This document shows, piece after piece, positions 1-40,784 of a stretch of 40,784 nt of DNA. Position numbers and translations under genes: made by a program. A model generated the notes under the pieces. It saw only the letters and a program-made list of their open reading frames with translations, was not told where the DNA came from and made no database searches. Every line of letters begins with the position of its first letter. Positions within the stretch are counted from its first letter, which is position 1. The stretch comes from an uncultured Candidatus Saccharibacteria bacterium (GTDB lineage Bacteria; Patescibacteriota; Doudnabacteria; UBA920; 2-02-FULL-46-11), in assembly GCA_964609765.1 (NCBI GenBank), contig CAZSSD010000001.1, forward strand, positions 1 to 40,784, read 5' to 3'.

Positions 1-2
1 CC

Positions 3-824
3 CGCCAGGTCGGCGTGCCGTACATCGTGGTTTATTTGAACAAGGTGGATATGGTTGACGATCCGGAACTTTTGGATCTGGTGGAAGCAGAAATCCGCGA
101 ACTTTTAACCAAATATCAATTCCCGGGCGATACCACCCCGATTATTCGCGGTTCAGCCCTGAAAGCCTTGGAAGGCGACACAACCGAGATTGGCGAAGCT
201 TCTATTATGAAGCTTATGGAGTCTCTCGATGCGTATATTCCAGAGCCAACCCGTGAAGTAGATAAGCCATATTTGATGCCGATTGAAGATATCTTTTCTA
301 TTGAGGGCCGCGGTACCGTGGTCACGGGTAGAATCGAGCGCGGTATTGTCAAAGTTGGCGAAGAAGTGGAGATTGTCGGTTTGCGTCCAACCCAAAAGAC
401 CGTGGTGACCGGTATTGAAATGTTTAACAAGAGTTTGGATGAAGGTCGTGCTGGTGACAACGCTGGCGTGCTTCTGCGTGGTACGAAAAAGACCGAGGTT
501 GAGCGTGGACAGGTTTTGTGTAAGCCGGGCAGCATCACTCCTCACACCGAATTTGAAGCGGAAGTTTATGTTTTGACCAAGGAAGAAGGCGGCCGCCACA
601 CTCCGTTTTTTAAGGGTTATAAACCGCAATTTTATATTCGTACGACTGATGTCACTGGTGAAGTGGAGTTGCCGGAAGGCCAGGAAATGGTTATGCCTGG
701 CGATACTATCAATATCAAAGTTAAGCTCATTTCCCCCATTGCCTTGGAAGAAAAGCAGCGCTTTGCCATCCGCGAGGGTGGTCGCACAGTCGGCGCCGGT
801 GTCATTGCCAAAATTATCAAGTAA
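3..824 (+). CDS. tuf: Elongation factor Tu, C-terminal 273 codons (5' end cut by window edge)
   Basis: The frame opens at nt 3 ([20 protein letters not shown]...). Domain II/III motifs are present ([24 protein letters not shown]). The gene lies directly upstream of rpsJ. Confidence 0.97.
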
Positions 825-834
825 ATTAATAGTT

Positions 835-869
835 TTAAGCCTCCGCTGCACCTCGGCGGAGGCTTTAAA
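835..869 (+). terminator. Stem-loop after tuf (10-bp stem aagcctccgc / gcggaggctt at 837-846 / 856-865)
   Basis: A perfect 10-bp inverted repeat is flanked by tttt / aaaa. The T-run is weak, so this may be a partial terminator or a processing hairpin. Confidence 0.45.
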
Positions 870-887
870 ATGGCCTTAAGTTCTAAA

Positions 888-916
888 TTGACTAATTAAT
901 TAAATTTTGATAGTAT
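888..916 (+). promoter_or_regulatory. Sigma70-type promoter for the S10 operon
   Basis: TTGACT (888-893), a 17-nt spacer, then TAGTAT (911-916) preceded by TGa (extended -10). It lies 27 nt upstream of the rpsJ ATG. Confidence 0.5.
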
Positions 917-942
917 ATTCAAGCATCTAAAATTCGCTCTTT

Positions 943-1275
943 ATGACTACTACTACCGCTAAGGAAGAAAAAGCCAGAATTCGTATAAAAATACGAGCTT
1001 ATGATCATAAATTGATTGATCAAAGCGCTCGTCAGATAGTTGAGACGGCTAGACGCAGCGGCGCGGAAATAACTGGCCCGGTACCCCTACCGACCGAAAA
1101 GACTAAGTATACGGTTTTGCGGAGCACCTTTGTACATAAGAATTCCCGAGAGCAATTTGAGATGCGCGTGCATAAACGTATTATCGACCTCTACAACCCC
1201 ACACCTAAAACCATTGATGCCCTTACGAATTTAAACCTTCCGGCGGGTGTGGATGTAGAGATTAAGATGAGTTAG
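943..1275 (+). CDS. rpsJ: 30S ribosomal protein S10
   Basis: [16 protein letters not shown]...[12 protein letters not shown] motif. It is the first gene of the S10 operon order. Confidence 0.97.
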
Positions 1276-1422
1276 GGATACGTTATACAATTGAAAACGA
1301 CCTAGAGTTGATCCATTGCCCCAAAAGGCTGGGCGTGGATATCGCTAGACCCAAGCAATCGGACTGGTTCGTATCAAACGAACACGATATGGGTCAGTCT
1401 GATTTCTTTTTATAAAAATTTT
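1276..1422 (+). promoter_or_regulatory. Unusually long structured rpsJ-rplC spacer (candidate attenuator or r-protein leader)
   Basis: The spacer is 147 nt and ORF-free. There is a hairpin gttcgt/acgaac (1367-1372/1378-1383). Two pairings cross each other: gaccca/tgggtc (1348-1353/1390-1395) and aatcggact/agtctgatt (1357-1365/1396-1404). The second is followed by tctttttat. Confidence 0.35.
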
Positions 1423-2049
1423 ATGGCCAAGATGATACTGGGTACCAAGCTAAATATGTCGCAGACGTTTGATGCCACTGGCCGGGTTGTGCCGGTGACC
1501 GTAGTTCAAGCTGGGCCCGTAATCGTGGCGCAGGTTAAAAAGAAAGACAGCAAGGATAAGTATGGCGCCGTTCAAGTTGGTTTCGGCAAAAAGAGGAATC
1601 CAAGCAAAGCCATGGCCGGCCACGCTAAGGATTTAGGTGGTTTTAAACATATGCGCGAATTCCGCGTTGCTGGTGATGAGAATTTTGAGGTCGGCCAGGT
1701 ACTTTCTGCCGCGCAGTTCGAGGTGGGTGATTATGTTGATGTGCAGGGAGTTATGAAGGGTCGGGGTTTTACCGGTCCGGTTAAGCGATATAATTTTCGG
1801 GGCGCGCCCAAGACCCATGGACACGACCATCCCCGCGCTGTCGGTTCTATTGGCCAGCGTTTTCCGCAGCATACTCTTAAAGGCCGCCGCATGGCCGGCC
1901 GTATGGGCGGCCATAATATTACAGTTAAGAATTTAGAAGTCATTGAAGTCGATGGCAAGCGCAATTTAATTGCCGTTAAAGGCACGGTGCCTGGCGCCAA
2001 CGGCGGCTTGCTTAAAATAACGCAAAGTCGCAAATCACGTAACGCGTAG
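1423..2049 (+). CDS. rplC: 50S ribosomal protein L3
   Basis: MILGTKLNMSQTFD...GKGFTGPVKRYNF motif plus synteny. Confidence 0.97.
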   Translation: MAKMILGTKLNMSQTFDATGRVVPVTVVQAGPVIVAQVKKKDSKDKYGAVQVGFGKKRNPSKAMAGHAKDLGGFKHMREFRVAGDENFEVGQVLSAAQFEVGDYVDVQGVMKGRGFTGPVKRYNFRGAPKTHGHDHPRAVGSIGQRFPQHTLKGRRMAGRMGGHNITVKNLEVIEVDGKRNLIAVKGTVPGANGGLLKITQSRKSRNA

Positions 2050-2059
2050 CACGTAACAT

Positions 2060-2713
2060 ATGTCAAAAGTACCGGTATATAATCAAACAGGTGAAAAGAT
2101 TGAGGAGTTGGATTTAACTTCGGCTATTTTTGATATTGAACCAAAGGTGGAATTGCTGGAAGAAGCGGTCAGAATGCAGTTGGCTAATGCCCGTCAGCCT
2201 CTCGGCCATACCAAAACTCGTGCCGAAGTGCGCGGCGGCGGCCGCAAGCCATGGAAGCAAAAGGGCACCGGTCGCGCGCGTCACGGTTCGATTCGTTCCC
2301 CATTATGGTCCGGCGGCGGCGTTACTTTTGGGCCGCGCTCAAATCGCAATTGGCAAATTAAAATGAATAAGAGCGCCTATCGTAAGGCTTTATTTATGGC
2401 TTTAACCGACAAGGTTCGCAATAACGCCCTGATCGTGGTGGACAAGATGGATATTGACCAGCCCAAAACAGCGATACTGGCCAAGATTTTGAAGAATTTT
2501 TTGGAAAAGGTGGATGCGGCGCCCAGAAATGTTTTATTAGTGGTACTGCCGGGCAAGGACGGGAATTTGGAAGTAGCCGGAAAGAACTTGGCCGGAGCCC
2601 AGGTCACGCGCGCCAACAGCTTGAGTGTTTACGATATTTTAAGGTCGAACAATTTGGTTGTGTTAAAAGACGCGATTTCAACAATCGAGAAGACTTATAG
2701 CCGTAAGGAATAA
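2060..2713 (+). CDS. rplD: 50S ribosomal protein L4
   Basis: RGGGRKPWKQKGTGRARHGSIRSPLWSGGGVTFGP motif plus synteny. Confidence 0.97.
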   Translation: MSKVPVYNQTGEKIEELDLTSAIFDIEPKVELLEEAVRMQLANARQPLGHTKTRAEVRGGGRKPWKQKGTGRARHGSIRSPLWSGGGVTFGPRSNRNWQIKMNKSAYRKALFMALTDKVRNNALIVVDKMDIDQPKTAILAKILKNFLEKVDAAPRNVLLVVLPGKDGNLEVAGKNLAGAQVTRANSLSVYDILRSNNLVVLKDAISTIEKTYSRKE

Positions 2714-2716
2714 ATC

Positions 2717-2995
2717 ATGAGCGTACTCGTTAAACCAATTATTTCAGAAAAGGCCGGCAGCTTAACTAAATTAGGGAAGTACGTTTTTGAAGTAACGCGC
2801 AAGGCCACCGCTTCCGAGGTCAAGAAGGAAATAGAAAAGGTTTATAAAGTTAAAGTCGTTTCCGTTAACACAATTGTCGTGGCCGGTAAAAATCGCCGTT
2901 ATGGCCGAAGTGTCGGCAGAACCAGCGACCGCAAGAAGGCAGTGGTCACGCTCGTATCCGGTCAAACCATTGAAGGTATAAGCGAACCCGCATAA
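2717..2995 (+). CDS. rplW: 50S ribosomal protein L23
   Basis: ISEKA...YVFEV...ASEVKKEIEKVYKVKVVSVNT motif plus synteny. Confidence 0.95.
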   Translation: MSVLVKPIISEKAGSLTKLGKYVFEVTRKATASEVKKEIEKVYKVKVVSVNTIVVAGKNRRYGRSVGRTSDRKKAVVTLVSGQTIEGISEPA

Positions 2996-3009
2996 AAGGT
3001 TGAAATCTT

Positions 3010-3131
3010 AAATCCTAATTTCTAAATCCTAAATAATGTCCAAATTACAAGTTCAAAATTCAAAACGTTTCAGTAATTCGGATTTTGGATTTGGTGTTTA
3101 TTTGGAATTTAGAGTTTCTAATTTAGGATTT
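3010..3131 (+). repeat. AT-rich long imperfect hairpin element, copy A
   Basis: The terminal arms are aaatcctaa (3010-3018) and ttaggattt (3123-3131), with further internal complementary blocks. It is 122 nt long, the same length as copy B and roughly 80-85% identical to it by eye. Confidence 0.8.
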
Positions 3132-3141
3132 GGAGCGTAAG

Positions 3142-3221
3142 AACCTGCCCGCGGCGGGCAGAACCTTGCGGCGAGAGGTTTCAGCCTTCGGCTGACCTTC
3201 GGAGCCCCAAGGCGCCGTAAG
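3142..3221 (+). repeat. GC-rich structured module, copy 1 (74 nt plus one copy of the flanking CGTAAG)
   Basis: It is flanked by CGTAAG at 3136-3141 and 3216-3221. It contains the perfect hairpin ctgcccgc-g-gcgggcag (3145-3161) and a 9-bp outer stem cttgcggcg/cgccgtaag (3165-3173/3213-3221). Positions 3136-3229 are 94/94 identical to 5967-6060. Confidence 0.85.
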
Positions 3222-3227
3222 CGACAT

Positions 3228-4064
3228 ATGGCTATTAAAGTTTACAAACCAACATCAGCAGGTCGCCGCATCTCTTCGGTTTTGGATACTTCCCACCTAA
3301 CCAAGAAAAAGCCGGAGAAGAGTTTGATTATGCGCAAGAAGAATTCGGCGGGCCGAAACAACACCGGTACCATTACGGTACGCCACCGCGGCGGCGGCGC
3401 GCGCAAACTTATCAGGATAGTTGATAATAAGCGCGAGAAGTTAAATGTGCCGGCCAGAGTAACAGCTTTGGAGTACGATCCCAATCGTTCCGCCAGTTTG
3501 ATGCTTTTAACATATGCCGACGGCGAAAAGCGTTACAGTATTGCTCCGGTCGGCGTTTCCGTAAACCAGACAGTTTTGTCCGGCCAGCGCGTTGATGTTA
3601 GGCCCGGTAATCGCATGGCGCTTACCAATATGCCGCTCGGTACTTTTATCCATGATATAGAAATGGCACCGGGCCGCGGCGGCAAAATTGCGCGCAGCGC
3701 CGGCAGCTACGCTATTTTACAAGCTGTCGAAGCCGGCTTCGCTTTGCTCAAGATGCCATCCGGTGAAATCAGAAAGGTGCCCGCTGGCGGTTTTGCTTCG
3801 ATTGGTCAAGTCAGCAATTCCGACTGGCAGAATGTGCGTTGGGGCAAAGCTGGCCGGACCCGGCACCGCGGTTTTAGACCGACCGTGCTCGGTAAGTCAA
3901 TGAATCCGGTTGATCACCGCCATGGTGGCGGTGAAGGCCATTCGCCGATTGGTTTGAAGCGGCCGGTTACGCCTTGGGGTAAGCCGGCTTTGGGCGTGAA
4001 AACGCGCAATAAGACGAAGGCCTCTAATAAATTTATTGTTAAGCGCAGGCCAAAAGGTAAGTAG
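3228..4064 (+). CDS. rplB: 50S ribosomal protein L2
   Basis: RHRGGGARK...[13 protein letters not shown] motifs plus synteny. Confidence 0.98.
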
Positions 4065-4066
4065 GT

Positions 4067-4399
4067 ATGAGCAGAAGTTTAAAGAAAGGTCCTTTTGCGG
4101 ATGCAAAGTTAATGAAGAAGGTGTTGGCCGCCAAAGCCGCAGGCGGCAAGAGCACGATTAAAACATGGTCGCGCGATTCTATGGTTTTTCCAGAAATGGT
4201 TGGTTTAACTATTGCCGTGCATAATGGCAAGACCCATGTTCCGGTTTTTATTACCGAGAATATGGTTGGCCACCATCTGGGCGAGTTTGCGCCTACGCGC
4301 AAGTTTGTCGGACATGGTGGCAAGATGGCCAAGGCTCAAGAAGCATCCGCGACGGCGACTGCCGCCGCACCGGCACCAGCCGCGGAAGCAAAGAAATAA
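4067..4399 (+). CDS. rpsS: 30S ribosomal protein S19 (Ala-rich C-terminal tail)
   Basis: SRSLKKGPF...[31 protein letters not shown] motif. Confidence 0.97.
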
Positions 4400-4406
4400 T
4401 TGAATT

Positions 4407-4994
4407 ATGCCTAAGTCAAAGCCCGCAGAATTAAATAGTGAACCAAAGAAGCGCGCGCTCGTTTCCGCCCGCGTTGTTGGCGTTCATATTTCGCCGCGCA
4501 AATCAAGATTGGTGGCCGATTTAATCCGCGGCCAGTTTGCGGCGGAGGCCGTGGCTAGCTTGCAGCACTTGCCCAAACGAGCGGCTAAGCCGATTTTGAA
4601 ACTTCTACTTTCCGCCATTGCTAACGCCGAGCACAATTTGAAGCTACAGAAGGAAAACCTGAAGATTAATAAGATTACGGTTGACCAGGGTCCCAAGATA
4701 AAACGTTTCCAACCGCGCGCCTATGGCCGCGCCGGCGAGATACGTCGGCCCACCAGCCATATTTTTATCACCCTCGAGGAAGTGGCTGCGGTATCCAAGA
4801 AGGGTAAAAAATTCGCATTTCCAATTATATCCCGCCGGGTTCGCAAGGAAAAAGTTGAACATGACCACAAGCATGATGACAAAGACGAAAAGCGGGGCCA
4901 GATGCCAGGCGAAGAGCCGAAAGAAGTTAAGCCCAAGAGAGCTTTCTTTGGCGGTCGTAAAAATATATTAACTCGTAAGGGCGGAGAAAAGTAA
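4407..4994 (+). CDS. rplV: 50S ribosomal protein L22 with long charged C-terminal extension
   Basis: The core matches ISPRKSRLVADLIRG...PRAYGRAGEIRRPTSHI. It is followed by ~65 extra residues rich in K/E/D/H. Confidence 0.93.
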   Translation: MPKSKPAELNSEPKKRALVSARVVGVHISPRKSRLVADLIRGQFAAEAVASLQHLPKRAAKPILKLLLSAIANAEHNLKLQKENLKINKITVDQGPKIKRFQPRAYGRAGEIRRPTSHIFITLEEVAAVSKKGKKFAFPIISRRVRKEKVEHDHKHDDKDEKRGQMPGEEPKEVKPKRAFFGGRKNILTRKGGEK

Positions 4995-5039
4995 AGCATG
5001 AATAAGCAACTACCAATGACCAATAATCAATTAATATTC

Positions 5040-5130
5040 AAGAACCGATCTGCAAATTTTTGGAATTCGAGATTTAAAATTTGTTTGGGATTTGGGATTT
5101 GGAGTTTGGAGATTGGAGCGTAAGCGACGT
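5040..5130 (+). repeat. Hairpin-family element, copy C (G/T-rich arm plus conserved tail, no GC module)
   Basis: The sequence tttgggatttgggatttggagtttggagattggagcgtaagcgacgtATG shares its 3' tail ggagcgtaag|cgac with copies A and B. It represents the unoccupied CGTAAG site. Confidence 0.6.
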
Positions 5131-5805
5131 ATGGGTCACAAAATTTCACCAACAAGTTTAAGATTAGACATTACCGAGAACTGGAAATCTCGCTGGTTTA
5201 GTCGTTTGCATGCCCGCGATGTTTTGAAGCAAGATCATCTAATCCGGGAATTTATTAAGGATAATTACAAGAAAGCTAATATTTTGGGGGTAGATATAGA
5301 GCGTACGGCCAATAATCTTCATATTATAATCCGCACGCCTCGTCCCGGTATCTTAATTGGCCGCGGCGGTAGCGGTGTCGAAGAAATGCGCAAAAAAGTA
5401 CAGAAGCTGGCTAAGCTTGCGGTCCCGCCCCGCGTGACTATTCCCACCGAAGACATTAATACTTTGGCCAATTCCGCCCAGGCTGTGGCTTCGAGTATTG
5501 CTGAACAGATGGAAAAGCGTCTGCCCTATCGCCGTGTTATTAAGCAGTCTTTGGACAATCTTATGCAGGGTCGAATCAAGGGCGCCAAAATTGCGGTCGG
5601 GGGCCGGCTCGACGGCGGGGACATTGCGCGCACGGAGTCTTTGCAAAAAGGCAAGCTGCCTTTACACACGCTCCGCGCTAATATAGATTTTGCGCGCGCT
5701 ACCGCTTTTACCACTTATGGTACCGTTGGCGTCAAGGTTTGGGTTTACAAGGGTGATGTATTGGCAAAGTCGTCTAACGAAAAAACGTCTCTGCCGTCGC
5801 GATAG
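5131..5805 (+). CDS. rpsC: 30S ribosomal protein S3
   Basis: MGHKISPTSLRL starts at the ATG at 5131. The ORF-track start at 5092 is a TTG inside the repeat element. KH and S3-C motifs (GILIGRGGSGVEE, GAKIAVGGRL) are present. Confidence 0.95.
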   Translation: MGHKISPTSLRLDITENWKSRWFSRLHARDVLKQDHLIREFIKDNYKKANILGVDIERTANNLHIIIRTPRPGILIGRGGSGVEEMRKKVQKLAKLAVPPRVTIPTEDINTLANSAQAVASSIAEQMEKRLPYRRVIKQSLDNLMQGRIKGAKIAVGGRLDGGDIARTESLQKGKLPLHTLRANIDFARATAFTTYGTVGVKVWVYKGDVLAKSSNEKTSLPSR

Positions 5806-5840
5806 TGAGAAGGGTAAAGGTTGTCAATCAATTAAATTCT

Positions 5841-5962
5841 AAATCCTAATTTTTAAATCCTAAACAATGTTAAAATTCCAATTTCAAAATTTAAAACTTT
5901 TCCGAAATTCAGATTTTGGATTTGGAATTTATTTAGGTTTTAGAGTTTGTAATTTAGGATTT
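5841..5962 (+). repeat. AT-rich long imperfect hairpin element, copy B
   Basis: The terminal arms are aaatcctaa (5841-5849) and ttaggattt (5954-5962). It is 122 nt and a paralogue of copy A. Confidence 0.8.
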
Positions 5963-5972
5963 GGAACGTAAG

Positions 5973-6052
5973 AACCTGCCCGCGGCGGGCAGAACCTTGC
6001 GGCGAGAGGTTTCAGCCTTCGGCTGACCTTCGGAGCCCCAAGGCGCCGTAAG
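5973..6052 (+). repeat. GC-rich structured module, copy 2
   Basis: It is flanked by CGTAAG at 5967-5972 and 6047-6052. Positions 5967-6060 are identical to 3136-3229. Confidence 0.85.
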
Positions 6053-6060
6053 CGACATAT

Positions 6061-6468
6061 ATGTTAATTCCCAAAAAGGTCAAACATCGAAAACATCATA
6101 GAGGCCATACCCGCGGCAAGGCTACCAGCGGTACTGAAATCGCTTTTGGTTCGTATGGTTTAAAAGCCATGGAGAATGGCTGGCTGTCTAGTCGACAAAT
6201 AGAAGCCGCTCGGCGCGCCATGACCCGCAGTATTCAGAGAGGCGGTAAAATTTGGATTCGCGTTTTTCCGGATAAGCCCATTACTTTTCATGGTAATGAA
6301 TCAGTGATGGGTGGCGGCAAGGGCAGTGTTGAATATTTTGTCGCCCCGGTTTTAAAGGGCCGTGTTTTGTTCGAAATGGAAGGCGTGGCTGTGGAAGCTG
6401 CGGCCGAAGCCATGCGCTTGGCTGCCCATAAACTCCCCCTCAAGACTAAATTTTTAAGTAATAAGTAG
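6061..6468 (+). CDS. rplP: 50S ribosomal protein L16
   Basis: [15 protein letters not shown]...[12 protein letters not shown]...[14 protein letters not shown] motif. Confidence 0.98.
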
Positions 6469-6471
6469 AAT

Positions 6472-6699
6472 ATGGCCAAAGCTTTGGACGAATTAAAAGA
6501 ATTGCAGAATTTGAATGGCGCGCAATTGCAGGCTAAACTTCGCGAGCTGCGCGAAAAATTGCGCGACCTGTCTTTCCGTACCCGGGCTGACGAAATTCGT
6601 GATATGCATGAGTTTGGGAATACCAGAAAAAGCATTGCCAGAGTGTTGACTATGCTCAATAAGAAAAGTAAGATTAACCCGCCCTCGCGGAAAGCCTAG
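6472..6699 (+). CDS. rpmC: 50S ribosomal protein L29
   Basis: LKELQNLNGAQLQAKLRELREKL pattern. The position between rplP and rpsQ fits. Confidence 0.9.
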   Translation: MAKALDELKELQNLNGAQLQAKLRELREKLRDLSFRTRADEIRDMHEFGNTRKSIARVLTMLNKKSKINPPSRKA

Positions 6700-6730
6700 C
6701 GCGGGCGTGCAGGTTATTTAATGTAAAAAT

Positions 6731-6997
6731 ATGTCAGATACTACTGATCAAAAAGAGAATAAGAAAGTACACGGTGCTTTTGTGGGCACAGTCGTTTCCG
6801 ATAAGGCGAATAAGACGCGCGTGGTTGAAATTAGGCAGCGCCGCCGGCACCCCAAATATAAGAAGATTTACACCATTACGAAGCGTTTCCACGTGCATGA
6901 TCCCGAAAATGCCTACAAGGTCGGCGATAAGGTAAATTTCATCCCAACCCGACCGTATTCCAAGACGAAGAAGTTTATCATTATCGGAAAAGTATAA
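6731..6997 (+). CDS. rpsQ: 30S ribosomal protein S17
   Basis: GTVVSDKANKTRVVEI...HPKYKKIYTITKRFHVHD motif. Confidence 0.95.
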   Translation: MSDTTDQKENKKVHGAFVGTVVSDKANKTRVVEIRQRRRHPKYKKIYTITKRFHVHDPENAYKVGDKVNFIPTRPYSKTKKFIIIGKV

Positions 6998-7003
6998 TAT
7001 TAT

Positions 7004-7094
7004 GAAATCTCAAATCTCAAGCTACAAATCACAAACAATGCTGGAATTCAGATTTTCTGGTTTGTATTTTGGGATTTGTTATTTGTAATTTAGG
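7004..7094 (+). repeat. Hairpin-family element, copy D
   Basis: The A/C-rich arm is gaaatctcaaatctcaagctacaaatcacaaac and the G/T-rich arm is tttgtattttgggatttgttatttgtaattt. The tail gggcgttagcgatatatATG resembles the A/B/C tails. Confidence 0.6.
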
Positions 7095-7109
7095 GCGTTA
7101 GCGATATAT

Positions 7110-7481
7110 ATGCTGCAGATCAGAAGTTATCTAAAAGTTGCTGACAACACTGGCGCGAAAGAAATCGCCGTTTTCTCCGTATCTGGCCGCAACAAGAGAA
7201 GGTATGCCCGTTTAGGCGATGTTGTGCGCGCTTCAGTTAAAGCCGCTACGCCCAATGGACAGGTTAAAAAGGGTGATTCGGTCCACGCAGTCATTGTCCG
7301 AACCCGCAAAGAAGTTAGGCGCAAGGACGGTTCTTATATCCGTTTTGATGAAAATGCCGCGGTTTTGGTCAATGCTCAAACTAAAGAGCCCCGGGGCACG
7401 CGTATTTTTGGCCCCATCCCCCGAGAAGTAAGAGACGCTGGTTTTGCCAAGATCGCGTCATTGGCCCCGGAGGTTATCTAA
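7110..7481 (+). CDS. rplN: 50S ribosomal protein L14
   Basis: [18 protein letters not shown]...AVIVRTRKE...[10 protein letters not shown] motif. Confidence 0.98.
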
Positions 7482-7483
7482 AT

Positions 7484-7801
7484 ATGTCTAATCCTAATTT
7501 TAAAAAAGGCGATCAAGTCAAAATTTTATCCGGCAAGGACAAAGGCAAGACCGGTAAAATTTTGGAAGTGGCTAGCGGGGATGGCCGAGTGATGGTTGAG
7601 GGAGTGGGGCTGGTTATTAGGCATAAGCGTCCGCGCAGCAGCCGCGAAAAGGGCCAGAAGCTCACTAAACCCACTTTTATTGATCCGTCAAAGGTAATGT
7701 TGGTTTGTACGAACTGCGGTAAACCCGCGCGAGTTTCAATTAAAATTTCCGAGACGGGCGAGAAAAGTCGTATTTGCAAGAACTGTGAACGGGCAATTTA
7801 A
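7484..7801 (+). CDS. rplX: 50S ribosomal protein L24
   Basis: KKGDQVKILSGKDKGKTGKILEV (KOW motif) plus synteny. Confidence 0.95.
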   Translation: MSNPNFKKGDQVKILSGKDKGKTGKILEVASGDGRVMVEGVGLVIRHKRPRSSREKGQKLTKPTFIDPSKVMLVCTNCGKPARVSIKISETGEKSRICKNCERAI

Positions 7802-7810
7802 ACATAAGCT

Positions 7811-8377
7811 ATGGCTAAGGTAAATAAGGTAAATCAGACAATCAGCCTAAAAGAGATTTTTCGAAAAGAAACCGTTCCTGCTTTAAAAAAGGAACTTGGT
7901 TTATTAAATGACTTAGCGGTGCCGCGCATCGATAAAGTTGTTATTAATGTCGGGGTTGGGCGCAGTACGCGTGATGAAAAGTACATTAATGCTGTTTTTG
8001 GCGATATTACCAAAATCACCGGGCAAAGGCCGGTTAAGACCGTGGCGCGTAAGGCGATTGCAGGGTTTAAGATCCGCGAAGGCAATGTGGTGGGGGTTAA
8101 GGTCACGCTCCGCGGAAATCGCATGTATGATTTTTTAAACAAATTGATTTATGTAGCGCTGCCCCGCGTTAGAGATTTTCGAGGCATTTCCGGCACCGGT
8201 TTCGATCGGGAAGGTAACTATAGTTTGGGTTTGCGCGAGCACATTGTTTTTCCGGAAGTTTCGCCAGATGCGGTTGAATATACTTTCCCCCTGGAAATTA
8301 CGGTTAGGACCACGGCTAAAAACCGCGAGGATAGCTACAAATTATTAAAGTCAATGCATTTCCCCTTTAAGGATTAA
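7811..8377 (+). CDS. rplE: 50S ribosomal protein L5
   Basis: [13 protein letters not shown]...[25 protein letters not shown] motif. Confidence 0.97.
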
Positions 8378-8385
8378 TAGAATTT

Positions 8386-8571
8386 ATGGCTACTAAAGCA
8401 CAGGTTGCAAAATCGAAGAGAACTCCTAAATACAGCACGCGTCTGGTACGGCGCTGTTGGCGGTGCGGACGTAAGCGCAGCTACATAAGGGATTTCGGTA
8501 TTTGCCGTATTTGTTTTAGAGAATTAGCAAGCCGCGGAGAAATCCCCGGCATTAAAAAGGCGAGCTGGTAA
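8386..8571 (+). CDS. rpsN: 30S ribosomal protein S14, short zinc-binding (type Z) form
   Basis: The product is 61 aa with CWRCGR...CRIC (two CxxC pairs). The position between rplE and rpsH fits. Confidence 0.95.
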
Positions 8572-8605
8572 TTTTGCATTTTGATTTTTGAATTTTGATT
8601 TTACT

Positions 8606-8998
8606 ATGACGGATCCAATTTCAGACATGTTAACCAGAATCAGGAACTCTGTTTCCGTAGCGAAGACTACGGTGGTTATGCCTTACAGTAAATTTAAGCA
8701 TAACCTCGCACGGCTTTTGGTTACCGAGGGCTGGCTGACGGAGGTTTTTGTACGCGAGCAGGCTGGTAAGAAAATGTTGGGTATGGGTATTAAGTACGGT
8801 CCCAATCGCCGCGCCGTTATTTCTGGCTTAAAGAGGGTGAGTAAGCCGGGGCAAAGAATTTATGCCAATCATAAGGAAATTCCGCGCGCCCGAAGCGGTG
8901 TTGGTGTTACGATTGTTTCAACTTCAAAAGGTCTGATGACGGATAGGCAAGCGTATCGTGAAAAATTAGGCGGCGAAGTAATCGCGCAAATTTGGTAA
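8606..8998 (+). CDS. rpsH: 30S ribosomal protein S8
   Basis: MTDPISDMLTRIRN starts at the ATG at 8606. The ORF-track start at 8588 is a TTG in the spacer. Confidence 0.95.
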   Translation: MTDPISDMLTRIRNSVSVAKTTVVMPYSKFKHNLARLLVTEGWLTEVFVREQAGKKMLGMGIKYGPNRRAVISGLKRVSKPGQRIYANHKEIPRARSGVGVTIVSTSKGLMTDRQAYREKLGGEVIAQIW

Positions 8999-9002
8999 AC
9001 AT

Positions 9003-9551
9003 ATGTCACGTATAGGTAAAAAAGTTATAGCCATACCAGCCGGGGTGGAAGTTAAAACCGGAGTTTCTGAAATATCCGTAAAAGGCCCCAAGGGCAGCTT
9101 AACCATACCTTTGCATCCTAATGTGCGGGTCAAGACGGCGGACAATGAGCTTGTGGTTTCCGTAGAAAATGCCGATCAAAAAGCCGACAGGGCTTTATGG
9201 GGTTTGAGCCGGGCTTTGCTCGCGAATATGGTAAAGGGTGTCACGGAAGGCTTTGAGAAAAAGCTGGAGATTAACGGCGTTGGTTACCGGGCGGCTGTTT
9301 CCGGGAATAAGTTGGCTCTTAATATTGGTTTTTCCCATCCGGTAGAATTGGATATTCCCCAAGGCCTAGCTGTGACCATAGAGAAGAACGTGATGACCAT
9401 TGCCGGTATTGATAAAAGACTGGTGGGCGAGTTTGCCGCCAATGTGCGCGCGCAAAAACCGCCGGAGCCGTATAAAGGCAAAGGCATCCGTTACATCGAT
9501 GAGGTCGTCAGACGTAAGGCAGGTAAAGCCGCTAAAGCGGTGGGTGCCTAA
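9003..9551 (+). CDS. rplF: 50S ribosomal protein L6
   Basis: [17 protein letters not shown]...[10 protein letters not shown]...[11 protein letters not shown] motif. Confidence 0.97.
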
Positions 9552-9562
9552 AGGAATATTTT

Positions 9563-9913
9563 ATGAACCGATTTAAGCAAAAAAGATTTAAAAAAGAGAT
9601 CAGGCATAAACGTGTGCGGGCCAAGGTTTCCGGCCGCTCGCATCGTCCGAGATTGGCGGTATTTAGATCCGACAAACATATTTATGCTCAAATCATAGAC
9701 GATGCCACGGGCAAGACTTTGGCCGCTGCTTCTGATTTAGATATTAAGTCAGGTCAAAAGGCGGAAAAGGCCGGCGAAGTCGGTAAACGCTTGGCTAAGA
9801 TCGCTAAGGCCGCAGGCATTAGCGCGGTTGTTTTTGATCGGGGTGGTTTTAAATACCATGGCCGCGTTAAGAGTTTGGCTGAAGGCGCGCGCGAGGGGGG
9901 ACTAAAGTTTTAA
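9563..9913 (+). CDS. rplR: 50S ribosomal protein L18
   Basis: [20 protein letters not shown]...[28 protein letters not shown] motif. Confidence 0.97.
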
Positions 9914-9929
9914 TTTCTAATTTTCAATT

Positions 9930-10526
9930 ATGACTAATCAAGCACAACAACCAGAGCAGACCCAAGTCAAACAAGATATGCCAGCTAGGCAAGCAGGCTT
10001 TGGTCGCGGCGGCCGTGGTGGCCCGCGGCGCGGCGGTCCGCGCCGGCGCGAGGGAGGGCCTCGCGAGGAGAGAGAATTTGATCAGAAAGTGATCGAAGTA
10101 AGCCGCGTCACCCGCGTGGTTAAGGGCGGCAAACGCATGCGTTTTAGATCTTTGGTTGTGATCGGCGATCACAAGGGCCGGGTTGGCGTAGGTTTGCGTA
10201 AGGGTTTGGACGTACCCGAATCGGTGTCAAAGGCAGTAGCGGCGGCCAAAAAAAATATGATCGAAGTGAAGCTAAACGAGGGCACCATTCCTCACGAAGT
10301 AAAAGAGAAGTACAAGGCTTCGATTGTTTTTCTGAAGCCGGCATCGGCCGGTACTGGTGTAATTGCCGGCGGCGCGGTCAGGCAGCTCTTGGATTTAGCC
10401 GGCGTAAAGAACGTGTTATCAAAGATGTATGGTTCTCGCAACAAGGTCAACACTTTAATGGCCACTTACAATGCTTTAAAGACGATGGATACGCGGGAGA
10501 GTCAAAGGGAATTAAGAAAAGGTTAA
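9930..10526 (+). CDS. rpsE: 30S ribosomal protein S5 with RG-rich N-terminal extension
   Basis: VSRVTRVVKGGKRMRFRSLVVIGD...GTGVIAGGAVR motifs. The N-terminus carries GRGGRGGPRRGGPRRREGGPR. Confidence 0.96.
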   Translation: MTNQAQQPEQTQVKQDMPARQAGFGRGGRGGPRRGGPRRREGGPREEREFDQKVIEVSRVTRVVKGGKRMRFRSLVVIGDHKGRVGVGLRKGLDVPESVSKAVAAAKKNMIEVKLNEGTIPHEVKEKYKASIVFLKPASAGTGVIAGGAVRQLLDLAGVKNVLSKMYGSRNKVNTLMATYNALKTMDTRESQRELRKG

Positions 10527-10529
10527 ACC

Positions 10530-10988
10530 ATGATCAACTTAAGCAATTTAAAGCGACATCCCAAATCGCGAAAGCGCAGGAAAATAGTTGGCCGCGGACT
10601 GGGCTCCGGCCACGGTACATATTCTGGCCGCGGCGCGAAGGGTCAAAAAGCGCGCACCGGCGGCAAGATTCGCGCCGGCTTTGAAGGTGGACGCATGCCC
10701 CTTATCCGCCAGGTTCCTAAAATGCGCGGCAAAGGCTTTAAGGGCAATCCCATTCCGGTTGCGGAGGTAATGCTGACTGATTTGGCCACGCATTTTGGCG
10801 ATAACGAGAAAGTTACGCCTCAAGCCCTTTTGGAGCGCGGTTTGGTAAAAGACGTGAGAAGAATTAAAATATTAAGGACCGGCGATTTGGCTGGCCGGAA
10901 GTTAATTATTGGGGAAGGCGTAACGGTGAGCAGGGGCGCCAAACAACAGATCGAGAAAGCGGGCGGCAAGATGGAAACACCCTCTTAG
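10530..10988 (+). CDS. rplO: 50S ribosomal protein L15
   Basis: GRGLGSGHGTYSGRGAKGQKARTGG motif. It follows rpsE after 3 nt, which leaves no room for rpmD. Confidence 0.96.
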   Translation: MINLSNLKRHPKSRKRRKIVGRGLGSGHGTYSGRGAKGQKARTGGKIRAGFEGGRMPLIRQVPKMRGKGFKGNPIPVAEVMLTDLATHFGDNEKVTPQALLERGLVKDVRRIKILRTGDLAGRKLIIGEGVTVSRGAKQQIEKAGGKMETPS

Positions 10989-10997
10989 ATTTAAAAT

Positions 10998-12272
10998 ATG
11001 AATCTAGGTAAAATCTGGAAACTTAAGGATCTGCGCAATAAGGTACTAATTATTATTGGTATTCTTGCGCTTAGCCGTGTTTTGGCGCATGTGCCAATTC
11101 CGGCCTTGAATCCGGCCGATATACGCGAGTTCTTTTCCGGCAACCAGATTTTTGGCCTGTTAAACATTTTTTCCGGCGGCGGTTTAAGCAACTTGAGTAT
11201 CGCCATGCTTGGTGTCGGCCCATACATCACTGCCAGTATTATTATTCAGCTTTTAACCGTGATTGTGCCGAGTCTTCAAGAATTGGCGCGTGAGGGCGGG
11301 GAAGCGGGCCGCGCCAAAATCAACCGTTACACCATGTTTTTAACGGTACCTTTGACGATTGTTCAATCTTATGCCACCATCACTCTTCTTTCGCGCAGCG
11401 GCGGCATCGCCAATTTTCCGGTTTTGTCGCCGTACCAGTGGGTGGTCAGTATCGCTGCCATTACCGCAGCCACTTTGCTTTTGGTGTGGCTGGGAGAACT
11501 AATTACCAATCACGGCATTGGTAATGGCGTTTCACTCATCATTTTTGCCGGTATCGTGTCCGCCTTGCCGCAATTTGTGCAGCAATTTATTTCCACTTAT
11601 GACCCTACGCAATTAACCAAGGCCGTGGCTTTCGTGGTCATAGCGTTGGTGGTTGTTTCTGGTATTGTCTTTACTAATGAAGCTCAAAGAAATATCCCGG
11701 TTTCTTACGCGAAAAGAGTAAGGGGCAATAAACTCTACGGCGGTGTTTCCACGCATTTGCCGCTGCGTCTTTTGCAGGCGGGCGTGATTCCAATCATCTT
11801 TGCCATTTCCATTTTGCTTTTCCCGCCCCTGGTTGCCAATTTCTTTACGAATGCCCGAACCGAATGGGTCGCTGATTTTGCCCAGAGCATTAATCGAATT
11901 TTTCAGGACCAGACTTTTTACGCCGCCTTGTATTTTATCCTGGTGGTTATCTTTACTTATTTTTACACAGCCGTTGTTTTCAATCCGGACGAGATTGCCG
12001 AGAATGTGCAAAAGGCCGGCGGCTTTGTGCCGGGCTTGCGTCCGGGCCGGCAGACTGCCGATTATTTGTATAAAATTTTGAACCGCATCACCACCGCCGG
12101 CGCGGTGATCTTGGGCGTAATTGCCATACTGCCATTTTTGATGCAGGGCGCTTTTGACACGCAAGTACTTACGATCGGCGGCACCAGTTTGTTAATCGTG
12201 GTGGCCGTCGCCGTGGAGACCATGAAGCAAATAGAGGCGCAGTTGGTGATGAGGGAATATGAGGGACTGTAA
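10998..12272 (+). CDS. secY: Preprotein translocase subunit SecY
   Basis: The product is 424 aa and polytopic. Motifs: GVGPYITASIIIQLL, WLGELITNHGIGNGVSLIIFAGI, GGTSLLIVV. Confidence 0.97.
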   Translation: MNLGKIWKLKDLRNKVLIIIGILALSRVLAHVPIPALNPADIREFFSGNQIFGLLNIFSGGGLSNLSIAMLGVGPYITASIIIQLLTVIVPSLQELAREGGEAGRAKINRYTMFLTVPLTIVQSYATITLLSRSGGIANFPVLSPYQWVVSIAAITAATLLLVWLGELITNHGIGNGVSLIIFAGIVSALPQFVQQFISTYDPTQLTKAVAFVVIALVVVSGIVFTNEAQRNIPVSYAKRVRGNKLYGGVSTHLPLRLLQAGVIPIIFAISILLFPPLVANFFTNARTEWVADFAQSINRIFQDQTFYAALYFILVVIFTYFYTAVVFNPDEIAENVQKAGGFVPGLRPGRQTADYLYKILNRITTAGAVILGVIAILPFLMQGAFDTQVLTIGGTSLLIVVAVAVETMKQIEAQLVMREYEGL

Positions 12273-12445
12273 CTTGTGAGGGGGACACTACGCTAACGCT
12301 TCGTTCCCCCTTCCCAACTCGCTTCGCTCGTTCCCTCCCCCTATATAAGGATTGCTCGGCCGGGCATAGCCCGAGCCTCGCAAGCGGGCACTTTTGTTTA
12401 GAGTGGCAAAGCTAGATCAAGCCTTATTCTTAGCCTTTTTTTAAT

Positions 12446-12476
12446 ACCGCCTTGCTTACGCTTAGGCGGTTTTTGT
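12446..12476 (+). terminator. Intrinsic terminator downstream of secY
   Basis: The 7-bp stem accgcct/aggcggt (12446-12452/12464-12470) has an 11-nt loop and is followed by ttttgtt. Confidence 0.6.
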
Positions 12477-12575
12477 TGGTATGTGCCATATTTTTTAGCG
12501 AATAGACCTCGGTGCACCGCATGCCCAACTGCCAGAGAGACGAAATAAACAGCCGAAAGGATGGTTTTTGTTAAT

Positions 12576-12604
12576 TTGACATGAGACCAATGTAAGAATA
12601 ATAT
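12576..12604 (+). promoter_or_regulatory. Near-consensus sigma70 promoter of the island ORF
   Basis: TTGACA (12576-12581), a 17-nt spacer, then TAATAT (12599-12604). It lies 76 nt upstream of the ATG at 12681. Confidence 0.55.
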
Positions 12605-12620
12605 TTATTGTTGATAACAA

Positions 12621-12665
12621 AGGCACCTGAACTTCGCTTAAAGGAGCGAATTCAGGCCTTTTCTT
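12621..12665 (+). promoter_or_regulatory. Terminator-like hairpin inside the 5' leader of the island ORF
   Basis: The arms aggcacctgaacttcgct (12621-12638) and agcgaattcaggcct (12645-12659) form 16 bp with two 1-nt bulges and a 6-nt loop. A ttttctt run follows, then the SD GAGGAGG (12666-12672) 8 nt before the ATG. Confidence 0.55.
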
Positions 12666-12680
12666 GAGGAGGACAATTCC

Positions 12681-12968
12681 ATGCATGATTCGACGACCAT
12701 CGCGGACACGGAACTGACCCATGTGGTGATCACCGGCCACGTACCGAATCGCGGCCATTCAAGACGCATCCTGGTCGAGTTCCGAGATGTGCCGACGGAG
12801 TGGCTGCGACCTCACAGTCCTGGCGCCAAAGTTCCAGCCGATGTCACGACACAGGAGATTCGGAAGCTGCTCGATGCGTTCACAGGCGCAGGCATGTCCG
12901 TGGCGTCTCTGGTGGCGTTAGCCCGAGCCCTGCCCGAACCGGTGCTCAGAGCGGCGCAAGGGTCGTGA
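12681..12968 (+). CDS. Hypothetical 95-aa protein of foreign (high-GC) composition
   Basis: An ATG with a strong SD, and its own promoter. By hand count the ORF has 179/288 G+C and 65/96 G/C-ending codons, against visibly AT-richer neighbours. I recognise no motif. The C-terminal half is Ala/Leu-rich and looks helical. Confidence 0.5.
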   Translation: MHDSTTIADTELTHVVITGHVPNRGHSRRILVEFRDVPTEWLRPHSPGAKVPADVTTQEIRKLLDAFTGAGMSVASLVALARALPEPVLRAAQGS

Positions 12969-12995
12969 CATCGCTGTTCGCCCGGACGGGCGCCT

Positions 12996-13026
12996 GGTGG
13001 TACGGCGAAGCAGTACGCCGGCCACC
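12996..13026 (+). terminator. GC-rich hairpin downstream of the island ORF
   Basis: ggtgg-ta-cggcg / cgccg-g-ccacc (12996-13007 / 13016-13026) with an 8-nt loop. No T-run follows, so its function as a terminator is uncertain. Confidence 0.3.
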
Positions 13027-13095
13027 GCCCTCCTAAGTTTGTTACGTGCTACGTGTTACGCGTAATGTGGCTGTAGTAGATTTAGGAGGGTTTTG

Positions 13096-13104
13096 TGTTA
13101 TAAT
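13096..13104 (+). promoter_or_regulatory. Extended -10 element upstream of adk
   Basis: TGtTATAAT at 13096-13104, 9 nt before the ATG at 13114. There is no convincing -35. Confidence 0.35.
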
Positions 13105-13113
13105 ACGGTTACT

Positions 13114-13725
13114 ATGCGAAAGGATATCAAGAATAATAAAAAGCCAAATAATGACTTGCCGGTCGTTATTTTTATGGGCATTCAAGGCTCTGGCAAAGGC
13201 ACCCAAGCTAAATTGTTGGCCGAAAAATATGGTTTTGCCCATGTCGAAACCGGCCAACTCTGGCGCAATGCCGCTAAGCGTAAAGATAATATGGGTAAAA
13301 TAGCCAGACGTATTTTATCTGCGGGTAAGCTTGCACCGAGCTGGGAAACTCAAAATTTAGTTAACCAAGCTTTAGTGGCCGCCAAAAAACAACCCATCGT
13401 TATCGATGGTTCGCCTCGCCAAGTTGTCGAGGCTAAAGTTTTAGAAAAAAATCTTGCTAAAATAAGCAGGGATATTTCTGTAATCATGCTCATCGGCATA
13501 ACCGACAAAGAAGGTCTTAAGCGGCTTCTTTTGCGCGGCCGAGACGATGATACGCCCGAGTTGATTCGCCGAAGGTTTGCCTGGTCCAAAGATAAGATTG
13601 CCCGCGTGCTTAAGTATTTGTCCAAGCGGCACCTCACCATAAAAATCAATGGCGAGCAGTCGGTTGCTAAAGTTCATAAAGATATCCTAAAAGAATTGCA
13701 AAAGCGCGGAATTATTAAACGGTAG
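13114..13725 (+). CDS. adk: Adenylate kinase
   Basis: P-loop FMGIQGSGKGTQAKLLAEKYGF and the LID region RGRDDDTPELIRRR. The start is either the ATG at 13114 or the in-frame TTG at 13093. Confidence 0.93.
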   Translation: MRKDIKNNKKPNNDLPVVIFMGIQGSGKGTQAKLLAEKYGFAHVETGQLWRNAAKRKDNMGKIARRILSAGKLAPSWETQNLVNQALVAAKKQPIVIDGSPRQVVEAKVLEKNLAKISRDISVIMLIGITDKEGLKRLLLRGRDDDTPELIRRRFAWSKDKIARVLKYLSKRHLTIKINGEQSVAKVHKDILKELQKRGIIKR

Positions 13726-13727
13726 TT

Positions 13728-14504
13728 ATGGTTCATCTCAAAACCCCGGAAGAAATAGCAATAATGCGCGAAGGCGGCCGGCGGCTGTCGGAGATTCTGA
13801 AGCATTTGGTAACATTAGTGAAACCGGGGGCGACTACGGCCGAAATAGATGAGCAGGCTGAAAAAATGATCCGGGCGGCCGGCGGCACGCCTGCTTTTAA
13901 GGGTTACCGCGCTTTTGGCATCCCGACGCCCTTTCCGGGTTCAATTTGTACTTCTATCAATCAAGAAATCGTACACGGCTTGCCTTATCCGGAGAGGGTT
14001 TTTCATGAGGGCGATGTGGTCAGCATCGATATCGGCCTGCAGTATAAAGGATATTATGCCGATGCGGCCCATACCGTCGGCATAGAAAAGTTGAGCGATC
14101 GCAAGAAAAAATTAATTGCCGCCGCCGGCAATTGCCTTGATTTGGTTATTGATTATCTCAAAGATAATATTCGCGAAGTAGACATTACCACGGCCGATAT
14201 CGGCGCTTTTATTCAAACATATGTGGAGGGCTTGGGGTTTCAGGTGGTTAAGGAATTGGTCGGCCATGGTATCGGGAAGAATCTGCATGAGGACCCCTCG
14301 GTGCCAAATTACCGGGCTCACATGAGTGGTGAAAATTTGAGGCCGGGCTTGGTGATTGCGATCGAGCCTATGATTTATGACGGCCAGCCCGGCGTTAGTT
14401 TTGAGCGGGACGGCTGGTCAGTGTTTACAAGCCATGGCGGACCGGCCGCGCACTTTGAACATACTGTGGCTATAACCAAAGAAGGTATTGAGGTGTTAAC
14501 ATAA
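13728..14504 (+). CDS. map: Methionine aminopeptidase, type I
   Basis: KTPEEIAIMREGG..., VHGLP, DVVSIDIG, HFEHTVAITKEG metal-site motifs. It follows adk as in the spc operon. Confidence 0.96.
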   Translation: MVHLKTPEEIAIMREGGRRLSEILKHLVTLVKPGATTAEIDEQAEKMIRAAGGTPAFKGYRAFGIPTPFPGSICTSINQEIVHGLPYPERVFHEGDVVSIDIGLQYKGYYADAAHTVGIEKLSDRKKKLIAAAGNCLDLVIDYLKDNIREVDITTADIGAFIQTYVEGLGFQVVKELVGHGIGKNLHEDPSVPNYRAHMSGENLRPGLVIAIEPMIYDGQPGVSFERDGWSVFTSHGGPAAHFEHTVAITKEGIEVLT

Positions 14505-14543
14505 AATTTGAATTTACCGGCAAGTTTATGGCATAATTAGGTT

Positions 14544-15806
14544 ATGCAAGATGATCCACTTGAGGAACAAAATCTAGATACACATACTGAATCAATAAAT
14601 CCAATTCAAGACCCTGGCCACGACCACCCGCATAATCGCATTACGCTGGATGATCGTAAATTGCGCTCCATTATTATTGGCAGTCTTTTGGCGGGGGCCA
14701 TTGGCGGTGTCTTAGGCGTTTATCTTTTTACGGGTTTTATGACTGGTCAGCCCGGTGACGTGCTTACCCGGGATCGCGTCGTTGTTAATGAAGAATCAGC
14801 CGTGATAGACGTAGTCGGAAAGACTAAACCGGCCATTGTTTCCATTGTGGGTACAAAAAAGGCAGTCAGCCGCACTAATTCCAATGACTTTTTCTTTTTC
14901 TTCCCGGTTACGCCGGCGGTTCCAGAGGAAACTGAAGAGCGTCAGGTTAGCGCCGGAACCGGTTTTTTTGTGAGAGGTGACGGTCTGGTTGCCACCAATA
15001 AGCATGTGGTTTCCGATGAAGCCGCAAGCTATAAAGTTTTAACCAATGACGGCAAGACTTTTAACGCACAGGTGGTTGGCCGCGATCCCGTGAATGACAT
15101 CGCTCTTTTGAAAATCGAAGGCAACGGTTTTCCGATCTTAAACTTGGGGGATTCAGACAACATCAAGGTTGGCCAGCGCGTGATCGCCATTGGCAATGCT
15201 TTGGGGCAATTTACAAATACGGTTACCACAGGCGTGGTTTCCGGTATTAATAGAAATATCGTAGCCACTGGCCAGTCTGCGGAAGTTTCGCAGATCGAAG
15301 GCGCCATTCAGACCGATGCCGCCATTAATCCGGGCAATTCTGGGGGGCCGCTTTTAGATCTGTCGGGGGAAGTGATTGGTATTAATACCGCGATTTCTTC
15401 GCAAGGACAGCTGCTTGGCTTTGCCATCCCCGTTAGCGATTTAAAGAAAGATATTCAGGTTTATGGGTCGCGCAAAGCCATTGTTAAGCCTTTTATCGGC
15501 GTCCGTTATATTATGATTACCGAAACTTTGCAAAAGGAAAGGAGTTTGGGTGTTGATCGAGGCGCTTTTATTACCTCCGGCAATTCCAGGGAACCGGCCG
15601 TGGTGCCGAATGGGCCTGCGGATAAGGCTGGCCTTAAGGATGGCGATATTATTTTGAAAGTGGCGGGCCGAGAAATCAACCTGGAACATAGCTTGGCCGC
15701 GGCCATCAGAAATTTAGATCCGGGGCAGACCGTAGAGCTAGCGGTTTTCCATGACGGCCGCGAAATGAAAATGAACATTACCCTAGGCGAAAGAAGAGAT
15801 GAGTAG
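14544..15806 (+). CDS. HtrA/DegP-family serine protease with N-terminal membrane anchor and C-terminal PDZ domain
   Basis: The catalytic triad context is present (TNKHVV, NDIALLKI, GNSGGPLLD). A PDZ-like segment GLKDGDIILKVAGREI is also present. Confidence 0.9.
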   Translation: MQDDPLEEQNLDTHTESINPIQDPGHDHPHNRITLDDRKLRSIIIGSLLAGAIGGVLGVYLFTGFMTGQPGDVLTRDRVVVNEESAVIDVVGKTKPAIVSIVGTKKAVSRTNSNDFFFFFPVTPAVPEETEERQVSAGTGFFVRGDGLVATNKHVVSDEAASYKVLTNDGKTFNAQVVGRDPVNDIALLKIEGNGFPILNLGDSDNIKVGQRVIAIGNALGQFTNTVTTGVVSGINRNIVATGQSAEVSQIEGAIQTDAAINPGNSGGPLLDLSGEVIGINTAISSQGQLLGFAIPVSDLKKDIQVYGSRKAIVKPFIGVRYIMITETLQKERSLGVDRGAFITSGNSREPAVVPNGPADKAGLKDGDIILKVAGREINLEHSLAAAIRNLDPGQTVELAVFHDGREMKMNITLGERRDE

Positions 15807-16191
15807 AATTTTAGCTCTCGATATTGGCGAACAAAGAACAGGCTTTGCCATCACTGATGAGGGGCAAATTATCGCTCAAGCCTTACCGTTTACGGCGCCC
15901 CTTGCTAATTTGAATAAGGGAATAGCTGAAATACAAAAGGATTATGGATTTAATAAAATAGTAATAGGCCTGCCCAAGACCATGTCTGGTTTAGAGGGGC
16001 CGCAGGCAAGCAAAGTGCGAGAGGTCGGCCAATCCTTAGCCAAAGAATTTAATTGCCCGATAGAATATTTTGACGAAAGATTAACAACAAAACAAGCGAG
16101 TAATTTGATGGCCAAAAGTGGTAATATCCCGTTAGATTCTTTGGCCGCGCAACAAATATTGGAACAATACCTTCAGTCGCGTAACACATAA
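15799..16191 (+). CDS. ruvX: YqgF/RuvX-type putative pre-16S rRNA nuclease / Holliday junction resolvase-like protein
   Basis: ILALDIGEQRTGFAITD...IVIGLPKTMSG...DERLTT motifs. The start overlaps the stop of the upstream gene by 8 nt. Confidence 0.9.
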   Translation: MSRILALDIGEQRTGFAITDEGQIIAQALPFTAPLANLNKGIAEIQKDYGFNKIVIGLPKTMSGLEGPQASKVREVGQSLAKEFNCPIEYFDERLTTKQASNLMAKSGNIPLDSLAAQQILEQYLQSRNT

Positions 16192-16247
16192 CACGTAACA
16201 TGAAACAGAAAGGAAAATAAAAAAAACACGTTTGCGCATCACGTTTT

Positions 16248-16275
16248 GATACGTGATACGTGATACGTGATACGT
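16248..16275 (+). repeat. Tandem heptamer (GATACGT) x4
   Basis: There are four perfect head-to-tail copies at 16248-16254, 16255-16261, 16262-16268 and 16269-16275. They overlap the only in-frame GTG start (16260) of the downstream gene. Confidence 0.95.
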
Positions 16276-17285
16276 CAGCCTTGAGCCAATTCCGCCAAGA
16301 CAACATTACTAAAAAATGGGTGCTCATCGCGCCTAAACGGGCTTTGCGTCCGGACGCCTTAAATACCGAGCCGGCCATGCCTGATAATTTGCCGGAAGTA
16401 GACAGTGCCTGCGTTTTTTGTCCGGGCAACGAAAATTTAAATCCTGACACAATTTTAGTGATGCCCAATGAGAGAAAATGGAAGATCAGGGTAATCCCTA
16501 ATAAATTCGAGACGCTGTCGCATAAATTGGCCAAGCCTTTGGAAGGCGATCGGGGTGATTTTTATATTACCAGACCGGGCGTGGGCGATCATGAAGTAAT
16601 CATCATGCGGTCACATCAGAAGGTGTTGGCGTTGCAGGATTTGAGCGATATCGAGGAGGCGGTTAAAGCCTGGCAGGCACGCATGATTACTCTGCAGAAT
16701 CACGCCGAAGTGCGCTATATACACATTATTCAAAATCATGGCAAGCTTTCCGGCGCCACGGTCTTGCATCCGCATTTTCAGCTTTTCACATTGCCTTTTG
16801 TACCCAATCATCTGCAGGATGAACTGGCCGGCGCGGCCGGATTTTATAGAGAGCACGATAAATGTGTATATTGCGAATTAATCGACCGCGAACTTAAGGA
16901 CGGCCGGCGCGTCGTTTTTGACAGCCCGGACTTTATCGTTTTTTGCCTTTTTGCTTCCAAGGTACCCTTTCAACTGCGCGTAATTCCCAAAAAACACAGG
17001 GCGTCTTTCACAGACATCTCAAACTCCGAGCAAAAGGCTTTAGCTAAAACTCTCAAGGAGGTGTTGGCTAAAATTTACAAAAAGTTAAACAATCCTTCTT
17101 ATAATTTTTATATCCACACCATACCGCTTTGTACGCCTAAGCCCGCTTTTTGCGATCCGGCCAGTTACCACTGGCATTTGGAAATTCTACCGCGAATTAA
17201 TTATTGGGCGGGCTTTGAGCTTGGTACGGAAATATACGTAAATCCGGTGGCACCCGAAGATGCGGCGGAATTGCTGCGTCAGTAG
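16260..17285 (+). CDS. galT: Galactose-1-phosphate uridylyltransferase-like HIT-family nucleotidyltransferase
   Basis: WVLIAPKRALRP, the zinc motif CVFCPGNE and the active site HPHFQLF. The start is uncertain: GTG at 16260 or TTG at 16281. Confidence 0.8.
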   Translation: MIRDTSALSQFRQDNITKKWVLIAPKRALRPDALNTEPAMPDNLPEVDSACVFCPGNENLNPDTILVMPNERKWKIRVIPNKFETLSHKLAKPLEGDRGDFYITRPGVGDHEVIIMRSHQKVLALQDLSDIEEAVKAWQARMITLQNHAEVRYIHIIQNHGKLSGATVLHPHFQLFTLPFVPNHLQDELAGAAGFYREHDKCVYCELIDRELKDGRRVVFDSPDFIVFCLFASKVPFQLRVIPKKHRASFTDISNSEQKALAKTLKEVLAKIYKKLNNPSYNFYIHTIPLCTPKPAFCDPASYHWHLEILPRINYWAGFELGTEIYVNPVAPEDAAELLRQ

Positions 17286-17381
17286 TACCTTTCGAAGCCC
17301 GCTCGCGCTCCGGAGGTTTTCTTCAGGAGTAGTGTTAACTCGATATTTTTCTCGAGGATCATCTCCGCAGCGAAATAAAAA

Positions 17382-18110
17382 ATGAAATACTTAATAGGTA
17401 ATTGGAAAATGAATCCTGCCCGCGAAGAGGAAGCGGTAGAGCTCGCGGCCGGAATAGAGAAGGGCATATCGCCCGATCCGGACATGCAGATAGTTTTATG
17501 TCCGCCATTTCCGTATTTAAATTCCGTGCGGGCATGTTTGCGCCGAGCCGCGCTTGGCAGCCAGGATATTTCCGCCTTCGCGGGAGGTGCTTACACTGGC
17601 CAGGTTTCCGGCGCACAATTAAGTGATCTTGGTGTTAAATACTGCTTAGTCGGCCATTCCGAGCGCAGGCTGTATGCCCACGAAAGAGATGAAGACATTG
17701 CCCAAAAAATCAGACATTGCCTTAAGCATCAAATTGTACCCATACTTTGTCTGGGCGCCGGGCTTAAACCGGAGGATTCCGATGCTGTCATCCGGGCGAC
17801 TATCCGACGCCAATACGAAAACGCCACGCATGGTTTTTTTATCGAAAATATATTGCTAGCCTACGAACCAACCTGGGCAATTTCTACTTCAGGGTCAGGC
17901 CGCCTGCCGGATAATCACCATGTTACGGAAACGGCTAATTTCATGAGAGAGCTTATTGCCAAGGACCAAGTTAAAGAATACGCGGTTTTGTATGGCGGCA
18001 ACGTTAACGGGCATGATATTGGAAATTTTGTCGGTAGCGTCGATGGTTTTTTGGTCGGCCACGCCAGTTTAGATGAGCATGAATTTATACAAATGTCCAA
18101 AAATATATGA
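17382..18110 (+). CDS. tpiA: Triosephosphate isomerase
   Basis: IGNWKMN, VGHSERR, AYEPTWAI, YGGNV motifs. Confidence 0.95.
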   Translation: MKYLIGNWKMNPAREEEAVELAAGIEKGISPDPDMQIVLCPPFPYLNSVRACLRRAALGSQDISAFAGGAYTGQVSGAQLSDLGVKYCLVGHSERRLYAHERDEDIAQKIRHCLKHQIVPILCLGAGLKPEDSDAVIRATIRRQYENATHGFFIENILLAYEPTWAISTSGSGRLPDNHHVTETANFMRELIAKDQVKEYAVLYGGNVNGHDIGNFVGSVDGFLVGHASLDEHEFIQMSKNI

Positions 18111-18571
18111 CCATTTATATCGCTTCCGATCATGGCGGTTTTAAAATGAAGGAGACTGTCAGGGATTATTTGGCCGCGCAAGGCTTGGCCGTTGTCGATT
18201 TGGGCCCGCAGGCTTTGAATCCGGCCGATGATTATCCTCATTATGCCTTTGCCGTAGCCCAAGCCGTGGCATCTGATGAAGATGCCTTGGGCATCTTGCT
18301 TTGCCGCTCTGGGCAGGGTGTGAGCATAGTGGCCAATAAAGTGGATGGCGTGCGGGCGGCCTTGGCTTGGCATGAAGAGGGAGCCGAAGCGGGCCGGCGC
18401 GATGATCATGCCAATGTTTTAAGCTTGCCAAGCGATTATATCAGCGAGGATCAGGCTAAAAAAATTGTTGATAAGTGGCTGGCCACAGAACCGGGCAAAG
18501 CGGAGAGGTATTTGCGAAGAATAAGGGAGATAAGAGCAATTGAAGAAAATAATAAAAATTATTCTAATTGA
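18107..18571 (+). CDS. rpiB: Ribose-5-phosphate isomerase B (RpiB/LacAB family)
   Basis: IYIASDHGGFKMKE...GILLCRSGQGVSIVANK motifs. There is an ATGA overlap with tpiA. Confidence 0.92.
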   Translation: MTIYIASDHGGFKMKETVRDYLAAQGLAVVDLGPQALNPADDYPHYAFAVAQAVASDEDALGILLCRSGQGVSIVANKVDGVRAALAWHEEGAEAGRRDDHANVLSLPSDYISEDQAKKIVDKWLATEPGKAERYLRRIREIRAIEENNKNYSN

Positions 18572-18635
18572 CCTAAATGTTCTAATTATTCTAAATTTTT
18601 TACTCATCATTCTTTAGGTTAATTAGGTCAATTAG
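18564..18635 (+). repeat. AT-rich inverted repeat in the rpiB-rpe spacer
   Basis: Perfect 13-bp arms ctaattgacctaa (18564-18576) and ttaggtcaattag (18623-18635). The first arm contains the rpiB stop codon. Confidence 0.75.
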
Positions 18636-18649
18636 AAATCAGGTTAATT

Positions 18650-19306
18650 ATGAATATCATAGTTCCCGCCATATTAACGGATAGCCTTACTGACTTTACC
18701 GAGAAACTGGCCATGCTCGAAAGTTTTCCAAAGGTGACGCGTGTGCATATCGACTTTGCCGATCATCGCTTTGTGTCAAATGGGACTATTTTACCGGCCG
18801 TTCTGCCAAGCTTGCCAATTCAGTATGAATTTACCGCCCACTTAATGGTTTATGATCCGGAAAGTTATCTGCTCGATTTGCAAAGAGTTGGTTTTGAAAT
18901 AGCTTCCTTCCATTATGAAACTGCGGCCGGACTTTCGGAAGTTGAATATTTATCTAAAAAAATCAGGGCGCTGGGCCTAAAGCCCCAGTTAGCCATCAAT
19001 CCGGAAACGCCCGTCGAAGTTGTGATACCGCTCTTGAGGGAAATTGACCGTTTGCACATTATGGCAGTTGATCCCGGTTTTCAGGGCAGTCCTTATCATC
19101 ATGAAGAAGAGAAAATTACATTTTTGCGCAAACACGGTTTTTATGGCACGATAGTAGTAGATGGCGGTATAGACAAAAATAAGGTTCGCGCCCTTTTGGC
19201 GGCTGGTGCCGACCAATTAGTGGTCGGTTCGGCCATAATGCGAGCGCGTAATCCAAGAAAAGTTTATCTAGATTTACTCGAGGAGGCGGGAGAGGGTGTG
19301 CAATGA
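18650..19306 (+). CDS. rpe: Ribulose-phosphate 3-epimerase-like TIM-barrel protein
   Basis: HIDFAD..F, AHLMV and VVDGGI match the Rpe metal and phosphate motifs but are divergent. The pentose-phosphate context supports the call. Confidence 0.72.
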   Translation: MNIIVPAILTDSLTDFTEKLAMLESFPKVTRVHIDFADHRFVSNGTILPAVLPSLPIQYEFTAHLMVYDPESYLLDLQRVGFEIASFHYETAAGLSEVEYLSKKIRALGLKPQLAINPETPVEVVIPLLREIDRLHIMAVDPGFQGSPYHHEEEKITFLRKHGFYGTIVVDGGIDKNKVRALLAAGADQLVVGSAIMRARNPRKVYLDLLEEAGEGVQ

Positions 19307-20160
19307 TTTTAAAACCAAAGCCAGAATTAGAAATTAAAGCAATCGCCAACGAAATCCGCAAAGATATCATTAAGATGTTGCTTGCGGCAGGTTCAGGCCA
19401 CTCGGCCGGGCCGTTGGGCATGGCCGATATTTTTGCCGCGCTTTATTTTCAGGTTTTAAAACATGACCCTAAAAATCCCCGCTGGGCCGAGCGGGACAAA
19501 TTATTTTTATCTAACGGACACATTTGTCCGGTTTGGTATGCCACGCTTGCCCAGGCCGGCTATTTTCCCAGGGAAGAGCTGAAAACTTTGCGCAAACTTG
19601 GCACGCGTTTGCACGGCCATCCGCACAACTTGGCTTTGCCCGGCCTGGAAAATAGCGGCGGGCCGTTGGGCCAGGGCCTGTCACAAGCCATCGGTGCTGC
19701 TCTAGCGGCGCGGATGGACGGCAAAAAACAAAGGATCTATTGCTTGCTGTCAGACGGTGAACACGATGAGGGCCAAACTTGGGAGGCGGTCATGTTTGCG
19801 GGCAAATATCGTTTAAGTAATCTGACCGCGATTGTGGATCGCAACAACATTCAAATTGAAGGTTTTACGGAAAATGTTATGCCGCTCGAGCCGTTTGCCG
19901 AAAAGTACAAAGCTTTTAACTGGCATGTTTTAGAAATCGACGGCCACAACATAGAAGCGATCATCGATGCCTGCAATGAGGCTAAGGCTATTTATGAAAA
20001 ACCCACCGTCATAATAGCCCACACCATACCCGGCAAGGGTATCGATTTTATGGAAAATGACTATCATTGGCATGGCGCGCCGCCTAATAGCGAGCAAGCA
20101 AAGCTGGCCTTGAAGGAGCTGCGCACTTTGGGCGGCCAGATTAAGAGTGAGCATGAGTAA
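19303..20160 (+). CDS. Transketolase, N-terminal (TPP/pyrophosphate-binding) subunit
   Basis: GSGHSAGPLGMADIFAALYF, LSNGH, GPLGQGLSQAIG, LSDGEHDEGQTWEA motifs. At 285 aa it is half-length. Confidence 0.93.
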   Translation: MILKPKPELEIKAIANEIRKDIIKMLLAAGSGHSAGPLGMADIFAALYFQVLKHDPKNPRWAERDKLFLSNGHICPVWYATLAQAGYFPREELKTLRKLGTRLHGHPHNLALPGLENSGGPLGQGLSQAIGAALAARMDGKKQRIYCLLSDGEHDEGQTWEAVMFAGKYRLSNLTAIVDRNNIQIEGFTENVMPLEPFAEKYKAFNWHVLEIDGHNIEAIIDACNEAKAIYEKPTVIIAHTIPGKGIDFMENDYHWHGAPPNSEQAKLALKELRTLGGQIKSEHE

Positions 20161-20186
20161 TTGATATTGATAATTAATACAAGCTT

Positions 20187-21923
20187 ATGTCCTTTTTATT
20201 TTTTGTAGTTGCCATTATTTTGCTAATTTGGATCGTCAGGTTAAGCGGTCGCGTTGACCAACTTGAGAGGCGGATTTTTAGTGGCGGCCCAGTGCCCGGG
20301 ATACCGGTGGCGCCGGCCACGCCGCCACCGCCACCGGTGACGAGTTTGGCTGGCACAGCCTCGCCCATACCAATGCCGCAAATGCAGCCAAAATCTGATT
20401 TTGATTTTGCGGGTTGGCTGACCAAAGTGGGTGCTCTTGCCCTTATTTTGGGAGTCGGTTTTTTCTTAAAGTACGCCATTGATCAAGGTTGGATAGGCAT
20501 TGCCGGCCGTGTTGTTATCGGCCTTTTGATCGGCGCTTTTTTGGTAATTTTGTCTGAACTGTGGCGGGATAAATATAAAATGTATGCCCAAGCCCTTGGC
20601 GGCGGCGGTTTAGCTATCCTTTACTTCACGGTTTTTGCCGCCTCTCAATTTTACGCCTTGGTGCCGAGTATGGTGGGGGCAGGTTTAGCCTTGGCCGTTT
20701 CCGCCCTGGCTGTTTTCTTGGCCCATAAACGGGCATCGCTTGTTTTTGCCGCTTTAGCCGTGATCGGCGGTTATTTGTCGCCCATTATGTTTGAGGTTAA
20801 TCAGGCCAGTGCCATGACCGCATTGATCTTCCTGACCGTATTGAATTTGGCGGTGATCACAACACTTTTAAAAAAATATTGGCTGGGTCTGGTTTTTCTG
20901 GCTTTTGCCGGATCAGCCATCAATTATATTATCTGGGCTGTTGAAAACACCGGCGCTTTTGCGGTCATGCCCGCGCTTACCTTCCTGCTTATTTCCGCGG
21001 CCATTTTTATGCTTTTTGCGACGGCTTTTTATCGCCAAGAAGCAGATAATGCAGCCGCTGATTCAGGTGACGCGGCGGCCGGCGCTTATTATGCGTTGGT
21101 TGGGTTTTTCCACTTGATTGCCGTTTATGAGGCATTAAGCCCCGGCCAGGAAGGCTATCTTTTGCCCGCCGGACTGGTTATTGCCGCTTTAAGCTTTTTA
21201 GCCTACGCCCTATTTAATAACCCAAAGCTGAAGATCGCGAGCTTTGCCCTGTCTTTGGTGGGCAGCGCTTCTGTTTTTGCCGCTTTGGCCTGGCAATTTG
21301 AGGGCAAAATACTCGACCTCTTTATTTTGGCTCTGGCGCTGGTTTTAGCTCTTCTCGGTTTTCTGTTCAGACGACAGGAGTTGAGGTTGTGGGGACTGGC
21401 CGCTCTAGTTTTGGCTTTGTTAATGGTCTTATTTGAAGACCGTGCCGGCACCAGCTTGTTCCTATTTAATTCCAAATTTGGCCTGATTGCCCTCATTATC
21501 GTGATTTTCGGGATTATGGAGTGGCTTTACCGGAACCAACCCACGCCGGATTTTGAAAAAGAAATGCCGGCGGCCGTGCGGATCGCCTGGGCGGGTTTGA
21601 TTTGGTATGGTATCTCTTCGGAAATTGGCGAGTATTTCAGCAGTTCGGTCAATGTGCGTAATTTATTGTTGAGTTTCTGGTGGCTGGCTTATGCTACCTT
21701 GCTTTTAATTTACGGTTCGATTAAGCTCGATCTTATTCTGCGAAGGACGGGTTTGGTGTTGCTCGCGTTTACGGTTTTAAAGGTGTTTTTGTACGACATT
21801 CAGACCCTGGATACTGTTTATAAGACCATTGCCTTTGTCGTGCTGGGCGTGATTTTGTTGACAATGGCTTTTACTTATCAAAAAAACAAGGAAAAAATTA
21901 AACATTTCTGGCAGGGCAATTAA
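20187..21923 (+). CDS. Polytopic membrane protein (DUF2339-like architecture)
   Basis: The product is 578 aa. It has an N-terminal TM helix, a short LERRI helix, a Pro-rich linker (PATPPPPPV), and then more than 12 hydrophobic helices. The family assignment is from memory of this architecture only. Confidence 0.6.
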   Translation: MSFLFFVVAIILLIWIVRLSGRVDQLERRIFSGGPVPGIPVAPATPPPPPVTSLAGTASPIPMPQMQPKSDFDFAGWLTKVGALALILGVGFFLKYAIDQGWIGIAGRVVIGLLIGAFLVILSELWRDKYKMYAQALGGGGLAILYFTVFAASQFYALVPSMVGAGLALAVSALAVFLAHKRASLVFAALAVIGGYLSPIMFEVNQASAMTALIFLTVLNLAVITTLLKKYWLGLVFLAFAGSAINYIIWAVENTGAFAVMPALTFLLISAAIFMLFATAFYRQEADNAAADSGDAAAGAYYALVGFFHLIAVYEALSPGQEGYLLPAGLVIAALSFLAYALFNNPKLKIASFALSLVGSASVFAALAWQFEGKILDLFILALALVLALLGFLFRRQELRLWGLAALVLALLMVLFEDRAGTSLFLFNSKFGLIALIIVIFGIMEWLYRNQPTPDFEKEMPAAVRIAWAGLIWYGISSEIGEYFSSSVNVRNLLLSFWWLAYATLLLIYGSIKLDLILRRTGLVLLAFTVLKVFLYDIQTLDTVYKTIAFVVLGVILLTMAFTYQKNKEKIKHFWQGN

Positions 21924-21928
21924 CGGGC

Positions 21929-22915
21929 ATGGCGAATAAAGAAAAAAAAGGATCCAAAAATAACACTGGGGCAGGTTTAGAAGAAGTGCCTACGCGCAAC
22001 GGTTACGGCGAAGGGCTTTTAGAGCTGGGTGAGACTGACAAAGACGTAGTTGTGCTTTCGGCCGATCTGGCCGAATCGACACGAGCCTACGCGTTTGGTA
22101 GTAAATATCCGGAAAGGTTTTTTGAAGTAGGCGTGGCCGAACAAAATATGATGGGTATCGCGGCCGGTTTGGCGCTTTCTGGTAAAATTCCCTTTGTCTC
22201 AAGCTATGCCACTTTTAGTCCCGGCCGCAATTGGGATCAGTTGCGCGTTTCGGTTTGCTACAGCCTTGCCAACGTTAAAATTGCCGGTAGCCATAGCGGT
22301 CTTTCGGTGGGGCCCGACGGCGCTACCCATCAGGCCTTAGAAGATATTGCCATTACCCGCGTGCTGCCTAATTTAACCGTGGTCGTGCCTTGCGATTACC
22401 ATGAGGCCAGGAAGTGCACCGTGGCGGCCGCTTCTCACAAAGGACCTCTTTATTTCCGCTTGGGTCGCGAAAAAACGCCGGTCATCACGGACGCCGATGC
22501 GCCTTTTGAAATAGGCAAAGCCGTCGTTTTTAGGGAAGGCGCGGATGTCACGATTATTGGCGCGGGCCCGTTATTATATGAGGCGCTGCTCGCGGCCGAG
22601 GCGCTCGCCCAAAAGGGCATCGAGGCGGCTGTGATCAATTGCCACACTATCAAACCGATTGATAAAAAAACAATCGTCGCCCACGCCAAAAAAAGCGGCG
22701 CGGTTGTGACCGTCGAGGAGCACCAGATTTACGGGGGCTTGGGCAGCGCCGTGGCCGAGGTGCTTGCGCAAGAATATCCGGTGCCTATGGAAATGGTGGC
22801 TGTCCCTGACCAGTTCGGCGAATCTGGCCAACCGCATGAGCTGCTCGAAAAGTTTCAATTGCTTTCACCGGACATTGCCAGAGCCGCGGAAAGGGCCATT
22901 GCCAGAAAACAGTAA
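21929..22915 (+). CDS. Transketolase, C-terminal (pyrimidine-binding) subunit
   Basis: FFEVGVAEQNMMGIAAGLA, GSHSGLSVGPDGATHQALEDIA, VVTVEEH motifs. Confidence 0.93.
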   Translation: MANKEKKGSKNNTGAGLEEVPTRNGYGEGLLELGETDKDVVVLSADLAESTRAYAFGSKYPERFFEVGVAEQNMMGIAAGLALSGKIPFVSSYATFSPGRNWDQLRVSVCYSLANVKIAGSHSGLSVGPDGATHQALEDIAITRVLPNLTVVVPCDYHEARKCTVAAASHKGPLYFRLGREKTPVITDADAPFEIGKAVVFREGADVTIIGAGPLLYEALLAAEALAQKGIEAAVINCHTIKPIDKKTIVAHAKKSGAVVTVEEHQIYGGLGSAVAEVLAQEYPVPMEMVAVPDQFGESGQPHELLEKFQLLSPDIARAAERAIARKQ

Positions 22916-22929
22916 ATTAAGTTTAAGCA

Positions 22930-22958
22930 TTGACCAAAACAGTCGTACTCTTTATAAT
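22930..22958 (+). promoter_or_regulatory. Sigma70-type promoter
   Basis: TTGACC (22930-22935), a 17-nt spacer, then TATAAT (22953-22958). It lies 33 nt upstream of the ATG at 22992. Confidence 0.55.
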
Positions 22959-22991
22959 TATGCGTACGATAAATTTTAAATCCACATTGAT

Positions 22992-23984
22992 ATGCAATTG
23001 GTAATCCCTTTAGCAGGACTGGGCACTAGACTTCGTCCCCATACCCACCTTACGGCCAAACCATTAATCCGCGTGGCTGGCAAGGAAGTGATCGGTCATA
23101 TTTTAGATGCAGTCAGATCGCTGGGCGTGGATGAAGTTATTTTTATCGTCAGTCATTTTCAGAGTAAAATTGAGGATTACCTCAAAAGAGAGTATGCCCA
23201 CCTCAAGCCAACCTTTGTAGTCCAGAATGAGTTAAAGGGTACGGCCCACGCGCTTAAATTGGTGGAGCCCTATATTCACGAAGATGTTTTAATAATTTTT
23301 TCTGATACCATTTTTAATGCCAATCTGGATGTGATCAGGAACCTGCCGGCTGATCTGGCTGGAATAATTTGGACCAAGGAAGTCGAGGATTATCAGCGTT
23401 TCGGCGTCATCGTTGCCGATGAAAATGGGTTTATTAAAAATATAATTGAAAAGCCGCAGGAACCGATTTCAAAATTGGCCAATATAGGCTTGTATTATTT
23501 TCGTGACTGGAAATTATTTTTTGCCGGCGTCAATGTTGTTTTAAACCGGCCCTTATTGGATGTCCAGGAATATCACATGATTGATGCCATCCAGTATATG
23601 GCGGATAAAGGTGCTAAATTACAGACGATGGAGGTTGAAGAATGGTTGGATTGCGGCAAAATCGAGACGGTTTTGGATACCAATCGCCGGCTTTTAGAAA
23701 AAGGGTTTGCCACCGATATCGCGAGCCGGGCCGGGGTTATTATTCATGAGCCGGTCATGATTGCCCCAGAGGTCGTCTTGGAAGATGTCGAAATTGGCCC
23801 CAATGTCACCATTGAATCAGGGGCTGTCATTAAGTCATCAAAAATATCAGATTCAATAGTCGGGCAGCGCGCTCACATCGAGAGTTCGCATTTATCTGAA
23901 TCCTTAATCGGCGCTGACGCGCAAATTCATGCCATCCGGGGCAGTATCAATGTGGCTGACCACTCGAAGGTTATCGGGAAGTAA
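22992..23984 (+). CDS. Sugar-1-phosphate nucleotidyltransferase with C-terminal hexapeptide-repeat domain
   Basis: N-terminal IPLAGLGTRLRP...KPLIRVAGKEVI (GxGTRxxP motif). The C-terminus has I/V-G-x periodic left-handed beta-helix repeats. Confidence 0.85.
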   Translation: MQLVIPLAGLGTRLRPHTHLTAKPLIRVAGKEVIGHILDAVRSLGVDEVIFIVSHFQSKIEDYLKREYAHLKPTFVVQNELKGTAHALKLVEPYIHEDVLIIFSDTIFNANLDVIRNLPADLAGIIWTKEVEDYQRFGVIVADENGFIKNIIEKPQEPISKLANIGLYYFRDWKLFFAGVNVVLNRPLLDVQEYHMIDAIQYMADKGAKLQTMEVEEWLDCGKIETVLDTNRRLLEKGFATDIASRAGVIIHEPVMIAPEVVLEDVEIGPNVTIESGAVIKSSKISDSIVGQRAHIESSHLSESLIGADAQIHAIRGSINVADHSKVIGK

Positions 23985-24018
23985 CGGGTGAGTGGATTTT
24001 AAGAAAATATATTCATCC

Positions 24019-24042
24019 AAAAGAGTCCGGGCGGGCTCTTTT
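24019..24042 (+). terminator. Intrinsic terminator
   Basis: A 10-bp stem aaaagagtcc/gggctctttt (one G-U pair) with loop gggc, followed by agtttgt. Confidence 0.5.
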
Positions 24043-24045
24043 AGT

Positions 24046-24075
24046 TTGTAATTCGGATAAGAAATATGTTATACT
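24046..24075 (+). promoter_or_regulatory. Promoter with extended -10
   Basis: TTGTAA (24046-24051), an 18-nt spacer ending in TGt, then TATACT (24070-24075). It lies 46 nt upstream of the ATG at 24122. Confidence 0.45.
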
Positions 24076-24121
24076 GAAGAGTAGTTTTAGGGTTTTTTGA
24101 GATCAAAACCAAAGTTAATAT

Positions 24122-25168
24122 ATGCAAAATAACGAGTTCGACATCATTAGCATCGGCGATGCCACCATCGACCATTTTATCTTTTTCCATGATGCCAATG
24201 TTAATTGCCAAATAAATAAAGAAATCTGCCAATTGCTCATAAACTACGGCGACAAGCTGCCGGTTGATAAATACTTAAGCCTGGTGGCCGGCAATGCCGC
24301 TAATAATGCCGTCGGTTCGGCTAGATTGGGCTTAAAGACCGCCTTTTACGTGGTTTTGGGCGATGATGAGCCGGGCCGTCGCATCAAACAGCAGCTGGAA
24401 ATAGAAGGTGTTGATCCCCGCTATATCCAATTGGTGCTGGGCGATGAAACCAACAATTCGTTTGTTTTGTCTTTTCAGGGCGAGCGCACCATTTTTGTTT
24501 ATCATGTCCACCACAAATACAGGCTGCCTGCGCTTGCTAAAACACAGTGGGTTTATTTGACTTCTACCGGTGCGGGTTTTGAGAATATGTTTGAGGAGGT
24601 TTTAAGTTATGTGCAAAAAAATGGCGTAAAATTGGCCTTCAATCCCGGAACTTTTCAGCTGCGCGGCGATGCCGCATTGCTGGCCAAAGTACTTAAGGCT
24701 TCAGAAGTGTTTTTTCTTAATGTCCAAGAAGCGCAACATGTTTTGAGCACTCATGAAACGAATATCAAGCTGCTTTTAACGGGCATCCGGGAGATGGGTA
24801 CGGCCATAGCCGTAATTACAGATGCCCATAATGGCGCTTATTGTTACGACGGCGAGCGCTTTTTGCATATTCCGGAATTTAATCATGATCGCGTGGAAAC
24901 AACGGGCGCGGGCGACTCGTTTGGCACGGCTTTTGTGGCCGCGCTGCATTATGGGGAGCCTTTAAGCGAGGCCTTGCGCTGGGCCAGCATCAACGCTAAT
25001 TCGGTGGTCCAGAAAATCGGTCCGCAGGCCGGACTTTTAACCAAGCGGGCCATCGAGCAGCGCTTACTGGCTAATCCTGATTATTTAGCTCGAAAATTAG
25101 GCAGTCAGCCCCTGCCTGACCAAGACCTGCCTGACCTTAATTTGCAGGCTGATCCCAAGGCCGCTTAA
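24122..25168 (+). CDS. PfkB-family carbohydrate kinase
   Basis: GGNAANNAVG-like N-terminal motif and C-terminal TTGAGDSFGTAF (the PfkB signature). The sugar specificity cannot be determined from sequence. Confidence 0.85.
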   Translation: MQNNEFDIISIGDATIDHFIFFHDANVNCQINKEICQLLINYGDKLPVDKYLSLVAGNAANNAVGSARLGLKTAFYVVLGDDEPGRRIKQQLEIEGVDPRYIQLVLGDETNNSFVLSFQGERTIFVYHVHHKYRLPALAKTQWVYLTSTGAGFENMFEEVLSYVQKNGVKLAFNPGTFQLRGDAALLAKVLKASEVFFLNVQEAQHVLSTHETNIKLLLTGIREMGTAIAVITDAHNGAYCYDGERFLHIPEFNHDRVETTGAGDSFGTAFVAALHYGEPLSEALRWASINANSVVQKIGPQAGLLTKRAIEQRLLANPDYLARKLGSQPLPDQDLPDLNLQADPKAA

Positions 25169-25174
25169 AGATAA

Positions 25175-26056
25175 ATGCTTGTCCATTACCGCGAACTGTT
25201 TAAAAAAGATTTTACCGGGCAATATGCCGTACCGGCTTTTAATGTCCACAATTTGGAAATTGTCTTGGGGGTTGTGCGCGCGGCTCAAAGCTTAAAGGCT
25301 CCGGTCATTCTTGAAGCGGCCACCAATACCGTCAAATACGCGGGTCTTAAAAACATTTATAATATCGTCGCTTCGGTTGCCGATGATCCCAATATTACGG
25401 TGCCGGTAGCCCTGCACCTGGACCACACTAAAGAAGAAGAAATTATTGAGGAGGCGGTGGCGGCCGGGTTTTCTTCAGTCATGATTGATGCTTCGCATCT
25501 TCCCTTTGCGGAGAATGTGCAGGCCACTCTGAAAGCCGTAAACTATGCGCATCCCAGAAATGTATGGGTGCAGGCGGAGTTGGGGCGCCTGCGCGGCACC
25601 GAGGACTGGGTTTCCGTGGATGACGCTCAGAGTTTTTTTACCGATCCGGACGAAGCGGAAGATTTTGTCAGACAGACGCGCGTTGATACTTTAGCCATCG
25701 CCGTGGGCACTATGCATGGGATTATTAAATTCCGGGAAAAAATAGTGCCGGAACTGGACATTGCCAGAATAAAAAAGATAAAAGAGAAGGTCAATATTCC
25801 GCTAATTTTGCACGGCGCGTCGGGCGTACCCCAAGATCAGATCAGAAAAAGCATCGCGGCGGGCATCTGTGTGATCAATATAGATACGGAATTGCGCATG
25901 GCTTTCAGCCAGGCTTTGCGGGATTTTTTAACAAACGATCAGAGCGAAGCGGATCCGCGCAAAATTTTATCGCCGGCGATCGATGCGGTTCAAAAAGCGG
26001 TGGAAATAAAATTAGATGAATTTAATACAACCGGAAAGGCAATCAACAATGTCTAA
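25175..26056 (+). CDS. fba: Class II fructose/tagatose-bisphosphate aldolase
   Basis: YAVPAFNVHNLE, ALHLDH, MIDASH, LHGASG motifs. Confidence 0.92.
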   Translation: MLVHYRELFKKDFTGQYAVPAFNVHNLEIVLGVVRAAQSLKAPVILEAATNTVKYAGLKNIYNIVASVADDPNITVPVALHLDHTKEEEIIEEAVAAGFSSVMIDASHLPFAENVQATLKAVNYAHPRNVWVQAELGRLRGTEDWVSVDDAQSFFTDPDEAEDFVRQTRVDTLAIAVGTMHGIIKFREKIVPELDIARIKKIKEKVNIPLILHGASGVPQDQIRKSIAAGICVINIDTELRMAFSQALRDFLTNDQSEADPRKILSPAIDAVQKAVEIKLDEFNTTGKAINNV

Positions 26057-27080
26057 TCAAAAAATCCGTGTCGCTATCAATGGTTTCGGCCGCATTGGCC
26101 GCAATGCCTTTAAAATCGGGTTAGGGTACGATCAGATCGAAGTCGTGGCCATTAATGACTTAACCAGTCCCGAAGTGCTCGCGACTTTGCTTAAATACGA
26201 CACAAATTACGGCAAATATGATCGGGAAGTTGGTTTTGATGAAAACCATTTAATAGTGGCCGGCCAGCCTATTCCGGTCTTGGCCGAGAAAGATCCTTCT
26301 CTTTTGCCCTGGCGGAAAATGAAAGTAGATGTGGTTATTGAATGCACCGGCCGCTTTACCAAAGACGGCGCCGCGCGCGCTCATTTGCAGGCCGGCGCCA
26401 AGCGGGTGGTTATTTCCGCACCGGCCAAAGGCGGGGATGTCAAAACTTATTTGTTGGGTGTTAACAGTGATGCTTATGCCGGCGAAGATGTTGTCAGCAA
26501 TGCCTCCTGTACCACTAACTGCATTTCCCCCGTTATTAATGTCCTGCACACCGCTTTTGGCGTGTCTAAGGCGTTTATGAACACGGTGCATTCCTATACT
26601 GCCGAGCAAAATTTGGTGGACGGACCGCCGCCAGGCGGCCATGCGGACGATTTGCGGCGGGCCCGCGCCGCCGCCCAAAACATTGTGCCAACCACAACCG
26701 GCGCCGCCATCTCGACTACCGAAGCGATTAGTGAGCTGAAGGGCGCTTTTGACGGCATTGCTTTAAGAGTGCCTACGGCCGTAGGCTCGATTGCCAATAT
26801 TGTCGCTTTACTTAAAAAGCCCGTTACGGTCGAAGCTGTAAATCAGGCTTTTGTCGAGGCGGCCGGGCATCCTTTTTATAAAAATATTTTAGTGGTCAAT
26901 CGGGAACCAATTGTTTCCGCCGATATCGTGGGCAGCACCGCCTCCGCGATTGTGGATCTGCCCTTTACGCGCGTGGTTGGCGGCGACCTAGTTTCGGTGC
27001 TCGCTTGGTATGATAATGAGTGGGGATACTCGAACCGCTTAATTGAAGAAGTTGTTTTAGTTGGTAAAACTTTGACATAA
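26049..27080 (+). CDS. gap: Glyceraldehyde-3-phosphate dehydrogenase
   Basis: MSNQKIRVAINGFGRIGR starts at the ATG at 26049 and overlaps the fba stop by 8 nt. Also SNASCTTNC and WYDNEWGYS. Confidence 0.96.
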   Translation: MSNQKIRVAINGFGRIGRNAFKIGLGYDQIEVVAINDLTSPEVLATLLKYDTNYGKYDREVGFDENHLIVAGQPIPVLAEKDPSLLPWRKMKVDVVIECTGRFTKDGAARAHLQAGAKRVVISAPAKGGDVKTYLLGVNSDAYAGEDVVSNASCTTNCISPVINVLHTAFGVSKAFMNTVHSYTAEQNLVDGPPPGGHADDLRRARAAAQNIVPTTTGAAISTTEAISELKGAFDGIALRVPTAVGSIANIVALLKKPVTVEAVNQAFVEAAGHPFYKNILVVNREPIVSADIVGSTASAIVDLPFTRVVGGDLVSVLAWYDNEWGYSNRLIEEVVLVGKTLT

Positions 27081-28325
27081 ATGCCGGATTATTTATCCCG
27101 TTTAAAAAGCGTTAAGCAATACAATGAGCGCGGCCAACTTGCGCTCGTTAGAGTCGATTATAATATCGAAACCATAGACGGCCAGATAATAGACGATACC
27201 CGCATCCGAGCCTCCTTGCCCACCCTGGAACATTTGGTGGCCAAGGACTCGAAAATTATATTGTTATCCCACCGGGGCCGGCCCAAGGGTACGCCGGAAG
27301 CGGAGCTTTCTTTGCAGCCAGTGGCCGAACATCTGGCCCGCTGCTTAAACCGAAAGCTTTTGGTGATCGAGGGAGACTCGCCCAAGTTCGCCGATTATGC
27401 GATTCCCCATATTTACTTTTTAAAATCGGATTTGCGCAGGCTCAAGCGCGAAGCGTTGGCCGAGAGTTTAAAACCGGGCGATATCGTGCTGGCCGAGAAT
27501 ATCCGATTTTATCCGGAAGAAGAAAAGATCGATGAAAATTTTGCTCAAAAAATTGCGGCCTTGGCCGACGTTTATATAAATGAAGCCTTTAGTGTGGATC
27601 ATCATCCGAGCAGCACAATCACTTTGCTTCCCAAATTATTGCCCAGTTTCGCCGGTCTCCGGCTATTGGACGAAATAAAGAATCTAAATTTTGCCTCTAA
27701 CGCCTCGCGTAAGCCGTTGGTTTTAGTAATCGGCGGCGCCAAGATCACGGAGAAAGAAAAAATGCTGCAGGCCCTGCTGCCGAGGGCCGATCAGTTGCTA
27801 GTGGGCGGAGCTATGGCCAATTTGTTTTTGCATACGCTCAATTACGAGGTGGGCGATTCGCTCTTGGAACGCGAAGGAGTCAGCACAGCCCAGAATATTT
27901 TGCGAAACTTTCGCGATAAGATTGTTTTGCCGGTTGATACCATAGTTGGTTTAGACGAAAATGGTGGCGGCAAGGTTAAATCCATTGAGCAAATAGGGTT
28001 GAATGAAAAAATTTTAGATATCGGCCCGCAAACTATTTTGAAATACGCGGAAATTATTAAACAGGCTAATACTATTATCTGGAACGGGCCGCTTGGTTTT
28101 TTTGAGAATAAGGTTTTTGCGCACGGTACTTTGGCCTTGGGCCGCTTGATCGCGGCGCGCGGGGGCGGCAAAGCTTTTGTTTTAATTGGCGGTGGCGAAA
28201 CCGTGGAAGCGCTGCATCAAACCGGTATGAGTGAATACGTCGATTTTGTGAGTACTGGCGGCGGGGCGATGCTAAGTTTTTTGGGCGGTCAGGATATGCC
28301 CGGTTTGCGAGCTCTCGTTAAATAA
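27081..28325 (+). CDS. pgk: Phosphoglycerate kinase
   Basis: VRVDYN...DDTRIRASLPT, LLSHRGRPKG, WNGPLGFFE, STGGGA motifs. Confidence 0.95.
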   Translation: MPDYLSRLKSVKQYNERGQLALVRVDYNIETIDGQIIDDTRIRASLPTLEHLVAKDSKIILLSHRGRPKGTPEAELSLQPVAEHLARCLNRKLLVIEGDSPKFADYAIPHIYFLKSDLRRLKREALAESLKPGDIVLAENIRFYPEEEKIDENFAQKIAALADVYINEAFSVDHHPSSTITLLPKLLPSFAGLRLLDEIKNLNFASNASRKPLVLVIGGAKITEKEKMLQALLPRADQLLVGGAMANLFLHTLNYEVGDSLLEREGVSTAQNILRNFRDKIVLPVDTIVGLDENGGGKVKSIEQIGLNEKILDIGPQTILKYAEIIKQANTIIWNGPLGFFENKVFAHGTLALGRLIAARGGGKAFVLIGGGETVEALHQTGMSEYVDFVSTGGGAMLSFLGGQDMPGLRALVK

Positions 28326-29618
28326 ATGCTAGGTAAAAAAGATAAAATCAAGAACATTTTCGCGCGCCAGATTTTGGACTCGCGCGGCGCGCCCACTCTG
28401 GAAGTGGCCGTATTTACGCTGGGCGGCGCGGTGGGCCGAGCGGCCGTGCCTTCGGGCGCCTCCACTGGCAAAAAGGAGGCCGTGGAGTTGAGGGACAAAA
28501 AAGTCGAGTATTTTGGCAAGGGCGTAATGCTCGCTTGCGAGAATGTTAACACCGAAATTTCCGGCCGGCTTAAAAATATTTCTGTCACGGATCAGTCGGG
28601 CATCGATAAGCTGTTAGTCGAAGCTGACGGCACCCCCGCCCGCAGCCGTTTGGGCGGCAACAGCTTAATTGGTGTTTCCATGGCTTGTGCCCGCGCCGCC
28701 GCCAATTTGGAAAATTTGCCCCTTTATAAATATCTGGCCAAAATTTCCCACTTAAAACTTAAGGAAAAAATGCCGGTGCCCATGTTGAATTTGATCAATG
28801 GTGGCTTGCATGCAGGCAACTCCCTTGACATTCAAGAATATTTATTTATACCAAAGGGCAAGAAGATGGCCGAAGCTCTGCGCATGGCCGCCGAAGTTTA
28901 TCATGCGCTGGGCGCGTTATTAAGCAAGCGTGGCTTATCAACCGGTGTCGGCGATGAGGGTGGTTTCGCCCCCGAGCTTCGCCGCAACAGCGAACCCTTT
29001 AATTTAATTATCGAGGCGGCCCAATCTGCGGGCTTTAAACTTGACCAAGACTATGGTTTAGGTATTGATGCCGCCGCCAACAGCTTTTTGCAAAACAACA
29101 ATCCTTTTCAATATCAGTTAACACTCGAAAACGAGTTACTTTCGTCAATGGCCTTAATTGATCTTTATGAAAAATGGATCGATGATTATAAATTGATTTC
29201 TATAGAGGACGGTTTGGCCGAGGACGATTTAGAAGGCTGGCAACAAATGACTAAAATTTTATCCGAAAAGGCGCACGTGGTCGGCCGGGGCCTTGAGATA
29301 ATCGGCGATGATTTGTTCGTAACTTCAGCCAAACGTTTGATAGACGGTATTGAGCGGAAATTAGCTACGGCCGTGATCATTAAACCCAATCAGGTCGGTA
29401 CGGTCAGCGAGACAATCGAGACAGTCAGAATTGCCAAACAGCACAATTATGCCTGCGTGGCTTCGCACCGCTCGGGCGACACGCCCGATGCTTTTATTGC
29501 CGATTTAGCGGTGGGTTTGGCTTGCGAATATATCAAGGCGGGCGCACCGGCCCGAGGGGAAAGAGTGGCGAAATACAATAGATTATTAGAGATAGAAGAA
29601 GAACTTGGCTCCGTGTGA
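28326..29618 (+). CDS. eno: Enolase
   Basis: ILDSRGAPTLEV, GASTGKKEAVELRD, IKPNQVGTVSET, SHRSGDT motifs. Confidence 0.97.
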   Translation: MLGKKDKIKNIFARQILDSRGAPTLEVAVFTLGGAVGRAAVPSGASTGKKEAVELRDKKVEYFGKGVMLACENVNTEISGRLKNISVTDQSGIDKLLVEADGTPARSRLGGNSLIGVSMACARAAANLENLPLYKYLAKISHLKLKEKMPVPMLNLINGGLHAGNSLDIQEYLFIPKGKKMAEALRMAAEVYHALGALLSKRGLSTGVGDEGGFAPELRRNSEPFNLIIEAAQSAGFKLDQDYGLGIDAAANSFLQNNNPFQYQLTLENELLSSMALIDLYEKWIDDYKLISIEDGLAEDDLEGWQQMTKILSEKAHVVGRGLEIIGDDLFVTSAKRLIDGIERKLATAVIIKPNQVGTVSETIETVRIAKQHNYACVASHRSGDTPDAFIADLAVGLACEYIKAGAPARGERVAKYNRLLEIEEELGSV

Positions 29619-29716
29619 TGTTCCTCGAAAAACCAGAATAAATTCCGGTCGGTCTGCGCGATGTTTTTCTCGGAGACCACACGTCGCCTTTCGCCAAGAA
29701 AAAGAAAAAAAGTAAA

Positions 29717-31267
29717 ATGATGAAATTTCCAAAAGTAATTCTTTGCATTCTTGATGGTTTCGGCGTGGCTAGTCCATCGGAAGGCAATGCCATAAGTTTG
29801 GCTAAGCCTGGCTTTTTTGAGGAGCTGATTGCTTATTATCCCACCAAGGTTTTACAAGCCTCGGGGCCGGCTGTAGGTCTGCCTTGGGGGGAACGTGGTA
29901 ATTCCGAGGTCGGGCACCTTAATATTGGCGCTGGCCGCGTGGTTATGCAGGAATTGCCGCGCATTAACATGGCTATCGGCGATGGCAGTTTTTATCAAAA
30001 CGGCGCGCTGCAGGAAGTTATGAAGCATGTTGTGGAAAAACAAAGCACTCTGCATCTTTTGGGTTTAATCGGCACGGGCGCGGTGCATGCCTATGAACAG
30101 CACATGTACGCCCTGATTGGCATGGCCCGCGATCAAGGCGTAAAAAATATCGCCTTGCATTTATTTACCGATGGCCGCGATGCCCCTGCCCGCGCCGCGC
30201 AGGAATCGGTAAACAAGCTGCTTAAAAAAATAAAAGATTGGCCTGGCGTGCAAGTGGCCACCGTTATTGGCCGGTTTTACGCGATGGATCGGGGCGGACA
30301 TTGGCAACAGACCGAGCAAGCGCTGGATGCGATTTTGCGAGGTAAGGGCGAATTTTTTAAGGATGCCGCGGAGGCCATCGCCCAAAGGTATGCGATGAAC
30401 GTAACCGACGAAATGATGCCGCCGACCGTCATCACCGGCGAGAATGACTGGCCGCAAGCGCCGGTTAAAGAAGGCGATGGCGCCATATTTTTTAATTTCC
30501 GCAATGACCGCATGATTCAGTTGGTGCAGAAATTTTTGACGGAGGCGCCTGGCGTTCAAGTTTTGACCATGACTTCTTATAATCCCGAATTTAATTGCTT
30601 GGTGGCTTTTTCGCCAATTTTAGTGCAGGATAGTTTGTCCGAAATAATAAGCAAGCGGGGTTGGCGGCAGTTCCATGCGGCCGAAAGTGAAAAATTCGCC
30701 CATGTTACCTTTTTCTTCAATGGCCATCGCCATGAGCCGTGGCCCGGTGAAGAGCGCAAGATTGTCAGCTCGCCTACGGGCGTCCAAAATTATGCCGATA
30801 CGCCGGAAATGGCGGCTAGACCTTTGACTGATGAGGTTGTGGAGAGAATTAAATCGGGGAGCGATAAATTCATTTTGGTCAATTACGCAAACGGCGATAT
30901 GGTTGGGCATACCGGCAACTTGAGCGCGGCCGTTGCGGCGGTGCAAGTTTTGGATGAATGTTTAAAAAGGTTGGCCAAGGCGGCAAGCGATGCCGGTGCG
31001 CTTTTAATTATTACCGCTGATCACGGCAATTGCGAGATGATGTTTGATTTGCGCACCGGCCGGCCCAATACCGAACATACGGCCAACCCCATTCCTCTCA
31101 TTTTTTACGCGGACGAACTCAAACTTGCCCAAAAAAGCGGAATAAATCTCTACACAGTGGCTGGCATTATCCCCGAGGGCATTTTGCCGGATATTGGCCC
31201 GACCATCCTTAAGGCCCTGGGTTTAGAAGTGCCATTTTCGATGGTGGGGAAAGTAATCGAATTTTAA
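29717..31267 (+). CDS. gpmI: 2,3-bisphosphoglycerate-independent phosphoglycerate mutase
   Basis: ILDGFG, NSEVGHLNIGAGR, NGDMVGHTG, ITADHGN motifs. Confidence 0.95.
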   Translation: MMKFPKVILCILDGFGVASPSEGNAISLAKPGFFEELIAYYPTKVLQASGPAVGLPWGERGNSEVGHLNIGAGRVVMQELPRINMAIGDGSFYQNGALQEVMKHVVEKQSTLHLLGLIGTGAVHAYEQHMYALIGMARDQGVKNIALHLFTDGRDAPARAAQESVNKLLKKIKDWPGVQVATVIGRFYAMDRGGHWQQTEQALDAILRGKGEFFKDAAEAIAQRYAMNVTDEMMPPTVITGENDWPQAPVKEGDGAIFFNFRNDRMIQLVQKFLTEAPGVQVLTMTSYNPEFNCLVAFSPILVQDSLSEIISKRGWRQFHAAESEKFAHVTFFFNGHRHEPWPGEERKIVSSPTGVQNYADTPEMAARPLTDEVVERIKSGSDKFILVNYANGDMVGHTGNLSAAVAAVQVLDECLKRLAKAASDAGALLIITADHGNCEMMFDLRTGRPNTEHTANPIPLIFYADELKLAQKSGINLYTVAGIIPEGILPDIGPTILKALGLEVPFSMVGKVIEF

Positions 31268-31292
31268 GGCAAATTCTGCTAAAATAAGCGGG

Positions 31293-33035
31293 ATGAAGCG
31301 GAAATGGATATTAAAGGAATCGGTCGGGGATGATGTTGTCACAAAGTTTCCGGGCTTACCCAAGGCACTTTTGCAAGTGCTTTTTAATCGCGGCTTAAAA
31401 GACAAAGAGTCTATCGATTTTTTCTTAAATCCGGTTTATGAAAATGAGATTTATAATCCAATGTTGCTGCCGGACATTAATCCGGGGGTAGAGCGTACGC
31501 TTGAGGCTATAAAAAATAAAGAAAAAATTACGGTTTATGCCGATTACGACGCGGACGCTGTTACGGCCGCGGCCGTAATGATTCGTACTTTGCGCGCGCT
31601 CGGCGCCGAAATTGATTATTACATTCCCGACCGCTTTGCCGAAGGCTATGGCATGAATGTGGAAGCAATGAGAGAAATTTCTAAGCGTGGTACAAAGCTT
31701 GTTATCACTGTCGACTGCGGTATTACGGCCGCTCCGGAGGTAGAAGCCGCCAGAGAGGTTGGCATGGATGTAGTTATTACCGATCACCATCACGTTCCTG
31801 ATGAATTGCCCAAAGCCGTGGCCGTTATTAATCCCCACCGCAAGGACAGTATTTACCCGTGTAAAGATCTAACCGGCGTAGGCGTGGCTTTTAAATTTGC
31901 CCAGGCTGTTTTGAAAGAAGCGCGGCCCTATTTCGCTAAAGCTTCGCAGGACGTGCCCCCAGAGGGGTACGAAAAGTGGTTGCTAGATTTTGTGGCTATC
32001 GGCACTGTGGCCGATTGCCAGAGCTTAATGTCCGAAAACAGAATTTTGGTAAAATACGGTTTGAAAGTTTTGCAAAAAACACGCTGGGTTGGACTTAAAG
32101 CCTTAATTTCGGTTTCGGGCGCGGCCGATAAGGCCTTTACCACCGGCACCATCGGTTTTCAGTTGGCGCCGCGCATCAACGCGGCCGGCCGGCTTGCCCA
32201 CGCTGATTTGGCTCTGAAGTTGCTTCTAACTGACGATGACTTGGCAGCGGCAGACTTGGCCCTCCAGCTTGAAAATTTAAATCGAAAAAGGCAACAGCTG
32301 ACGGAAAGTATTCTTTCTGAAGCGCGAGAGCAAGTTGAGGAACAGCTCAAGCATCAAAAGATCTTGCTGGCTGCGAGCAGCGCCTGGCCCAAAGGGGTGG
32401 TGGGGTTGGTGGCCGGTAAACTTTCTGAAGAATTTTATCGGCCGGTTTTGGTGGCGGCTAAAGATGATGAGTTTGCCACCGGTTCCGCGCGCAGCATCCC
32501 GGGTTTTAATATTATTGAGGCGATCGGTTATGCCGGCGAGCATCTCGTAAAGTTTGGCGGACACGAAGCGGCAGCCGGATTTACTGTTGCGAACACCAAG
32601 TTGCATGATTTTTATCAAACCGTTTGCGGCTACGCGGACGTAAAATTTAGCGAAGATTCTCTAGAGCCGGTTTTGATGATTGATTGTGAGCTGTCGAATC
32701 CGCTGGAGTTTACTCTCGAATTTGCCGATATGGTGGAAGGCCTGGCGCCCTTTGGCCAAGGCAATCCGCGTCCGCACTTTTTGTTTAAAAATCTGAAAGT
32801 TGAGGATTTGCGCGCGGTCGGCCGCGAAGGCAAGCATGTCCAGCTGGTGGTTTCGCATCCGAATGCGGCAGGTAGCCGGTTGCGGGCCATCGCCTTTTCG
32901 CACGGCTATTTGGTTAAAGCCCTGGAAATAGGTGATAATATAGATATGGTAGGCGAAATAATGGTTGATAGTTGGAACGGCAATAGAAGGCTGCAGTTGA
33001 GGTTGGTGGATTGGCAAAAAATAGAAAAATCCTAA
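31293..33035 (+). CDS. recJ: Single-stranded-DNA-specific exonuclease RecJ
   Basis: DHH-family motifs DYDADAVT, ITVDCG, ITDHH, plus DHHA1 GGHEAAAG. Confidence 0.93.
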   Translation: MKRKWILKESVGDDVVTKFPGLPKALLQVLFNRGLKDKESIDFFLNPVYENEIYNPMLLPDINPGVERTLEAIKNKEKITVYADYDADAVTAAAVMIRTLRALGAEIDYYIPDRFAEGYGMNVEAMREISKRGTKLVITVDCGITAAPEVEAAREVGMDVVITDHHHVPDELPKAVAVINPHRKDSIYPCKDLTGVGVAFKFAQAVLKEARPYFAKASQDVPPEGYEKWLLDFVAIGTVADCQSLMSENRILVKYGLKVLQKTRWVGLKALISVSGAADKAFTTGTIGFQLAPRINAAGRLAHADLALKLLLTDDDLAAADLALQLENLNRKRQQLTESILSEAREQVEEQLKHQKILLAASSAWPKGVVGLVAGKLSEEFYRPVLVAAKDDEFATGSARSIPGFNIIEAIGYAGEHLVKFGGHEAAAGFTVANTKLHDFYQTVCGYADVKFSEDSLEPVLMIDCELSNPLEFTLEFADMVEGLAPFGQGNPRPHFLFKNLKVEDLRAVGREGKHVQLVVSHPNAAGSRLRAIAFSHGYLVKALEIGDNIDMVGEIMVDSWNGNRRLQLRLVDWQKIEKS

Positions 33036-33114
33036 ATCCTAAATAAATGCTAATGACCAAAATCCAAAACTATTTGAAATTTGTAATTTTGAATTTATTT
33101 AGAGCTTAGGATTT
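33027..33114 (+). repeat. Hairpin-family element, copy E
   Basis: Arms aaatcctaaatcctaaataaat (33027-33048) and atttatttagagcttaggattt (33093-33114) pair at 19/22 positions. The recJ stop codon (33033-33035) lies inside the left arm. Confidence 0.8.
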
Positions 33115-33138
33115 GATGCTTGGTTTTTAAAATAATTT

Positions 33139-33558
33139 ATGTCTAAATTATTTTTGTACACAGATGGCGGTTCGCGAAACAATCCGGGGCCGGCGGGAAT
33201 CGGCGGCGTGGCTTTTGATGAGGTTGGACGCGAGGTTTTTCGGTTTAAAAAATTTATGGGCACCAAAACCAACAATCAGGCCGAGTACCTGGCTTTAATT
33301 GAAGGTTTGAGCTTGGCTGTGGCTAACGGCTTTACAGGAGTTGATATTTTTTTGGACAGCGAATTGGTGGTTAGGCAGCTGAACGGCGTGTATAAAATTA
33401 AGCATCCGGAAATTCAACCCCTGGCAGGCGAGGTCATAAAACTTAAAAATAAATTTAAAAATATCAGATTCGCTCACGTTTTGCGAGATAAAAATAAAAT
33501 CGCTGACAGCCTCGTTAATGAAGCTATCGACGAAGCGTTGGCGGATGGACGTATTTAG
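33139..33558 (+). CDS. rnhA: Ribonuclease HI
   Basis: LYTDGGSRNNPGPAGIGGV, TNNQAEYLALIEGL, DSELVV motifs. Confidence 0.92.
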   Translation: MSKLFLYTDGGSRNNPGPAGIGGVAFDEVGREVFRFKKFMGTKTNNQAEYLALIEGLSLAVANGFTGVDIFLDSELVVRQLNGVYKIKHPEIQPLAGEVIKLKNKFKNIRFAHVLRDKNKIADSLVNEAIDEALADGRI

Positions 33559-34532
33559 TTTTTTAAACTGTATATTTTATAAGTTTGATTTTCTTTAATT
33601 ACTATTTTTTTCCCATCATCGCTACACTCAAGTATTTCGACCGGGCTGTCCGCCTTGAGTATTTGGTAAATATTGCGGCGGTCGCGGCCGTCTAGCTCGA
33701 TTGCTCTTATGCTATCGCCATAGCCCCGCAGTAAGTAGCCTGTTTCGGAAATTACGCAAAACCGGCCGCCACGCTCCGATGTCCGCGTTATTAATTCTCT
33801 TTGGGCAGAGCTCGGGTCAAAGGGATTATAAAAGCTTATTTCGTGCGCATTGCCGTAAACAAGTTTGTTTAGCTGATTGCTCCAACTGACAATTTCAACA
33901 CCGTCGGCAATATATTCCAGTTGTGATGTAATTTGGTATAAGGTCCGGTTGATGAGCGCGAACACCAAATTGCTGGGCGTCACAAAAACAGTACCGTCGT
34001 TGGCAGAAATGGTTGCGTTTAAAATAAGCTTGTCGGCGGGGTTATTATTATTAACTCTGATCAAATCAAACATATTTGGCACCGATGAAGATTTTTCAAA
34101 TCGATAAACATAGTCATTGTTTAATTTTGGCTGGGTTAATTGATAGTCGTTTTCGACCCTTACCATCCTGGCTTCGACGGGCATGAGGTTTAAATTTTCC
34201 GAGTTATTTGAGAGCCAAGTGACTAATGTGCCTTTTATCGTTAATTTTTTTTGCCAGGGGTAGAAGCCCGGTTTTTCTATTTTGACAGTGTAATCTCCGG
34301 CCGGCAGGAATCTAAAGGTCGCCGGCGTTTTTTTAGTTTTGCTTTTAGGTCCGCTGATAGTAACTTGGGCCCCTTTCGGTTCAGTCTTCGCGACAAGTAT
34401 GCCCGTGGCCACGAGTTTGCGGCCGCTAAAGTCATAAATATAGCCGCGCACGCCAAAAACAAAAGCCGGCGCGGCGATCAGAAAAATGATTATGCCAATG
34501 GCGATTAGGGTGTAGCGCTTGGTTAGGGTCAT
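33555..34532 (-). CDS. Membrane-anchored PEGA-domain protein with C-terminal beta-rich domain
   Basis: N-terminal TM helix (LIAIGIIIFLIAAPAFVFGV). A PEGA-like segment (GAQVTISG...TPATFRFLPAGDYTVKIEKPGFYPW). It is the only minus-strand gene, and its stop overlaps the rnhA stop. Confidence 0.6.
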   Translation of the reverse strand: MTLTKRYTLIAIGIIIFLIAAPAFVFGVRGYIYDFSGRKLVATGILVAKTEPKGAQVTISGPKSKTKKTPATFRFLPAGDYTVKIEKPGFYPWQKKLTIKGTLVTWLSNNSENLNLMPVEARMVRVENDYQLTQPKLNNDYVYRFEKSSSVPNMFDLIRVNNNNPADKLILNATISANDGTVFVTPSNLVFALINRTLYQITSQLEYIADGVEIVSWSNQLNKLVYGNAHEISFYNPFDPSSAQRELITRTSERGGRFCVISETGYLLRGYGDSIRAIELDGRDRRNIYQILKADSPVEILECSDDGKKIVIKENQTYKIYSLKN

Positions 34533-34601
34533 AGTTAGAAATCTTCCTTATTTTAGCTAAATTTGGCGGCCTTTACAATCATTCTGGTATACTACTGGCG
34601 T

Positions 34602-35609
34602 ATGTTAATTAAGAAAATCGGTATTGACTTAGGCACGGCCAATACCCTGGTTTTTGTGCCGAAAAGGGGCATTGTTATCAACGAGCCCACGGTGGTGGCG
34701 ATCGGCCTTAACGATAATCGCATATTGGCGGTCGGTCAGGAGGCCAAGGAAATGTTGGGCCGTACGCCCGAGAATATTGCAGTGCATAAACCGATGCGAG
34801 ACGGTGTCATTGCGGATTATCGAGTGACTGAAGCCATGCTCCGCTATTTTATTAACAAGGCTATTGGCAATGTCAGGCTTTTTCGTCCGGAAGTGATGAT
34901 CGCCGTACCGGGCGGCATTACTTCAACCGAACGTCGCGCGGTAATCGACGCGGCGGTTTCGGCCGGCGCTAAGTCCGCCTATGTTATTAAAGAGACGGTC
35001 GCGGCGGCGATTGGTGCCGGTATTCCCATCGGCGCGCCAAGCGGACATATGGTTATCGATATTGGCGGCGGTACTACGGACGTGGCGGTTTTGTCTTTAG
35101 GCGGAATTGTTAGCAGTACTTCTGTGAGAGTGGCTGGTAATCGCATTGATGCGGCCATTGCCGATTATATTCGGCGTACTCACGGTTTGACCATCGGCGA
35201 ACGCGCGGCCGAAGAGGTAAAAATAAATATTGGCTCGGCTTTGCCGGTGGAAAATGAAAAATCCACTGACGTGCGGGGAAGAGATTTAATGACCGGTTTA
35301 CCCGCGACTATCACCGTGACCACCAATGAGGTAGCGATGGCCATTCAGGAGGAGCTGCGCGAAATAATCAAGGCCGTCAAGGTGGTTTTGCAAGATACGC
35401 CGCCAGATTTGGCCTCCGATGTTTTTGACAAGGGTATGATTTTAACTGGGGGCTCGTCGCAACTTTCCAATTTACCCCAGCTCATTGCGCAGGCCATCGG
35501 TGTGCCGTGCTATGTGGCGGACGAATCTATCCTTTGCGTGGCTAAAGGCACCGGCATTGCTTTGGAGCATTTAGAAAGCTATAAACGCAGCCTACTTTCA
35601 ACAAAATAA
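34602..35609 (+). CDS. mreB: Rod-shape/actin-like protein MreB
   Basis: MLIKKIGIDLGTANTLV starts at the ATG at 34602 (the ORF-track TTG at 34563 is unlikely). Also DIGGGTTDVAV and LTGGSSQL. Confidence 0.95.
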   Translation: MLIKKIGIDLGTANTLVFVPKRGIVINEPTVVAIGLNDNRILAVGQEAKEMLGRTPENIAVHKPMRDGVIADYRVTEAMLRYFINKAIGNVRLFRPEVMIAVPGGITSTERRAVIDAAVSAGAKSAYVIKETVAAAIGAGIPIGAPSGHMVIDIGGGTTDVAVLSLGGIVSSTSVRVAGNRIDAAIADYIRRTHGLTIGERAAEEVKINIGSALPVENEKSTDVRGRDLMTGLPATITVTTNEVAMAIQEELREIIKAVKVVLQDTPPDLASDVFDKGMILTGGSSQLSNLPQLIAQAIGVPCYVADESILCVAKGTGIALEHLESYKRSLLSTK

Positions 35610-36710
35610 ATGTTAATTGCCATTGATGCCGAGCCGGCTAACAGGAATATCCGTACGGGCGTGGAGGCGGCGGTTTTTAATTTAATTAAAGAGATAATAA
35701 AATTAGACGCTGACCACCCGGTCCGCCGCTATGTTTTGTTTACTAAGGATAAGTTGCGCTCGGATTGGCCACCGCTACCGGCCAATTTTAAGCATCAGCA
35801 ACTTTCTTGGCCAAGCCAATATTTTTGGGCGCATTTGCGTTTGGGCTTGGCTCTCCGGAACTTAAAACCTGATCTCACTTTTATTCCGGGCAATGTTATC
35901 CCTTTTTTTGTTTCTAGCCCGGTGGTTACGGTTATTCATGATATTGTTTTTGTTGAACACCCGGGACTCCATACTGGGCGCACATTGGCGGCCCATGATT
36001 TCGCTTTAAGGCGCGCCCTTCAAAAAGCGGCTCTAATTATTACCCCCACCCAAGCGACTAAAAATGTTATTTATAGATATTTCCCGCAAGTTGCTAAGCC
36101 GTTACAAGTGATACCGTGGGGTGTTGACCGGGAAATTTTTCGAACAGAAATATCAAATCGGGATCAGGAAATTTTATATAAATTCGGTCTGCATGCCCAT
36201 AAATATTTTTTATATATCGGGCGTTTGGAAGCCAAAAAAAACATACCGACGCTGATCGAGGTTTTCCGTGAGTTTAAAAAGTCGGCCCCGGACATAAAGC
36301 TCGTCTTGGTTGGTACGGCACCGGAACCCATTGATTTAACGGGCGCGACCCAGCTTGGCTATCAGCCGAGCTGGGTTACCAGTGTTCTTTACCGCCACGC
36401 CCTTGCTTTTCTTTTCCCTTCAAATTATGAAGGTTTTGGTTTACCGGTTTTAGAGGCCCAGAGCGCCGGCTGCCCGGTGATCTGTTCAGATTTAGCGGTA
36501 CTACGCGAGGTGGGGGGGCAGGGCGCTTTATATATTGACCCCCAAAACAAGCTGGCGTTAAAAGAGGCCATGGCTCGGGTCTTGGCCTCATCGCCACTGC
36601 GCGATTCTTTGCGCCAGGATGGTTTTGCGAATGCGCGAAATTACACTTGGCAAAAAACGGCGGCCGAGGTTATTAAAGTGTTTGCGGCGGCGGCCAGTAA
36701 GATGGTATAA
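35610..36710 (+). CDS. GT4-type (Glycos_transf_1) glycosyltransferase
   Basis: C-terminal EGFGLPVLEAQSAGCPVI motif and an N-terminal GT-B fold pattern. Confidence 0.85.
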   Translation: MLIAIDAEPANRNIRTGVEAAVFNLIKEIIKLDADHPVRRYVLFTKDKLRSDWPPLPANFKHQQLSWPSQYFWAHLRLGLALRNLKPDLTFIPGNVIPFFVSSPVVTVIHDIVFVEHPGLHTGRTLAAHDFALRRALQKAALIITPTQATKNVIYRYFPQVAKPLQVIPWGVDREIFRTEISNRDQEILYKFGLHAHKYFLYIGRLEAKKNIPTLIEVFREFKKSAPDIKLVLVGTAPEPIDLTGATQLGYQPSWVTSVLYRHALAFLFPSNYEGFGLPVLEAQSAGCPVICSDLAVLREVGGQGALYIDPQNKLALKEAMARVLASSPLRDSLRQDGFANARNYTWQKTAAEVIKVFAAAASKMV

Positions 36711-36722
36711 TATTTTCATAGA

Positions 36723-37391
36723 ATGTCGGATATTGAAAAACAACTGACGGAACTCTTTCGGTCTGGAAAATTGCCTCATGCCATTTTAATAATTGGCGAT
36801 AACCCCCGCACTCTTAAGGTTGCTGACAATCTTGCCAAACTTGTTTTGAGTACTGAAAATTTGGAAGCGCACCCCGACTTTATTTTTATTGACAGCCATC
36901 AAGTAGAAGACATCCGGCGGCTCCTCGATATTTTGTCTTTGAGTGCTTTTGGCTCAAGAGTAGTGGTCTTGGCCCGCGGCGAAGAATTAACCGCCCAAGC
37001 GGTTAATAACTTGCTTAAAAAAATTGAGGAGCCTTCCATCGATACTCGATTTATTGTCCTCACCAGTCACGCCGAAAAATTACTGCCCACTTTGCGCAGC
37101 CGTCTCATGGCTTTTAGGCTCGAGATCGACGCAATTAATAACGCGGCAGAGGACATGAGTAAAGATTTTTTAGCGGCCAAGGGCCTTTCGGAACGCGTTC
37201 AGGCTGTTTTAAATATTGATCCCCATCAGGCCGATTTGCATAATTTTTTGCGAAATCTCTACGGATATGAAATTAAGCATTTGGGCGGCGATTCCGCCGC
37301 ACGTCTTAAAGCCATCCTCAAGACTTTTGAATTTTTAGACGCCAATGTCCAAGCTAATCGGGCCTTAACCTTTCTGGCCCTCAAATGGTAA
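36723..37391 (+). CDS. holB: DNA polymerase III delta' subunit, short form
   Basis: GKLPHAILIIG, a clamp-loader-like NNLLKKIEEP and the sensor LPTLRSR. At 222 aa it is shorter than typical HolB. Confidence 0.7.
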   Translation: MSDIEKQLTELFRSGKLPHAILIIGDNPRTLKVADNLAKLVLSTENLEAHPDFIFIDSHQVEDIRRLLDILSLSAFGSRVVVLARGEELTAQAVNNLLKKIEEPSIDTRFIVLTSHAEKLLPTLRSRLMAFRLEIDAINNAAEDMSKDFLAAKGLSERVQAVLNIDPHQADLHNFLRNLYGYEIKHLGGDSAARLKAILKTFEFLDANVQANRALTFLALKW

Positions 37392-37397
37392 TTTGAA

Positions 37398-38447
37398 ATG
37401 CGAATAAAACATCTAGTGATTGTGACCATACTTGCCATTAGTGTTACGGGCCAGGCCTGTATTTTTAGCAGCGGCCGTTCAGGGCCGGCCGGTGTTTGGA
37501 AAACCGATAACGGCGGGGATGAATGGAATAGGATTAATTTGGTTTCCCTTAGCGCGAGTCGCAAGCCGGCGCCCTTGCTTGATTCTGTTAATGTCCGGTC
37601 AATCGCCCTGGCGCCTGATCGCACTGATATTCTTTACGCCTCAACGCCCAGCGGCGTATTTGCGTCGGATAGCGGCGGGCAGATTTGGCATCACGTTCTT
37701 AAGGAGGTTGATGTTCACGAAGCAGTGGCGGCCGAGAGCGATTCCGAGGTAATTTATGCTGCCGGTACGTTCGAAAACAGAGGCGTTGTCTATAAATCTT
37801 CAAACCGCGGCCGGGATTGGGAAAGAGTGTATATTTCGCCCGATGATGATCTTGCCCAAAGCATTGCCGTGCATCCGCGCGATTTTAACCGTATTTTAGT
37901 AGGTTTTGGTTCCGGTGTTTTGGTCGGTTCCACTAACGGTGGCCAAAGCTGGAGCTTGGTGAGTACTTTTGGCAGTCGTGTCGTGCAAATACGTTTTCAT
38001 CCCACCGATAATAGCCGCATTATTCTGCTGACCCGGGAAGACGGCCTGTTCTTTTCTAACGACGGCGGCACGAACTTTCGCAATAGCGGCGGCCGGCTCG
38101 GTGAAGACTTCCGGGATCCCAATAGTTTTTCAAGCTTTGATTTTTCACGGGAACGCCCGGATATTATCTTTTTAACTACCAACGTTGGTTTGTTTCGGTC
38201 AACCAATGGCGGCGCCACTTGGCGCAGCGTACGTTTACCGGTAGATCCCAGAAATGCCTCTACGCTTGGCATCGAGGTGGCCCAAGCCGGCAATCTGTTG
38301 TATGTTAGTATAGACACCGTAATTTATAAGTCGTTAGATTCCGGTATTACTTTCAATATCTCAAAACTCGGTACCAACCGATTGATCAAAGTGCTCGAGG
38401 CGATACCCTCGAATCCCGAGATAGTGTATGCCGGACTTATTAAATAA
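37398..38447 (+). CDS. Secreted or anchored Asp-box (BNR) beta-propeller protein
   Basis: An N-terminal hydrophobic signal. About seven SxDxGxxW/F-like boxes (TDNGGDEW, SDSGGQIW, SSNRGRDW, STNGGQSW, SNDGGTNF, STNGGATW, SLDSGITF). Confidence 0.7.
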   Translation: MRIKHLVIVTILAISVTGQACIFSSGRSGPAGVWKTDNGGDEWNRINLVSLSASRKPAPLLDSVNVRSIALAPDRTDILYASTPSGVFASDSGGQIWHHVLKEVDVHEAVAAESDSEVIYAAGTFENRGVVYKSSNRGRDWERVYISPDDDLAQSIAVHPRDFNRILVGFGSGVLVGSTNGGQSWSLVSTFGSRVVQIRFHPTDNSRIILLTREDGLFFSNDGGTNFRNSGGRLGEDFRDPNSFSSFDFSRERPDIIFLTTNVGLFRSTNGGATWRSVRLPVDPRNASTLGIEVAQAGNLLYVSIDTVIYKSLDSGITFNISKLGTNRLIKVLEAIPSNPEIVYAGLIK

Positions 38448-38452
38448 TTTAT

Positions 38453-39013
38453 ATGACTGTACAAGAAGTGATTAATGGCAAGCTTGAGGAGTTTAATAAG
38501 ACAATAGACCATCTCAAGGCCGAATTGAGCGGTTTGCGTACTGGCCGCGCCTCCACGGCGTTGGTGGAAATGATACCGGTCGAGGCCTACGGTGCCACTC
38601 AGCCGATAAGAGATTTGGCCCAAATTAACGTCCCGGAACCGCGCCAGATCTACATTCAACCCTGGGATAAATCCGTTTTAAGCAGTATGGAAAAAGCTGT
38701 CCAAACTTCATCTTTGGGCGTAAATCCCGTCAATGATGGCAATGGTCTGCGCATAGTATTGCCGCCGCTTACCGAAGAGCGGCGTAAAGAGTTAACGAAG
38801 GTCGTTGGCCAGCATGCCGAGGCCGCCCGCGTGGCTGTGCGCAATGTGCGCGAGTCCGCCATGAAAGAATTTAAGAGGCTTAAAGACGAAGATGAAATTT
38901 CCGAAGATGAGTGTTTCCGCGGCGAAGAGCAATTGCAGAAAAAGGTAGATGAAAAAAATATGCAAATCAGAGAAATCGCTGAAGCTAAGGAAAAAGAAAT
39001 TCTGACTGTTTAA
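38453..39013 (+). CDS. frr: Ribosome recycling factor
   Basis: LSGLRTGRAS...NDGNGLRIVLPPLTEERRKEL...RNVRESAMKE motifs. Confidence 0.95.
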   Translation: MTVQEVINGKLEEFNKTIDHLKAELSGLRTGRASTALVEMIPVEAYGATQPIRDLAQINVPEPRQIYIQPWDKSVLSSMEKAVQTSSLGVNPVNDGNGLRIVLPPLTEERRKELTKVVGQHAEAARVAVRNVRESAMKEFKRLKDEDEISEDECFRGEEQLQKKVDEKNMQIREIAEAKEKEILTV

Positions 39014-39015
39014 GC

Positions 39016-39795
39016 ATGACCAGAGTCTTGGTTTTTGGTGTTTTTGATCTATTGCATCAAGGGCACGTAAATTTTTTAAGGCAAGCCAAAAAACTTGGCG
39101 ATTTTTTAATTGTCTCGGTTGCCCGCGACGAGAACGTTAAAAGGTCGAAAGGACATTGGCCAGTATTAGATGAACAAGAAAGATTGCATAATGTAAGAAA
39201 TATTACTTTTGTAGACGAAGTTTTACTGGGCGGCACTGATTATAAAAATGCGATAATGAGCATTAAAAAGATTAAGCCCGATATTGTTGCCTTAGGCTAT
39301 GACCAAAAGCCCTATCTTACCAAAACCGATAAAGGCTTAGAAAAATTATTGGGGGTAAAAGTTGTTCGTTTGCGTCCGCATCGGGCAAAAAGCCAAAAAA
39401 CTGATTATTTACGCTTTATTGGCGGTCGGGTAGAGCAAAACTTGGGCCGCGGCACGCGGTTGGGTTTTCCAACTGTTAATATTGCGGCGCCAAAAAATAT
39501 ACCGGAAGGAATATATATTGCCGGTGTTTCTGCGCCGCGCTTGCTTAAAAATCATCCGGCTTTGGCTTTTATTGGCGCGGCCGTGACTTTTGGGGAGAGC
39601 AAAAAACGTTTAGAGGCTTATCTATTGGATTGGACCGGTGATTTATCGGGAAGAAAGGTTTGTGTAGAATTGGTTCGTAAAATTCGCGATAATAAGAAAT
39701 TCAGATCAGCTAAAGATTTAGTTAAGCAGATGAAAAAAGACGAGCAAGCCGCCCGTAAATTTTTTATGCACTCACCAATTCGCGCGAATTGGTGA
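39016..39795 (+). CDS. ribF: Compact bifunctional FMN adenylyltransferase / riboflavin kinase (RibF-like)
   Basis: The N-terminal nucleotidyltransferase motif is FGVFDLLHQGHVNFL. The C-terminal flavokinase domain carries GRGTRLGFPTVNI...LEAYLLDWTGDLSGRKV...RDNKKFRSAKDLVKQMKKD. The last 8 codons and the stop lie in palindrome copy 1. Confidence 0.8.
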   Translation: MTRVLVFGVFDLLHQGHVNFLRQAKKLGDFLIVSVARDENVKRSKGHWPVLDEQERLHNVRNITFVDEVLLGGTDYKNAIMSIKKIKPDIVALGYDQKPYLTKTDKGLEKLLGVKVVRLRPHRAKSQKTDYLRFIGGRVEQNLGRGTRLGFPTVNIAAPKNIPEGIYIAGVSAPRLLKNHPALAFIGAAVTFGESKKRLEAYLLDWTGDLSGRKVCVELVRKIRDNKKFRSAKDLVKQMKKDEQAARKFFMHSPIRANW

Positions 39796-39796
39796 G
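39771..39796. repeat. Perfect 26-nt palindrome, copy 1
   Basis: ctcaccaattcgc|gcgaattggtgag. The 31 nt at 39769-39799 are identical to 40345-40375. Confidence 0.95.
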
Positions 39797-39802
39797 TAGC
39801 GC

Positions 39803-39808
39803 TATAAT
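39803..39808 (+). promoter_or_regulatory. -10 box (TATAAT) 6 nt upstream of the ArsR-family gene start
   Basis: A consensus hexamer. The -35 position falls inside palindrome copy 1. The geometry implies a leaderless or near-leaderless mRNA. Confidence 0.35.
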
Positions 39809-39814
39809 GCAAGT

Positions 39815-40081
39815 ATGAAGCGTTGGACACATATATTTAAGACTTTAGCTAATATCAACAGATTAAAGATAATCAAACTATTGTCATTGGGCAAAGCCAA
39901 GAATGTCACAGATATAGCTTTTGAATTAAAAATTTCTTTGAACGCTACCTCAAAACATCTGATCATGTTAGAAAAGATGGAGGTTTTAGAAAGTGATGGA
40001 CATGCCGGCCATGTATTTTATAAAATTAATCCCGCTGTACCGGCTGATTTTCAAAAAGTTATACACCTTATGTTAAAATAA
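39815..40081 (+). CDS. ArsR/SmtB-family winged-helix transcriptional regulator
   Basis: The product is 88 aa. FKTLANINRLKIIKLL...VTDIAFELKISLNATSKHLIMLEKMEVL is the typical ArsR HTH. Confidence 0.85.
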   Translation: MKRWTHIFKTLANINRLKIIKLLSLGKAKNVTDIAFELKISLNATSKHLIMLEKMEVLESDGHAGHVFYKINPAVPADFQKVIHLMLK

Positions 40082-40113
40082 CCACTAACCAATTCGCGCG
40101 AATTGGTTAGTGG
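40082..40113. repeat. Perfect 32-nt palindrome, copy 2
   Basis: ccactaaccaattcgc|gcgaattggttagtgg begins immediately after the ArsR stop. It shares the 20-nt core accaattcgcgcgaattggt with copies 1 and 3. The arm differences are compensatory. Confidence 0.95.
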
Positions 40114-40115
40114 GA

Positions 40116-40144
40116 TTGCGGGATTTTAATTTGAGATATATAAT
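40116..40144 (+). promoter_or_regulatory. Candidate promoter of the riboswitch-controlled transcript
   Basis: TTGCGG (40116-40121), a 17-nt spacer, then TATAAT (40139-40144). It lies 16 nt upstream of riboswitch stem P1. Confidence 0.45.
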
Positions 40145-40160
40145 ATATAAAATTGAATAT

Positions 40161-40334
40161 TTCCTTCAGGGCGGGGTGAGCCGAAAGGCAAGTCCCCACC
40201 GGCGGTGACAATCCGCGAGCGAGCCAAAAGGCGAGCAGGATCTGGTGGAATTCCAGAATCGACGGTATAGTCCGGATGAAAGAAGGAAACGCTTATGAGC
40301 GTTTTTCGCCCTGCTTAAAATTAAGCAGGTTTTT
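40161..40334 (+). promoter_or_regulatory. FMN riboswitch (RFN element) with terminator-type expression platform
   Basis: P1 is ttccttc/gaaggaa (40161-40167/40282-40288). The conserved cores are agggcggggtga...tccccaccggcggt, atccgcgagc and gatctggtggaattccagaatcgacggtatagtccggatg. Two hairpin plus T-run units follow (40287-40306 and 40310-40334). Confidence 0.9.
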
Positions 40335-40346
40335 ATTAAGGTTACA

Positions 40347-40372
40347 CTCACCAATTCGCGCGAATTGGTGAG
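40347..40372. repeat. Perfect 26-nt palindrome, copy 3
   Basis: It is identical to copy 1. It lies between the riboswitch terminators and the transporter ATG. Confidence 0.95.
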
Positions 40373-40386
40373 TAGTAGAAAAAGAT

Positions 40387-40784
40387 ATGAACAAATATAA
40401 GTTAGGTGTTTGGTTAATTGTTTTAGCGGCTCTTTTGTGGGCAGTGGACGCTCCGTTTAGAAAATTTTTAACTACCGATCTTTCCTCAACCACCATAGTT
40501 TTTATGGAGCACATTCTGATCGGTGTTCTGGTTTTACCGCTACTGTGGCCACGGCTGAAGGAATTAAGGGATCTTTCTTGGCGGGAATGGCTTGCGGTTG
40601 TATTTATTGCTTTAGGTGGTTCGGCCCTGGCCACAATTTTCTTTACGCAAAGTTTCCATTATGTAAACCCGACTGTTTCGATATTGCTGCAAAAGCTGCA
40701 GCCGTTTGTTGCCATAGGTCTGGCCGCAGTTGTCCTAAAAGAAAATCTAACCAAGAAATTTTGGCTCTGGGCGGCAGTAGCGAT
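40387..40784 (+). CDS. EamA/DMT-superfamily transporter, N-terminal part (runs off the window); candidate riboflavin importer
   Basis: The frame is open from the ATG at 40387 to the window end. MNKYKLGVWLIVLAALLWAVDAPFRK... shows several TM helices with an EamA-like pattern, directly downstream of the FMN riboswitch. Confidence 0.75.
   Translation, partial: MNKYKLGVWLIVLAALLWAVDAPFRKFLTTDLSSTTIVFMEHILIGVLVLPLLWPRLKELRDLSWREWLAVVFIALGGSALATIFFTQSFHYVNPTVSILLQKLQPFVAIGLAAVVLKENLTKKFWLWAAVA

Follow-up and report, generated by a model that had tools for sequence, protein, structure and literature searches.

Palindromic heptamer-armed elements between ribosomal protein genes of a Candidatus Doudnabacteria genome, candidate ORF-less relatives of rRNA intervening sequences

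REP, BIME and REPIN elements, known together with RAYT proteins, are imperfect long extragenic hairpins that occur in many copies, lie in small gaps and are co-transcribed with their neighbours. MITEs and Correia/ERIC-type repeats derive from longer elements with an ORF but are themselves short and non-autonomous; they have inverted ends and hairpin transcripts, and some Correia elements are RNase III substrates. The intervening sequence (IVS) of the Coxiella 23S rRNA gene has a 28-bp terminal-repeat stem that is cut by RNase III, an S23p ORF and, depending on the strain, two or three tandem GACAGAT heptamers upstream of the ORF start (PMC4990558). The rRNA genes of CPR bacteria harbour 23S_rRNA_IVP ORFs as well as short ORF-less insertions (PMC11270868). 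Heptamer repeats include GGGNATC repeats of Xanthomonas and Nostoc, those of Xanthomonas lying mostly between aligned ORFs and being mostly transcribed (PMC4692102), TAACTGA repeats of marine Beggiatoaceae (PMC4679880), and paired MTYCTGA sites of Geobacter metallireducens, interpreted as protein-bound DNA sites, class 3 of which is drawn as strand-switching pairs (PMC2700814).

The elements described here come from a window of 40,784 nt (CAZSSD010000001.1:1-40784), i.e., the whole stretch of DNA that was analysed, in the 800-kb genome (coding density 89.8%) of an ultra-small groundwater bacterium of Candidatus Doudnabacteria. Four junctions between ribosomal protein genes are expanded, rplW-rplB (232 nt), rplV-rpsC (136 nt), rpsC-rplP (255 nt) and rpsQ-rplN (112 nt), so that the downstream cistrons are rplB, rpsC, rplP and rplN; the remaining four junctions of the stretch measure only 2, 7, 3 and 31 nt. 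The gene maps are crude ORF calls made for this analysis, and Pfam confirms the flanking genes (L23, L2, L22, S3, L16, S17, L14, RecJ and an RNase H-like protein). The initial annotation of this DNA had reported the four expanded junctions and a related AT-rich element in the recJ-rnhA gap; its four junction lengths were reproduced exactly and the fifth element (copy E) was found again. The hairpins and related runs are as follows:

3003..3131, plus strand: copy A, AT-rich foldback hairpin between rplW and rplB (MFE -37.2, z -4.7)
5040..5116, plus strand: copy C, 5'-truncated element between rplV and rpsC, covering profile positions 39-146 only
5832..5971, plus strand: copy B, foldback hairpin between rpsC and rplP, 91% identical to copy A (fold z -3.1)
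6999..7089, plus strand: copy D, foldback hairpin between rpsQ and rplN (z -3.7)
8571..8609, plus strand: one-armed run of ATTTTGN heptamers in the next small junction
18561..18638, no strand assigned: sister-subfamily hairpin of CTAATTG units with like architecture (MFE -21.5), absent from the initial annotation
33027..33114, plus strand: copy E, foldback hairpin between recJ and the RNase H-like gene (z -2.9)

The layout proposed initially, an A/C-rich 5' arm followed by a G/T-rich 3' arm, holds for A, B, D and E, but not for C, which is a half element. The same four copies are long-stem inverted repeats, with 30-51 Watson-Crick pairs each, and on the plus strand they fold more stably than dinucleotide shuffles, with copy C as the exception (z = -1.4). 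The stems contain 22-31% GC. The arms of copy A are runs of AAATCYT / RGATTTR heptamers (43 Watson-Crick, 7 G·T and 5 A·C pairs), and its inner 5' arm retains CTAAATAATG, a vestigial ORF start; the 5' arm of copy B retains CTAAACAATG. Copies A and B are collinear and ungapped across 227 nt, and each consists of the AT hairpin and a separate GC-rich module (~80 nt) nested within the tail. Copy D is built of AAATCTC/AAATCAC units (34 Watson-Crick, 5 G·T and 1 A·C pairs), while copy C has only the G/T-rich 3' arm and the tail (10 G·T, 0 A·C), with a CCAATGACC-type stretch upstream of it (about 5010-5030). Copy E begins within the last codons of the called recJ and has no tail; its 42-nt arms are 74% complementary (30 Watson-Crick, 3 G·T and 8 A·C pairs), and the outer arms, read from the printed alignment, pair at 19 of 22 positions, as was first stated. 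The region of copy B is spanned by one contig of DNA run X1 (4631-6057) with zero differences and copy D by contigs of runs X1, X3 and X4; among the contigs of four DNA runs, no empty-site form was found. Rfam covariance models gave no match at E <= 1 within 2900-7200, and the sole match in the window at the Rfam gathering score is an FMN riboswitch (40158-40291). The one-armed run at 8571..8609 closely matches the spacer of 36 nt that the sister genus has at rplV-rpsC, the two being nearly identical.

In copies A-D the element is followed by a common tail, GGAGCGTAAG...CGAC(A/G)T, which adjoins the start codon, as the initial annotation had it, and ends 0-2 nt upstream of the ATG:

3132..3141, plus strand: first part of the copy A tail, GGAGCGTAAG
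3142..3221, plus strand: nested GC-rich module in the copy A tail, with a CGTAAG direct repeat at both borders
3222..3227, plus strand: last part of the copy A tail, CGACAT, adjoining the rplB ATG at 3228
5115..5130, plus strand: copy C tail GGAGCGTAAGCGACGT, uninterrupted, adjoining the rpsC ATG at 5131
5973..6052, plus strand: second copy of the GC-rich module, with CGACATAT and then the rplP ATG (6061) after it
7093..7109, plus strand: copy D tail GGGCGTTAGCGATATAT, diverged, adjoining the rplN ATG at 7110

The GGAGCGTAAG decamer also follows hairpins at 5115 of the window, C30 4767, C23 1555 and C41 90, and the tail at 5963 of the window contains it with one change. The nested module is an element distinct from the AT hairpin: an 86-nt query matched 6 full-length loci at 95-100% identity, in addition to one partial copy and, where a contig begins, a piece of 47 nt, and the module has a covarying stem (copies of this genome and of G001).

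The element family is not specific to the ribosomal operon. An nhmmer search of the genome with a profile of four copies (E <= 1e-3) gave 26 loci, every one of them intergenic (18 in co-directional, 2 in convergent and 4 in divergent gaps, 2 at contig ends); similar DNA occurs in 14 of the order's 41 genomes, a count that includes G000, and these are dispersed among 5 of 6 families. In the sister genus (G001) the hairpin with its tail is present only at rplW-rplB (110 nt), and the other three junctions measure 36, 18 and 9 nt. The genome-wide count and the comparison of junctions had both been proposed by the initial annotation, and its suggestion of a 'MITE-like repeat' is supported by the 26 loci, by the spread over 14 genomes and by the three of four ribosomal insertions that are missing in the sister genus. 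Of 256 junctions measured across 38 relatives, 71 have a length of 60-300 nt, at places that vary, and 26 of these 38 genomes have at least one expanded junction. No target-site duplication could be defined, because the filled junctions of this genome and the short ones of G001 have no alignable spacer in common. The architecture is characterised by a period of seven: in 75 junction spacers lag-7 self-identity is 0.385 vs 0.275 in shuffles, lag 7 being the best lag in 29 of them, and 66 of the 445 intergenic regions of the genome contain a window of 35 nt whose lag-7 identity reaches 60% or more, compared with 2-13 regions when lags 4-6 and 8-11 are used. This genome alone has at least four or five unit sequences that are unrelated to one another, and from genome to genome the units change but the architecture is constant.

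Four ORFs of PF05635, the four-helix-bundle 23S-rRNA-intervening-sequence family (S23p), are present in the genome, their identity being confirmed by TIGR02436 and Pfam (nearest solved chain 2rld_A, E = 1e-14). To our knowledge, PF05635 proteins have no known activity and the family has no known transposase-like partner. Inverted heptamer arms flank all four ORFs, as judged by eye from printed alignments and flanks; the arm alignments score 52, 76 and 38 for three of them, and for the fourth the best alignment (31) does not represent the arms, which are short ACGTAAC-type runs in the printed flanks. Tandem heptamers adjoin the ORF start, as in Coxiella. One ORF-bearing copy, C6 (8536-8991), uses AAATCC arms; positions 1-35 of copy A are 97% identical to it, and copy E matches its left arm at 83.7% over 43 nt. 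The C6 ORF has an in-frame TAG where further ORF-bearing copies, in G021 and G033, have W. When compared with the G021 element that has the ORF, copies A, B and C30 align as two collinear blocks, solo 8-74 to full 24-93 and solo from 85/96/101 to 137-142 to full from 441-457 to 493-497, and the ~350 nt between the blocks, the ORF part, is missing from them; copies A-E themselves have no ORF. The orientation of short copies relative to the full element is not fixed by similarity alone, because the stems are palindromic. PF05635 is present in 32 of 41 genomes, with up to 14 per genome, and all 28 of 28 ORF-bearing copies are co-directional with the gene upstream, 26 of the 28 with both neighbouring genes (baseline 71% and 54%). 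A statistical test for inverted arms around the PF05635 ORFs of relatives was passed in 6 of 28, with a control inflated because low-complexity arms cross-match; by eye, arms surround most of the 24 usual-size ORFs of relatives in the printed sequences. Genomes with more PF05635 ORFs tend only weakly to have more expanded junctions (rho 0.25, p 0.12), and G003, G030 and G040 have expanded junctions but no PF05635 match. We consider it rather likely that A-E are ORF-less, stem-only derivatives of a mobile IVS-type palindromic element.

Hairpins of like style lie within the 23S genes of 3 of 13 relatives (111 nt in G011, 79 nt in G024 and 66 nt in G032). The G011 hairpin replaces a helix loop at about position 583 of the Rfam LSU model and is related, at 75%, to a sequence within an intergenic spacer of G011 itself, and the arms of the G024 hairpin recur beside a PF05635 remnant and before gene starts. 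Copies A-E sit between protein genes, not in an rRNA helix loop; the rRNA of this genome is unassembled, and rnc is present. Given the connection of the family with intervening sequences of the 23S rRNA type, an RNase III target is a concrete lead, and we infer that the stems are probably cut by this enzyme. The full form would comprise a long stem, with arms of inverted 7-nt-unit runs, and a loop with the 23S_rRNA_IVP / S23p ORF; the short form would have lost the ORF and kept the stem, with A, B, D and E apparently retaining the ORF start codon as well. Copies would have spread into intergenic gaps, and therefore the element would make up nearly the whole spacer. In RNA the arms would form a long double-stranded stem, which RNase III, by analogy with rRNA intervening sequences, would cut, splitting the polycistronic mRNA, and in A-D the cleavage would leave the downstream cistron with the short conserved tail as its 5' end. 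The data show the repeat family itself, its kinship with the ORF-bearing form, its occurrence in the rRNA of related bacteria and its changes from genus to genus; the manner in which copies would move, their presumed co-transcription with the neighbouring genes and any possible host benefit belong, like the cleavage, to the proposal.

The initial annotation pointed to a role at the RNA level, and the copies could be host-selected RNA elements of the ribosomal-protein operon, serving as processing, stability or translation-uncoupling sites. It speaks for such selection that the affected junctions precede rplB, rpsC, rplP and rplN, that the conserved tail reaches the start codon in all of A-D, that the rplW-rplB hairpin and tail are kept in the sister genus, that all of A-D fold with a lower MFE in sense than in antisense, and that stem transitions in A-D give, in sum, 28 sense vs 9 antisense G·U pairs. 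The sense-strand excess of such pairs is confined to A-D: the bias is gone elsewhere in the genome, copy E included (52 vs 55), and is reversed in the ribosomal-operon hairpins of relatives (121 sense vs 192 antisense; junctions 13 vs 34), where 35 fold more stably in antisense and 21 in sense; in copy E it is the antisense strand that is favoured (MFE -19.5 for plus and -25.9 for minus; 3 sense vs 8 antisense G·T). Moreover, the mismatches of A and B are not independent, because these copies are 91% identical, and C-to-T mutation of the non-template strand, if linked to transcription, would be expected to yield the same local bias. Covariation, which the initial annotation had suggested as a check, was not found beyond conserved consensus columns in 17 aligned copies (paired cells 82.3% vs 82.9% shuffled; double-change pairs 9 vs a shuffled mean of 7.7). 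The common orientation it deduced from arm composition is void, because any palindrome, A/C-rich arm first, reads alike on both strands, and the asymmetric mark, i.e., the arm that keeps the ORF start, places by eye about 10 copies in sense and 3 in antisense, so copies do not occur in one orientation only. The evidence offered for an RNA-level role therefore fails, and host selection, which also has against it the short state of three of the four junctions in the sister genus, the varying places of expansion over 38 relatives and the presence of the family in convergent, divergent and unrelated gaps, appears unlikely.

Mobilisation as REP/REPIN-type elements by the three RAYT-like Y1 transposases of the genome is improbable as well. 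The elements are indeed extragenic, form long hairpins and run to dozens of copies; the genome has three Y1_Tnp ORFs of ~235 aa each, and the sole Y1 ORF scanned has a weak match to the REP-associated tyrosine transposase (38.6 bits vs a cut-off of 80). Y1 is the only recombinase candidate seen, since matches to RT, DDE_Tnp_1, rve and TnpB-type proteins were not found in the genome, and the Y1 count correlates with expanded junctions (number/share) slightly better than the PF05635 count does (rho 0.38, p 0.016, relatedness ignored, vs rho 0.25). Each Y1 gene, however, has at its flanks a short GC-rich palindrome of its own, with GGGGTCGGATCC, GGAAGTCCGACTTCC and GTACCGACGTCGGACGTCGGTAC as the cores, and AT-rich heptamer arms flank none of the three; Y1_Tnp occurs in only 15 of 41 genomes, was not found in most genomes having the AAATCC family, and was not found in G001, G008 and G013, whose expanded junctions number 3, 6 and 5. 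The arms keep strictly to a 7-nt period, which would suit inverted arrays of 7-bp DNA sites for a regulator or nucleoid protein, but the four or five or more unrelated units in one 800-kb genome would need as many proteins, the units change between genomes while the architecture stays, and the elements lie inside operons and rRNA loops, not at promoters, which leaves this explanation very little room. Hardly credible are intrinsic terminators or attenuators within the operon: the elements are stem-loops between genes and a T run follows E by ~10 nt (near 33125), but the stems are AT-rich, imperfect and 30-50 bp long, A-D have no T tract past the 3' arm and are sited between essential co-transcribed ribosomal genes, and the family also occurs between divergent genes.

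The proposed derivation of A-E from an IVS-type element invites a broader reading, which we advance as a tentative and rather doubtful one: intervening sequences may be a general mobile foldback class of transcribed DNA, with S23p/IVP as its own factor, that in Patescibacteria would have colonised mRNA operons as freely as rRNA, its ORF-less stems acting as RNase III sites and A-D bringing a 5' leader. If this were true, intervening sequences would not be merely an rRNA curiosity, the S10/spc transcript would be broken by RNase III into separately stable pieces, and the A-D subfamily would supply the downstream gene with a ready-made 5' leader (the tail and the nested structured GC module).

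Compared with known systems, the elements share with bacterial heptamer repeats the unit size of 7 and the intergenic location; unlike them, those repeats are described, in the available excerpts, as direct, as G-quadruplex-forming or as regulator sites, and the portions at hand of that literature (PMC4692102, PMC2700814) draw no link to an S23p ORF or an rRNA intervening sequence. As multi-copy, extragenic, imperfect long hairpins in small gaps they resemble REP, BIME and REPIN, but their arms are tandem 7-mers instead of a single REP palindrome, the RAYT-like genes have other, GC-rich palindromes at their flanks, and Y1 genes were not found in most hairpin-bearing genomes. Terminal inverted repeats and many dispersed copies (26 loci) are MITE-like; unlike a MITE, the long form encodes only the PF05635 protein and no transposase, and the spacer is taken up entirely by the element, as far as the stop and start codons. 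The 23S IVS of Coxiella burnetii and Leptospira are sited in rRNA, whereas the present elements occupy gaps between protein-coding genes, with four in the S10/spc operon; these elements also number dozens per 0.8-Mb genome in several unit subfamilies and have whole arms made of heptamer runs, RNase III excision being suggested here by analogy. Yet these IVS (PMC4990558) share with the elements terminal inverted repeats that form a long stem, a four-helix-bundle ORF of the same Pfam family in the loop, tandem heptamers before the ORF start, and ORF decay, ORF-less forms and sporadic distribution. Relatives of this genome carry hairpins of like style in a 23S helix loop, and in the genome described here the IVS-type design is found inside ordinary operons.

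The genome studied amounts to 800 kb in 46 contigs (93% complete), and the window is the beginning of its contig C1. Pfam found L23, L2, L22, S3, L16, S17, L14, RecJ and an RNase H-like protein where the initial annotation had named them, and the lengths it gave for four expanded ribosomal protein gene junctions (232, 136, 255, and 112 nt) proved exact, the remaining four junctions of the stretch being 2, 7, 3, and 31 nt. The L22 gene (4407-4994) encodes 195 aa, with the Pfam domain at residues 25-124 and a C-terminal extension of ~70 residues rich in lysine and glutamate. The AT-rich hairpin copies and the GC-rich module nested in the tail (the short conserved stretch before the downstream ATG) of two of them are located as follows.

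AT-rich hairpin copies in the window
3003-3131, copy A, rplW-rplB junction
5040-5116, copy C, rplV-rpsC junction
5832-5971, copy B, rpsC-rplP junction
6999-7089, copy D, rpsQ-rplN junction
33027-33114, copy E, between recJ and the RNase H-like gene

GC-rich module (~80 nt) in the window and on other contigs of the genome
window 3142-3221, in the tail of copy A
window 5973-6052, in the tail of copy B
C30 4777-4856
C23 1565-1644
C27 9893-9977
C41 9-94 (-)
C12 1-47
C17 14298-14378 (-)

Long imperfect hairpins, as originally claimed, are formed by copies A, B, D, and E, which fold better than dinucleotide shuffles (z of -4.7, -3.1, -3.7, and -2.9, + strand). Copy C did not hold as a long hairpin (z -1.4 vs. 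the same kind of shuffles): it consists of a G/T arm and tail only and is a truncated copy, since its 5′ part belongs to another unit type. Copies A and B are collinear and 91% identical over 227 nt, and in both the AT hairpin is followed by a decamer (GGAGCGTAAG in A, GGAACGTAAG in B), the GC-rich module, a second CGTAAG, CGACAT(AT) and the start codon. The tail of copy C is uninterrupted (GGAGCGTAAGCGACGT) and that of copy D has diverged. Two readings of the tail were rejected. Only 18/446 clear starts have GGAGG upstream, and in the tail GGAG comes 12 nt ahead of the ATG; as this genome makes weak use of Shine-Dalgarno sites, the tail is not callable as a ribosome-binding site. A tRNA-like reading was dropped, as neither the window nor six loci of G001, a sister genus genome, yielded a tRNA. 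Rfam gave no match to the hairpin elements in the window. Contigs of four DNA runs of one study confirmed copies B, C, and D with zero differences, and the empty-site form was not seen in them; the left ends of elements are marked at 3003, 5834, and 7005, where contigs match and then diverge. For four DNA runs from groundwater, the sum of contig depths was 61-631 in hairpin-holding bins, far above the roughly 3-40 of most others, a few coding bins also lying at 100-170.

The elements constitute a dispersed, foldback family with fast turnover. The genome-wide copy number, a question raised earlier, is 26 loci at E <= 1e-3 in a four-copy profile search, all between ORF calls (18 in co-directional, 2 in convergent and 4 in divergent settings, 2 at contig ends) on a crude gene map built greedily from the longest ORFs (60 aa or more), which has 860 ORFs and is 89.8% coding. 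Usually only a few bases separate the element from the neighboring stop and start codons, so that it takes up almost the whole gap. One family copy (C7 21493-21622) separates the RNase III gene (C7 21628-22389, - strand), which it immediately follows, from the next gene. Similar DNA is found in 14/41 genomes of the order, this one counted. Comparison of the same junctions with G001 revealed that three of the four expansions are short there (36, 18, and 9 nt), the only hairpin being at rplW-rplB (110 nt), built from CTAATTT units vs. CTAAATC here and, ahead of the ATG, followed by the same tail (GAAGCGATAGCGACAT). Across 38 relatives 71/256 measured junctions, roughly a quarter, are swollen to 60-300 nt by such inserts, with at least one in 26 genomes and at places that vary; the inserts are alike within one genome and the unit sequence changes between genomes.

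Unfiltered folding of intergenic regions was too unspecific to be of use (383 clusters), and junctions of >300 nt (rplB-rpsS, five genomes), considered as ORF-bearing elements, turned out to hold a lipoprotein-like gene instead. Its product (154-313 aa; loci L027, L034, L043, L045, and L048 in G038, G024, G006, G019, and G037, respectively) has a signal peptide, a Cys and the C-terminus ...FKFTK/FKLTK (...LNVTE in L034). At the rpsC-rplP junction of three relatives (L014, L040, L048) a GC hairpin, CCCCG...CGGGGCG, stands just upstream of rplP, possibly as a conserved leader for L16.

The GC-rich module recurs at other tails. An 86-nt query over it matched with 100% identity at 4 loci and 95-97% at 2 more, and as a piece of 47 nt where C12 begins. 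Its site is always between GGAGCGTAAG and CGACAT-ATG, flanked by the direct repeat CGTAAG, and the genes downstream are rplB, rplP, rpsM-like, atpG-like and one other. The core CUUCGGAGCCCCAAGGCG is kept in the copies of G001 and on C17. Paired substitutions distinguish the copies both in the outer stem (GCGGCG/CGCCGU with variants) and in an inner hairpin, and therefore the module, for which Rfam gave no match, looks like a genuine structured RNA.

The arms are built from seven-base units. In 75 junction spacers the lag-7 self-identity was 0.385 vs. 0.275 in shuffles, and lag 7 was the best in 29/75. Among the 445 intergenic regions of this genome that measure 60 nt or more, 66 contain a 35-nt stretch with at least 60% lag-7 identity; the remaining lags between 4 and 11 yield 2 to 13. 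Unit types coexisting here are AAATCCT, CCAATGA, CTAATTG, ACGTAAC, and AATTTTC. Three short copies of ACGTAAC-unit repeats occur in the window (2038-2058, 13040-13062, 16178-16200), and such units also flank a PF05635 ORF at C16 15150-15600. Also in the window, a near-perfect palindrome, ACTCACCAATTCGCGCGAATTGGTGAGT, 28-31 nt long, occurs three times (39769-39799, 40083-40113, and 40345-40375), and two of these copies bracket an FMN riboswitch (40158-40291).

The initial annotation deduced a common orientation of the copies from their A/C-rich 5′ and G/T-rich 3′ arms. Arm composition cannot show this, because such a hairpin reads identically on the opposite strand; mismatches, loop and tail are its only asymmetric marks. 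To count G·T mismatches, every locus was aligned with its reverse complement under a scoring scheme neutral to transitions, and the sums below were taken from the resulting table.

G·T mismatches, sense vs. antisense
Copy A: 7 vs. 5
Copy C: 10 vs. 0
Copy B: 6 vs. 3
Copy D: 5 vs. 1
Copies A-D summed: 28 vs. 9
Copy E: 3 vs. 8
All 18 co-directional-gap loci: 95 vs. 64
Co-directional-gap loci, leaving out A-D and two short, partial ones: 52 vs. 55

The claimed sense-strand G·U preference thus stands as an excess in copies A-D, although the mismatches of A and B are not independent because of common ancestry, but it is absent elsewhere in the genome and reversed in relatives. In 24 of these, 56 palindromic ribosomal-operon junctions (those of the 71 with at least 18 Watson-Crick pairs) hold 121 sense vs. 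192 antisense G·U, the latter being A·C on the mRNA strand (p = 7e-5, the copies not being independent); 13 junctions lean sense vs. 34 antisense, and by genome, as counted from the table, 6 vs. 14 with 4 ties. Folding favors the antisense strand at 35 junctions and the sense strand at 21; at 15 the two lie within 1 kcal of each other. With the bias reversed and the antisense fold mostly stabler in relatives, the sense excess of A-D is local. The A·C excess on the mRNA strand of relatives suggests either that mutation is biased by strand or that selection weakens the hairpins in the mRNA. Orientation can be read from an ATG after CTAAAYAA that is kept in one arm only (A, B, D, E and the hairpins on C30 and C41; D by eye). 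With close variants of this mark, ~10 copies are sense to the adjacent gene and three antisense (C23 541, C19 9069, C7 11196), the ATG being mutated in all three; both orientations thus occur. BLAST of short copies to long elements was uninformative on orientation, plus and minus scores being alike.

Sequence comparison shows that the short hairpins derive from, or share descent with, ORF-bearing elements of intervening-sequence type. Four ORFs of PF05635 (23S_rRNA_IVP) are present in this genome; TIGR02436 matched in both of those scanned and Pfam in two on C25, and the nearest solved chain is 2rld_A. By reading of alignments and flanks, all four appear to lie between inverted heptamer arms (best alignment scores 52, 76, 38, and 31), those of the fourth being short ACGTAAC-type runs read in the flanks, as its best-scoring alignment is not the arms. 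The ORF-bearing copy at C6 8536-8991, whose ORF has an in-frame TAG where the copies of relatives G021 and G033 have W, uses AAATCC arms, the right one matching positions 1-35 of copy A at 97% identity. Copies A, B and that on C30 align to the ORF-bearing element of G021 in two collinear blocks: on the left, 8-74 of the ORF-less copies aligns to 24-93 of the G021 element, where the ORF ATG is at ~66; on the right, their positions from 85, 96, or 101 up to 137-142 match 441-457 up to 493-497. The ~350 nt between these blocks is missing in the three short copies.

PF05635 ORFs occur in 32/41 genomes, with up to 14 in one. The ORF-bearing form lies in strict sense orientation inside gene strings: the ORF is co-oriented with the upstream gene at 28/28 loci (24 in relatives, 4 here) and with both neighbors at 26/28, the genome baselines being 71 and 54% and the loci not phylogenetically independent. 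In relatives, a score test for flanking arms was passed in only 6/28 cases, its control being inflated by cross-matching of low-complexity arms; as read from printed sequences, most of the 24 usual-size ORFs of relatives are flanked by short heptamer arms. Hairpin insertions of the same style are found in 3 of thirteen 23S genes of relatives (G011, 111 nt; G024, 79 nt; G032, 66 nt), the rRNA of this genome being absent from the assembly. The G011 insert takes the place of a helix loop at position ~583 of the Rfam LSU model, which we take to be helix 25, a classical intervening-sequence site. An intergenic spacer of G011 also holds a 75% relative of this insert. For the G024 insert, the arm units turn up again next to a PF05635 remnant and ahead of gene starts.

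In the most likely mechanism, the elements would be read through by operon transcription and their stems would form double-stranded RNA, which RNase III (gene at C7 21643-22302) would probably cut as in rRNA intervening sequences; in the A-D subfamily the downstream cistron would gain the tail as its new 5′ terminus. A function through RNA structure is not favored by covariation, which, looked for in 17 aligned copies, did not appear beyond the conserved consensus columns. In the stated register 82.3% of cells pair (59 or 52% with the partner slid one column), and pairing follows from the conserved columns, because shuffling partners among the 17 sequences gives 82.9%. Whole units differ between subfamilies with both arms remaining complementary, which fits a constraint on the palindrome, be it at the DNA or the RNA level. 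As to movement, a search of this genome (93% complete) gave no RT, DDE_Tnp_1, rve, or TnpB-type domain. Three RAYT-like Y1 transposase genes of ~235 aa (C10 15934-16641, C21 7488-8195, C24 7055-7765) are each flanked on both sides by their own short GC-rich palindrome, core GTCGGA/TCCGAC, and not by heptamer arms. Y1 genes were found in only 15/41 genomes, and the number of expanded junctions correlates weakly with their count (rho 0.38; 0.25 with that of PF05635).

New here are the co-occurrence of a short and a long form of one arm family in a single genome, a collinear two-block match to an ORF-bearing element, a conserved tail with a nested module that looks structured, same-style hairpins in 23S rRNA of relatives, and a sense G·U bias that is local and reversed elsewhere. 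The observations bear on the expression of ribosomal protein operons in ultra-small bacteria with packed genomes, and carry a practical warning, since the repeats break assemblies and several copies lie at contig ends here. The nature and movement of rRNA intervening sequences and S23p ORFs are described as an open question since ~1990 (PMC4990558). One small genome with one family in short and long forms, with copies in operon spacers, look-alikes in 23S rRNA of relatives and clear gain and loss between sister genera, offers a tractable handle on it. No link between S23p/IVP and intergenic heptamer hairpins was found in the open-access papers searched. In Coxiella, RNase III cuts a 28-bp stem formed by terminal repeats of the 23S intervening sequence, which also carries an S23p ORF; two or three tandem GACAGAT heptamers, depending on the strain, precede the start of this ORF (PMC4990558), and rRNA genes of CPR bacteria contain 23S_rRNA_IVP ORFs as well as short ORF-less insertions (PMC11270868). 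As far as consulted, these two papers place no such elements between protein genes, where the hairpins described here lie.

Follow-up and report, generated by a model that had tools for sequence, protein, structure and literature searches.

The window analysed here, a stretch of DNA taken at its full length of 40,784 nt, carries the S10/spc ribosomal-protein cluster of an uncultured member of Candidatus Doudnabacteria (CPR). Spacers of the window hold AT-rich hairpin elements of one family, lettered A to D below, and a weaker relative, E; the short 3′ tails of two of the family, directly before rplB and rplP, each contain a GC-rich module. The features are as follows, with the basis of each call in parentheses where there is one to give.

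2996–3135, + strand: host element A, AT-rich (27% GC) hairpin in the L23-L2 spacer (folding, TRF, homologue in sister genome L001)
3136–3141, + strand: left copy of the CGTAAG repeat; target site within the host tail (single copy in empty sites)
3142–3215, + strand: 74-bp GC-rich insert, copy A (alignment to empty sites)
3145–3161, + strand: hairpin 1, perfect 8-1-8 palindrome CTGCCCGC-G-GCGGGCAG (folding)
3165–3221, + strand: second domain, 9-bp stem CUUGCGGCG / CGCCGUAAG around hairpin 2 (suboptimal folding)
3181–3195, + strand: hairpin 2, UCAGCC-UUC-GGCUGA, 6-bp stem and triloop (folding)
3216–3221, + strand: right direct repeat CGTAAG (repeat comparison)
3222–3230, + strand: host tail CGACAT, then the rplB ATG at 3228 (translation gives the canonical L2 N-terminus)
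4995–5130, + strand: element C, same hairpin family, L22-S3 spacer, unoccupied tail GGAGCGTAAG|CGACGT (folding, alignment)
5806–5966, + strand: host element B, S3-L16 spacer, AT-rich hairpin with 85% identity to A (alignment, folding)
5967–6052, + strand: module copy B, CGTAAG + 74 bp + CGTAAG, same as 3136–3221 (alignment, covariance model)
6053–6063, + strand: host tail CGACATAT, then the rplP ATG at 6061; one AT unit more than in A
6998–7109, + strand: element D, same hairpin family, S17-L14 spacer, empty tail GGGCGTTAG|CGATATAT (folding, alignment)
33036–33138, + strand: element E, weaker AT-rich relative of the family, RecJ-RNase HI spacer, without the GCGNNAGCGAC tail

The arms of element A are built of 7-nt tandem repeats (AAATCCT / GGATTTN; period 7 in TRF), and its predicted fold is worth -34.7 to -37.2 kcal/mol as sense RNA vs. 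-24.8 kcal/mol as antisense, the host hairpins in general being ~8–11 kcal/mol more stable as sense RNA. Structure is kept in element B despite sequence changes, as where the C-G pair at 3061/3080 is replaced by U-A. The orthologous spacer of the sister genome L001 has a homologous hairpin with the same tail, and this tail, without the module, also precedes the genes for S3 and L14 in the window and that for L2 in L001. Element E is located outside the r-protein cluster. Kinship of the module with the GC-rich ‘type G’ elements was considered and rejected, since the type-G profile matches 12281–12407 and not the module. The module itself sits within the short tail of its host element, and it is the tail, not the module, that abuts the start codons.

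It had originally been predicted that 3136–3229 and 5967–6060 are identical over 94 nt, and over 108 of 109 nt with 15 more nucleotides leftward; both counts were reproduced, the sole mismatch falling at 3135 (G vs. A). The surrounding hairpins are indeed less alike than the module, as had also been claimed: the ungapped alignment of 3003–3135 with 5834–5966 contains 20 mismatches in 133 nt (85% identity), and at that background rate the probability of finding no mismatch in 94 nt is 2.2e–7. The A/B mismatch nearest the module (3135) lies 1 nt outside the CGTAAG repeat, and on the right side, 6 nt past the insert, A and B differ by one (AT)n unit; thus the tract of identity corresponds approximately to the insert plus its repeats. 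The description of a module ending at the start codons holds for the identity, which does reach the ATGs, and fails for the module, because the final 6–8 nt, CGACAT(AT), are part of the host hairpin; the insert with its right repeat stops at 3221 in A, leaving 6 nt to the ATG at 3228, and at 6052 in B, leaving 8 nt to the ATG at 6061. The immediate flanks are close, with one mismatch to B among the 27 nt of 3108–3134 and the tail CGACAT the same in A and B. Judged from sequence comparison, these data support the view that A and B would be the outcome of a recent copy event, not of slow divergence.

The hexamer CGTAAG occurs at 3136 and 3216 in copy A and at 5967 and 6047 in copy B, and singly, at 5119, in copy C. 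In a MAFFT alignment of A and B with C, D and the orthologous L001 spacer, the latter three share a clean 80-column gap, the 80-bp indel consisting of the 74 bp plus the duplicated CGTAAG. Three empty sites are thereby available, two of them paralogs in the window (C, with CGTAAG at 5119–5124, and D, with CGTTAG at 7096–7101) and one the ortholog in L001 (with CGATAG), and they back the earlier suggestion that a segment was inserted between 6-bp direct repeats. That suggestion had been one of three, beside gene conversion and a selected RNA; with two identical copies to judge by, the position of the last mismatch favors precise insertion over homologous conversion. The module occupies the same hexanucleotide in the same orientation in both paralogous host elements. 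Copy C offers a perfect target, GGAGCGTAAG|CGAC, yet is unoccupied.

The insert and its right repeat (3142–3221) are 67.5% GC, compared with 24–27% for the host hairpins and 47.8% for the window. Internal direct repeats are present (AGAACCT, GCGGCG and CCTTCGG, each twice), amounting to 6 repeated 6-mers against 1.2 expected (P = 0.007). The two-part fold first proposed survives in part: hairpin 1, the perfect 8-bp GC hairpin of 3145–3161, appears in every low-energy fold and is the sole structural feature common to all of them, whereas the 9-bp outer stem (3165–3173 / 3213–3221) belongs to only one of the three topologies in the suboptimal ensemble, at -39.1 kcal/mol vs. -40.4 kcal/mol for the MFE and -39.5 kcal/mol for the third. 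Alternative pairings join CUUGCG with the upstream CGUAAG (3136–3141), or CCUUG with CAAGG (3209–3213); the MFE structure accounts for a fraction of 0.15 of the ensemble, and no fold is dominant. Hairpin 2 had been read as a UUCG-capped stem, but its register is wrong for C(UUCG)G, and what folds is a 6-bp stem (3181–3186 / 3190–3195) closed by a UUC triloop. The module is structured above shuffles on both strands (z = -2.6 sense, -2.0 antisense), with about the same fold energy on each (-39.5 kcal/mol sense, -39.0 kcal/mol antisense), so that the single G-U pair, previously taken to be valid only in the sense RNA, is weak evidence of RNA-level selection. Because its sense and antisense stabilities are so similar, unlike those of the host hairpins, the module as modeled looks more like a DNA palindrome than like an RNA shaped by sense-strand selection. 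The 100% identity of A and B spans stems and loops alike.

No Rfam model matched the module, whether at the gathering threshold over the whole window or at E ≤ 10 over 2950–7150 and over 3120–3245; the last of these searches gave only a 16.7-bit antisense TLS-PK6, a chance match, and the FMN riboswitch elsewhere in the window, found at 96 bits, served as a positive control. The ribozyme and leader models to which the original prediction had pointed were among those without a match, even at E ≤ 10 on the 126 nt. Its argument against a protein-specific autoregulatory leader is sustained: an r-protein leader model match and conservation at orthologous positions were both lacking, and the closest relatives have these spacers without the module. 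Covariance models for hammerhead, twister, twister-sister, pistol, hatchet and HDV-like ribozymes likewise gave no match, nor did any Rfam aptamer model that would mark a riboswitch. Among further candidates, a tRNA-like fold was rejected by ARAGORN, an HDV-like topology would place its strands inside unrelated coding sequences, and the RYYYAAC / GTTRRRY ends of an integron attC site are missing.

The ends of the insert, AACCTGCC...CCAAGGCGC, are non-complementary in all six repeat-boundary rotations, and thus terminal inverted repeats as in MITEs were not found; a MITE-like target-site duplication is present (CGTAAG at 3136/3216 and 5967/6047, single in C, D and L001), and the copy number is two in 40.8 kb with none elsewhere in the collections searched. 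REP/REPIN units, mobilised by RAYT, a Y1 transposase (REP/RAYT background in PMC2817692), are 20–40-nt imperfect palindromes with a GTAG-type tetranucleotide head. Hairpin 1 is instead a perfect 17-nt palindrome, preceded by GTAAGAAC and missing the GTAG head, and the remaining 55 nt of the module are not REP-like. A Pfam scan of 20 ORFs detected no RAYT, TnpA, TnpB or other transposase in the 40.8-kb window, and exact-pattern scans of public collections returned no related IS200/IS605-type ends. With regard to PATEs, GTAAG precedes each copy, the orientation is the same, and a hairpin lies near each end; however, n = 2 and the two hairpins are dissimilar.

Structured spacer elements between these genes are restricted to this subclade, and distant relatives have compact operons. 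The S3-L16 spacer of the closest L16 relative (90%) measures only 18 nt, relatives at 86% for L2 have other, shorter hairpins, and Doudnabacteria at 64–75% L2 identity have compact operons; from these comparisons we take the spacer elements and the module to be derived and lineage-specific. The module was not found in the orthologous spacers of L001, L005, L008, L043, L045, L046 or L047. Searches of the window and relatives with blastn-short and nhmmer returned A and B only, and a covariance model of the module, which scores both copies at 122 bits, found no third copy over 13 sources, its matches in L020 and L027 being weak and also biased, because these loci had been chosen by the search pattern itself. 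In public collections, an exact 20-mer of hairpin 2 had one chance match among GTDB genomes (a Stappia coding region) and an exact 22-mer of hairpin 1 had none in JGI metagenomes. The stem-tolerant pattern GAGAGGTT-N6-TTC-N6-CCTTCGG gave 21 matches in JGI metagenomes, all chance (4 of the 21 represent an unrelated double-hairpin repeat of one non-CPR genome), and the stem-tolerant GAGAGGTT pattern gave none in IMG/VR, where the 17-nt palindrome of hairpin 1 had 12 matches at the pattern level only. These public scans required exact 20–22-mers or an 18-base spaced pattern, and diverged copies may escape them. Blastn of the module vs. phages and plasmids produced chance fragments only, and literature searches returned no description of such elements in CPR. 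The search for empty sites and more copies that had been proposed at the outset therefore succeeded for the former (C, D and L001) and yielded no further copy; the visible copies remain two, identical to each other.

The module was previously held to be bound to affect translation initiation of L2 and L16. Predicted start accessibility does not bear this out, since in-silico deletion leaves it unchanged: positions -18 to +12 have an unpaired probability of 0.55 in A and in B when the module is present, and of 0.46 (A) or 0.51 (B) once it is deleted. The duplicated CGTAAG restores the native 12–14 nt before the AUG. Repositioning of a Shine-Dalgarno sequence by the fold was rejected, as the geometry keeps GGAG and GAGG away from the AUG and most genes here have no Shine-Dalgarno sequence; intrinsic terminators and internal promoters were not detected in or beside the module. 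A regulatory role for L2 and L16 is conceivable but draws no support from the present findings.

More than any known regulatory RNA, the module resembles a recent insertion of selfish or neutral character, and we consider it somewhat better than an even bet that it is a very young, lineage-specific 80-bp insertion with both orientation and site specificity. AT-rich heptamer-repeat hairpins would first have colonised the S10/spc spacers in one Doudnabacteria subclade, and the short 3′ tail of such an older hairpin, GGAGCGTAAG|CGACAT-ATG, would later have received the GC-rich insert. For the second copy the likeliest route is that the unit of insert and repeat was copied, or was inserted precisely and site-specifically; gene conversion over a short tract is less likely. 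The module would be co-transcribed with the operon and would place GC-rich structure worth about -40 kcal/mol after the AT hairpin and ahead of the AUG. Two essential genes may tolerate it on their 5′ side since the duplicated CGTAAG recreates the native 12–14 nt before the AUG. Any influence it has probably lies between neutral and mildly modulatory; it might for instance act as a structural barrier or, should the AT hairpin undergo cleavage, as a 5′ stabiliser. Counting against a young insertion, terminal inverted repeats are lacking, as are a transposase or RAYT in the window, a parent element and further copies, and the intact target at copy C is empty.

It is unlikely that the module is a selected cis-regulatory RNA, a shared-protein site or switch co-regulating translation or stability of L2 and L16 messages with conversion keeping the copies identical. 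Such a role would suit its placement, in one orientation and 6–8 nt ahead of the start codons of two r-protein genes, a fold better than that of shuffles (z = -2.6), the mutually exclusive pairings for CUUGCG(GCG) that the duplicated CGUAAG provides, in principle switch-like, and the company of hairpins that clearly behave as sense-strand RNA structures; placement before two large-subunit genes could also reflect selection instead of target preference. Against this, the module is missing from the orthologous spacers of every relative examined and is thus not a conserved regulator, it matches nothing in Rfam, its antisense folds equally well, it has no dominant fold (MFE frequency 0.15), predicted AUG accessibility is the same with and without it, and complete identity in stems and loops together is not the signature of structural selection. 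We regard as slightly less probable again a single insertion into A or B followed by homologous gene conversion to the paralog 2.8 kb away via the stem base and tail, with no mobility of the element. The two copies are direct repeats in one operon, a classic conversion substrate, and their flanks are close (one mismatch in 27 nt at 3108–3134, identical CGACAT). But homology extends only 6–8 nt rightward before the genes diverge, and the mismatch at 3135, 1 nt from the repeat, would require the tract to end almost exactly at the heterology boundary. Conversion between A and B with a later mutation at 3135 is possible too, and would ask that position alone to have changed while 108 others did not.

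The other explanations fare worse. An ancestral module in all hairpin elements, lost from C, D and L001 by slippage between CGTAAG repeats, we consider very improbable: precise deletion between short direct repeats is common and leaves one repeat, as in C, but this history needs at least three independent precise deletions vs. one gain and one copy event, the hexamers of D and L001 are variants (CGTTAG, CGATAG), a module of that age would be expected to show divergence comparable to that of the 85%-identical host hairpins, and outgroup spacers are compact. It is scarcely credible that the second copy is an assembly artefact from a repeat-induced mis-join or consensus error. A 227-nt repeat inside a metagenome-assembled contig invites the question; nevertheless the flanks are unique and syntenic in the canonical order L23-L2 ... 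S3-L16, the exact repeat of only 94 nt is shorter than typical reads or final k-mers, and the A and B host hairpins differ at 20 positions, making the two loci distinguishable. We know of no assembler error that adds an 80-bp segment with a perfect target duplication. We give as little credence to the idea that a riboswitch or a small self-cleaving ribozyme precedes the start codons, for which one might cite the compact size (~80 nt), the GC-richness, the several stems and a polycistronic mRNA in which processing is plausible: no model was matched at E = 10 in the 126-nt and 4.2-kb searches that accompanied the 96-bit FMN control, the CUGANGA / GAAA core is missing, and an HDV-like double pseudoknot would need strands in the L2 and L16 coding sequences, which are mutually unrelated.

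Known small repeats offer partial likenesses to the young insertion that we prefer. Correia/NEMIS elements of Neisseria, ERIC/IRU of enterobacteria and REP/BIME are short (35–150 bp) hairpin-forming non-coding repeats that lie between genes within one transcription unit, are co-transcribed, vary in presence at orthologous sites between related strains and can change how an mRNA is processed and how stable it is. The module and the AT hairpins that host it behave like these, although the module differs from Correia and ERIC in having no terminal inverted repeats, from REP in having no GTAG-headed palindrome, and from intergenic palindromic repeats generally in its two copies, its 6-bp repeat instead of TA or none, its GC-richness in an AT-rich host and its want of a cognate transposase or RAYT. 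It resembles MITEs in being small, non-autonomous, stably structured, nested in another repeat and flanked by a short target duplication, but the defining terminal inverted repeats are missing and a parent insertion sequence was not found. Like IS200/IS605 PATEs it has no inverted termini, has a hairpin near each end and is inserted in one orientation after a fixed short motif, here GTAAG, which its right end carries too and which can in that manner mimic a target duplication; unlike PATEs, its hairpins are unrelated in sequence, hairpin 1 begins 3 nt from the boundary, TnpA and TnpB are missing from the window, and the target specificity rests on n = 2. Rickettsia palindromic elements (RPEs) are selfish palindromic repeats that spread in the reduced genomes of host-dependent bacteria and are tolerated even at sensitive positions in or beside essential genes, as the module may be; RPEs are however 100–150 bp, have many copies and are often in-frame in coding sequence, and the module has no sequence relationship to them. 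The r-protein leaders (the S10 leader with L4, the spc site with S8) are protein-specific rRNA mimics conserved across lineages. As with these, the module is structured RNA directly upstream of r-protein cistrons, but it is the same before two genes, is missing from sister genomes and has no Rfam leader match.

Taken alone, the module, an orphan insertion with two copies, is only modestly important. In its wider setting, one Doudnabacteria subclade would have had its compact, conserved S10/spc cluster invaded by several structured, co-transcribed families of spacer element, which come and go between sister genomes and take up nested insertions a few bases from the start codons of essential genes. 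Should these elements undergo processing or influence translation, they would constitute a lineage-specific layer of r-protein regulation in reduced genomes with weak Shine-Dalgarno usage; if purely selfish, they show what insertion load a core operon can tolerate. A more ambitious idea, which we consider distinctly improbable, is that the module is the first example seen of a new kind of micro-element, TIR-less, structured and ~80 nt long, specific in site and orientation for a GCG-NNA-GC mini-hairpin before CPR operon start codons, serving as a portable RNA domain that couples L2 and L16 expression or mRNA stability and forming one layer of a nested, clade-specific intercistronic RNA system. 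The nested layers would then be AT heptamer hairpins, GC-rich ‘type G’ elements and the module, together having remodelled an otherwise compact r-protein operon. On a separate matter, spacer elements can mislead start-codon prediction, an example being the public gene call for this L2, which is 32 residues short.

The 80-bp module in front of rplB (L2, copy A) and rplP (L16, copy B) is best read as a lineage-specific insertion of very recent date that carries a 6-bp direct repeat and no terminal inverted repeats, and that sits inside hairpin elements of an older intercistronic family. The window holds the S10/spc ribosomal-protein cluster (EF-Tu, S10, L3, L4, L23, L2, S19, L22, S3, L16, L29, S17, L14 and, further on, SecY and Adk), then housekeeping genes; its L2 is 82% identical to that of Candidatus Doudnabacteria RIFCSPHIGHO2_02_FULL_46_11 and 86% to metagenome proteins, which places the organism among the CPR/Patescibacteria. 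AT-rich host hairpins occupy five spacers (forward strand):

Element A, 2996-3135 plus tail, L23-L2 spacer
Element C, 4995-5130, L22-S3 spacer
Element B, 5806-5966 plus tail, S3-L16 spacer
Element D, 6998-7109, S17-L14 spacer
Element E, 33036-33138, RecJ-RNase HI spacer

The hairpin arms are 7-nt tandem repeats (AAATCCT / GGATTTN, by TRF). For the elements in ribosomal-protein spacers (A-D) the sense RNA is about 8-11 kcal/mol more stable than the antisense RNA, and A and B retain their fold although 15% of positions differ, for instance where a double change turns C-G into U-A. A-D share a conserved terminal tail, GRRGCG(T/A)(T/A)AG-CGA(C/T)RT(AT)n, immediately ahead of the start codon. AT-rich heptamer hairpins were also seen in loci of relatives (L001 5891-6000; L005 1245-1320, 3098-3182 and 3879-3946), the heptamer varying from genome to genome; they are limited to one Doudnabacteria subclade, operons being compact in more distant relatives. 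We found no literature on such hairpins; they may serve as sites for RNase III or for processing, or they may be selfish palindromes.

Read directly from the window, 3136-3229 matches 5967-6060 at every one of its 94 bases, and the 15 nt to their left hold a single difference (G at 3135, A at 5966). A repeat finder returned a 227-nt unit (3003-3229 vs. 5834-6060, 91% identical) whose 20 mismatches all fall in the AT-rich part, 3003-3135, leaving 85% identity there; at that background rate the chance of 94 consecutive matches is about 2e–7. The original prediction of a perfect tract in less similar hairpin surroundings is thus borne out; its further point, that identity reaches the start codons, is correct as an observation but is owed to the host tail, not to the module. 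MAFFT alignment of five tails gave a clean 80-column gap:

Tail A (filled): GGAGCGTAAG(74 nt)CGTAAGCGACAT-ATG
Tail B (filled): GGAACGTAAG(74 nt)CGTAAGCGACATAT-ATG
Tail C (empty): GGAGCGTAAG-CGACGT-ATG
Tail D (empty): GGGCGTTAG-CGATATAT-ATG
Tail L001 (empty), orthologous L23-L2 spacer of a sister genome: GAAGCGATAG-CGACAT-ATG

The gap therefore marks two paralogous and one orthologous empty site, and agrees with the extra 74 nt and duplicated CGTAAG originally noted relative to element C; that hexamer stands at 3136, 3216, 5967 and 6047, and C has a single copy at 5119. GC content is 67.5% in the insert, 24-27% in the host hairpins and 47.8% over the whole window.

Spacer contents across relatives (identity to the window protein in brackets) indicate that the spacer elements are derived invaders of one subclade:

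L047 (L16, 90%): S3-L16 spacer of 18 nt
L001 (L2, 82%): S3-L16 spacer likewise 18 nt
L005 and L008 (L2, 86%): hairpins shorter, heptamers different
L043 (L2, 82%): a GC-rich element of another kind, 'type G', fills L23-L2
L045, L046 and the P0012 contig (L2, 64-75%): compact operons with 3-30 nt gaps

On these sequences host hairpin B arose after the lineage had parted from the 90% relative, and it has become 15% different from A since; the module, lacking any divergence between copies, must be much younger than either host hairpin.

The last A/B mismatch sits 1 nt outside the left repeat, and one (AT) unit sets the copies apart 6 nt past the right end of the insert, so the perfectly identical tract is essentially repeat, insert, repeat and CGACAT. 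This pattern is what one unit inserting precisely into one and the same hexamer, at A and at B, would directly produce; we consider a young site-specific insertion somewhat better than an even bet, and with n = 2 favour it tentatively over conversion. If a single insertion had spread between A and B by homologous conversion, the tract would have to stop almost at the very edge of the heterology, on right-hand homology of just 6-8 nt, or a later mutation must have struck the single site 3135; we hold this to be improbable. An ancestral module lost elsewhere is very unlikely, since it takes independent precise deletions and is the least parsimonious account, and an assembly artefact is less credible still.

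A selected regulatory RNA is doubtful, if slightly more probable than conversion. The module is more stable than shuffles on both strands (z = –2.6 sense, –2.0 antisense; –39.5 and –39.0 kcal/mol). It contains short direct repeats (AGAACCT, GCGGCG and CCTTCGG, twice each), and repeated 6-mers are enriched (6 observed vs. 1.2 expected, P = 0.007). Only hairpin 1 (3145-3161) and hairpin 2 (3181-3195, UUC triloop) recur in every fold; the other pairing can take three forms separated by at most 1.3 kcal/mol, in which CUUGCG(GCG) pairs with either CGUAAG copy, or CCUUG with CAAGG, and the 9-bp stem originally proposed is among them. Partition-function folding of each spacer with 60 nt of coding sequence gave a mean unpaired probability (positions –18 to +12) of 0.55 in both copies, and 0.46 (A) and 0.51 (B) after in-silico deletion of the module. 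With CGTAAG duplicated, the start codon again has its native surroundings, ...CGUAAGCGACAU-AUG. The claim that the module must affect initiation of L2 and L16 thus finds no computational support, though steric or kinetic effects may occur. Overall, the observation is confirmed and its original interpretation partly supported.

Most window genes lack a Shine-Dalgarno. The public call for L2 (3228-4064) has 246 aa (P0001), while the conserved N-terminus begins at 3228, which makes 278 aa; the lack of a Shine-Dalgarno and the structured spacer ahead of the true start probably led to a wrong start call. Two other spacers are strongly structured on the sense strand: S10-L3 (1276-1422, 147 nt; –41.1 vs. 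–31.9 kcal/mol antisense) and EF-Tu-S10 (825-942, 118 nt; –26.3 vs. –22.4). L22 (4407-4994) has 195 aa with its Pfam domain confined to residues 25-124, so that about 70 residues extend beyond it at the C-terminus; relatives' L22 genes are comparably long (183-207 aa).

Rfam gave no match to the module at any threshold, while recovering, as a positive control, an FMN riboswitch at 40158-40291 (96 bits), and a ribozyme or riboswitch is most unlikely. The module contained no tRNA-like gene (ARAGORN) and coincided with no promoter-like or terminator-like site; Pfam found no transposase, RAYT or TnpB among 20 window ORFs. No further copies appeared in the window or relatives (nhmmer, blastn-short, covariance model), nor in phage or plasmid collections. 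Exact or stem-tolerant patterns, requiring exact match at 18-22 specified bases so that diverged relatives could escape, found none among inspected matches in GTDB species genomes, JGI metagenomes and IMG/VR, all being chance; 12 IMG/VR matches to the 17-nt palindrome lie outside the inspected set. In its behaviour the module resembles repeats that other bacteria transcribe between their genes (Correia, ERIC, REP, RPE, MITE), but it falls outside each family by that family's defining tests. The search pattern also matched an unrelated interspersed repeat, AACCTCTCTC-(GC hairpin, UUCG loop)-GAGAGAGGTT-(second hairpin, UUCG loop), which recurs between genes in two JGI metagenomes, on several contigs whose source appears to be a non-CPR genome:

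L017 1603-1702
L020 9288-9387
L024 about 2890-2990
L027 1506-1605

More notable as a lead than the module itself is that structured spacer elements of several families have colonised a CPR ribosomal-protein operon. The second family, the GC-rich type G, occupies different ribosomal-protein spacers among sister genomes:

Window 12281-12407
L001 3613-4140, 5430-5611, 9192-9411 and 11155-11364
L043 1205-1429 and from 2648

Polypyrimidine/polypurine outer arms flank a core stem, UUGYUCGUC / GRCGAGCAA, around two GC hairpins, with compensatory changes at three base pairs. The window copy is a truncated 5' half only, after secY (nhmmer E = 6.6e–15). It lies in the 820-nt secY-adk spacer, ahead of three features within 12408-13092:

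About 12440-12475, terminator-like hairpin
12576-12604, promoter-like TTGACA-17-TAATAT
12681-12968, GC-rich (62%) orphan ORF of 95 aa with a strong GAGGAGG Shine-Dalgarno and no match in Pfam, NCBIfam or PHROG, by its looks a small foreign insertion

A 28-31-bp near-perfect palindrome (CACTCACCAATTCGCGCGAATTGGTGAGT) occurs at 39769-39799 (end of ribF), 40083-40113 (after a small ArsR-family HTH gene, 39815-40081) and 40345-40375 (after the FMN riboswitch); the three copies may act as operators, or they may be hairpin repeats.

Follow-up and report, generated by a model that had tools for sequence, protein, structure and literature searches.

A probable moron-like accessory gene cassette in a variable secY-adk slot of the ribosomal superoperon of Candidatus Doudnabacteria

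Phage morons, such as gene 15 of HK97, are extra genes which lie between two genes that neighbour each other in related genomes, have a deviant GC content and carry their own promoter and terminator (PMC3594210). A comparable arrangement is found in the window, by which we mean the whole 40,784-nucleotide stretch of DNA that was analysed, between secY (Pfam: PF00344, positions 10998-12272) and adk (Pfam: PF00406, ATG at 13114). The spacer between these genes is 841 nt long, compared with 104 or 165 nt in distant Doudnabacteria used as outgroups (SecY identity ~65%; one of them with clpP and two adk genes) and with 12-254 nt in 79 other genomes. It contains a 95-codon open reading frame, ORF95, with a GC content of 0.62, while the 45 host genes of the window have 0.483 +/- 0.029 with a maximum of 0.537. 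Sequence motifs and hairpin energies predict a promoter and a terminator for the gene itself, and homologous units are laid out alike. Unlike a moron, the cassette is not associated with a phage or prophage and has no PHROG or IMG/VR relatives. It sits in a chromosomal hotspot of a CPR bacterium, surrounded by ribosomal-protein genes and by secY, adk and map.

Two other described systems share part of this architecture. Genomic islets at integration hotspots also have constant core flanks, unrelated contents and assembly breaks at the site. They differ in that there is no integrase, transposase or tRNA/tmRNA target near our locus, the units are only 0.5-3 kb long and lie inside the ribosomal superoperon, and the cargo is marked by high GC and by Shine-Dalgarno (SD) sequences in an SD-poor host. 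Integron cassettes and CALIN arrays likewise consist of small co-oriented ORFs, each followed by an imperfect inverted-repeat hairpin, and in one relative of the window (L001, see below) four units built like this stand in a row. In contrast to integron cassettes, the units described here have their own promoters and no intI or attI, and the inverted repeat occurs in both orientations. When 12250-13130 was searched on both strands with a regular expression for attC cores (RYYYAAC...GTTRRRY), no pair turned up and just one half-site. Given the missing attC cores, the own TTGACA-17-TAATAT promoter and the lack of any recombinase domain from secY to 34.5 kb, we rejected the integron cassette as a classification. 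A type II toxin-antitoxin module was rejected too, as the locus has a single gene and neither ORF95, nor its homologue P0002, nor the neighbouring ORF1 of that homologue matches a Pfam, NCBIfam or PADLOC family. We describe the locus as an accessory cassette of moron-like build, placed in a chromosomal hotspot within a CPR ribosomal superoperon, and we consider it probable that ORF95 is a horizontally acquired accessory gene, a self-sufficient unit in a lineage-specific variable slot of the Candidatus Doudnabacteria chromosome.

The genomes of CPR bacteria (Patescibacteria) are small and streamlined, and their accessory genes are mostly uncharacterised. The window is a fragment of such a genome, whose SecY shares 85% identity with the SecY of Candidatus Doudnabacteria RIFCSPHIGHO2_02_FULL_46_11 (L001), and the 40 kb around the cassette code for ribosomal, secretion, glycolysis and pentose-phosphate genes. 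No integrase, transposase, phage or recombinase gene was detected by a Pfam scan from secY to 34.5 kb, and the distance from the cassette over which mobile-element and phage genes are lacking is at least 20 kb. A search of the window for a tRNA or tmRNA target found none. Rfam returned nothing relevant, either for the whole window at the gathering threshold or for 12200-13200 at E-values up to 10. The features of the spacer are collected in Table 1.

Table 1. Features in and around the secY-adk spacer, with positions in the window.
Feature	Positions	Strand	Remarks
Structured element right after the secY stop	12274..12403	+	slot context, not cargo
Terminator-like hairpin and T-tract closing the secY transcript (predicted)	12446..12477	+	-13.7 kcal/mol, z -2.9
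AT-rich 85-nt segment between two GGTTTTTGTT copies	12468..12572	+	missing from L081 and L167
Sigma-70-type promoter TTGACA-17-TAATAT (predicted)	12576..12604	+	10/12 positions match
Leader hairpin, followed by UCUU	12619..12661	+	-23.3 kcal/mol, z -3.1; 1/200 shuffles as stable
Shine-Dalgarno GAGGAGG	12666..12672	+	8 nt upstream of the ORF95 ATG
ORF95	12681..12968	+	protein-coding; product 95 aa, 10.2 kDa, soluble and near-neutral (pI 6.97); orphan two-member family
Two GC-rich 3'-UTR hairpins	12979-12992, 12996-13026	+	12969-13100: MFE -63.8 kcal/mol, z -4.4
Long inverted-repeat hairpin CCCTCCTAAG...TTAGGAGGG, then TTTTGTGTT; cassette terminator (predicted)	13027..13099	+	-37.4 kcal/mol, z -6.1
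Heptad array GTTACGT GCTACGT GTTACGC GTAATGT, (GYTACGT)n	13041..13068	+	terminator hairpin loop; host-like junction motif
Extended -10 promoter TGTTATAAT of adk (predicted)	13096..13104	+	single occurrence in the window

The initial annotation of this DNA had proposed a foreign small gene with its own expression signals, wedged between two genes that are normally almost contiguous. The gene boundaries, the spacer length and the reading frame it gave are exact, as are its counts of 179/288 G+C (62%) and 65/96 G/C-ending codons in ORF95. The 68 nt directly 3' of the ORF are GC-rich as claimed, with 48 rather than the quoted 49 G+C. A sliding-window analysis, which the annotation had suggested, bears out the foreign composition. 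The stretch 12681-13036 has a GC content of 0.638, the maximum among all 356-nt windows of the 40.8 kb (z 3.6), as well as the largest tetranucleotide distance. Compared with the 45 host genes, ORF95 has z-scores of 4.8 for GC, 3.9 for GC3 and -3.0 for codon usage. The composition switches sharply at ~12690 and at 13036, and the left GC border coincides with the ATG of ORF95. The stretch 12478-12680 is AT-rich.

For relatives of ORF95 we searched 1.84 billion cluster representatives, which stand for about 15 billion proteins, exhaustively with HMMER. The sole homologue is P0002, a protein of 99 aa with 44% identity (E 6.6e-15, aligned residues 15-89). A word-indexed search of 5.8e9 proteins with the single sequence and with a profile returned ORF95 itself and P0002 alone, and an exact-sequence look-up of ORF95 gave no matching record. 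In the codon alignment of the two genes, identity is 0.51 at the first codon position, 0.76 at the second and 0.33 at the third, and 20 of the 36 identical residues are encoded by differing codons. This pattern of codon positions and synonymous differences shows purifying selection on ORF95 as a protein, and is not that of a decaying fragment or of an RNA. The conserved core (residues 15-89) is gapless and there is one 4-residue, whole-codon gap near the C-terminus. Both genes have the same size and are preceded by GAGGAGGA-7 nt-ATG. Thus ORF95 is a real protein gene, and the equal size of P0002 indicates that it is full length. The suspicion that it might be a frameshifted piece of a longer high-GC gene, raised by a second open frame at 12800-13036, did not hold up, as the ORF95 frame is conserved and the homologue is of the same size; the shared length and SD spacing make the alternative frame incidental.

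Neither ORF95 nor P0002, nor their split halves, nor the ORFs of the sister islands match Pfam, PHROGs, PADLOC or NCBIfam, which agrees with the earlier failure to recognise a family. High-GC organisms, the phage collections IMG/VR and PHROGs and the defence databases gave no homologue of the ORF95 family. IMG/VR yielded no relatives for the family profile, nor for the 223-aa protein of L001 or ORF1 of L081. AlphaFold2 models of ORF95 from one and from two sequences reached a pLDDT of 42-43, too poor for a fold search. A profile search of the PDB aligned residues 9-55 with three eS28 (OB-fold) chains at non-significant E-values of 0.2-0.7, and ORF95 has no S28e Pfam match, so that eS28 is no more than a lead. 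The PDB sequence search with the C-terminal half gave nothing, and a sigma-r4/LuxR-like helix-turn-helix, which we had seen by eye in the C-terminal helices, received no support from PDB sequence searches. Conflict and accessory genes are the usual content of variable slots. As a low-confidence guess, the product could be a small cytoplasmic binding or regulatory protein of this conflict/accessory class, built from a beta-hairpin at the N-terminus and two helices at the C-terminus.

The window does not have the only cassette of this family, as sequence comparison places a homologous one at another locus. Six metagenome contigs, which come from at least five samples, encode P0002, and the cassette DNA is 99.8-100% identical among them. 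At this locus (L081) the P0002 gene lies between an agmatinase-family gene and secA instead of secY and adk, and it is the second gene of an islet of two co-oriented ORFs (99 aa + 99 aa). The GC content of the islet is 0.58-0.62 in a contig of ~0.48 GC. Upstream of it there is a terminator with an abutting TTGACA promoter, and the islet is flanked by GGWTTTTAGTTG, a T-tract direct repeat. A gap of 63 nt separates the two genes, both of which are preceded by an SD.

Besides this second locus we compared the secY-adk junction of close relatives, in which SecY is 78-88% identical to that of the window. In L001 and L182 the slot is 2.8 kb long and has four unrelated high-GC ORFs (223, 78, 98 and 82 aa), at least two of these cassettes have TTGACG promoters and every ORF is followed by a GC hairpin. 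The slot of L167 and L168 measures 3.3 kb and starts with a promoter, a 36-codon high-GC stub and the inverted-repeat element, followed further 3' by a 77-aa and a 534-aa ORF of host composition and an inverted adk paralogue. The L169 slot is only 300 nt long, without an ORF, and keeps the TGTTATAAT promoter of adk. A minus-strand PaaX_M-like gene is found in L170 and a membrane-protein ORF in L174, while the L172 and L173 contigs end 46 and 122 nt past secY. The islands recur in independent assemblies, with 100% identity between L001 and L182 over 5.1 kb and 99.84% between L167 and L168 over 10 kb. In other CPR lineages a membrane-protein gene is sometimes found in the gap, without a GC anomaly. 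In a metagenome scan with SecY the identity of relatives did not exceed 57%. The outgroup gaps support an insertion between genes that are near-contiguous in other lineages. The statement that this is one of the most conserved junctions does not hold for the clade itself, in which the junction is hypervariable and each close relative has a different insert.

Apart from the pair of ORF95 and P0002, the cargo ORFs are mutually unrelated. The insert of the window shows no similarity to the L001 and L167 inserts beyond the element after secY and the inverted-repeat stem. The 36-codon stub of L167 could not be shown to derive from ORF95, its local alignment being no better than those of shuffled sequences (146/500, 39/500). 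The element right after the secY stop is 88.6% identical to its counterpart in L167 over 140 aligned positions and has blocks in common with L001. The closing stems do not vary in its consensus fold, L001 has three compensatory pairs in one hairpin, and the element is without an Rfam match.

The cargo also stands out in its translation signals. An SD-like 5-mer is present upstream of 4/45 host genes in the window, 1/12 in L081, 0/10 in L167 and 1/17 in L169, and upstream of 6/7 high-GC islet ORFs that were checked. The six are ORF95, both islet genes of L081 and three of the four high-GC ORFs of L001; the seventh is the 98-aa ORF of L001, of which the start codon is uncertain and upstream of which CGGAGGAACA can be seen by eye. 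The motifs of the islets are strong ones, namely GAGGAGG, GGGAGG, AAGGAG, GGGGAGG and GGAGGAA. The two host-composition ORFs of L167 have no SD. High GC and SD-led initiation go together in the cargo, a second mark of its foreign origin.

The expression signals which the initial annotation had listed, namely the promoter, the leader hairpin, the SD and the GC-rich hairpin at 12996-13026, were all recovered by motif search or folding (Table 1). A TTGAC(A/G) -35 box with a TA-rich -10 box can also be seen by eye upstream of the cargo in L081, in L167 and in two L001 cassettes. The terminator-like element 3' of secY is kept in L167, L001 and L081, and in L081 and L167 a GTTGAC(A/G) promoter lies 0-11 nt 3' of a terminator of this type. 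Between terminator and promoter the window has the additional AT-rich segment, which has no significant fold (z 0.28), and its bordering GGTTTTTGTT occurs in exactly two copies in the window, at 12468 and 12563. The leader hairpin could act as a stabiliser of the 5' end or as an attenuator. The predicted TGTTATAAT promoter is likewise found upstream of adk in L169. In the window the ATG of adk follows it after 9 nt, so the adk mRNA would be near-leaderless.

At the 3' end of the cassette, the long hairpin has its 5' arm (13028-13045) beside the foreign part and its 3' arm (13073-13090) beside the adk promoter. The same inverted-repeat element is found 3' of the homologous cassette in L081, where it reads CCCTCCCAA...TTGGGAGGG followed by a T-tract, and in the secY-adk slot of L167. 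Over 81 nt the copy of L081 shares 86% identity with that of L167, which has the opposite orientation. One stem position apparently co-varies, with T/A in the window and C/G in L081. Two 17-mers of the element gave only chance-length matches of 17-19 nt. The heptad array in the hairpin loop has related copies at three other gene junctions of the window (2039-2057 on the minus strand, 16181-16199 on the minus strand and 16248-16273 on the plus strand), where none are expected by chance, and the near-empty site of L169 has a similar ACGT-rich stretch upstream of adk. The view that host-like ACGT-rich sequence resumes near 13037 is thereby supported.

The borders originally proposed for the cassette, 12478 and 13043, need to be redrawn. 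The GC border is at ~12690 and, since the 5' arm of the hairpin pairs with the arm beside the adk promoter, the functional unit extends to ~13099. The unit starts with the promoter, or with the terminator that precedes it, and ends with the T-tract of the inverted-repeat terminator. TTTGTT does occur at both of the earlier borders, where it had been read as weak evidence for them, but there are 24 copies of it in the window. As a target-site duplication it was rejected on this count. Both quoted copies lie inside terminators, the left one in a T-tract and the right one in a hairpin stem of the inverted repeat, and so are no evidence of a border. In composition and motifs, the region of promoter and leader (12478-12680) is host-like and so is the terminator loop, and the expression kit of the cassette may therefore have been assembled from host modules rather than imported.

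How the ORF came to be there can be explained in several ways. It could be a native, vertically inherited, clade-specific gene that moved within the genome and owes its GC content and SD to constraint, be it from amino-acid content, mRNA structure or a special translation regime. The P0002 contig stems from the same sample set as the close relatives, the divergence of ORF95 and P0002 (44-47% identity) resembles that of the fast-evolving neighbour Adk (39-50%), both copies are GC-rich despite their divergence, and the modules around the gene (terminator, promoter and heptad array) are of host type. We regard this explanation as unlikely, because the junctions of L001, L167, L169, L170 and L174 lack ORF95, about 15 billion proteins contain no more than two clusters of the family, and GC3 and codon usage deviate beyond GC1 and GC2. 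Furthermore, the unrelated high-GC, SD-led ORFs in the same slot of L001 point to a shared foreign pool. A different explanation takes ORF95 as the surviving half of a toxin-antitoxin-like or effector-immunity-like pair, that is an orphan antitoxin or immunity gene with an anti-addiction role. Two-gene modules of this kind are often found in variable slots, the islet of L081 has two equally small co-oriented ORFs behind one promoter, and the window holds only the second gene of that pair. Yet no TA, PADLOC, Pfam or NCBIfam family matches either protein, the L081 genes with their 63-nt distance and own SDs are not translationally coupled, and no remnant of ORF1 was found in the window, which makes such an origin very unlikely.

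Still less credible is a high-GC stretch that is no functional gene, whether a piece of a longer gene, decayed or frameshifted, or a structured RNA. The second open frame, the strong folding of the 3' part and the lack of a recognised family would fit it. It is contradicted by the protein-type conservation, in which codon position 3 has the lowest identity, the core is gapless and the lone gap comprises whole codons, by the match of the P0002 gene in length and SD spacing, and by the absence of an Rfam match even at E-values up to 10. An assembly chimera, in which high-GC DNA of another organism was joined into a Doudnabacteria contig, has an equally slight chance of being true. The cassette as it is built in the window is known from a single contig and its composition switches sharply on both sides. 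However, the two arms of the long hairpin pair across the right border, which a misjoin would not create, a homologous cassette of the same architecture is present on six contigs, and the sister islands are reproduced by independent assemblies.

With horizontal acquisition as the probable origin, we propose the following mode of expression, in which promoter, terminators and start site are sequence-based predictions. The secY transcript would end at the terminator 3' of that gene, and the cassette promoter would start a monocistronic mRNA of ~480 nt. Its structured leader of 70 nt and canonical SD form a pattern unlike that of the nearly SD-less host genes. The product would be a soluble 10-kDa protein, which according to the codon-position analysis is under purifying selection. 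Transcription would stop at the 65-nt inverted-repeat hairpin with its U-tract, and adk would be re-promoted from its own extended -10 box, so that the insert would be insulated from the ribosomal superoperon. The donor would have been a lineage of higher GC content with SD-led translation, or a mobile element of such a lineage. With 44-47% identity between two members that are both GC-rich, the family could have resided in the clade for a long time under constraint instead of being a recent import.

A more far-reaching and rather doubtful idea is that the cassette belongs to a so far undescribed gene-cassette exchange system of CPR bacteria. Its units would consist of a promoter, an SD-led high-GC ORF and a GC hairpin, would be captured at intergenic terminators and would be bounded by a family of inverted-repeat/heptad-array elements, which are found in both orientations and have T-tract direct repeats. 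Such units would move from locus to locus and from genome to genome without a linked recombinase and would possibly import genes from a high-GC partner of the episymbiont.

Our claim is a modest one, for a family of two members with no assigned function. ORF95 and P0002 are the start of a set of tiny orphan proteins that can be considered for roles in symbiosis or conflict. High GC and SD-led initiation are two independent marks of origin, and together they offer a simple signature by which genes of recent import can be searched for in such genomes. A further question is how hosts that barely use SD sequences translate SD-led mRNAs. For the organisms themselves, the finding means that the ribosomal superoperon of one Doudnabacteria clade tolerates a hypervariable slot which is filled by foreign genes.

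The adk gene next to the secY|adk slot is, on the sequences compared, evolving or being replaced far faster than its neighbours: Adk identity between genomes is 39-50%, against 57-88% for the ribosomal proteins, SecY and Map there. The gene is duplicated in L176 and in L167, the closest relative, where one copy is inverted. The slot of L167 also holds a gene for a secreted protein of repeated Cys-rich units (C..C...C......C) followed by a low-complexity C-terminus, which has no Pfam match on record.

Coordinates of the features in the window and in related contigs (strand given where noted)
Feature	Position	Remark
adk copies	window 13114-13725; L167 6785-7390(-) and 7452-8039; L176 7054-8333	
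534-aa secreted-protein gene	L167 5084-6688	secY|adk slot
33-nt palindromic operator-like repeat	L001 7707-7739 and 8753-8785	ATCACA..TTCACGGCCGTGAAC..TGTGA
12-nt direct repeat	L081 9557-9568 and 10434-10445	GG(A/T)TTTTAGTTG; both sides of high-GC islet
Structured element	window 12274-12403; L167 4186-4325; L001 7285-7402	directly 3' of secY stop; conserved
Tandem heptad arrays	window 2039-2057(-), 13041-13068(+), 16181-16199(-), 16248-16273(+)	GYTACGT/GATACGT; at gene junctions
Direct repeat, 227 nt	window 3003-3229 and 5834-6060	91% identical; within ribosomal-protein gene cluster
Split transketolase	window 19303-22915	N- and C-terminal halves are separate genes
FMN riboswitch (RF00050)	window 40158-40291	96 bits, E 4e-21

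In the sister island of the relative L001, the palindromic repeats are positioned 50-65 nt upstream of two predicted cassette promoters, and a hairpin-plus-SD module (GCGCTTTAGGCGCGGAGGAACA) is repeated before two other ORFs of this island and before the ORF of another relative, L174. The islet in the metagenome contig L081, which carries a homologue of the 95-codon gene of the window, comprises 877 nt. Its flanking direct repeat is made up of the T-tracts of both flanking predicted terminators; it may have been left by an insertion, or it may simply reflect the similarity between these terminators.

In the structured element behind secY, the closing stems UUGUG/CGCAA and AGGGGGA/UCCCCCU are invariant, and one hairpin contains three compensatory pairs; an extra hairpin is inserted in the L001 copy and is variable. 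The element has no match in Rfam; possible readings are a 3'-UTR element and a small RNA.

For the heptad arrays in the window, zero matches were expected by chance; they could form a regulator binding array. Similar arrays make up the loops of the long terminator-like inverted repeats of L081 and L167. Another one is found upstream of adk in the relative L169.

Elsewhere in the window, both copies of the 227-nt repeat, each an AT-rich long hairpin followed by a GC-rich structured tail, stop where a gene starts; the repeat belongs to no Rfam family at gathering score. The two transketolase half-genes are separated by a gene for a 578-aa DUF2339 membrane protein.

An SD-like 5-mer was detected in 6 of 84 host genes (45 genes of the window plus those of L081, L167 and L169), a near-total absence. 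An extended -10 box lies a few nucleotides before several genes, among them adk and, in L081, secA. Such proximity to the gene starts suggests leaderless or SD-independent initiation.
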